Source: Podarcis muralis (taxonomy: Eukaryota). Taken from it: a DNA stretch of 64,000 nucleotides. Below, piece after piece: positions 1 through 64,000 of the stretch; positions within the stretch are counted from its first letter, which is position 1, and each line of letters starts with the position of its first letter. The stretch lies in the NCBI RefSeq assembly GCF_964188315.1, contig NC_135655.1, positions 40,238,001 through 40,302,000 on the forward strand, in the 5' to 3' direction. A model generated the notes under the pieces. That model was not told the origin of the DNA, searched no databases, and saw nothing but the letters and a program-made list of their open reading frames with translations. A program made the position numbers and the translations under genes.

Positions 1-245
1 CACATACGTGCTGGGGTGTGATTGTTAAGTACTTCAGGGGCTACAGTTTTGGCTGAGCCAGTGGGTGGGAAACTATTTTGAAGTAAAATCCTGAGGAATG
101 GAGAATAAGAATGCTTCCAAAGAAGGGAAGAATCAGAAGACAGAAACCACAAGGAGGAACATGAAATGAAACAAAAGCAGAGGAATAGCTGTGGCTACAT
201 GAGGAGATGCATATTTTAACACTCTTAAATTCAGTCCCACAGTCC

Positions 246-456
246 CACCATACCTTTAAAGCACTGTGATACCATTTTAAAGAATCACAGCTTCCCCCAA
301 AGAATTTTGGGATCTGCAGTTTGTTAAGGGTGCTTAAAGTTGTTAGGAGACCCTGATTTCCCTCCTAGGACTACAGTTCTCAGGGTGGTTGAACCCTCTT
401 CTCAGGTAAATCTGTTACCATTTAAAGTGGTATCATAGTGTTTTGAATGTATGGTG
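246..456. mobile_element. Palindromic non-autonomous DNA transposon (MITE), superfamily uncertain
   Basis: Long imperfect terminal inverted repeat: caccatacctttaaagcactgtgataccattttaaa at the left vs tttaaagtggtatcatagtgttttgaatgtatggtg at the right. The same family occurs at 12644-13149. Confidence 0.7.
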
Positions 457-1859
457 ACACTGTGGCCTATGCTTGATACTCTTAAGGGTCAAAACCAGCT
501 TCAAATTCTAATGCCAAGGGTGCCCACAGACTCTCACTGTTTGGGGGGAGGGATTCAAGCAAATAGCAAAAAAAAATTAGGATTGCACAGTTGAAGTGCT
601 CTGTCGCCCTAGTGCGACAAATCTGCTTTTTGAGGTTAGGAAAGCAATGGGGAAATGCGCCGAAAAGTGTGGATGGATGGACAGTTTTATACACAAGATT
701 AATTTCTGGTTTTTGTGGACCACTTAGAGCCTGTGGGCAGCCATGCATCACACACCCTGTCTAATATGGCCACCACTGATTCCTCACCTTTTAAAGAAGC
801 TAAGATCCACCATTTTGATTTCTGGCAGATGTGTTATATTGGCATTGTGGGAAATGTTAATGGTAGCTCCCAGAACTATATCAAAACACTGCTCCTGTCC
901 ACCAAGACCCACCAGTAGATACTTTTCCAAAGGTCTCCTCATACCTGAAGCGAATCAACTTCAAGGCCCCAAACTGCCACATGGTAAAGAAATACCCGGT
1001 ATCCAGCATTATACATGATTGTGGCAACCAGTGGCATAGAATTTCCCTTTGTTAATCATTTCAATAAAAATGAGTCTTCTAATGAAGAACAGCCAGCAAA
1101 ATATATATTTGGAGGGGGTGGAACACATGGATTTATATTTCCTTAAATGAGGCAAGAGGAGCGTAAGTCCACTGAAAATGAGATCCAATAGTTATGAAAA
1201 ATATAATGAATAGGAGACCCCACAGAGGATGCGTAAACAAAATACAAAAAGGTTTATGCTGGTATGGCCAGTCAGAAGAGACAGTACACAAGTAACAACA
1301 CTACTAGGAAAAAAACTGGGAAGGATAAATGCCATGTATCCCGGAATGTCAGTTTACGGAAAGTTACAGCTTCTGTATTTGATAGATAAAGGCAAAGCAC
1401 GTTACTAATTACGCCATATTGCCTACATTTTTTTTTTTAAAGCATACCATACTTTTTCTTGTGGCATCATATGGTTCCAGCTTTTGATCTTTTCTGTTTA
1501 CTCCTACCATGTCTTTGATCTAATCAGTTGCATATGTAGGCTTGCTTGCATGTGCATATTATAATCTAACATGGGATCTCCAAAATGTGTCTTCTCCATG
1601 GGTAAGAAGAGCAGGAGTACACTGTTAAATTTATCACAGTATTTTACTGCCTGTAGCAGCACTGACTACGGTCAGTGGCCGTAGGTTTTTGAGGTTTCGG
1701 CATTCCTCCTGTTTCGGCTTTCCTTGTCAGGCATTTCCTCTTGTTTTTTATTTACCTTTTACCATCCTTTTTGTACCTTCATCTTCTACTTCAAGGGTGC
1801 CCTGGGCAGTTTACAATTGCACATAATCAAGAAAAGCACCATCCAAAAGGTTTTTTGTG

Positions 1860-2625
1860 TGCGTTCAGACCCAGAGACCTCCCTAATCCTAAATAAATTC
1901 ACACTTGACTCAAATTTTAGTTTGGTGTTTGGCAGAATTTAGGCCACAACTTTATTGACTACAGAAAAGTGAGTGGTTGCATAGGCTCTGGTTTGACTAG
2001 CTCCCTGCACCCTTGCAGGTAGCGCTGACCCAGGGCACCAGCATAGGTCAGCCAAGGGTGAACACCTGGATAGGCGGAAAGCCGGGAACAGACTATGTCC
2101 GCCACCCAGATGTTCCCCTGGACTCAGGCACGGGCACAACCTCCTCTCAGGGGTTGACCAAGCCATTTGAGTCCCTGGATTCCTTTAACGGAATACCCTT
2201 CACATAGGGATGGCAAGACCATTCTCCCATCCCTATCACCTGAACCAGAGCCTATACGCAACCTTACAAGTTGTGACGATTTGCTACACGGCAGGTGAAA
2301 CCCAAATGGCAACAGCCAATCAGCCAAGTGGGGAAAATTCCTGCCTTGCCCCTGTCCCAATGACAGACGACACACGATGGCATAACAAGGTCAAGTGCAA
2401 AGCCCTAAAAGTAGGGAGAGGTGGGCGGGTGTTCCGAATACCTGTGCTGAAAGATGAAGCTCTGGGTCATGTGCATGGGTATATATAGGTCCCTCAATCT
2501 GTTTGGACTGCGCCCTATTGGCCAGATTGAACCCAACATCGAGGGACCTACCAATCAGGTGTTGTGGCTGACCAATCTTACCCACCCACAACACAGAAGG
2601 TCAGTCTCCAGGTCCCACCACAACA
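1860..2625 (-). mobile_element. Solo LTR (Gypsy/ERV-like), 766 bp
   Basis: TG...CA termini with a 4-bp direct repeat TGTG at 1856-1859 and 2626-2629. On the minus strand: several CCAAT/ATTGG boxes, TATATATA (2480-2487) and AATAAA (1951-1956) ~90 nt before the end. No internal coding region. Confidence 0.65.
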
Positions 2626-2908
2626 TGTGCCCTCTTTTAGGGAGGACACGATTTTAAAAAAGAAAGAAAAGCAGCACTGATTTGATTAATTAATATACCA
2701 GTTAACTGCCAAGGTGGCTTCTAAGTACATTGCAAGTGTAAAACCAGTGACAAAAAACCCACACATAATTAAAATGCACAGTGAAACAGTTTCATAAAAA
2801 TGTTGAACTAAACATCCACAATTAAAAGCTAGAATAAAACAAGCCCATTAAAATAGCACAACAATTAAACAGTTAAAGCAACATTTTAAAATAGATCAGC
2901 ACAGTGTC

Positions 2909-2909
<1 letters not shown>

Positions 2910-2958
<49 letters not shown>
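2910..2958. repeat. (TTA)n microsatellite
   Basis: Direct reading of the tandem repeat. Confidence 0.95.
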
Positions 2959-2959
<1 letters not shown>

Positions 2960-3452
2960 AAGTTTAAGCAAGCACAGGGTTGTCACTGCCCAGGGCCAGG
3001 TGGAGGGAGTTGTGAGGGAGGGAAATGGGTGGAGTACGCATGTGCATTCAATTGCCTAACGGTGTCCGCGTCACCTAGGAGACTGCTGCTGCAGAGATAA
3101 GGAAAGAAGAGTCATTCCCTTGTCTGGAGAGGTCACATCCTAGTTCACATGGAAAAGCCGTTTTCAACGGAGCCCAGTGATGGAAGCGAGCAGCTGTATT
3201 GAGGCAGCACCCCTAACAATTTTGCACCTGGGGCAACCGCCTCTGTGCTCTCCCCCCACTACGCCACTGCAGGACACAGTTGGTAAGGAAATGCTTGTGG
3301 GCAAACTAGAATACTAACTTCAGAGCCAAGACCAGAGCTTAAACTCCAGTGAATCTTAGTTGGGCAGAGGAATCCAAGCCTCTTCCCAGCCCTGCCCAGC
3401 TCCACTGGCCTCTGCAGTCAATCATGGCTTCCAACAGGGGAGCCCCACCACT

Positions 3453-3756
3453 GAAGAAGAAGAAGAAGAAGAAGAAGAAGAAGAAGAAGAGGAGGAGGAG
3501 GAGGAGGAGGAGGAGGAGTTTGGATTTGATATCCCGCTTTCTCACTACCCAAAGGAGTCTCAAAGCGGCTAACATTCTCCTTTCCCTTCCTCCCCCACAA
3601 CAAACACTCTGTGAGGTGAGTGGGGCTGAGAGACTTCAAAGAAGTGTGACTGGCCCAAGGTCACCCAGCAGCTGCATGTGGAGGAGCAGAGACGCGAACC
3701 CGGTTCCCCAGATTACGAGTCTACCGCTCTTAACCACTACACCACACTGGCTCTCA
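3453..3756 (-). mobile_element. tRNA-derived SINE (Squam3-like) with compound (CTC)n(CTT)n tail
   Basis: Minus strand begins gagagccagtgtggtgtagtggttaagagc (A box) with a B-box-like ggttcgcgtc. The tail is (GAA)n(GAG)n on plus at 3453-3518. Candidate TSD cactgaaga at 3449-3457 and 3757-3765. Near-identical copy at 57366-57637. Confidence 0.85.
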
Positions 3757-3769
3757 CACTGAAGAGCAC

Positions 3770-4262
3770 CCCGATGCTTCTACCCAAACAGTGGGCAGAA
3801 GCTACTGATGGCAGTACCCAGCTGTATCTGGACAGGGATAGCCTAACTTCTGTGGCCTACGCTCTGGTCACATCTAGGTTGGATTACTGCAATGCGTTAT
3901 ATGTGGGGCTGCCTCTGAATATGGTTCAGAAACTTCAGCTTGTGCAGAATTCAAAGGCTAGATTGCTCACCAGAACAAGATTGTTTGAGCATATAACACC
4001 AATCCTGGCCTGGCTGCACTGGCTGCCAATTAGTTTCTGGGCCCAATTCAAAGCACTGGTTTTGACCTGTAAAGCCTTACACAGCTCAGGACCTCAACAC
4101 CATAAGGGCCACGTCTCTCCATACAAACTGACCCAGACTCTATGCTTGTCACCTGAGGCCCTTCTCTGTGTATCCCCTCCCTGAGAGTTTTGAAGGGTGG
4201 CAACACAAGAACGGGCCTTTTCTGTTGTGGCTCCCTGACTGTGGAATGCTTTCTCCAGAGAG
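3770..4262 (+). mobile_element. L2-clade LINE fragment (RT C-terminal region)
   Basis: Translation [18 protein letters not shown]...QLVQN..ARLL...EHITPILAWLHWLPI...QFKALVL is typical of L2 ORF2. Confidence 0.9.
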
Positions 4263-7200
4263 GGAGCGATCCTGATGGTCATCTAGCACTATTTCCTGCA
4301 ATGCAGACCACTGTAGCTGGAGAGGTTTGGATTGTGCTCTGAGATTAAGACGATGGCATTGGGGAGATACCAGATTCAGTCACCGCACGCTGGATTCACA
4401 AGGCAAGAATCTTTGAGTCATTTCTGCCATGAGTCCCCATCATGCTTTCCTGTGGAGTCATACAGAATCCATGCCTTCCCCTACAGTTTTCATTTCCCAA
4501 GTTATGCCTTCAGATTCTCACTAATCCTCCAGCCTCCTCCTAGTTGTCATTCACGTAAAAAAAAAAACCCCCAAAAATCTCAATGCATGCAAGCAAGTCT
4601 TAATGTTCTTCTTCAGATAAGTCAGTTTTCCTCACCGCCTACAGTGATCATCTCAGGAGTTTTCAGTTATTCAGACCAGATGGCGGGCAGATGCACGGGT
4701 CTCAAAGACAAACACAACCATCTCTTTGGCTTGTCTACCTCCACACTTTCCTCAGTGTTTTCTACAAAAAGAAAGAAGGATGTTTGTTTCTTTATTTAAA
4801 GCATTTTTACCTTGCTTCTCATGAAAAGGTTCCTGGTACAGCTTGCCATCTAAAAGATGGGACACAAAACGGGAGAGCGGGGTAGAGAGGGAAGAGGCAA
4901 AAAGCAAACACAGGCGCCAGTTCTTAAAAGTTACAGAGTTTTAATGAAGACCAGATGGGATGGGAACAGTTTAGGGAGAAGAGGAGGAGCCAAATGGAGC
5001 TGGTGTCTCAGCAGAACCAACAAAAAGGGCTGCTTTGCTGTTCCTGGGCTGGCACTTGAGGGTGGAAAGGAGACTGGTGTACTGGGCCCTGTTTTAATAA
5101 ATATCCAATATCCAATAAGTACATGCCAAAGGTGCCTCACTGGAATTGTTCATGTTTTGTTACATTGGGTGGTTTTTGATATTTTGGCTGCAACCCGATG
5201 CATGCTTACCTCTGGGTAAACCCCACTGAACACGGAATCTAATTTGTAGTGTAAAAATTATGGGTGTGGGCCCCTCCAACAGGACAAAGATCACAGTGGG
5301 GGGTTGTCAATGTGTTAAATCTCTCCAAGCTCCATGCTAGGGTCATGTGATGTCCCCTCCTGTCAGCTGTTCTTCAGTTCACTCTTCTGTCCTATCAGCA
5401 TACTGGAAGATGATAAAATTTCCGCCCAAAGGTATACATTGGCTGTGTACACACCACAGTTTAGTGTGCATTCTTTGCTTTCTGAGAGACAGAAAGCATT
5501 GTGGGATGCTCTGCGGTGGTACACACCGACTGTGACATCACCGTGGTGCAGGAAAGGGCTTTGACACAAAGCAAAGCTTAGCACAGGTACAGACTGGGAA
5601 TTAGCCATTTGAAAACAGTGGATAAAACCTCCTGCCTAAAGACTTCCTGCCTGCCAAAGGTTAAAGATGGGGATGGGGAAGAAGATGGGGGAGCCGGAAG
5701 GATGCCAAACTTTCTGCACAACTGAAACCACTCCAACCACTCATATTAATTAATAGCACGTGGTAGGTTCACATGCAAAGGACAACACGGAAAGCTATCA
5801 TAAGAAATGTCTGAAAAATCCAATAGGACAAGGGAAGAAGCAGTGGAATAACTACAGGTTGGGGCATGTGTTGTGTGTCTCAAGAGCAAGGAAGAAGTGC
5901 TGGGGTGGGGTCCACAAATGTGGTTGAATGAGAAAAAAATCTAGTTTTAGAAAGTAGGAGAAATACGCAAGAGCATTCCAGCCTAGTAGATGCCTGCCAA
6001 TTGTAGGTCAGAGGTCAAACTGGCCCACATTTTAAGAGTCTTTTCTGACCATGAATGCTGAGAAGCTGTGCAGGCATATGTCTGCTTTGCGGTAATGTGC
6101 AGCGTTTGCTAAAGACTAGAGCTGAAGATAGATTTCCTTACCAACAAGGTTCAGATGACATAGCCTTGAAAATACATAACTGAATTGTCTATTTCCCTGA
6201 CGAGCAGAAGCCTCCACGTAACCTCCACGTTCACTTGACGCTGACAGTGTTTGTTGCATAAACCATGAGCTAAGTGAAAAGCAGCAGGAATGTGCCCCAC
6301 TTTGGAACATTGGTCATAGTTCTTCTGTATCTTCTGTGCAACAGACCATTGTTTTAGGCTGGCAGTCAAGGATCTCTTCTTGTTGCGAGACTTTTGTGGG
6401 TGAGCTGAAAGTTTGTTTGGACCCCAGGTTAAAACACAGGGGCTGAGAGGGAGCGTGTGTCTGAAGGAAAATGAACTGATATTGATTTATATCTATTAGT
6501 AACTTTGTATTAATGTAGCATTTTTATATGTAACTGTGTATTTTTGTAATATTTTGCTTGTTGCCTGTTGTTGCTTCCGTTTTTTGTACACCGCTTAGAG
6601 ATATTTTTAACATGTTAAGTGGTACAGAAATTATATAATCAAATAATCAAAATTTCTCCCAGTCCACCAGATTGTGTAAAATCCGGAATCCATAAGCTTA
6701 AATAATGGATGAAAGAAGAAAACCGGCTGTTTGATTTCTTTCCTCTCTGCTCCCACCCCACAAACCCAGTCTTTAAGTCTGACATTTTTGAAGCCTACTT
6801 GTGTTATATTTTACATGGGGTGCTCAAGACATTTTTGAAGATGCCGTCAGAATACAGATAATTACTAAGTTCATGTAAGGTGGGTAGGCTGGCACACGCT
6901 AAACACTTAGCATTATGCAGCCAACCTTGAAAAGTGTTCCAAATCCATCAGTCATCATGGAAAAATTAGAAGCTTTTCTGGAAACCTGCCTTTCCAAATA
7001 GATCGTTTATACTTAATGGACTCCATAATTCTGCATTATGTATGAAGGATTTTGGTGTGCAGATTTCCTCAGCATGTTTTTGGTAGTGTGGAACAAGTCA
7101 AAACAACTAGCTGCTTCATAGAACAACATTAGTCAAGACACAGGAGCATTACTCATTATCAACATTACAAGACATCCTCTTTAATCAACCCGCCAGTATA

Positions 7201-7715
7201 CTGCAAAGTGTGAGGCTCCAAAAGGCTTCCATGCCGCAGTGTTGGCACTATTAATATCCTTCTACTTTTTTGTGCTATACTTATTACTTAGTTTAAAACT
7301 TGATACACCACCTTTTGAGGAAAGCTCTCAAGGGGTCATGTTTTAGTCCCAAAGAAAATAAGACTAGAGTTCATTATATTTCATACAATGCTATTCATTC
7401 ACAAATGGCTGAAGAATTGTGGAGAAAGGCAAGATCTTTCAAATCTTGCATTGGAATAAGACCTATGGGGACCCAGTGTGTTTATTTTTAATTGGACACT
7501 GGAATTGGGGGTAAAATCTTAGTAGACAGCAGCTGACCTCATTGCTGGTTACGAAGGGGCCCCCATGATAGTTTAAGCTTCAAGACCCCAAAAATGAACG
7601 TCTGCCACTGGGGCCACCTGAAATTAGGATGTCAGGTGTGTGGCAAGTGAGCAGCCCACCCTCCTATCAAACTTGGACCACAAGTGTTGGTGAAGATAAT
7701 CTGTCCTGTTAGCCG

Positions 7716-7716
<1 letters not shown>

Positions 7717-7754
<38 letters not shown>

Positions 7755-8344
7755 TTATTATTTATACCCCGCCCATCTGGCTGGGCTTCCCCAGCCACTC
7801 TGGGAGGCTTCCAAAAGAATATTAAAATACTATAATACATCAAACATTAAAAGCTTCCCGAAACAGGGCTGCCTTCAGATGTCTTCTAAAGGCCTGGTAG
7901 TTGTTGTTCTCTTTGACATCTGGTGGGAGGGCGTTCCACAGGGAAGGCGCCACTACCGAGAAGGCCCTCTGCCTGGTTCCCTGTAACTTGGCTTCTCGCA
8001 GTGAGGGAACCGCCAGAAGGCCCTCGGTGCTGGACCTCAGTGTCCGGGTAGAACGATGGGGGTGGAGACGCTCCTTCAGGTATACTGGACCAAGGCCATT
8101 TAGGGCTTTAAAGGTCAGCACCAACACTTTGAATTGTGCTCGGAAACGTACTGGGAGCCAATGTAGGTCTTTCAAGACCAGTGTTATGTGGTCTCTGCGG
8201 CCGATCCCAGTCACCAGTCTAGCTGCCGCTGGATTAGTTGTAGTTTCCGGGTCACCTTCAAAGGTAGCCCCACGTAGAGCGCATTGCAGTAATCCAAGCG
8301 GGAGATAACCAGAGCATGCACCACTCTGGCGAGGCAGTCCGCAG
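7717..8344 (-). mobile_element. 5'-truncated L2-clade LINE with (TTA)n tail
   Basis: ORFs 7840-8352 and 8211-8432 give [15 protein letters not shown] and DHITLVLKDLHWLPVRFRAQFKVLVLTFKALNGLGP...LWNALP. The 3' UTR and (TAA)n tail are at ~7717-7755. Confidence 0.92.
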
Positions 8345-8484
8345 TTTCCCACCCTTGGTTTAAGCCATCCATGCCCCTTGAAGCAAATCTAATGAGTGAC
8401 GTTACTCCCAAATAGATCAGCATGGACCCCAAACACTGTCACATAATGCGCTCTTGATATTTCCTTAGTTAGAGCTACTTTCTC

Positions 8485-8915
8485 CATGGACATAGGAAGC
8501 TGCCTTTTGCAGCATCAGACTGTTAGTCCATCTATTTCAGTACAGTCGTACCTCAGAAGTCAAACAGCATCCGTTCCAGAAGTCTGTTCAACTACTGAAA
8601 CATTCGGAAACCAAAGCATGTCTTCTGATTGGCTGCAGGAAGCTCCTGCAGCCAATCAGAATCCAAGGAAGCCCTGTCGGACGTTTGGCTTCCAAAAGAA
8701 CATTCGAAAACCGGAACACTCACTTCTGGTTTTTGATCATTTGGGAACCGGAACTTTTGACTCCCAAGGCGTTCTAGAGCCAAGGTACGATTGTATTTGC
8801 ACTGACTAGCAATGGCTCTCCACAGTTTCATAGAAGAGTGTTTCCCAGCCCTACCTGGAGATGCCAGGTTTGAACGTGAGACCTTCTGCATGTAAGGCAA
8901 ATGCTCTACTGTTGA
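8485..8915 (-). mobile_element. tRNA-derived SINE, split by a MITE
   Basis: Minus head agtagagcatttgccttacatgcagaaggtctcacgttcaaacctggcatctccaggtagggctggg. The 3' part ...aggcagcttcctatg is rejoined when 8543-8793 and one TA are removed. Confidence 0.8.
8543..8793. mobile_element. Tc1/mariner-type MITE
   Basis: TIRs cagtcgtacct / aggtacgattg flanked by TA on both sides (8541-8542, 8794-8795). Confidence 0.85.
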
Positions 8916-9899
8916 TGCACTTCTATTCCCTTCAGCATAATTCAGAGGTCAGAAAAGCAGGTGCCTTTGCTTACAACAGAAAATTTCCTGGTCATATCAG
9001 CACCAGTGAGCACATGAAGGCCAATGAGGACATTTGCTCTTTCCCTACAGCCCAATCTAGGAGACAGTGAGAGTATGCTCTGCAGACATCTTTCCTGTAA
9101 TAAACCATGCATTTGGAAGAGCAGTATGCACCAGCAACAGGAGGGCATCGGTGTCATCTGCCCAACCATTCTGCCGGAGAATTTTTATTGGCATCAATGG
9201 CATAATGATTGTGTCAGCTTCCTCCTGTTTGTGTATCATCAACACAACCAGGAGGAAGTTGGCACCATCATTATTATTCTTCATCAGATGTTCAGTCTTC
9301 ATCAGATATCTTCATCAGATGCCATGGCTGCAATCTGTTGCTGTTCCTGCCACAACCACAAACTCTCTGTCACTGTGTCTTGAGGACCACAGTAGAGACT
9401 TCTCAGCCAGATACATTGCTCATACAACATGTTTCAATAGTGCGCTTATTCCTCAGTTTTTCTTTTTTCAATCTACCTCCTGATCCTGCTTTCTAATGCA
9501 GATATTAGTCACATGTGATCAGTTTTCTGAGCTGTATTTGCCAGCGCCTTTTCACCCAACGGTACAATCCTTCTCTGAGAAGCTTCAGGTACTGGGATAT
9601 ATTGGACATCTGCTAGTCGCTTGGTAGTTTCCACCAGTTCTGACATGGAGGAGGGAATGAAATCTCAGGCTCAGGGGTTGAATGTGGATCTCCAAACTTC
9701 CCTGTCTGGCCCTAGGAACACCTTGCTGTTTGTCCTGGTCTGAGCCCTCCTTGAATGCTTTTGCCTAGCTAGAATATGTGCTAATGCCTCTCGCTTGCTG
9801 GATGGAAGGAGAAGAGTGAAGCCTCCGACTTCTGCATTGCTGGAATGTAGCCTATTCTGTAAGAACTTGTGGCCACATACATTTTGCCTCTGGTCCTGA

Positions 9900-10520
9900 C
9901 CACCACTGGCATGAGGTTCTCAGCAGGTTGTCCTTGAGGGAATGCAGACCTTGGGTTAAAATTTGTTCTCTACTTGTGTTCTGGGGCAGGCATGGCTTTT
10001 GTTTGTGTGATGCAATAAGCCTGTTCCATTTGCAGTAAAGAAGGGCCTTAGGAAAGCTGAGATGCCATACTGCCCAGGTATGCGTGGCATCTTATTCACA
10101 TTAACTAAATGAAAAATATGGCTTCTCCTGAGGATCTGAAAACCCAGGCTCAGTCGTACAGGAGAATGCAGTCTTGAAGGTAAGCCAAGTTGTTGAGGGC
10201 GCTATAGATCATAACTAGCACTTGGAACGGTGCCCAGAAATGGATTGGTAGGAGCCAGCTATGTTGCTGCAACACAGGAGTTTACTTGCAAGATCACCTT
10301 ACCTCGTACATGCGCACTCAACCGCTTCAAACTGCAGAGCTGGCACTGTTACAGGTGCCACATAATATTCATTCAGCACTTATAAGAGACTGATCTTCCA
10401 GTGTGCACAAACTTTGGAACTCACTGCCTATTGACATTAGGCAGGCTCCTTCATTGTACTCTTTTTGACGCCCGCTGGAAGCATCCTTTAACATGGTTTT
10501 AGCTTATTGCTTCTTTCAAT
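9900..10520 (+). mobile_element. Degenerate L2-clade LINE 3' fragment
   Basis: ctttggaactcactgcctattgacattaggcaggctccttcattgtactc encodes LWNSLPIDIRQAPSLYS, the L2 ORF2 end. The left boundary is approximate. Confidence 0.65.
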
Positions 10521-10702
10521 TCTTTTTGGAATATTTTAAATACTTGTTTTTGACTGACAGTTTTGTTCTTTTATTCTTTTCAAAAAAAATTTATTACAAT
10601 CAAGCAGCAGATAAATGTTGTGAAATAAAACTAACAAACAAGCTTCCCAGTTCCAGTCAATAGTCTGGCTGCAGATTTAGAACCAAATAAAGTTTCTAGA
10701 TA

Positions 10703-10944
10703 CAGTGGTACCTCGGGTTACATATGCTTCAGGTTACATACGCTTCAAGTTACAGACTCCACTAACCCAGAAATAGTGCTTCAGGTTAAGAACTTTGCTT
10801 CAGGATGAGAACAGAAATCGTGCTCCGGCGACACAGCAGCAGCAGGAGGCCCCATTAGCTAAAGCGGTGTTTCAGGTTAAGAACAGTTTCAGGTTAAGTA
10901 CGGACCTCCGGAACGAATTAAGTATTTAACCCGAGGTACCACTG
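10703..10944. mobile_element. Tc1/mariner-type MITE
   Basis: TIRs cagtggtacctcgggtta / taacccgaggtaccactg with TA TSD. Same family at 19394, 21581 and 38318. Confidence 0.92.
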
Positions 10945-10951
10945 TACTACA

Positions 10952-11229
10952 GAGCCTAGGACTTGCCGATCAGAAGGTCGGCGGTTCGAATCCCTGCGAT
11001 GGGGTGAGCTCCCGTTGCTTGGTTCCAGCTCCTGCCAACCTAGCAGTTCGAAAGCGCGTCAAAGTGCAAGTAGATAAATAGGTACCGCTCTGGCGGGAAG
11101 GTAAACGGCATTTCCGTGCGCTGCTCTGGTTCGCCAGAAGTGGCTTAGTCATGCTGGCCACATGACCCGGAAGCTGTACGCCGGCTCCCTCGGCCAATAA
11201 AGCGAGATGATCAGGGGTCCATTTACCTT
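10952..11229 (+). mobile_element. Sauria SINE, 5'-truncated, with an internal 3' deletion
   Basis: cttgccgatcagaaggtcggcggttcgaatcc...ggggtccatttaccttt. 15-bp TSD taccactgtactaca at 10937-10951 and 11230-11244. Confidence 0.9.
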
Positions 11230-11519
11230 TACCACTGTACTACATCTAGATACTAGATCTAGATACCTAGATACTAAGGTTGCCTTACCTAGAGCATGTT
11301 GCAGTAGATAAAAGAAGATGTCATTAAAGCATGTACAGCTGTGCAGTTGCTGTCATCAAGGCAGGGCAGGGCAGAACTGTACAGCTTACCTGGCTTTGCT
11401 TACCTGGTTGCTGATTACTGAGAGGGGTGAGGTGGCAGGGAGGTCAGCATGGTGTGGCTGCAGTGGCAGAGCCAATCTGATGCTGAGACACATCTCATGT
11501 CACGTTCCATGGTTTAGAA

Positions 11520-11674
11520 CAGTGTTTCCCAGACTTGGGTCTCCAGCTCTTTCTGGACTACAATTCCCATCATCCCTGAACACTGGCCCTGCTAGCTATG
11601 GATGATGGGAGTTGTAGTCCCCCTCCCCCCAAAAAAAAAACAACCAGCCAGAGATCCAAGTTTGGGAAACACTG
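11520..11674. mobile_element. hAT-type MITE
   Basis: TIRs cagtgtttcccagacttgg / ccaagtttgggaaacactg. Perfect 8-bp TSD gtttagaa (11512-11519, 11675-11682). Confidence 0.9.
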
Positions 11675-12643
11675 GTTTAGAAGTACTCAGAATCACGTTT
11701 TGGGTGCACGGTTAGTGGTGGCAAAACCTTTTAAGCTTCTGAGTAATGTAACCACTCTGGTGTTAATACCTGTCTCTGGATTCTACTAACTTTTAATTAC
11801 AGTATTTGTATATCGACTATGTAAGTGCATACTTGCCCACTAAATTTAACAGCCAGGTATAAGGCATAATTGAGCCTAGTGTGCAAGATTTTTAAAAAGG
11901 CTTTTTGCAGACATTTAAGAGATGAACGACTTAGCAATGGAAGAATTCCACCAAAAACAGAGCACCTTTCCAACCACATGTTCTGTGTTATACTTGTCTA
12001 AATTTCCTATTTAGAGTGAATAACTGGAAACACTCTGTCAGTATCCCCGATCACAACAGCTGTAGTATGTTTTTGAATGACCCACATTTCTCAAATAAGA
12101 ATAGGCTGTTTGAATGAATCACCATAGTGTTATGTTAGGCCAAGCTGAAAAGAATTCTCACAAACCTACAGAAAGCTTACACCTGAAGAGTGTTATTTTG
12201 CCAGAAAAATGACACCTGAACGTAACTATTCTATATATTTGAAATCCAAGGAAATGTGAATTTGATACACTGAGTTAGTAATAAAAAAAATGTAGACTTC
12301 CATAGGCAAACTGCGCCACACAATCCTATGCATTTTTACTCAAAGTGTGTCCAACTTTGTTCATTGTGGCTAACTCCCAATAGAAGTATGTGCAAGATTG
12401 CAACTTCAGAGACGTTTGGACTGCAGAAACTTGCACAGCAGTAGCTAGAGGAAAGATATTCAAACTGAGCAACCAAGAGTCAAATCCCTGTTTATGTGGG
12501 CTGCAAAATGTAATCACTAGGTTAAACAGTAGTCAACTGATTAAACTGTTGATGATGATGTTAAGTACCCATTTCTGGTGTTAGTTAATACAGTTCTCAT
12601 GTATTATGTAACAAGGGGGACCTGAAACAAAATGTTGGGGTCA

Positions 12644-13149
12644 CATCCACACCATACACCATAGGTAGGCAAACTAAGGCCTGGGGGCCGGATCCAGCCC
12701 AATCGCCTTCTAAATCCGGCCCGCGAACAGTCCGGGAATCAGTGTGTTTTTACATGAGTAGAATGTGTCTTTTTATTTAAAATGCATCTGTGGGTTATTT
12801 GTGGGGCCTGCCTGGTGTTTTTACATTAGAATGTGTGCTTTTATTTAAAATGCATCTCTGGGTTATTTGTGGGGCATAGGAATTCATTCATATATATTTT
12901 TCAAAATATAGTCCAGCCCTCCACAAGGTCTGAGGGACAGTGGACCAGCCCCCTGCTGAAAAAGTTTGCTGACCCCTGCCATACACTGAAAGGACATGTA
13001 AAACCCATGTCTTCCTCCAAGAATCCTAAGAACTGTAGTTTATTAAGTGTGCAGTGAATTATAGCTCTGTGTGGCATAAACGACAGTTTCCATGATTCTT
13101 TGGGGGAAGCTATGTGCTTTAAATGCTTGTTCAATTTATGGTGTGGATG
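12644..13149. mobile_element. Palindromic MITE (same family as 246-456), interrupted by a hAT element
   Basis: Ends catccacaccata / tatggtgtggatg. The internal aagaatcctaagaactgtagttt...gattctttgggggaagc matches the 246-456 family. Confidence 0.7.
12660..12978. mobile_element. hAT-type MITE
   Basis: Ends cataggtaggcaaact / agtttgctgacccctg. Perfect 8-bp TSD ccatacac (12652-12659, 12979-12986). Second copy at 35201. Confidence 0.9.
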
Positions 13150-13959
13150 TGACTATACTGTGAAGTACTCCCTGCTCAGAAGGAGAGCTACTATTTAATT
13201 CCCCCTTCTGCCTTGTTTTCAGGCACCACCACCAGTCAGCATTCCATGGCCACTGAGCATGCTCAGTGCTCACTGGGCTTCCTTCCCCACTTTGGAGGGC
13301 CCGCCCCTCAATTATTTTGGGGGAGCTTCTGCAAACCACCACCACATGGAATCTGTTGACTCCTCCCTCTTCGGGGTGGATGTTGCTGTTTTGGCTAGAT
13401 AACACTCGCAACCTGAACATCTGAAACACAGAGCATTAAAAATAAAAAGGGCTGTTTCTTCTAGCAACAAGTGATTATTTTCATTTATAACACTGTCAAG
13501 TCAATCTTTGCAATGTTTACTCGGAGGTAAGCCTCCATGTTCAGTCAGGCTTGCTCCTAGTGTATTATTTTTGAAAAGACTCCTAACAGGCATTTGGTGG
13601 AACACATGTTTTTTAAAAGGAGGACCTGAATCTAAAAGAACAAGAGAAAATGAATTAGTGTTGTTCCAAGGACTTTTGCACAAGCGCTAGTGGAAGACGT
13701 CTTGCAGTGCACATGCACAATGTGTCAGGGGTTGTGAATAAGGAAGATACAGATTGTAGCCATGTTAAAGACTTAAGAAAGCACTTGTCCAGTCATGCAC
13801 AGGAGTTTGCACAAATAGATGAACTTCTCTAGATCCAGCGTCACTTTTATGATTCACAGCACACTTCTTCTACCCCTTCCAAGAGAAGAAGAGGCTATTA
13901 GAATAGGGAGGGAATCCAATCCACAGCATCCATTCCACTGACTGGTTAAAATGAGGTGA

Positions 13960-14085
13960 TTTGTTACCCAACTGAGCAACAATCTTACCAAGAGGCCTTA
14001 GGCAAAGTATTTTCTCTCAGCATCAGTTTACCATCTATAAAATGGGAGCAAATTATTTTGTAACATAGCACTGAGGATAGTGTTG
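13960..14085 (+). mobile_element. Possible ancient CORE/MIR-like SINE remnant
   Basis: ccttaggcaaagtattttctctcagcatcagtttaccatctataaaatggg resembles the CORE-SINE central block. Confidence 0.45.
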
Positions 14086-15651
14086 CATATGGGCCCAAAC
14101 CCCTCTGAACTAAACGATCCTATGGAAGTGATAAACAATAATATTGCAGATAAAACAACTATTTGTTTCTCGTTTGGCATAAACAGCTACATATAACTGT
14201 GTCTTTTTCGTTGACCCATAACACCTTATTCTACCCTCTAGAGATTTTTTTTCTGAACAACTAGAGTAACTCTATAACAAAAACAACAGCTTGCCAAACA
14301 GGTTGCATTCATTTTATTTAGAATAAATGAATTTGCAAATCCATTTAAGACAGGAGTATTTCTGCTGATAACATTTGCTGAGAGGCTCATAGCCCAGAGT
14401 TCCTGTCACACCATCGATGGCATGGATGGTTATTATTTTCAGTTTGCTGCAAAAAATAAAAAATGCTTCAAGGACCCCATTAGCTTGTGACAGCTTTGAA
14501 TAGCCCGTGGTTTCGCTGGTTTCTTTTCATTTGACTTTGTTAAACATTTATTTAACATTGTCAGCCTGGTGCACAGATCTTGTCTCTAGTGGGCCTAAAG
14601 ACTACCTTATTTTCTTCTCTCTCTCTCTCTTTCACTGGTTCAGAGGTTGTTGCTGTAATCACATTGGCTATGGGCCTAAAGCAAGCTGTGTAACTCAGTG
14701 ACAGTTGCAATCCATACACTAGAAAAGGACAAAGAACCAATACATTTGAAAACTGCAACAATGAATGGAACTGGTGACAAGGGATTTTTATTTTTAAATG
14801 ATTTTGCACAGATAGTTGAATGGAGAGCGACGGTTTAAACTGTGCATTTAAAAAGCACCCTTTTCATTAAGAACCAAGTTGCAATGATTGGGCACGTCTG
14901 GCTATTACTGCATTGCTATCAAGTTTCAATATACTTCAGTATTTGCCTTTTCCTGGCATGAGGAATGTAATTGCTGCACTTGACTAAGCCCTCGTTCAGT
15001 AAAGCACCAGGACAGGAAAAAACAGCAACTCCTGATCAGCCAAACCTGCTTGACTTTAACATGTATGTATACCTGAAGGCATGTTTTCAAATGACAGGAA
15101 ATGTCTAATCACAAAAAAATCCTGTTATTTGTCTTATTTATACAGGACCGATTTTCCCCCTTTTGTTTTACATAAATAATATACTTTAAAAAAAATGCAC
15201 TAACAGCTTAGGCCTTTGCAGAATTAGGCATTAGTGGGCTCAGGTACACCTAACTCTGTACAGGAGGAAGCTGTAAAAAAAACAGAAAGGGGGGAAATAA
15301 ACTATGGCTACAATTCTAATGTTTCTTGAGGGCTCTCAAGACGCCATAGGGCGTTTTGGGTCTCCCTCTCTCAGGGTGGAGAGATGGGTCCTTAATCAGA
15401 AGGGAGATGTGACTTCATGATAGCTCTTCCTGGACACAACTCGGCAGCTGTTGTCCTACTGAATAGAAATGCCTATGTCAGTAAAGGCCTGCCTGGAGAT
15501 CAGGGGAAAGGTTCCCATTCCAGCAGTTCCCCAAAATGTGGGTGGGTGGGAGATGGGGAACAGGGACAAACACCAGTAGTGGAGCTGGCATATGTATTTT
15601 CCTATTTTCCCTGTCACTGATTCCAATTTAGTTTTTATTTTATTTGAAAAT

Positions 15652-16088
15652 GTTGTTGTTTAGTCGTTTAGTCGTGTCCGACTCTTTGTGACCCCACGGA
15701 CCAGAGCATGCCTGGCACTCCTGTCTTCCACTGCCTCCCGCAGTTTGGTCAAACTCATGCTGGTAGCTTCTAGAACACTGTCCAACCATCTCGTCCTCTG
15801 TCATGCCCTTCTCCTTGTGCCCTCCATCTTTCCCAAAATCAAGGTCTTTTCCAGGGAGTCTTCTCTTCTCATGAGGTGGCCAAAGTATTGGAGCCTCAGC
15901 TTCAGGATCTGTCCTTCCAGTGAGCACTCAGGGCTGATTTCCTTAAGAATGGAGAGGTTTGATCTTCTTGCAGTCCATGGGACTCTCAAGAGTCTCCTCC
16001 AGCACCAGAATTCAAACGCATCAATTCTTTGGCGATCAGCCTTCTTTATGGTCCAGCTCTCACTTCCATACATCACTACTGGGAAGTC
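15652..16088 (-). mobile_element. 5'-truncated BovB (RTE clade) LINE
   Basis: ORFs give VVMYGSESWTIKKADRQRIDAFEFWCWRRLLRVPWTARRSNLSILKEISPECSLEGQILKLRLQYFGHLMRREDSLEKTL and GHKESDTTKRLNNN, with a (CAA)n tail. 9-bp TSD tttgaaaat at 15643-15651 and 16089-16097. Confidence 0.95.
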
Positions 16089-17234
16089 TTTGAAAATACC
16101 TACGTTTAATTTTAAAAAGTTACTCTTTCCGGGCACTGTACAAAAATGGAACTACAAAATAATGAGTAAGAATAAAATCCAAAGCTTTCCAATATAGCCA
16201 GCAGTAAAAATAAAAAAATAAAAAATGTTTGAAACCATAACAGCCAGCATTGCCCAAGCCAACAAATGAAAAGTTGAACAACATGTGTCAGAACTACAGC
16301 AGCACCAGCACATTCCTTTTATTAGGAAGGAAATTGTTTTAAGGAAGAGGGAGATAAACGGAACAGGAAACTGAACAACAACAGAAATCTTCCCATTGCA
16401 CTGCTGACGCAGCCCAGCAGGACATTCAAAAAGACAGCTTATACAACTTTTTTCAGTCCCCCCTTTTTAAACTGCACATCTCACCTAAGAGCATCTAGAC
16501 TAAAACATGATACTTTTAAAGAAATGCTCATATCAATGTCCTCAACACTTTGTCTGCCAGGGTCAGTTGGCAACCCAAGGTGGCAGCAGACATTGGTAGC
16601 ACTGCTTCTATTTTTGTAGCATAGTTGCTGGGCTGTCCTCTCTTGATGCCCTTATCCCTTTAAATTGCAGCCCACATGGATTCCATGTGTCAAGCATGCT
16701 GATTCATCAAACATGACACTATCAGGTCATTCATTCTGGTAGTACCCTCAGACCACTTCTATGCAAATTTGCTAAGACGTTAATCCATCCTGGATTTGTT
16801 TCCAGGTATGTATGCAAAGGATTGATGCTTATGTCAGATTGCCACTTTTTATTCACACAAATGACAGATAATTCTGCAGAAATCATCCAGCAATACCAGA
16901 TTTAGAGCAGTGTGGGTGGTTCCCACAAAATAAAATAATACTAATAATAATACCTGTATTATATGGGTACCTATTGAGAAGATCCATAAAAAAGCAACTG
17001 TACAAAAATGAATTATTGTGAAAATAACAAATATTTTGGGTGTGCCAATTTTTGTTGTCACTCAGGGCACCATATTATCAGTCTGTCCCTGCTTCCAGCC
17101 CCTCAAATCGACCCAGTTACTGAGATGACCTGCCAGCCCTCTTCTCTGGGTGCACCACACTATCAAAAGGTGAGGTTACTGGCAAGCAAGGAGGTGTTTG
17201 GGGCTGCTGTCCCCATTGGCTATCGGAGGTTTGA

Positions 17235-17700
17235 CAGCACATTCTTCCTCAAGGAAGCGGAGACCATGATCCAAGAAGCCAACTCCTTCCTGACGACACC
17301 ACCTGTGTGTGCAGCCAGTGGTTTATCTCAAGTATTTTCCTCTCTTTTCTTGGGCCACAACCTTCAACGAGGAGGAGTGATGAAAAGACTACCAGTGCCC
17401 CAAGTCTCTTCGGCTCCCTGCCCAGTGTCTCATAGTCCCTTGCTATGTGTTGCAGGCTTTGTGCGGCAGTATCATTTGTACCCGCATGGATCAGAAATAA
17501 GGGGTAGTGGGCAGTGGGCTGTATAAGCCTTGGCAACTTCTCCATCACATTGTGAATCTTTGCACCCAGAAGACAGCACACCTCCTGTGACATCCTGTTT
17601 CCTTCACACACTACTGCCTCTGTTCCCCTCAATAGGGAGTCACCTATCACCACCACTCGTCTCCTCCTCTTCTGGGGAGTAGCAGGGATCATTCTATGGG
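17235..17700 (-). mobile_element. CR1 LINE ORF1 fragment (SGNH esterase-like domain)
   Basis: RRRVVVIGDSLLRGTE...CCLLGAKI...LIHAGTND...VVFSSLL are the GDS and GxND blocks characteristic of CR1 ORF1p. Confidence 0.88.
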
Positions 17701-18399
17701 CTGGGCCTTCCTAGGCTGCTTGGAGTGTTCTGAGATCTGCTTCCGTTGTTCTCGAGTCTTCCCCTCTTGTTTATTGGAGCTTATTTTGATATTGTTGGGA
17801 TAAGTCACAAAGGCCGGAAACTTATGGTTTGCGTGCTTCCCACGCCTTCCTCCCAGTTTGTCATCTCTAGGCTGCAATTCCCTTTTTCTAACGTCGTCAC
17901 CACAGAAGGTAGCAAGTACATTATCAGCACACTCATCCGCGGTCAGTTGCCTTGGATCTGATCAACACATCCTTTTGCTATCACCATGCATTCTCTTTCC
18001 TTTTAGCAAAAAAGAAGGGAATGTTTCTAAATATTCTAAATTGCTTTAATAAGCCCCCAATAAAAACAAAAATGTTAAAGCAATGGGTATAAAATTGCTT
18101 CTTCCCTCCTCCAACCTTGGTTATACCTTCTTCATGAAAAAATAAAACAAACCCACGTCATTTGTGACTTTATTAACGGTGTCCCTAAACAGCCTTCCTT
18201 ATATAACAGTCCTCCCACCTTGCTGCAGATGCATTGTTTCCCTCAAAGAACTGTCTCTGTAATTAGTTTTCCCCCAATTGCATGGATAGAGGCATACATC
18301 CTCATTCATTTCTCTTGATTTAAATACATCTTTATTGTGCAATAAAAGTTCCTAAATGGACATTTTCGGTTTTAGAAAACCTAAAAATCTTTAAATTAT

Positions 18400-18625
18400 G
18401 TGAGTGGAGGCTTACAAATAACAGGGAGTTCATGACGGATGAGTTTCCTAAATGTGAGGTATTGAATAGCCTTCCAAGAAATAAAAGTGGGAAGCATCTA
18501 AAGAAACTGGTGTGGCTGTATAAGGCGCTTTCAGATGAGCAGGGATTTAAATGTGACATGTATAGGAAACAGAAGGGGCAAATCACAAAGGAAGAATATA
18601 AATGAGTAGCCAACATGGGCATGGA
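18400..18625 (+). mobile_element. CR1 LINE ORF2 fragment
   Basis: Degenerate KKLVWLYKALSDE..FKCDMYRK..GQITKEEY matches the CR1 ORF2 linker between the endonuclease and RT domains. Confidence 0.7.
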
Positions 18626-18924
18626 GTTTTCTGCTCATCTCGTGCCTTCTAGGCATGGGTCCAAACCGTTTTCCATTTGCCCTGCTGGCTTGCCCAGGGA
18701 CACCTGCTTTTTTATGTGGAAAGTAATGCCCAGCGACTCTGCCGCTCCAAGGTTTGGCTACTCTGCCAGTACAACCATTAAAAATATGAGGAGAGAGAAA
18801 AGCAGAAGACAAAGGTTTACCAAGAGATCCGTCATCGTACATCAACCAGAGAATGAACAGTGGCAGACAGATTGCTCCTCGCACCATCCCTGCCAGCAAG
18901 GACCATCAGAAGCCAAGTAGGATC

Positions 18925-19075
18925 ACTGGTCCTTTTAGCTCACCATTGTCAACAATGACTAGCAGTGGCTAGTTTAAGAGAGGAGTCTTTTCCTAGCTCT
19001 ACTTGAAGATACCAGGAATTGAATCTAGGACTTTTCATATGCAAAATATGCGTTCAACCACTGAGCTATACTCCC
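18925..19075 (-). mobile_element. Degenerate tRNA-derived SINE
   Basis: Minus head tatagctcagtggttgaacgcatattttgcatatg...gattcaattcctgg (A and B boxes). Related to 8485-8915. Confidence 0.7.
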
Positions 19076-19393
19076 ACCTAGAAAGAACATACAGCCTCAA
19101 CTGCCAAATGCAAGGAGGTGTGTTTTGGATGCTATGTTGTATATGTGTGCTTTGGGGTGTGTGGCTTTCTCTCTCTCATTCTTCCTTTCTTCCATACTTT
19201 CCATCAGTCTGTAATCACTGGATTGAATGGTCAGTATAAATCCTTTAAACAAATAATAATTAAAAATTCCCTAAGTGCACAAATGGTGGCAGAGAACTAT
19301 GTAAACTATACTGAGCTGGAAGGGTGGGATAATACATATGAGACATTGTGGAAGACTCTGGATGACTGTGTGGTGCAAAGATTTTACAAGATA

Positions 19394-19619
19394 CAGTGGT
19401 ACCTCAGGTTAAGTACTTAATTCGTTCCAGAGGTCCGTACCTAACCTGAAACTGTTCTTAATCTGAAGCACCACTTTAGCTAATGGGGCCTCCAGCTGCC
19501 ACCGCGCCGCCAGAGCACGATTTCTGTTCTCATCCTGAAACAAAGTTCTTAACCCAAGGTAATATTTCTGGGTTAGCGGAGTCTGTAACCTGAAGTGTCT
19601 GTAACCCGAGGTACCAGTG
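19394..19619. mobile_element. Tc1/mariner-type MITE (opposite orientation to 10703)
   Basis: TA-cagtggtacctcagg...cccgaggtaccagtg-TA. Confidence 0.9.
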
Positions 19620-21580
19620 TATGTGAATTAAACAATTCCGGTTTTTACAGTCAGTGGGAGAGGCCCTCCAAAGGTGAGTGGCAACTGAGGTGGGGGAAGT
19701 TGCCAGAATCATGGCACAGGAAGAAAGGTTTAAATCCACACATCCCCAATAGTTCCTGATACTAATCGCCTCTCTGTGTCTGCTGCTTCTGTTTGAAGTG
19801 ATGCATTTAACCATCTGCTGCAAGAGTCTTATGAGTTTGTCATGTCTGACATAGATGTTATTGCAAGTATTATTGGTTTTTTAATGCTTAGTCAAGATAT
19901 TTCTGTTCTGGCCAGCTTTTGGCCTGCTGAGCTTAAGAATTTTGGTGGGGGCTACTCTATGGTGTGATATTTTTTACCTTGGTAACTTTTAGTGTTTTAT
20001 TTGATGATGATGATGATTAGGGAGTGCAATTTTTAATTTTTAGCAAGCCATCCTGAGTATTGTGATTTCAACCAAAGGGTAGGGTATAAATTGTTTAAAT
20101 AAATACATATATAAATGTCAATTTACTTTTAAACATCAGTTGTTTAGAATCATTTGCAGAAATTAGTGTATCTAGTCAATAATGCAGTTCCTCCCTTTCC
20201 CAACACACAGATCTGGTAGAAATCTGTTTATGAGATTTGTTAGAAAACCAATTTAGTTTAAGTACACAATTCTGTTATGCCCAGAAAGTATTTTCTCCAT
20301 CTGACATTTATATGTGGATTCTCATTTAGAAATTAACAAGATCAGATATTGCTGAAGTGCTAATATAAGCAGCTCAGTCCAGCTAAATCCGTTATTAGCA
20401 GGATCTGGGCAATGACCTCTGTTTTGCCAGCCAAAGGATTGTGACTACAGAAAATGAGAAGGAATGCTAAGGTTGCAAGTCTGCATATAGTTAGGATCCT
20501 TAAATCTCATCAAGTTCACTGGGAGTTTAGGAGCTAAACTATGTGTTGGATTGCAGCCATTAATCAATAAGGTAAACAATAATTTTAAGTGTCCCTTTTA
20601 CATTCTATTCATTTGGAGACATTCTACTAATGAGTCCTGTCAGTACAAGGATTTCCACTTGTGAAATGGGACTTTATCCCTTCTCCTCCTTCTCCGCCCC
20701 ATGCCTTCCTCAAATCTGTTCCAGAGGGCTGGAGGAACCCCTAGAAGTTCTAAAAGGTGCATGGGGGAGAACATTCTGTGGCACAAGCAGAAATCTTTGT
20801 GATGATGAAACAATTGCCTTAGCACTACCTTGGATTCAACCCACTGTTCCTTAGCCTGAAGCTGCTTGCTGCTTTACTTTACCAGTGGAATTAATTTCAT
20901 GGCAGGTTTTCTTAGACTGGTGGGCATGCTATTACTCCAGAATGACCATAGGTTTCATCAAGGAAACTAATGACAGATACTGTCCTGAAAGCCGAGGATC
21001 TCTCACTAACGTTTGCAATGTGACAGCAATCAAGAGTTTGCAGAAACTGACACCGCACTGGGAGTTGTGGAGTTTGTGACCATAGTTTGTATTAAGTGGT
21101 CTGCGCTGCGGAATGTGTGCAGATCTCTTTCTGGCTGTCTGAATGGCTAATTTTAAGGATGTCTTCAGGTGGAAACTTCATGACTGGTGTGCAGCAATAA
21201 GCTTGCCAGCAACACTGTAAGCATGTCTTGTCAATGTTGCTATGTAGGTGCTTGTTTTTGCAGCTTTTGTTTCCCTTCACCACATGCTTAAGCCACTGCA
21301 CAGTTTACAACCTGCAGTCTTACCCTCTGCAGTGTTTGCCCAATGAGATGAAGAGGATTAGGAGGGGCCAGTTCTTCACAGGAAGGGGCTGTGCAGTTCC
21401 ATCTTCACACCTGAAAGGATCCAGGGAATTCTTTAAGAGTGATGTAAATTCCAAAGGGACATAAAAGGAGGGGGCGGAGGAAGGGAGGGATCAAAGGCAA
21501 GTGTGGCTGATCAGTATCAATGTGCCTCTCAAGCGCAGGTTCTGCATTATGAAAGTAGCAACAGTTTCGGGATGCTATTA

Positions 21581-21750
21581 CAGTGGTACCTCAGGTTAAG
21601 TACTTAATTCGTTCCGGAGGTCCGTACTTAATCTGAAACTGTTCTCATCCTGAAGCAAAGTTCTTAACCTGAAGCACTATTTCTGGGTTAGTGGAGTCTG
21701 TAACCTGAAGCGTATGTAACCTGAAGTGTATGTAACCTGAGGTACCACTG
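21581..21750. mobile_element. Tc1/mariner-type MITE with central deletion
   Basis: TA-cagtggtacctcagg...cctgaggtaccactg-TA. Lacks the central block of the 19394 copy; the deletion lies between ctgttct microhomologies. Confidence 0.9.
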
Positions 21751-22946
21751 TATATCCTACACACACTTATAAGGACTCCAATTCCCCAGTGTAATAGGAC
21801 TTCTGACTTGTGCTGCCCCCATTAAAACCATCACAAAAAAGTGATGTCAACAAAAGCAATGAGAGAGGCCAGATTACAGGAGTGTCTTAAGAATTCACTT
21901 AAGCCTCTTTGGCCTTTCTTGCAAAGATGGTACATCGGATGCTGCTTTTGGGATTCCTGGTGCAACACAAGGAAGCAGCATCTGAAGCACAACAGAACAA
22001 CTTAATGTCACCCTTTTGCTATGTGCTGATGATTCAAATGCGTTGAAACCACAGATTGGGGCTGCCCCTTTGAAGGGACCCTTGTATGAAACGACCGCCA
22101 CATTGTGAACATGCAACCGATTAACGCAGCTACCACTCTTGCAACTGCTACATTTAAATTAACAATTTCATCCCTTTATAAAATCTAACAATTACCAGAG
22201 GGGTAGCCAGGTTAATAACCTGCTGCAGTACAAACAATAGTTTTGTGGCACCTTAAACAGCTAAGATTGCCACCTTAACTAGTGGAGGGTGGGGGAGGCA
22301 AAGAAATATCGGTGAACAACTACTGCAACGCTGGCAAGAGAGGAATGCATGCCTAAGGAATCAAATCCTCGCAGGGAGAAGGGATGTAATCACAACAAGG
22401 CCTTGCTCCCCCTTTCCCCGCCAGAAAAAAAGGCAGGGTTTTCACAGGAGTCAGACCTTAGGTGGGTTATTGCAATCACCCCCACTTATTCCTCTCTTGA
22501 ATAGGTGGAGCAATGCAAAGCTTTTTTCCCCCTTTTCTTTCTTTCAAAGCAATGCAACCTTTTACCGTAGGGCTGCGAACGCGAAGCGAATCCGCCGCCC
22601 GCGGCTTCCACCGCGCGGAGTTCTAGAACGGAGCGTGCGTAAGCAGCTGCACGCCTCGTGCCCGGAGGGTGCTAAAAGCGGAGCGCGCCAGCCCTTCCTT
22701 TGCAGAAGAGGAAGAGGAGGCGGCCACGGGGAAAGCCAACTTCGCGGGACGGAGGGAAATGCACGCGCCTTGCACCGTGCAGGCTCCAACTGCTTCCCTC
22801 TCTTCTGCAGCGGGGCTGGCTCTCTGGCCCTGGCGCCTAACTCTCCTCGCTCCCCTCCCCGCGCGTGTGGCCTTGTGCACAACTCCGCGTATCCCTCCGC
22901 GGTGCGCGTGCGAGACACTCGCAACTCTTTGAAAATAAGCGAGCGA

Positions 22947-22997
22947 GGGAACTACTTTCGGGAAACTATTTTTGCATGGCGGGCTGGGAATGTGGTC
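22947..22997. promoter_or_regulatory. Candidate ZNF143/THAP11 (ACTACA-SBS) motif pair
   Basis: ggaactac on plus, and gaccacattcccagcccgcc on minus, resembling ACTACAnTTCCCAGnATGC. Motif match only. Confidence 0.35.
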
Positions 22998-24039
22998 ATT
23001 TAGTCTCTTCCCCTCCCTCCTGTTCTTCCTTGGAGGTAGCCCAGCCAAAAAAGAAGGAAAAAAGAGCGACTCCTTTAGGAGAGGCATGAGACTTCAGGGC
23101 CTCGGTAGCAAGAGCCTCTTTCTTTCTAGGCACGGGGTGGCAAAGCAAACCACCCGAGAACCAACTTGGGTTTTGCTCCGACTTGTGCCCTCCACTGTTC
23201 CATTGGGAGGAACCCGCTTCCTCGGGTGACCAGCCAGTCTCGAGCAGGAAGAGAGCTTTGCGTGGCCTCCATAATAAAATCCCTTCGCGCCACAACCCGG
23301 GGGTTTTATTGTGCAAACTTGAGGAACATTCCCGATATTTGCTCATTTGCTTATTTATTTATTTATTTGAGGGGCGGCGAATGAGCAGCCAAAGGAAACC
23401 CCCCCCCTCCGGCCTTGGAAGCGCGCGAAGGAACAGCAAGTTTGTGCTGTCCGGCTGCCCAGAGAGAGGGGAGGGAATCGGGGCCCTTGGCAGCCGTGTT
23501 CCTCCGAGTGAAGGGGCTCGGGGCGCCAGCCGCGTGCAAAGAGGGAAGGCGACGTAGCCCGCCTATGTGTGTGTGTGGGGGGGGGGCGCTTCTCCGCCCT
23601 TCCCCAGCCCCGTGGCAAAAAAAAAAAAAAAAAAAGTTCTGCGCCCTTCGGCGGCTCCTTCGGACGGAGGCGCTTCTCAAGTGCCCGGGCTCTCCTTTCC
23701 CGTCCGTCGCCTCGGAGAGTTGGCGGCGGAAGGAGCGTGAAGTCAACGCTTCCGCCCAGTTTTCCAGTCAGAGGAGGAAGGGGGGGGGGGCGCAGAGAGA
23801 GAGGCTCGGGGGCTGTGGCTGCTCCGGGTGGGCCTGGGGAGCAGCTCCTGAACTTGCTCGCCTTCTCGGTTGGGGAGAGGGCGGGGTGCCAGGGCTGGTG
23901 GCGGAGGAGGAGAAGGACGAGCTCTTCCTACTTCTCCTCTCGGCTTCTCCTCTTTCCTCCTCCTCCTCCTCCTCCTCCAGCGCCACCAGCCGTGACGCAT
24001 CCTCCCCTCCCCTTTTCTAACCTCCGGGCTGCTTTCAAA

Positions 24040-24106
24040 CTCCCCCCTCCCTCCTCCTTTCCTCCTCCTCCTCCTCTTCCTCCCTCTTTCCCTCCCTCTC
24101 CTTTTC
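24040..24106 (+). repeat. 67-nt pure polypyrimidine (CCT-rich) tract
   Basis: Only C and T from 24040 to 24106. A second (CCT)n run is at ~23953-23977. Confidence 0.9.
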
Positions 24107-24414
24107 GCCTGCCTGGGGCTGAATTAGTTTCCCTCAGTGCTGCCTCTGCTTGTTGGCGGGGTAGTCGGACTTGAGCCGCCTGCTTTCCCCCTCCTTCCTT
24201 TTTTGTAAAAATCGGGTTTGCAGACGCTGCTGCTGCTGCGGGCGTCCGGAGGAATTTCTGCCGCGGTGCTTTTCCGTCCTGCCCCGGGGGTTTGGCAGCG
24301 AGGAAGGGACGCGGCGGGGAGCTGGGGGGACCTGCTCGTGGGGACGAGGGGAGGGGGGTGAAGCAAGGAAGCCAGGAGGCCAGGCTTGAGGAGCTGCTGC
24401 TGCGGCAGCGGGAG

Positions 24415-24456
24415 ATGTGGGCTCCTGGTGCCGATGCGGCACAAGGACACGGCTAG
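24415..24456 (+). other. Candidate uORF1 (MWAPGADAAQGHG*)
   Basis: ATG at 24415 to TAG. Functional only if it lies within the transcribed leader. Confidence 0.3.
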
Positions 24457-24511
24457 GGAGCCTCGCTTGCAGCCGAGGCGCCGCCGCCGCCAGCCGCCCG
24501 GTTCCCGGTGA
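24434..24511 (+). other. Candidate uORF2 (MRHKDTAREPRLQPRRRRQPPGSR*)
   Basis: ATG at 24434 to TGA, overlapping uORF1. Functional only if it lies within the transcribed leader. Confidence 0.3.
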
Positions 24512-24719
24512 AAAAGACCAGAAAGAGCTTCGATTGCTGCCGCCGCCAAAGCAGAAATCAGTCCCAACTCTCGGCCGAACAGGATCCCTCCGTTTCCGTG
24601 CGAAGAAGAGGCGGGGAAGGCTGCTGTTGCTGCTGCTGCTTTCGGAGGGGGACCCACCTCAAGGATTGAGGCCATTCTGGCGGAAGGGTGTGCAGTGGGG
24701 GCATCGGTGGGGTTTAACA

Positions 24720-24797
24720 ATGGTGAGGTTTCTGGTGAGCTCCTGCTGCGCCCTGGCTGCGTCGGTGCTGCTCCATCCCCGGATCGGATCACGGTGA
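24720..24797 (+). other. Proximal uORF in the SPRED1 leader (MVRFLVSSCCALAASVLLHPRIGSR*)
   Basis: ACAATGG strong Kozak context, 25 codons, TGA ending 7 nt before the SPRED1 ATG, out of frame with it. Confidence 0.6.
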
Positions 24798-24804
24798 GGA
24801 AAAA

Positions 24805-24836
24805 ATGAGCGAAGAGACGGCGAATTCTAACAACGA
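24805..24836 (+). CDS. SPRED1: SPRED1 (Sprouty-related EVH1 domain protein 1), first coding exon only
   Basis: ATGAGCGAAGAGACGGCGAATTCTAACAACGA|GTAAGT gives MSEETANSNN(D/E), matching human MSEETATSDND. It has a 32-nt coding portion with a phase-2 donor, as I recall for human exon 1, and lies inside a CpG island. Confidence 0.88.
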
Positions 24837-26054
24837 GTAAGTTTCTCGGCTTTTCTTCGGGGCTGGGGGTCTCTTCGGCTTGGCGTTTCTCTCTCCCCAC
24901 CCGCCCCTACCGTTCATTGACTTGCTCTCTTCGGGCTCCTTACATAGCTGGCTCCGTACGGATAGGTTGATGTGTGTGTCTCTCTGCATATGTAAACACC
25001 CCCCACCCCCCCGAATCTGACTGTTTTGGTAATTTGGAAAAGTCATGGCAGACCCAGGATATGGTGAAAAAATTGCCTAGCTATGTGTGTTGAGGAATTG
25101 GACCCTCCGTCTCCCGCCCGCCACCCCCCTCGACCCTCAACTTCCAGTGGCCTACGTGCAACGTTTTGTGGGGGGGAAAGAAGTCTATTTTCGTTTGCAT
25201 GTTTCCTATAGAAAGTAGTGAGTGGGAGCTTCATCCCGAGGGAAACTGTTCCTGAATTTTAATTGGATGAGTCAGTGTAAATACAGTGTTAAACCTTTCC
25301 CCAAAGCTTTATATATACATTTTAACGAGCTGTTAGGATTCTTCGCCCTTCCCCCCCTTCTTTAAATGGGGAATAGAATGAAGGTATTTATATATATAAC
25401 GTGCAAGATATTAATATATTTAACATGCTTGGCTTGGATGAAATCTATTGGGGGCTTATGTTTTCTTTTTTTATATCTGTAGGGATGTAGCCTTCAAAAT
25501 TGCTATGAAATATATAATTTCTGAAACAGGGTAGTCATGTCAACAATCCTGAACTTTCCCATTTCTTCTAAAGAATGAAAAATGTTGACGCTGCCTGTGA
25601 CTCCTGCATCCTGCCCTGTCAATGGTTGTTCTTTTCTGCAAGAATGAGTTGCGAATTAGTCATTTTCTCAAACATACTTTGCAATAGTTGTGGCTCAATT
25701 ATAGTGCAAAAGCATCCTTCTGGCAGAATTATCACACGGTAATTATTTTTCCAGTGCCTGTAGCAAGTAATTTGAATTGTAGGAGGAAATACTGGTTTTT
25801 GGTGGAGAAGGGAACACTTGTCAGTTGCATACATTCCTCCATATAAAACCTTAATTCCTTAAGATGGATCGGTAAAGGAACAGGCTTCTGCTTCTGCTTC
25901 TGCTTTTTTAATGAATGGCTTTACTCTTAAGCCAGAATCACATAATATAACAAGGACAAATCCTGAACTGCAACAGGAACAAGTACAAAACATTGTATTG
26001 AGCTACTTGGTAAGATGAAGTGCTGCAGTGCCCGTGGAACCGAGAGGGAAGCGG

Positions 26055-26064
26055 CCGCCATATT
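26055..26064 (-). promoter_or_regulatory. YY1 consensus site in proximal intron 1
   Basis: CCGCCATATT matches CCGCCATNTT, in a small CpG-containing patch 1.2 kb downstream of exon 1. Motif match only. Confidence 0.4.
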
Positions 26065-29000
26065 TTCTTTTTTGTGAATCGCTCTAATTTGCATACCACA
26101 GTCTTCATTCATAAAAAATAATAATTAGACCTATGCCACCTTCGACATTCGACTGAACATGGCTTGCAAGAAATGGGAAATTTTCATGAAGGTAGAAAGA
26201 GCCTAGTATGTTCGAGGTTTAGGGTTTTCTGGATTTTCGTCTCGAAAAATACTGTTCTCTGCTTGTTGACACTGTTATGTGGGAAATATCGGCTCGGGGA
26301 AGTGCTGGGAGCACGTGATCCTCTCCATTCATAAAATACCTGGCTGGCCATTCACAGTGCAGTACACTGTGTCTACATGGATCCACTTTCACATTAGACC
26401 TGTTTTTCTAAAAGAAAGGCACAGATTTGTGTCAGGGTATCTGCAAAAGCACCACCTTGCTTGCCAGAATATGAAAAGAAGTGTGCTTTTAAAAGAAAAA
26501 AATCGAGGCCATAATCTGAGGACTGCTGTAATGTCACTAAGGGATCTTTGGGGTGGTAGAGGATAGAATCTTCTAGTAGCTAGCTTCCTTTTTTTAATGT
26601 GGCACATCAGAAACTGCCAGTATTTCTAAAACAATACAAGATTATGTGAAAGTGGCTTAAGACGTAAACACTGCTATAACTGAAGCAGCAGCAAAACGTT
26701 TCACCCTGTTTACTTGTGCAGTTTTGCGGACCTTGCTGGTTGATATTCACGCCGTAATCGGCCCCTGTATTTTAATTGAAGAAAAGTTAATAAGATTATT
26801 AATTAGATATTGCATTTTACAATAAAAGTGCTATTATGCAGTCAACTTTCATTAAGCATTTTAAAGCCAGTCAAATGTAAAATTATTGAAATACATTCTC
26901 AAGATTAGTCACAAAAGCTGTCTGAATGTGATTGCTGGGGAAGAGCCCTTTGTTAATGCATATATTTCTGTGTGCCACTTGGTGCATGCATTTCTGTGTC
27001 ACCCCATGATTCTGTGGCACTTTAGCATAAATATTTGAACAAAGACCAATTGATTATGCTTTTAGGACAACATAGAATATTTATTTAATTAAGAGAAAAT
27101 GTTTTCTTCAATAGTTAGGATGCAAAAACACCTTCAGAACATTTGATTATAACGTAAAATGTGTTTGTCAGTCTGAATTGTATTCTTCATCTCTTCGATT
27201 CGTCTTTTGTATCGCCATCATACAGGAATTTCATAACTGAAGAAAATGCTAGAACACATCTACATATTCATACCGATTTTTCCTTCCTTGTGTTCTCATC
27301 AGGCTCTCCAGTCACATTTTGAATTTCTCTTCTTGGAATCGAAGTGATCTTCTATGCTTTGCGTGGATTAGCTTAGGGTTCTTTAAAAGTTGATTTTATG
27401 AACTTGATATAGTGGAAAATACAGTACACAGCTGCGGCTGCTGCTGCCACAGTCATCCATGCTTAAATATGGCAACCAATAATTCTAGTTTGCATCGGTT
27501 CACAGTTTTCACTTTGAAAAGTTCCTTGCATTCTAATGAATTGTGTAGTATATTGTCCATGCTGAGTACAGTTAGTTAGGCCTTAACTGTGTTATGTGTG
27601 TCTGACTGTATATGCAAAAAGCAACTTGCAGTGTTCAGTATACAACCATTTATATTACAGGACCGTTGTTAATTGTATTTTTCTCTTTTGAAAGCAGTAC
27701 GTTGGTTAGATTTTGTTATTGCAGCTGCACAACTCAATTTTCCGGGAGTTTTTAACAACAAACCTCACCAGTTTGTGTGTTAGCCTGGTATGCTGTCAGA
27801 AAAAGTGTTTATGGTTTCACAGTACTATGCATTATATAAATCTTGTTTTCCTCATCTTTCTCTAGCATGTTTTGTTTTTAAGATACATATCTCCCAAGTC
27901 TTCTGCAGTCCTACTTTTTCCGTTGCTTGCTGGATGGGCCAAATTACTATGGCAAGTTGTATATTAGTGACTAATCACTTCATTAATTAGAAAGTAGTCT
28001 GATATCTGTTCACATGAAGTTGCAAGTAAATTTTGGATATTTTTGTTTCTAATGTGACTTGACACTGTGTTTTGTCATGTTCATTTGCATTTTAAAAGAA
28101 AGATACTAGGTTTCAGTTCAATAGGTCAGGGCTTTAAACTTTTTGAACATTGTCGAATTCCATTTTAGGGAAAGTAACTATATGCATGGGATTGCAGATC
28201 TGAAGTGTGCTTGATAAATTGATATGGGGCCTAACTGTAATGTATGTGTATATAGTTTTGTTCGGATCCCTTATTAAGCATGCCATTTCAAAGGGAGTCA
28301 CGCAGAAAATGCCATCTGAGTAAAATAAATAAATGGAGGTAATGATGGTTCCCTATATGCTAAAAGTAATATTCATGCAAACATTATGATACCAAAATAT
28401 TGCCTCTGTAGACTACTGCTTGAGAGAATGAAACTCTGGTTGTTTTCTTCCCCCAGTCATTCATGGAAACTGTTCAGAGGTTATTACTTGGTGCTTGAGC
28501 TTCTACCCTGGTTGCACCTGGTTCCAGGCCTTGGCCACTCTTGGATAGAAAGCAACTAGTGGACAGACAGACCCTGTCTAATGCAAACCTGAGGCTCTAA
28601 TGGAAAATCTAGCAATTCAGTGACTTGCAACCAGGAGTCCTTTTTGAATCCTGCTTATACAGTAGTTGATTTGGGACTAGTTTAGCTTTTACAAGCCATA
28701 TTCGCATGCCGTTGAATGCCCAGTAAGTTGTCTTCTTGCTATTATGTTCCAGTTTTTCTTGTAACAAAAATTAAAATGCATGTTGTACATTTCCGGGGGG
28801 GGGGGGGGGGGATTGTGATGCCACAGAAGCCCAGTGGCGCTTATATTCAAAGGCATACCCGTGATCGTCCTTTTCTTAAGACTGATTTAGTCTTTAAAAT
28901 CTACCATGCAAAAGCATTGATTCTCATTCAATATGGAGACATCCTTTAATGTCATATATGAAAATTACATTTATACAGAGAGAGAGAGAGATGCACAATG

Positions 29001-29739
29001 ACCTTTTGTTTGCATCATGTATAGAATGTGTGTGTCAGTGTTTGTGCTTACTAACAATAATATCTGCAAGAGGTTTTCATGATAGATAAAAATTCCTTAA
29101 TGAAATTATTTTAATTGTGTCCGTTGGATCTCTTTTATTGATGTACAGAAGGAGTTGTATGTTATTTTTACTGCAAGTAATGCAGGATGAGGAGCACAGT
29201 GGTTTGTCAAAAGAGCTTTTCCCAGTGAATAGCAAATGCAAAATTGCAAACAGAGGAATAATTCATTAGGAGAGGATAAGTGGGGATATGGTTTCTAGAG
29301 AAAAAGGACACAGAAAAATGAATTGTAGAAAGGGCTAAAAATTATCACTGCGTTGACTGAAAAAAGGCAAGATAGGCCACTGGATTTCAGTGAGGCTTAA
29401 GTGCACATAGTACTGTGCAGTATTGTGGTGATCTAGGGTGGAAGTGAACATTCTTAAATTGCAGATATAAGCAGATTGAAGCATTGCATGACTTTAAAGT
29501 AATTGTCCAGTTTTTGGAGTGTGTGCATGCTCTGTAGATGTTACCAGCTGCTGTTGCATTGCTTGCACCAGGTTGTGGAAGTGTCTGGAGATAGAAGGAA
29601 CTCAGACACCCAGTGGCCTACAAATTTGACGTGGACGCATAAGAACTCCGTTTTTTAAAAATAGCACTATATTCTAGGAGTGCCTATGGTTACTAAACAT
29701 CAGGCACTGACCAATAATCCAGTCTTGGTTCCCTACCAT

Positions 29740-30040
29740 ATAGGTGGTTAAATAAGTACACACATGAATCATTCAAAGCAGACCTTAGAAGGGTTTGGGG
29801 TGTGTGTGAAGGTGAAGAGGAATCCTTACACAATTTATTTGCCTTTCCCTCCACATCCCCATCCTTATGACTGTTTGGTTCCCATTTCCTGAGCAGATAC
29901 AATATTTTCCTCAAGTTGTTTCCCTGTAACCCATAAAATCTTTGTGGTGTGACAAATATGAGTGCTAGGATTTCCACAATAGCATTTAAATTACCGTTAA
30001 AGCTGCAGTCAGCAAACTTGCAAACGAGTAAGCTCTGTTC
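29740..30040 (+). mobile_element. Possible degenerate non-LTR retrotransposon C-terminus (zinc-knuckle-like)
   Basis: Plus frame reads GVCEGEEESLHNLF...ISTIAFKL with stops, similar in style to LINE CCHC tails. Confidence 0.35.
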
Positions 30041-30875
30041 AACATTGTGGAACTTAAGCCCAGCTTGGGCGCTCAGTTCCTCCATGTGAGAAGAATTGTG
30101 TGAGGAGAACAGGCATGTGCCATCTAGCCTTGCCCCCCCCCCCCATTGCATCCCCATGCCTGGCCCAGCTATTCTTGCATTGGGAGAGTGAGCTTCAAAA
30201 TTTGCCAGCCACCAGCCGCATTTTGCACTTGGGTGTCTGTCAATTGCCATCCAGTGAAGATGCCCAGGCACCCGGATGGCGTATCATGCCTGCACCATCT
30301 GGAGGTTCATGCCTGGGGATCCTTGGACCTTTCCTGTTTTTACACACTAACGACACAACCTGTAGAATTCTGTCTGTGATGTTTTATCTGCACAAATTTC
30401 AGGAACCAAAAAGTCGTATGGAAAAATGTGACTTATGAGCTATCTGGCCCCAAAATGGCAACTAGACATTCCATTTTGGCGATTGATACCATGGTTTAAG
30501 GAGCCGTTTGGCACCTAGCGTATGTGTTTCTAACACCGCCTTCTGTACCTGTTGAGGCTTCCTGTACCGTTTAGAACTGTGATTATGCAGAAGGATGCTA
30601 CGAGGACTTGGCAGCAAGAACAGGGCAATCTAACTTCCCCACTATCCTCTATACAATTCTAAATAGCCCAACATAAAATTCTTTCCGTTTGAATATGTGT
30701 AGGGTTTGCACTCCGAGCTGTCAATCTCATGGGGTGCTTTTAGGTTAGGGACAGTGACTGGCCCTACCTGTCTACCCAGGAGTGCTTAGCTTACAATGGG
30801 AGTGGGGAAAAGCCAAGTATGTTGCTTGGAGCTTCTTAGAGTAATCACAGGACAAAACGTAAGAAACAAATGTGT

Positions 30876-30877
30876 TT

Positions 30878-30928
<51 letters not shown>
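30876..30928. repeat. (TTTC)n microsatellite
   Basis: Direct reading. Confidence 0.95.
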
Positions 30929-30929
<1 letters not shown>

Positions 30930-31463
30930 ATTGCCGTCAATATAATATGTTGGACTAATAAAAGGACTAAAGATTTAAAATGTTTTGGGATTGGTTTGAA
31001 TAAACCAAAGTGTTAAAAAAATTTCTGGCCCATTAGGAGGAATTAAGGAAGTCCAGTTCAGTGGATATGTTAATCAGCTGATAGGGCAACAGCTAATGGT
31101 AATATTACCTGCATAGTACTTTCATTTGTACTTCCAATTTGTTGTTCATAGAATAAAAAAGTGTAGTTAAATAACTAAAAACCTTTCTGCTTTGGTTTAA
31201 ATAAAAATGTATACTAAAGCTACCAGTGGTACCATGATTTGGTGAATAAATGACTTGATGTTCCTTTCTTGCTTTTTTCTTTTTTTTTCTTTTTTTCTTT
31301 ATGAGTTTTTTCTTTTTCTTTTTCTTTATGAGTTAATGGTCTGTAAATATAAAGGCTGCATTTTGTGAGTTGGAATTTTTTATACTTATGTTGGACTATG
31401 TACACATTTTCAATTATTCTGCATCCAGATCCTTCCTGTGTCCTTTCTCTTTTTAAAGAAATA

Positions 31464-31675
31464 CAGAGGTACTTCTACTTATGTGCCCCTCTCGTTACGT
31501 ATCCTTCAGGATACACACGCGGCAAACCCGGAAGTATATTCCGGGTTTCGCCGCATGCACAGAAGCGCTCTATCACGCCGCACGTGTGTGCAGTACAGGC
31601 ACTTCAGGTTGTGGAAACCTTGGGATCCGACCGGAGCTCCAGAACGGATCCCGTCCACAACCGGAGGTACCACTG
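31464..31675. mobile_element. Tc1/mariner-type MITE (second subfamily)
   Basis: TA-cagaggtactt...ggaggtaccactg-TA. Inverted relative to 32470-32664. Confidence 0.85.
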
Positions 31676-32469
31676 TACTGCACTTGACGCCTTTCCCCCC
31701 CAAACCAGCTTTGATCCGAATGGAAAAGGGGGGGGGGGACTCGACCTAGCCTCATGTTAAACTGATAGTGTGTACATATAGATTAATTACGGAGTTAGTT
31801 TTTTATGACATTAATTAATTATGAAGTTAATTTTGGTTGCAGGCTTTTATATTTAAAGGAGGGCACTGACAAAAATATTAGCAGGATGGGAGCGAGTAAG
31901 ATTACAGTGTTGTCAATGTCAGGGTGCTTATGTTGTTGGCTTGTGTGCTTGCACTCTAAACCTGTCACTGATCAATATGATAGGCAGTATTCACAATTTA
32001 TTGGCCTTCTAATACTTCTTTAGCTGTGTAAGCAGGATTTCTGGAACCCTGTGCTAAAATTAATTTTCCATTTGGAAAGCAAATCTGTCAGTCTAGTATG
32101 CACTGCTCTGGTTTGTTTTTATTATTTTTATTAACGATGTTAGGTTGCATCATTCCTCAAATCACAATTTGTAAGAAGGCTTGGGCTCAAACATAGCACG
32201 AAACCTTATTTAGGTATTACATCTAAATCTAGCCCTATCTCATTTTATATAGCCAACTATAATATGGAGAGATCTACAGCATAATAGCTATTGCTGCAGT
32301 TGGTATGCTATGGCCCTTTGTGGATTCCCCGTACCTTTCCGATTACCACCACCCAATTTATTTGCAGGGTCAGTAGAAGTTGATGTTTGTGTTATGGCCG
32401 CTGGTGAAAACTGAGTGTGTGTGTATGTTGCAGATTAGTTTATGCCATCTTTAGGCTTCTTTGGAACTA

Positions 32470-32664
32470 CAGTGGTACCTCCGGTTGTGGACGGGATCCA
32501 TTCCGGAGCTCCAGTCGGATCCCGAGGTTTCCACAACCAGAGGGACCTCTTCTGCGCATGTGCGCGTGATGAAACCCGGGGGGGGGGGGAACACTTCCGG
32601 GTTTGCCACATTCGCATCCTGAAGGATACCCAACCGGAGGTGTGCGTATCCAGAGGTACCACTG
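32470..32664. mobile_element. Tc1/mariner-type MITE (second subfamily)
   Basis: TA-cagtggtacctccgg...cagaggtaccactg-TA. Confidence 0.9.
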
Positions 32665-32904
32665 TATTTGCAACTTGCAATTTCACTTCCTTTGCTGCTC
32701 TTGCCTTACGTACAGGAAACCTTGGTTTTGAGCGGGGGTTGCATTCTGAGCCATCATGCGTGTTGGCAGAGTGTGCATAAGCACACCCGTTACACCCCAT
32801 TCCCACTCTGCCCCCTGCCCCCGTTCTGCCCTTTTCCTGGTGTGAAAACAGCCTGTGCGTGCACAGGCGTGTTCTTTGAAAGCATGCAAAACAGGGGTAA
32901 ACAT

Positions 32905-33190
32905 CCTTAAGAACAAAAGATGAGCCTTGCGGGTTCAGGGCAAAGGCTCCTCTAGTCCAATATCCTGTTCTCACAGAGACCAACCAGATGCCTGTGGGAA
33001 GCCCACAAGATACAGCACTCTCCCTGCTTGTGATTTCCAGCACTGGTATTGAGAGGCACAAGGCTCCTGACAGTGGAGCTAGATGCTAGAACATACCCAC
33101 CACGGCTAACCAGTGATAGACTTACCTTTCATCAATTTGCCTATTCCTATCGTAAAGCTATCCAGTACAGTGACCATCACTGTATTTCAT
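32905..33190 (-). mobile_element. SINE with CR1-like 3' tail
   Basis: taagaacaaaagatgagcc...ctagtccaatatcctgttctcacag...aaccagatgcc. Related copies at ~39490 and ~60200. Confidence 0.65.
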
Positions 33191-35200
33191 AGCATACTGC
33201 GTGAAAAGGTGCTTAACTCTTGCAGGATTGTTCCCATTATTGATGAAATGATGCATCTTTAACTTGGTGGCTTTTAAGAGGGTAGGGGAACCAAAATATC
33301 AGATTAATGATTCTTTGAGTGCCTTCTCAATCTGATGTTTCGAGGGCGTGGAGGCAGAACAAGCCCTACTCAGTTAAGGACCACTCCCCCCCAACATCTT
33401 TCTTCTCCCTTCACTAATGTATTTACACTGTCAGGCAAAGACCCTTCTATTGTCCGAGGCCTTTTAATTCCATCTTAATCCTTTTAACATCCTTTTAATG
33501 TTGATATTAATATTGTAATCTTTAGGATTTGTTTTGTTTTGCTTTGCTTGTTTTTGGTGGCTGGGACATGTTTTATCCCCTTAGGTTATTTTAGCTTTCT
33601 TGTGACCAGGTTATACCCTTTTTCTCGTTTCGGCTTCTGTATTATATGCGTTTTAGTGTATATTTTGATTGTATTTTGTAGATGTTATGTTACTGAGCAC
33701 AGTTACGATAAGTTCTGTAGAAACTGAGAGGAACTCCGCGTACTTCACCCTTTAAAACAACCCCTGCACCGTTAGTGAGGTGAAATATATTAATAATTTG
33801 ACCTCTACTGCCCTTGCATCTGAATTTCATTTATAGGGGAAAGAGTGAGTCTTTAAAAGTTGAACATAACGCAAATTAGATTTTTTGCTTTGTATTGATT
33901 AAACTACACAAAATGAAAATTTATCATTTGTTACCTTACTATCAAGGCTTTGAACATCTATTTGGAAACTAAGCACACATACCTTTTTAGTGCTCTTGCA
34001 ATGTTGCTATGGTAATAGGAAAATGTCTGCATAGTTAACAAGCCAATGTCAGGTAATGGAGGCTTTGCAAAAATAAGTTCAGCTAAGCATTTGCCTGGGG
34101 CACTGAAAAACAAGTTGCCCATAAAAGCTGCTTACCAACGAAAACTATTTTAGATGGAATTGGATTTATACAGTCTGTGCAGTCCTCTGATATGCTAATT
34201 GATATTGCTGTGGTTGGAGAGTTTGCAGATGGCAAATAACTGAGGTAGGGGATTGCTGCGGAATAACTGCTTTTCCTCCTTTCTAAAAAAAACCCCCAAA
34301 CATGTTATGCAACAGGTAACGTGCTTTATTGCGAGATAGCAGCACACAGCACACACAGCCAGCTGTCAAAAGTAGTGTTGCAGTTACACTGTGTGCATGT
34401 GTTTGTGGCACATCTCACAATGTTTTTCATCTTGAGAACTATCAATTCACAAAATGTTTCATGCTTTATTTAATAAAATCTTTCCTCTTCCTCTCTCTTT
34501 GAAAATGGGTTCTCCATTTGCACCAGTGTTAAATATGTTTAAGGCTAGCTACGGTTCACTCTTAACCAAGATTTGGCATGCTGTCTGATTTCTCTGGAGA
34601 TCAGGCAGGGAAATTACCTCTAAAGTGGGAAAGAGGTGGAAGTAAGACACACAGTAATGTTCCTGATCTTTTCAGGAGCAGTTGAGAGAGACCCATACAT
34701 TAAAAATGCACTGCCTAATAGTTGTGGAACGGGATTGGATAATGGTTTGCTTTTTCACATGAGCTGGTACAGATTTTGCACTGATATTAGTGTGTGGAAA
34801 TGGGGGGGGGGGGTCAGTTCCCTGTCTTATGCATGAGAACGGTTGTGCACAAGATGCAGTCTTCCATGCCCAAATGACACACACACACTCACCCCGCTTT
34901 TAATGGAATTGCCCCAGTATTGGTGAGATGAATGAGACAATTTTTAAAGGAGTGAGCACTTGAACATTGAAATGGTTACAAAAATGCTAAATTTAGTAAT
35001 AGCAAGAGAATGTCTTTAAAGTATTTTTAAATCCTTTCCAATTTTAAGGCCTCAGCGGATTGCAGAATGTTAAAAATAGAAACTCTGAAAAGGTAACTGC
35101 CAAAACCCTTGTTCCTAATCGTTGCACTGTGTTTGTCCAGAGTCTTACTAAATTTCTGCAACTCCAGCAACATATTTCTGGCAACAAGAGCCCCCTAAGC

Positions 35201-35448
35201 CATGGGTAGGCAAACTAAGGCCTGAGGGCCGGATCCGGCCCAACCGCCTTCTAAATCCGACCCGCGGACGGTCCGGGAATCAGCGTGTTTTTACATGAGT
35301 AGAATGTGTCCTTTTATTTAAAATGCATCTCTGGGTTATTTGTGGGGCATAGGAATTCGTTCATTCCCCATCCCCCCCCCCCAAATATAGTCTGGCCCCC
35401 CATAAGATCTGAGGGACAGTGGACAGTGAAAAAGTTTGCTGACCCCTG
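35201..35448. mobile_element. hAT-type MITE (same family as 12660)
   Basis: Ends catgggtaggcaaact / agtttgctgacccctg. Perfect 8-bp TSD ccctaagc (35193-35200, 35449-35456). Confidence 0.92.
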
Positions 35449-48513: not shown

Positions 48514-51500
48514 CCCAGAAGTAGATGAGATTGAGGGAAAACAGGAGAGAGAATTAAGAATTTGGGACACTATTTGTGGTAGATATGGTAGTAGATTCCA
48601 GAGTTTATGGGACATGATATAACCTCCTTGTGACTGCCATGTGCCTACTGCTTATGCCAGCTTAAACCATGAGGGCTTTCCCTGGTGACCACAGTGATGC
48701 TCTCGTTGCTCGGAGCAAAGCCAATTTATACGCATACTCTTGGACGGGGGATGTACAGAGTTCCAGCTGAACTGAGCTCCTTGGTAACAGGAGTTGCTAG
48801 GCAACAGCAGGATAAATTCTGCAAGTTGTCAATATCTCAGGCACTTGTTACTTGGGTAGAAGGGCCCAGAGGTCCAGTTCAGACCAGCCTTGGTTAGATT
48901 ATTGCACCCTTATTCAACAAAAGAATTCCTAATGGGACTAAACCCAATGAGTAGGAAAAATTCTCTCCCCTCCCCCAATTGCATTTGTATACATCTATGT
49001 TTTTGTGTTCATACCTGTTATGAATTCTATGCAGAAAAACACTTTGGAAACATTAGAGTCACTTACGTTCAGTAGCCACGTGACCACCGCAGCACCACTC
49101 TTCCCAGTATGACAGGGTGATTTGAGAAGCCCCAGAGCACATGGGAAGAACTCTTCCCAAAGCAATTGGTTTTGGGAAGAACCACAGTTTGGGCTTCTGT
49201 GTAAACTTGAAGTTAGGTGATATGACCTTGTGCCACCACAGGGAGATGTAGTCTTTCAGCAGCTCTCAGTTAAGGAATAACATGAATATGAGGTTCTCAA
49301 TCTTCAAGTAAAATGGATACTCTCTACATTGTAAATAAGAAGACATTCATCTCAGGGAAGTGTTCGCACTGAGGCTGGGAAGGCAGGGCTACGACATCTT
49401 TCCTGATAAGTGTATGTGAACTTGTGGTCTGTTTTCTGTTATTCACATGGGTAGGTTTCTGATCTGCAGAGACTCCGCTGCACAAGGTTGTTTCCTGCTA
49501 CCATGGGATATTTACTGGATGTAGCTTTATGGCCTGCTAGAAGCCTGTTTGTATAGTGTTAGAAAGCAGAAGGTAATTTGGATGGCAGTAAAGTTTCATA
49601 GCTGTAAAAATCCCAACTGTAAGCAAAGTTTATGTAGCAGTTTCTCCCTGGTGGCGTGGTGTATGTCTTCGTCTCCCCCTCATCCACCATTCGCTCTTGT
49701 GTATAATGAGTTGTGGTAGCAGAAACGGGAACACAGACATCTACATTTCCTTCTTTTCAAAGTGCGCCGGTAGGGGAGCTTTCCTTTCCTCTCTTGGAAT
49801 GAAGGAACACACCAGATGGACCATTGAAGTTTTTATGTACTACGGCGAAGCGCTCTCTAGAATGAAGGCGAGCTCTCAACCCCCTACTGTAGTTTTAAGA
49901 AAGGCTGAGACATGACTAAGTGGAATGGAAATGGGGGGGGGGAGCATGTGGTGTTGTGTATATTTGGGTGGGGTTGGGGGTTAATTTGTGAATTTTCTAT
50001 CTCTCAGGTTTTCCAGAAAACTAGCACTCCATTGTATGTGTATCTTAACTCCTTTATTGTTTTGCACGCATTTATAATTCAAGATGATTACAGACTATCG
50101 GTAATTAGGAGGTTTGTTTTCCAGCTGAAAATGAATTTTACTTTCATAAAGAACAATGCCAGGGTAGAAGTTGAAAGTGCTCATTCAGCATTGTGGTCAC
50201 CGTTGTGGTTCCTTGCAAAAATCAGACGCTTACTTCAGTTTGTGCAGAGTGGGGTGTGTGCATCTCTACAGAATTTGCTCCTTCACAATTTGCTCCTACA
50301 CCACTTTTAAGTTTTAAAGAATATAATGCGTGTATATGTGCTGTAAATATTGTGCTTGATGCGTGTGTTTTTGTGTGTGTATGTCTTCAAATGTACCTGT
50401 GGTATATTTGGAAGGCCCTATTTGGAAAGGAAAACAAGGCCCTTAAAACCTAAATTGGTCAGTTCCTTGTCATTTTAAGGCTGAAGCGAAGGAGGAAAGG
50501 GATGTTTATTTCCTTAAAATGTTTATCTCCTGCTTTTTGAAGTGAAAAGAATGAAAAGGCAGCTTACCAATTTGAAACCCAAGTATGATTTTAAAACAAT
50601 AATCAAAACAAAAGAGAACACAACAGCAAAGAGCAGAACAGAGGCAAACGTTAATTAACTCATTGATTAGCATTTTTTTTAAAAAACACAACAGCCAAGC
50701 GAAAGAATCCCTTCATACTTGCGAGGCCCCAGAGGCACTCTGGAAAAGCACAAACTTTGCATGGTGTCTCTTTATTGGAATTCAATAATCTTTTGTTATA
50801 TATAAATAAGGGGATTACTTAAATTGCCATAATGAAAAACATACTATTTGTTATTAATCTGCTAAGTTCCTACATCTTTGTCAAGCATCCTGTTAGTTTC
50901 TCTGTAAACAGTAATATTTCACATATTTACTCCATTCTTTCCAGAAATCAAGAATGTTTACTCTTGTTTTGCATGACATACAAGTAATATACAAGTTTAA
51001 TTTTAGCAAGCAAAATCTCAAATGTCAGTGCATCTTTTTGAAAGTTTTGCTATGAATATTTTTGATAATTACTGTGGTGTCACTTATAGAATATAACTAC
51101 CAAATGATAACTACCAAATGAGACCCTTCAGATCTCTTATTAATAATTGTGTCCATAGGAATTGTAGCATGTATAATTGGGTTGATAAACACCTGAATCA
51201 TTTGTCAAGAGATTCTGATTTTGAGACACATCCACAATTAATTATTTTGAGGGGGGCGGGGTGTGCTATTAATATAGCCCCATCTGTAGCATGTACCACC
51301 AGACATTAGAAATGTCAGTTTTAACCAGTGCTTTTTTCCCTGAGGGTACTCAAAGGTTTTCCCCTAGAAAAAAAGCATTGGTTAAAAATGTGGCACTTAC
51401 TGTAACAACTTCACAGTGAGTTTTCACCTGGTTTTGACCTTGATATTATTCACTGGGAAGTTATATAACTTTTTTAAGTTTTAAAATGTCTTAAATGTTT

Positions 51501-52611
51501 TTAAAGGTTTTTTTAAATAAAATAAAAACTTAGATTGTTTCGCTGTTTCAGTTGCTTTTCTGGGGTCCTTTGAGAGAAAGGTTGGGCTAGAAATTTAAAA
51601 GCAACTTATAGGGTGCACTGCTAAGGAATCAGTTTGCCTAGTGTCTGAAAACCAGGAAAGATGGGCAGAGTGAACATCTTGAAAGCGGGGGCGGGGGGAG
51701 TCCCACAGTGTGTCACAGCTCAAAAGTTCCTGCTTTGGGCTATTTTCCACCATGTTCCAGATGACAGAGGGGCAAGGTGCAGGGCTTCTGAGAAAGATCT
51801 CAAATTACATGTAGGTTCCTTTTGAAAGGGGTGTTTCTTAAGTTATTCAGACCCAGGACTTTCAAGTTCAAACTAGCACTTTGAATCTGGCATGAAAGCC
51901 AATGAACCTTTTAAAATATTTTCATTATATGTTCCCTCTAGCTCGCTGCGTCTTCTTGATCCTATGTTCTGAATCAGTTGCAGTTTCTGATAACTCTTCA
52001 AAGGCAGTCCCAGGTAGAGTGCACTGCAGTAATTTAGTTTCTATGTGACTTAAGGAATGAATTACCAAGGCTTAAGCCATTCTTATCTGGAAAGGTTGCA
52101 GCTGGCATATCAGTCTATACTATAGGAAAGTGCACCTGGGTTTATACACTGAAAAGCAATAAAACTTCCTATTAAAAAAGATAAAAAAGAGAAGGTGCTC
52201 TTGGACACTACAGTTTTGTGGGCATTTAGGAGCAGTTTGATCCAAGAGAATATCTAAGCTGCAAATGTGGATCCTGAGGATGTATACAGCCAGTGTTAGA
52301 AACTCAGATATATAAGCTAATCACCAAATGGCACCATAATGTTACAACAGAATGACTAGGTACCTTTTTTGCAATGAAATAATTTGTTGTTGTTATACTG
52401 CTTTATAATTAAAAGAAAAAAATCTCAAAGTGGTTTGCAACACATTAATACATCAAATAAAATAATCCAGAATACTGTAAAACAAATACAAGCTTCAAGG
52501 GAAATATTTCAGATCCTTCTCTAAGTGACATTTTGCTTTCATCATATTTATTTATCTACTTCATTTATATAGACTTCATTTATATAGCTTCCCCATAACA
52601 GAAGTACTCTA

Positions 52612-52820
52612 GGAAGCCAATGTAGTGTGGTGGTTAGAGTATTGGACTAGGACCTGGGAGATCAGGGTTCTAACCCCCACTCAGTCATGGAGCTCACTGG
52701 GTGGGTGACCTTGGGCCAGTCACAGCCTCTTAACCTATCTCACAGGGTCGTTGTAGGGATTAACTGTGGAGGGGGGTGAACCATGTACTCCTTGGAGAAA
52801 AAGATGGGTATAAATGCAGA
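52612..52820 (+). mobile_element. Older tRNA-derived CORE-type SINE (Squam3/MIR-like)
   Basis: ggaagccaatgtagtgtggtggttagagtattggac...ggttctaacccc...gtgaccttgggccagtcac. Confidence 0.8.
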
Positions 52821-53224
52821 AAATTTCTCTTCTGCTTACCTATTTAAGATAGCTGGAGGGGCTAGACAGATGGATATTTCAGTCACCAACCTGGCATCCA
52901 GAGATCTCCACATAGTTGCAGTTGGACCTGCACCAGTCCCAAAATGCATATGGCGCCTGGCGAATTTCTAATACTGCATGCAACCCCATCTAAAGCAGGA
53001 GGTACACATACTGCAGAATCACCCATGTTCTCAACCAGCAGCTCTGTATTGTTTAGATTAACTTTGAGTTTGTTCTCTCTTCTCTAAACCATCAATGAGA
53101 CCTGAGACATCTTTTAAAATTTTTCTCTGCATCCCTAGGGTCAAATGGAAAAGAGGGAGAATTGAGTGCAGTCTTATATACTCAAGGCATTGTATCCCAC
53201 ACCTTAGGATTACCTCACCTATCA

Positions 53225-53480
53225 GTTTCATTTAAATGGCACGGGAGACAAAGTAGTTCCTTGTGGCAACCTGCAAGCCCAAGGCCGCTGATGTGAGTGG
53301 CACGTTTCCTGACACAATTTTCTGAGATCTGTTCCAATAGAAGTACTGGAACCACTGCAAATTAATGCTCCTACAGTTCCATTATAGCAACACAACCCAG
53401 AAGGACACCATGTTTGTTCCTCATGAAACCACTGAGAGACCCAGAACCAACTGGAAGGGATCTCATCCTTCCCCATCCAT
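53225..53480 (-). mobile_element. Degenerate L2 RT fragment
   Basis: PWACRLPQGTTLSPVPFK corresponds to the GVPQGSILSP.LFN RT motif. Confidence 0.65.
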
Positions 53481-54896
53481 CTGATGGAGTAAGATCACCC
53501 ATCAGGGTTTCTCCCCCCAAACGGGTTCATGTAATTCATTAGAGTGATAGCTTTTACTACCTTACCTTGATTTAGCTGTGTCCTAAGAGAAGAAAAACCT
53601 AAATTATGTTTACATATGAGTAGTTCTATTCATAGAAATGCATGTTTTCTAAACACAGTTGACCAGAGCCCCTGTATTGAATTTTAAAAATTCAGTTCCT
53701 TGTTTGTTCCTGTGTTACAAGTAGACCATTCCACAGTACCAACTGAAATACTAGATACACTGTAGTGAAAGGGCTTCAGGATGTCTTGTGGTGGTCCGTA
53801 TATTTATTTATACAAGTGAACCTATATTTCCGTTTTCGGGAAGAAAACAAGTTAGGAAATAGCAAAACTAAATGTAGAGAAAACCAGTGTGTGTTAGAGA
53901 CGAGCCAGAGACAACAAACCATCAGCGCTATTAAATAGTGCTGCTTTATGCATTCTGAAATGTATTACACTGGATGGATTATCCAGGCCCAGTGTAGGTT
54001 TATGCACTTTCCATATAAATTGTGACTGCACCTCCATTGTAAAAAGTGAACAGCTACTGGTTTAATTGCTCCCTACTTCAGACAGTTACAGCAAGTGCAC
54101 ATTTTGGAGAATGCCATGTAGGTGTGTGATGTTGTATAGAAACATGCAATCAAATATGTACACTCTAATTTCCTTTCATGTCACTGATGGGGGGGGATGC
54201 TTCAGCATGCACCAGCCTGTGAATAAAGTGGAAAAATGCAGATGGTAAATTAACTTGCTTGAAAATAGTTTCTGGTTGAAGTTGTGGCTATAAAACAAGT
54301 AGGGACAGTGTATTTGCTCTTGTGGAAGACACTAGTCTTTGAATTTGCAAAATTTACTATTAAAACAGTTTGTGCACATTTCTGTAGTTTCATCTGTTAG
54401 TGGGGTTTCCCCCCTAATTTGGCTGTTTTTAAAAAAATCATATTGATTGATATTAACTGCTTTCCAGTGCATTTTAATATATCCAGGCTCAGGTAAGTAA
54501 ACAATTGGGGTGGGCTGATAGTTTACCTTTTCCCATCCTCACAACTTCTTACCATCCCTCAATATTCATCAAAATAGTTTTTTTCTCTTGTCCAATGAAG
54601 TGTGAAGCAGCAGTCTCTTATCACTGTGTCAACTTTTAGTGTCCACCACTTCCGTATACAAGTAATAACACTGTACCACTTTTTGTTGTTTATTTCTAAA
54701 ATTTATATGCTGCTTAATATAAAAAGAAACATCTAAGCAGCTTACATAAAGCATAATAAAATCAATATAAATGCATGTAAAACAGAGCAATCGAAAACCT
54801 TTCCAAAGTAGAATAAAACTATAAATAAAACTGAGTATATAAAAAAGTTGAATTAAAAATTAGGAATCAGAGTCCAGGAGCCAAAATGGGTATACA

Positions 54897-55045
54897 CAGT
54901 GCTTCTTTCTGGGGAGACACAGGGGTATGCATACCCCTAAATATTTTGTGACTCTTAAGTTTGGCCTCATTGAGGGGCAGTATTTCAATATGAGTAGGAA
55001 AATGAAAGTACCCCTAAACATTTTTTTTAGAAACAAAAACCACTG
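54897..55045. mobile_element. hAT-type MITE
   Basis: cagtgcttctttct / agaaacaaaaaccactg. TSD ggtataca / ggtaaaca (7 of 8 match). Confidence 0.8.
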
Positions 55046-55129
55046 GGTAAACACATATGCCTTTAAGAGGCGTTTAGAAATCTTATTTCTGTATTGTCAC
55101 CAAGTGACAATTCACTGGTCACAAAGTGG

Positions 55130-55850
55130 CCAGCAAGGTTTTCTTGGAAGATCTTAAGGTCCGGTTTGGTCTGGAGGAAGCAGTCTTCTAGGTACTATGG
55201 TCTCAAGTTGTTTGGAGTTTTAAATGTTAACACCAAAACTTGGTAGCTAATAGGCAGCTAGTGCAGATGTTTCAACACCAGTGCATCTGCAACCCAAAAT
55301 TGTGTGTTTCACTGTGCTCCAAAGCAGCTTCATTTTGTGCTAAATGCAGCTCCCAAATTAGGCACAAGGTGAGCCCCACATACAGTGCATTACAGTAATC
55401 TAGATTGTGTACAGCACATTACAGTGCTGTCTGCATGGACCACCGTGACAAGGCTATCCTTGTCCAGTAACTGTTGTAGCCAAAGTTGATAATAGGTGCT
55501 GAAAGCCAGTGAGGTCAGCTGGGCATCTTGTGACAGTGATGGATCTAGGGGCACACCCAAACTGCATACCTGCTCCTTCAGAGGATGTGCATAGGTGCAG
55601 GTGCACAGCCCAATTCCCACACCTGGGAATGAACCATCCATTGCTAAGATTCATTTGCAGTTTATTAGCCTTCATCCAACACATAACTGCATCCAAGACA
55701 CTGGTTTAGGATGTGCATGACCTCTAATTCAGATGTTGTGGAGAAACTGAGCTGGGTCCCATCAGGATACCAGTGTCTCTTTGTTCTAGATCTAATGATG
55801 GCCCCCAGTAGCTTCATACAGGTGTTAAATACCTGTATACAGACCAAAGT
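55130..55850 (-). mobile_element. Degenerate L2 ORF2 fragment
   Basis: MKLLGAIIRS...WYPDGTQLSFS (decayed YADDTQL), WMKANKLQMN, LGVPLDPSLS. Confidence 0.8.
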
Positions 55851-55869
55851 TCATGGGATTGGGGCACAG

Positions 55870-56050
55870 TCAACATTTCTATTATTTGGAACCAATCCTG
55901 TAAGAGGAAGTGAAATCACTGGAGGAGAGTGTCTCCAACCCACAGAGATCCAAGTTTTCAGAAAGAGGTCTTTCTGGAGATGCCAGCGACTGAACCTTGA
56001 ATGTTCTGTAGTCATAGCACATGTTTTACCCTCTGTGCTGTGGACCTCTA
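55870..56050 (-). mobile_element. Degenerate tRNA-derived SINE
   Basis: Minus head cacagcacagagggtaaaacatgtgct...ttcaaggttcagtcgctggcatctccag. Confidence 0.55.
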
Positions 56051-57365
56051 AATTTGAGGTAGTTTCAATGCTCATTACATAACCTAGCTATTGCCGTGCC
56101 TGGAACTGTTTAAGCAATATGATCTTGTCTGCCGTATTTACATTTGAGTATTTGCATTTAACTGTTTGATTTGGTGTGTATTTCCTGGTGTGTGAGAAGC
56201 TCATACAAAGAATGACTCGGGCTCTGTAAACAGACATAAATATACCAAGGCACCTTAAAAAATGTATGCTTCCTTGCCTTCTACATGTAAAATAGCCTGG
56301 GGAACTAACATTAGCTATCTGTATAAATAAAGAGTGCCACGTTGTTTCAGTTTAATGAAGAACCAATCAGTATTTCTCAAGTCACTTTCACCTATGTCCT
56401 GCTTTAAACATTTACTTCCTCTCCTCCTCCCGACTCAGTGCCAACAAACTGCAAAAGAGAAGTACGTAGTGACTTTCACATTTATATCTGTGCAGGGGTC
56501 AAAGGGATATGAAAGATTCTTTTAGTGCAGGTGCTCCCTTCCTCCCTTGTTTGCCATCTCCCTTCCCACGGCTTCTCTTGCACAATTGGCCTCCCTTTGC
56601 TGAGATCAGCACTTGGGTTGCAGAAAAGTCCCAGTGAAAAGAGGAAGGGCTCTGTTATCTTGGTGGCTTCTTTTCGGTAACTGGTGTCTCACTCTCAGGG
56701 TCATGGGAAGAGAGACTGATGGGGTTGTAAGCAGCAACTGCAGTGAGAAAGTAAATTAGGGATGGGCATGAAAGGCAAGGTGGAACCGGAGGACGTAGAG
56801 GCCAAGGCCACCAAGGTCTCATTTGAGTCATCTGCCTGGTGGGTAGCTATTGTTTACTACACAGATAGGCAGGTTTAGCTGGGAGAAAAGGAGAATAATA
56901 AATACCTAGCATTGACCAGCACATTCCAAGAGCACTTCACATATGTCCATAGTTATCCTTGCAACAGCCCTGTTTGATCTGTATTAATGCCATGCTGCAG
57001 GAGCTCTAGCCAGTGAATAAGCACAGCCAGAGGATTTAGAAATTACCTTCCCTGACTTGTGCTGTTTGAAAACACACACACACCAGACACCAGACTGTTT
57101 TTTGCTGCAAATAGCAGCTTGAGGTTCAGCAGGAAAACGTCACAGGACGAAAGCTCCTTCATGTATTTTGTGCATAGGCTTTCCCCCTATAGACATCTGG
57201 GTCTAATGTGGGCGTGTCGGCAGGAAGCCACCTGTTATAGGATGTGGGGCTTAACCACCCCTTTCTTTGTGTGGACCCCCTTTATGTGAGTTAACATATG
57301 AAGTGGTGAAGGAGTTGACCGCACACACTGTTTCAATCTGGGTAAGGATTCCTCCACATAGCTGC

Positions 57366-57637
57366 TGAAGAAGAAGAAGAAGAAGAAGAGGAGGAGGAGT
57401 TTGGATTTGATATCCCGCCTTTCACTCCCTTTAAGGAGTCTCAAAGCGGCTAACAATCTCCTTTCCCTTCCTCCCCCACAACAAACACTCTGTGAGGTGA
57501 GTGGGGCTGAGAGACTTCAAAGAAGTGTGACTGGCCCAAGGTCACCCAGCAGCTGCATGTGGAGGAGCGGAGACGCAAACCCGGTTCCCCAGATTACGAG
57601 GCTACCGCTCTTAACCACTACACCACACTGGCTCTCA
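57366..57637 (-). mobile_element. tRNA-derived SINE (Squam3-like), near-identical to 3453-3756
   Basis: Same head, body and compound (GAA)n(GAG)n tail, with only scattered substitutions. Confidence 0.88.
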
Positions 57638-58308
57638 CACTGATGAAAGAAGATTGAGATTATATTCTATCAAGAGATTCAAAGAGATGGCTAGCATCCC
57701 ATCTAACGTTGACACTTGTCTTTCAGACACAACCAGTCTGTTGAATGTAACAGAATATTAGAGAAAAGAATATTTTCTCACATTAGCAGCCAAAGTAACA
57801 CAAAGAAACTGGTGCCCCAATTGGAGAACCTTTTGATCAAGTATTTTAAAAAGAAGTATTTTCCAGTTAAAATAAATTAGCTTGTTCATCCTATATATAG
57901 ATCTATATAATCTATCATCTATATATAATGTATTAAATTTGTGGCAGCGAAACCACTAACACTGATTGAGCTGGCTTGACAGTTTGGAACATTTGGTTCC
58001 TTAAGGGAAATAAATAGTTCACAATCCAGTTTCTGTGCAGGAAGGGAAAATAATCAGTTTGCGTGTTAAATAGTTAAAACCTCATACAGGAAGCAGGCTG
58101 AGGACTTAAATAATCTAGAGCAAGTGTCACCAATATTTTTGGGCCCATTGACAAATAGGAGAAACTGTTGTGCACACCACACACATAACAAGGAAACATG
58201 CACTGCAACCAATCTGATGGGTACAATATAATTCTTCTTTCAGACCTACTTGGAGAGCCTATAGGTAGCAGGGAAGGCTTCTGCTGGCACAATGTTGGCT
58301 ACCCCTGA

Positions 58309-58438
58309 TCTGGCCTTTGCCAACCTCCATGTGTTTTGGACCACAACTCCCATCAGCCCCAGCCAGCTTGGCCAATGACTGGGGGTGATAGGAATTGCAG
58401 TCTTAACATCTGGAAGGCACCAGGTTAAGGGAGGCTGA
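58309..58438. mobile_element. Palindromic hAT-like MITE, degenerate
   Basis: ccacaactcccatcagccc...gggggtgataggaattgcagt internal palindrome as in 11520-11674. TSD not resolved. Confidence 0.55.
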
Positions 58439-60199
58439 TACAGAGGATGGAGGCTAAAATGGCCTAACATGAAGGCAAGGGAGTTGAATAATGAGATGTG
58501 TGAGGGAAAACGCAGGAACCTGCTTCCTTCTCCCTTCCAGAAATAAGTCTCCTGCAACAGTCAGCTGCTCTGTTACTACAGAGAAAACAGAACAAATAGT
58601 TTGGCCCACAGGAAGAAGGGCAACTGGAGACACATTTCTCCTCCCAACAATAAATTCTGTCTTTTCAAATGTATATGTGCAAGCTACTCAGGACTGTGAG
58701 ATGGAGCAGGATATACAGTGTAAGTGATTCCAGTTTATGGAATTCTTCAGCTGATAGCTTCTGATTGGCTTATACATGATACCACACAGCAGACAAAACG
58801 GAATGAACCAGTTTAGTCAGAAGCCCTTCCAGGTGTTTTTTGAGTGAAAGGGGCTCCACTTGAGTGACAAATAATAGGGCCATCTGACTGACCGTGGTCC
58901 TGACACCACATCCATCCTCCTGGTTCTGCCTATCCCCAACTCCAGAACATTGAGCAAAGCTGCCAATGTAACAGGTGTGACAGTTTTGCAGTTGGGGTGT
59001 GGTTGGACCGTATCGGCTTTCCTCTGCAAGCTGCACTGTAATGTCACCTCCTGGGTGAGGCTCGTCAAAGAAGTACCTATAATGGACAAGGACGACAGTT
59101 AACTTGCCATAGTAAATCATCTTGGCTTGTAAAAATATCCCATTTGTTTTGCTAGCTGTGGTGAGCAGTAATTAATTTCTGACCGTAAAATCTTTTTCTA
59201 AACATCATTATTTTGCTTCCTTTCTTCCCCCTTGCTCCCTTTTAGTTTATTTTAACACTGCTACTTTGTTATCTGCCATATACAATCAATGTGGCTTACT
59301 TGTTAAAATGACCACAAATGCCTTGCAAAAGCTCATTCACGGTGTAAAGATTGTAACACTCTTATCATCAGGGAAGAGTTGCCTTAATCTGAAGAAAACC
59401 TTTAAAGTACAGTACCTGCCATGCCAGATTCTGGTACTGAGAGGCAAAAATAATTACGAATGATTAAAACTGACCACAAATGCTAAGTGAGAATTTCCTT
59501 TGCATTAAACCAGATTTCTGTAACTTGCAGTGAGAGCTGTTCTGAAAGAGAGAGTAGAAGAGCATCTGACTTTCTAAACATAATTATTCTGTATTTTTAG
59601 AAAAACAACGTATTTCCTTTCAGGCCGGGTGTTGCTAAAGTACTTTTTTAATGTCAGTTTTCTTTAGCTTCAGTCAAGTCTGCCAAAGTCCATGTTCTTG
59701 TTCTTGTTCTAGGTTTGGTAAATTGGCTGGGAAAGTTACATAGCCTTGTATTTCTGAGTTTGGGAACTGCTGGCTTGGGGAATTAATATTAAGAATAACA
59801 AATCTGTATTGTGAATGAAATGCTTTTCATTTGTTTTCTCTACTATAATACCAAATGCGCACAGGTGCTTCTCTAGTAAGCACATGTTCAGTGAGTATAA
59901 AATGAGGCATGCAAATGGTGGAAATAAGAACAGTTGAAAGTGTAAAAAAAAAGAGTGGTTAAAAATGACCAGCTTTCCTTTGCTCACCCATAAGAGCTTG
60001 TGCTGCTTCATTTAGAGCAAGAATAGGAGAACTGAGAATTGTTTCCAGTGAATGCCCTTAAATGGGTACAAGCATTTTGATTCAGTGAAGATCCTTTCCA
60101 CTAACAGAAGAGGAAGGGAGGTAATTTTTGCAATTTTGCACCCCCCAAGCCCTTAGCACTCTCCCCCACTAAAAAAAAATGCTTTGGAGGTTTAGGAAT

Positions 60200-60345
60200 C
60201 AAACGGATACCAGTTGCCATGGATCTGCAACAGAAAAAGACTATTACTTTTATAGATTTCCCAGAGGGATCTGGTTGGTCTTTATGTGAAATAGGACACT
60301 GGACTAGATGGACCTCAGGCCTGTTGTTACGGTATGTTCTTATGA
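60200..60345 (+). mobile_element. SINE with CR1-like 3' tail
   Basis: ggatctggttgg...tgtgaaataggacactggactagatggacc...gttcttatg. Confidence 0.6.
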
Positions 60346-60529
60346 GGCCGTGTGGATAAATCAATCCTAGCTTTAACTTATCCCAGCGCTGCTTCCATTT
60401 TTTAAATGTTGGGTTTGTCTTCTCTTTTGTAAATTTGATACCTCTTTCTAAGACAAGAGGGCCACTGTTCATTGTTGTTGTTTAGATGTATTTCTCACCC
60501 TTCACCAGCATGTCACAACAATGCTGTCA

Positions 60530-60990
60530 CAGCCCTGTTTAGGGAAGTTTTTAATATTTGATGTTTTATTCTGTTTTTAATCTGTTAGGAGCTGCCCAGA
60601 GTGGCTGGGGAAACCCAGCCGGATGGGCAGGGTATAAATAATAAATTGTTGTTATTATTTAAAATTCAGTATTAAAAATGGTTAAAACAAATTACAGTCG
60701 CAGGAGTAGCGTGGGTCCTGAAAATACACATCTCAGGCATCAAAGGCCAGAGTAAAGAGGTGTGTCTTCGCCAAAAACTGCATAGTGAAGGTGACGGGTG
60801 TATCTCCATGGGGAGGGAATTCAACAACGTAGGGGCTGCCACAGAGAATAGGCTCTCTCAGGCCGCTGCCACCCCTGAACTTCTGAGGACAGTGGAAGTA
60901 CCAAGAGATTGTCATGCCCAAGAGAGCCCATAGGGAAGGAGGGGGATCTCTCATGTTTTTAGGGACTAAGTTGGTTAGGCTTTTAAACAC
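60530..60990. mobile_element. Two L2 3' fragments tail-to-tail (plus ~60530-60660, minus ~60660-60990)
   Basis: Plus: agctgcccagagtggctggggaaacccagccggatgggcagggtataaat. Minus ORF 60733-60990 starts FKSL and ends LAKTHLFTLAF. Confidence 0.7.
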
Positions 60991-63389
60991 TAGCTTGTAA
61001 CATAACAGGATATTAAAAGTAAATGAAACTTTAGATTTGCATGCTTTCTCCTTTTTCTCATGCTAGTGAAGGAGAAAAATTAGAATCATTCACTTCCCAT
61101 TTTAAACAAGTCACAGTTCCCTGTGATATCCAGACTCCAGGAGCAAACCATGGCTTCAGATTCAGACTTATTCTGAAAACATAATACTGCCCAACCATGG
61201 TTTTCTGTATTCAGACCTGTGGAAACAATTGTTCATTTAGAATGGAAGCAGAAATTTCAGATCTCCTCTTCTTGTCCACCAGGGAAGAGTGGAATGTGTG
61301 TTACATCTAAACTGAACTTTGTGAGATGGACTGCTTATTCTCTAACTTCCTCTTTACCTGAAATATCATACTGCTGCTATCTTTTGGCGTATCGGAGAGG
61401 TGGTATTGGCTTTTCTCCTATGAAGGATGATACTAAGCCTCTTGAATCTATTCCACTTCTTTGACTGAGAGTTAAATAAATCAATTTATTTAATATATTT
61501 ATATCCCACTCTTGATTGAAGGTCTATATATTATTACTATGTATATTTTCATCCAGGCATATCTCAGTATCCTTTATCTTTTGCGAGCTGGGTTGTAGCA
61601 CATGCCTTTTAGGTCTTAAATGTCATCTTTATGAGCAGGAAACCTGAGGTATAAAATACCAGAAGTAGGACCTCACTTATATTCCAATTGGTTCACAGTG
61701 GCAGTGGCTAAGCCAACCAGTATTAATAGTGGTTGGCATTTGCAATGCTTCCCCGGGTTCTGTGCTTCTTCCCAATAGAAATTAATGGTAGTCATTTACG
61801 TTTATGAGTTGGATAAAAGTATTGATGGACACCATGGGAACAGAGGATATAAAGGCCCTGGAAATCCCAGTTTTGTCCCCTCCCAACTACAGTATGTCCC
61901 AAACCTCAGCCCCTTTACTTTGCTCCCATAAAACTTGGAAGGAGGCACTGAGACTCGAGCCAGTCCTTGCCACAGATCTCAGGCCTTGGTTCTGTTGGTC
62001 ACCCTGGGCTAGAAGGTGATGGAATGTAGGAAACTTTTATAATGATACAGTTCCATTTGTAAACCATCTAATATGGAATTGGAGTCAATGTGATTTATTT
62101 ATTTATTAAAAGAAGGAGCCTCTTTGTCATTGGGTTACAATCTAGCAAACACAGCACAAAGACTTTCTGTTCCGGGATATAGGCTTCTTGGTGGCCTGTC
62201 CCCCGCTTGGTGCAGGCTGACAACAGACACTTCCTTCCTCTTCCTTAAATAAAGATCCTCCTTCCCTAAATAAAAGTAGCCTTGTTTATCTTTGACTGCT
62301 CTTGGGAGACTTGTCTTTTTGCTGGCCAGAGGTTAGAATTTCGCTTTAGCAAGTACATTTGTGTCATAGCTAGCGGAACATCTTGTACTGCTATCTGACC
62401 CGTTTGCCTGAGGGAACAGGAAGTATTTTTTGATGTCCTGCATACTAAGCAATTGTCCATAGGCTGCATCCGGAATCTTATCAGGATCAGAACACAAGTT
62501 GTCATTTGGGTGGACTAGAAAACAATTGGCGAACCCTGGTATCAATTGAAAATTGATACCAAGAGCTCATAAGCAGAGGGTGAAATACATACTAAGCCCA
62601 GAATCAAGTAGATCAAAATTGTCTGCACATCAACAGAGCCCCACATGACAGCCCATATGACAGCTGCTACCATAGGATAAGGTCTTGGTTATCATACATA
62701 GCAATTTTTTTCCAAACTACCACGGTCATTTTCAGAAGAGGGTGGAGCAGTGGCTGAAACCTGGAAAGGATGTGGTGTTTCCACTTTGATCTGAGAGGGC
62801 CTGGTACAGAAACATAGATAAAGTTATCTTTCTATTAGTAAGTGAGAAGCATAGTAAATCAATTTGTTGTAAGTAGTGTCCTCCCTTTGCTCCAGCAAAA
62901 AAGAAAGAAAGAAGATGCTATACTTTTATTACTTTTACTGCTCTCCTAATGTGATTGTCAAATAGTGATCCAGGAAACCCTCAATGAGAAGATATATGCA
63001 AGCTTCTCTGAAAGATGCCTGGCCCATGACTGCTGACCAATGTTCCTGGTGAGTGGAACTATAGACAGAAGTAGTAATGAGATTGCAATGAGATTTACAC
63101 ATTCTACTCATGTAAAAACACTCTGATTCCCGGACTTTCTGTGCGCTGGATTGAGAAGGCGATTGGGCCGCATCCGGCCCCTGGGCCTTAGGTTGTCTTC
63201 CCTTGACCTAGACTCTAGAGAGACCTCTTTAGATAAAGACTTGACAATTTTGAGAGCTCCACTCAGATGGAAGACTAGAGGAACCCATAGCAGTCCAAAA
63301 GCAAAATGAGGATCTCTTGGTCTCAGGGATTTCTTGCATGAGCCCCCTTCGACCCCATGCTCAAAGAATTAGGATATAAAAATACAAGG

Positions 63390-64000
63390 AAAATTGGGAT
63401 TAGCAGGAGAAGGAGGAAGGGCCAATGGATTGTTTTCTGAGCATAGTTGGAGACTGGCATGTTTAAATGTAGTAGCAAGAGGTTGAAGAGCGGGATAATT
63501 GTGGGGAAGGTATAGGGAGATCAAGGGATCACTTGGTCATTGTGGAGTCAGGGACTACAGGTAGTCAGCTCTTCAAGTGAGACAAGGAGTTAAGAGGGGA
63601 GAGAGGAAAAGAGCAAAGGATTTGGTTTTGATTTTATTACTGGAAAAGGAAAATCTTGGGCAGAGAGGAAGGAAGGAAGGAAGGAAGGAAGGAAGGAAGG
63701 AAGGAAAGAGAAGGTACTTGGGCGAGCCAGAGCAGGGCATCACAGGTAGAAATGTGGTGATGCTGAGAGTTTCTGAGAGTGAGTGGGATGTACAAGTGTT
63801 CTTTTGCCAGGTAGATGGCAGTTGAGAAGTAATATATTGACAGCAATATGGTCAGCCAACTCATTCTTCTTCAAAGGCTTTCACCAACACCAAGGATATT
63901 GCTAAATATGTTCAATAGAAGGAGCACAGCAGGAGCTTCTTCTTCATTGGGAGAGTGGGGCCACAATGTTAAGAACCATAGCTGTCAAGTGTCCCTTGTT
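63390..64000 (-). mobile_element. Old L2 ORF2 fragment containing a (GGAA)n microsatellite at 63667-63706
   Basis: The minus strand reads as decayed L2 ORF2 upstream of the RT (actacctgtagtccctgactcc...cccacaattatcccgctcttcaacctc). Confidence 0.6.

Follow-up and report, generated by a model that had tools for sequence, protein, structure and literature searches.

A conserved upstream open reading frame ending seven nucleotides before the presumed SPRED1 start codon probably acts as a position-dependent translational brake

The window analysed here is a stretch of 64,000 nt from the genome of the lizard Podarcis muralis (RefSeq assembly GCF_964188315.1, contig NC_135655.1, positions 40,238,001 to 40,302,000 of the forward strand), and all coordinates below are counted from its first letter. 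It contains exon 1 of a main open reading frame (ORF) that is preceded by a small upstream ORF (uORF): an upstream ATG (uATG, 24720–24722) opens a frame of 25 codons, which sequence reading and translation show to be closed by a TGA at 24795–24797, that is, in frame and before the main ORF, as in a position-conserved uORF. The main ATG (24805–24807) lies 85 nt from the uATG, so that the two frames differ. The elements of this region are as follows.

24714 to 24723, plus strand: initiation context of the uAUG, TAACAATGG, optimal, with A at −3 and G at +4
24720 to 24797, plus strand: uORF, 25 codons followed by TGA, in a frame other than that of the main ORF
24798 to 24804, plus strand: intercistronic spacer, GGAAAAA, 7 nt, purines throughout
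24805 to 24836, plus strand: exon-1 coding sequence of the main ORF (taken as SPRED1), MSEETANSNN plus a split codon
24828 to 24830, plus strand: following stop codon of the uORF frame, TAA, located 24 nt inside the main coding sequence (TGA at the equivalent place in the bat)
24837 to 24842, plus strand: exon-1 5′ splice site, GTAAGT, opening a phase-2 intron, with GTAAG the same in all six sequences compared below

An earlier note on this DNA had described the 25-codon uORF in a strong context, the 7-nt GGAAAAA gap, and the out-of-frame main AUG, and reading and translation of the sequence bear this description out, with two corrections of detail. The codon count given there implied an exon-1 coding sequence of 33 nt, which is actually 32 nt long (10 codons and 2 nt) and ends at the donor GA/GTAAGT between 24836 and 24837, hence the phase-2 intron. 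The main AUG, said to stand in a weaker context, has A at −3 in every species compared and is missing only the G at +4, so that its context is adequate. The TAA within TAACAATGG is an in-frame stop for the frame of the main ORF, and loss of the uORF stop would lead to an 11-codon extension across the main AUG, ending at 24828–24830.

SPRED1, which comprises an N-terminal EVH1 domain, a KBD, and a Sprouty-related domain, restrains RAS-ERK signalling in a dosage-sensitive manner, and its heterozygous loss leads to Legius syndrome. The main ORF is taken to be SPRED1 on the strength of its 10 exon-1 codons, MSEETANSNN, which presumably correspond to the N-terminus of that protein; these codons are also conserved in the bat contig. 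No EVH1 exon or any later coding exon of the main gene was found within the window. A CpG island (GC content 0.54–0.66, from about 22250 to 25000) has the uORF and the main start at its 3′ edge. Within this island, at 23865–24020, there is also a GA-rich/CT-rich imperfect palindrome with many sub-threshold matches to Rfam miRNA families; it was rejected as a miRNA, the best match reaching 37.6 bits where the gathering score is 85, and is read as low-complexity hairpin potential.

Orthologous loci were sought with a 258-aa antisense ORF that spans the region and is an artefact of GC content. A word search with this handle yielded three related ORFs and a region-restricted search a fourth, a further search started from the bird-like version of the antisense ORF added nothing, and a profile of a conserved stretch of 49–54 residues gave two more weak matches in a library of 1.84 billion proteins. 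Exact-sequence look-up of the antisense 258-aa and sense 126-aa ORFs of the window returned no match. The contigs encoding the matched ORFs were then compared as DNA loci. The antisense ORFs themselves were rejected as genes, as they are GC-content artefacts conserved only where they overlap the conserved block described below. All six-sequence comparisons comprise the window lizard, the skink, one sequence each of the three sauropsid-type species (L002–L004), and the bat; sampled as they were through called antisense ORFs, these taxa are biased to species retaining the entire block, and mammals are represented by a single sequence.

L001, SRR31508491: skink Prasinohaema aff. flavipes, HiFi data (PMC12400806)
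L002, L003, and L004 to L006: three sauropsid-type species, probably birds, 87–91% alike over 1 kb and with the lizard architecture
L011, SRR24955932: northern bat Eptesicus nilssonii, Omni-C data (PMC10838120)

The contigs L004, L005, and L006 come from three runs of one study; they are about 990 nt long, have near-identical ends, and carry the conserved block at their centre, a shape from which we infer a resemblance to sequence capture of an ultraconserved-element locus. Four further contigs (L007, positions 840–1030 on the minus strand, and also L008–L010), occurring in many samples, carry a mammal-like, decayed copy of the uORF and exon 1, in which ATGGTGAGG is kept, the main ATG has become ATC, many CpG-to-TpG differences from the bat are present, and the upstream flank is AT-rich and unrelated. 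These copies, which may be a pseudogene or a duplicated fragment and are possibly of human origin, were left out of every alignment and count.

Comparison of the six sequences revealed a sharply bounded block of conservation.

24709 to 24842, plus strand: conserved island, reaching from the context of the uAUG as far as the splice donor, delimited by BLAST and alignment

Between the lizard and L002–L004 this island is 85–89% identical (BLAST), and the remaining leader and the intron are unalignable. Between lizard and skink, whose leaders are 66% identical over 1.1 kb, the island shows 95.9% and the flanks 61.7% identity (P = 9e-19), and among L002–L004 the corresponding values are 97.6–100% and 87–92% (P = 1e-3 to 3e-5). 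Within the island, a uATG preceded by a purine at −3 and followed by G at +4, an equal frame offset, the TGA, and a spacer of seven purines were found in six of the six sequences. The letters around these elements vary: the uATG context is TAACAATGG in lizard and skink, GTAACAATGG in L002–L004, and CCACCATGG in the bat, and the spacer reads GGAAAAA in lizard and skink, GGAGAAA in L002–L004, and GGGAAAG in the bat, being 7 nt long everywhere. The orthologous uORFs measure 25 codons in the lizard and L002–L004, 23 in the skink, and 39 in the bat, and the length changes (−6 nt in the skink and a net +42 nt in the bat) are multiples of three. Between bat and lizard, conservation is deepest at the two ends of the uORF, namely, ATGGTGAGG and the last 30 nt or so through the stop and spacer, with a diverged interior between them; the bat frame starts with MVR and ends with IGSR* like that of the lizard, in agreement with the mammalian frame cited in the earlier note, and its interior is mostly different and Leu-rich. 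Conserved ends around a diverged interior are the signature expected of a position-dependent uORF. The first 10 codons of the main ORF are near-invariant across species, synonymous sites included.

The earlier note had supposed, with reference to the human leader, that frame and peptide ends had survived indels across amniotes, and the leader alignment of lizard, skink, three sauropsid-type species, and bat now provides evidence that the uAUG, frame, stop, and 7-nt gap did: the anatomy is observed in six sequences of three amniote clades, with start, frame, stop, strength of context, and length of spacer all conserved. An ORF of 25 codons is unremarkable on its own where the leader is GC-rich, and long open frames occur here in all six frames, including the 258-aa antisense ORF and a 135-codon stretch in the uORF frame itself, as would be seen if the uORF were a chance, lineage-specific ORF without consequence. 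A chance ORF would hardly keep its ATG, frame, stop, and spacing alike in six sequences drawn from three amniote clades, nor lie in an island whose conservation so far exceeds that of its flanks. What goes beyond chance is that the uORF is retained in five other species, and this explanation is barely credible.

The surroundings of the uORF are consistent with a leader in which upstream starts are selected against. In the 300–430 nt between the second conserved upstream ATG described below and the uATG, where about three ATGs are expected, no other ATG is present in five of the six leaders, and the lizard has one, at −371 (P about 0.03–0.05 per species). This ATG-poor stretch fits a transcribed leader purged of uAUGs save the one at 24720. 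The long open frame upstream, to which the earlier note had drawn attention, does exist, as the uORF frame is free of stops back to 24390 with its earliest GTG at 24417; as a feature of possible significance it fades, being a GC-content effect that is not conserved and that is just 29–30 codons long in two bird-like sequences out of three. A non-AUG-initiated N-terminal extension was likewise rejected, because the upstream open stretch is unconserved and stops in the main frame are conserved at −90, −81, and −69.

We then considered whether the product of the uORF or its letters are the object of selection. According to one explanation, the uORF encodes a functional product, either a conserved peptide that, as a nascent chain, stalls the terminating ribosome or a free hydrophobic micropeptide, and the six-way peptide alignment does contain invariant residues (M1, V2, L5, A11, S15, V16, L17, G23, and S24), a retained hydrophobic core, and an IGSR* ending common to lizard and bat. 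The substitution pattern points elsewhere. The pN/pS ratio of the uORF was about 0.4–1.5 by the Nei-Gojobori method, on tiny counts of 2–13 changes per pair and hence with low power, and does not lie well under 1 as Ka/Ks should for a conserved-peptide uORF; the nine variable columns, of which 3, 2, and 4 fall at codon positions 1, 2, and 3, respectively, show no third-position excess. The C-terminus varies, being IGSR in lizard and bat, LGSR in the skink, and VGSR or VGSW in L002–L004, with only G and S invariant; the bat uORF is a net 14 codons longer with a largely different interior; and a Pfam search with the uORF peptide gave no match. A functional peptide is for these reasons very unlikely, and the selected peptide suggested by the earlier note finds no support, all the more since the synonymous sites of sauropsid codons 1–18 are nearly frozen: pS there is just 0.07–0.13, though neutral sites between these clades are saturated. 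What selection preserves is thus the letters, together with where the ORF starts and stops, its frame, and its spacing; no selection on the peptide is detectable. A purely position-dependent uORF would need no synonymous conservation in codons 1–18, so that some other constraint on the letters would have to coexist with it.

A possible source of such a constraint, missed by the earlier reader, is a set of GGTGAG hexamers, each of which matches the 5′ splice-site consensus at G/GUGAG. Three of them lie in the 85 nt of uORF and spacer (at 24722, 24734, and 24793).

24722 to 24727, plus strand: GGTGAG motif 1, overlapping the uAUG, kept in skink and bat, GGTGAA in L002–L004
24734 to 24739, plus strand: GGTGAG motif 2, invariant in the sauropsid sequences, missing at that place in the bat
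24793 to 24798, plus strand: GGTGAG motif 3, holding the uORF TGA, invariant and at position −12 relative to the main ATG in each of the six sequences

Three such hexamers were obtained in none of 20,000 dinucleotide shuffles of the 85 nt, the 2.2 kb of CpG island upstream hold not one, and the whole plus strand of the window holds only 15. The cluster is, in short, consensus-like, above chance, and conserved. From this cluster and the frozen synonymous sites it is evident that a second constraint, at the level of nucleic acid, coexists with the uORF, and the cluster would offer a non-translational reason for part of the conservation; conservation of the start and stop could be partly due to their embedding in GGTGAG(G) motifs.

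Taken further, the same evidence leads to an explanation in which the island is conserved for a nucleic-acid reason and the ORF is incidental. The GGUGAG cluster, resembling U1 snRNP/5′ splice sites, would then serve exon definition, in support of transcription or telescripting, or as unproductive alternative donors that remove the main AUG; as a variant, the island might possibly be another DNA or RNA element bound by protein. Besides the enrichment of the hexamer, this explanation has in its favour that motifs 2 and 3 are invariant in sauropsids, that the bat retains motifs 1 and 3 and carries an extra GGTGAG 15 nt upstream of its own uATG, and that synonymous sites are near-frozen both in uORF codons 1–18 and in the first 10 main codons, with pN/pS of about 1. 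It leaves unexplained, however, the indels in multiples of three, the exact 7-nt spacer, the ATG-poor rest of the leader, and an optimal uATG context achieved with different flanking letters in bat and sauropsids; moreover, motif 1 is weakened in L002–L004 and motif 2 has been lost in place in the bat. As the sole account of the island we regard it as unlikely. It is compatible with the uORF reading, and the two are not mutually exclusive.

A structured RNA, in contrast, was rejected as a basis for the conservation: the block folds worse than 200 of 200 dinucleotide shuffles (z +2.67), the consensus fold has one compensatory pair, which is located in the flank, and an Rfam search detected no family in the conserved block.

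The donor-like motifs also give rise to two readings in which the uORF is joined to splicing. If motif 3 were used as a donor (24793/24794), the TGA, the spacer, and the main ATG would be spliced out, and the 74 nt beginning with the uATG would be joined in frame to exon 2. The uATG would then be an alternative protein start for a SPRED1 isoform with a hydrophobic, signal-peptide-like N-terminus. The 74 nt are of phase 2, matching the 32-nt exon 1, with the TGA inside GTGAGG; this geometry holds in each species with an intact uORF, and the segment is hydrophobic in all species (mean Kyte-Doolittle value about 2 for residues 4–18) and Leu-rich in the bat. A match of phase has a chance of 1 in 3, however, the hydrophobicity may merely follow from CTG/GCN-rich DNA, and an alternative start would not need the conserved 7-nt spacer. 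An ER signal on a cytosolic inhibitor of the RAS pathway would also be biologically odd, and we consider this explanation highly improbable. In the second reading, the uORF and the donor-like motifs would form one coupled splicing-translation switch that has acted on SPRED1 dosage since the amniote ancestor, with the choice among four exon-1 donors setting the outcome: the normal donor would give the braked main AUG, 24722 or 24734 would delete the main AUG and leave the product out of frame, and 24793 would give the fusion of uORF and exon 2. A switch of this kind is distinctly unlikely.

Collectively, these comparisons favour an ancient, conserved, AUG-initiated uORF in the leader of the presumed SPRED1 that probably acts through its position and not through its peptide; most likely, it is an ordinary, previously undescribed brake on SPRED1 protein production. 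The presence of the uAUG in mature mRNA is suggested by its 85-nt nearness to the main AUG, the shared conserved block, and the ATG-depleted leader, and together with translation of the uORF and repression of the main ORF it would provide the following mechanism. Scanning 43S complexes would meet the uAUG in its optimal context, and most ribosomes would initiate there, translate 25 codons, and terminate at the UGA 7 nt 5′ of the main AUG. With usual footprint geometry, a ribosome with the UGA in its A site would reach about 15 nt beyond the P-site codon, physically covering the main AUG, and a post-termination 40S subunit would need to acquire a new ternary complex within only 7 nt, so that re-initiation at the main AUG should be poor; short intercistronic spacing is known to hinder re-initiation (Kozak 1987, as summarized in the review PMC3045505). 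SPRED1 synthesis would be left to a minority of ribosomes, which either scan leakily past the uAUG or re-initiate across the short gap. The outcome would be a constitutive dosage brake, which could be tuned by initiation-factor status, as in the uORFs of C/EBP-alpha and C/EBP-beta. Some sensitivity to NMD is possible, because the uORF stop lies upstream of all exon junctions. The putative translational brake of the earlier note is a sound mechanistic inference.

Several other conserved elements lie in the vicinity, two of them in the leader or promoter.

24405 to 24417, plus strand: motif GCAGCGGGAGATG containing a second upstream ATG (24415–24417, at −390), found between −389 and −560 in each of the six sequences
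24248 to 24264, plus strand: leader or promoter block GGAGGAATTTCTGCCGC, present in lizard, skink, and L003, and in the bat with a 2-nt gap

The ORF opened by the uATG at 24415 ranges from 13 to 42 codons and differs in sequence and frame between species; this element may be a conserved uAUG1 or a promoter or TSS-proximal DNA motif. The GGAGGAATTTCTGCCGC block, which precedes the main ATG by about 510–664 nt, may be an element of the promoter or TSS, and the contigs of L002 and L004 end short of it. Farther upstream, about 1.9 kb from the main ATG, 37 nt (22931–22967) are 84% identical to the bat contig. In intron 1, an element at 25199–25307 shows about 83% identity with L003 and L004–L006, 79% (over a longer stretch) with L002, and 75% with the bat, and is also present in the skink; another at 26021–26373 is 71% identical to the bat over 395 nt. 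These conserved non-coding elements of intron 1 are probably enhancers.

A search covering the full text of articles found no paper treating a SPRED1 uORF; the spred1 leader was one of the validation reporters in a zebrafish study, where it drew no comment. Conserved-peptide uORFs (CPuORFs; Takahashi et al. 2020, PMC7530721) resemble the present uORF in being AUG-initiated and conserved over a wide taxonomic range of animals, and differ in that a CPuORF must show a low Ka/Ks and, where it is known to stall ribosomes, a C-terminus that is conserved, two features that the SPRED1 uORF does not clearly display; SPRED1 may nevertheless be listed in the tables of that catalogue. If the uATG at 24415 is transcribed, the leader would also recall ATF4 and GCN4, with two conserved uAUGs of which the second would act as an inhibitory gatekeeper. 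Unlike the arrangement in that system, the second SPRED1 uORF does not overlap the main ORF, the first is 13–42 codons long, and the gap of about 180–320 nt from the stop of the first to the second uAUG should allow recovery of the ternary complex even under stress.

Other close counterparts are uORFs that act by a short gap. The uORF of HER-2/ERBB2 leaves a gap of a few nucleotides and is only about 6 codons long, and the uORFs of C/EBP are also shorter than that of SPRED1. The HER-2 uORF is likewise short, conserved, and placed just 5′ of the main AUG, and it represses mainly by the short intercistronic distance and independently of its peptide (Child, Miller and Geballe 1999, as cited in PMC3045505), as the SPRED1 uORF would; the 25–39 codons of the SPRED1 uORF should lower re-initiation further than in HER-2. 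In C/EBP-alpha and C/EBP-beta (Calkhoven et al. 2000, as reviewed in PMC3045505), a small, conserved, out-of-frame uORF ends a few nucleotides before the main AUG and works by position, as the short gap holds back re-initiation at the proximal AUG. The uORF of C/EBP-alpha ends exactly 7 bases before the p42 AUG (PMC3045505), and that of SPRED1 is similarly out of frame and ends no farther from its proximal main AUG, at 7 nt in all species. The two systems differ in the optimal context of the SPRED1 uAUG and in that ribosomes leaving the C/EBP uORF proceed, according to the published model, to a downstream in-frame AUG to yield the truncated p30 or LIP. A surprisingly high share of ribosomes re-initiate at C/EBP-alpha p42 despite the 7 nt (PMC3045505), and for this reason the brake on SPRED1 may be partial and tunable.

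Retention of the uORF for about 300 million years with a fixed gap of 7 nt would imply selection on translational control of SPRED1 dosage, and the uAUG, the UGA, and the spacer are non-coding positions where variants are expected to alter SPRED1 output. A precedent is NF1 (Whiffin et al. 2020, PMC7253449), likewise a dosage-sensitive gene that restrains RAS and has a uORF in its leader, and one that shares its pathway and clinical spectrum with SPRED1. That paper differs from the present analysis in that SPRED1 is named there only for having been screened for coding variants in NF1-negative patients, and no uORF is described for it. In NF1, stop-loss in the uORF yields an overlapping ORF that is out of frame, a change associated with disease, and leader variants have been documented in patients negative for coding mutations in both NF1 and SPRED1 (PMC7253449). 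By analogy with NF1, variants of the SPRED1 uORF would be candidates in unexplained Legius-like cases, and, alongside C/EBP and HER-2, the uORF could serve as a clean model of short-gap uORF control.
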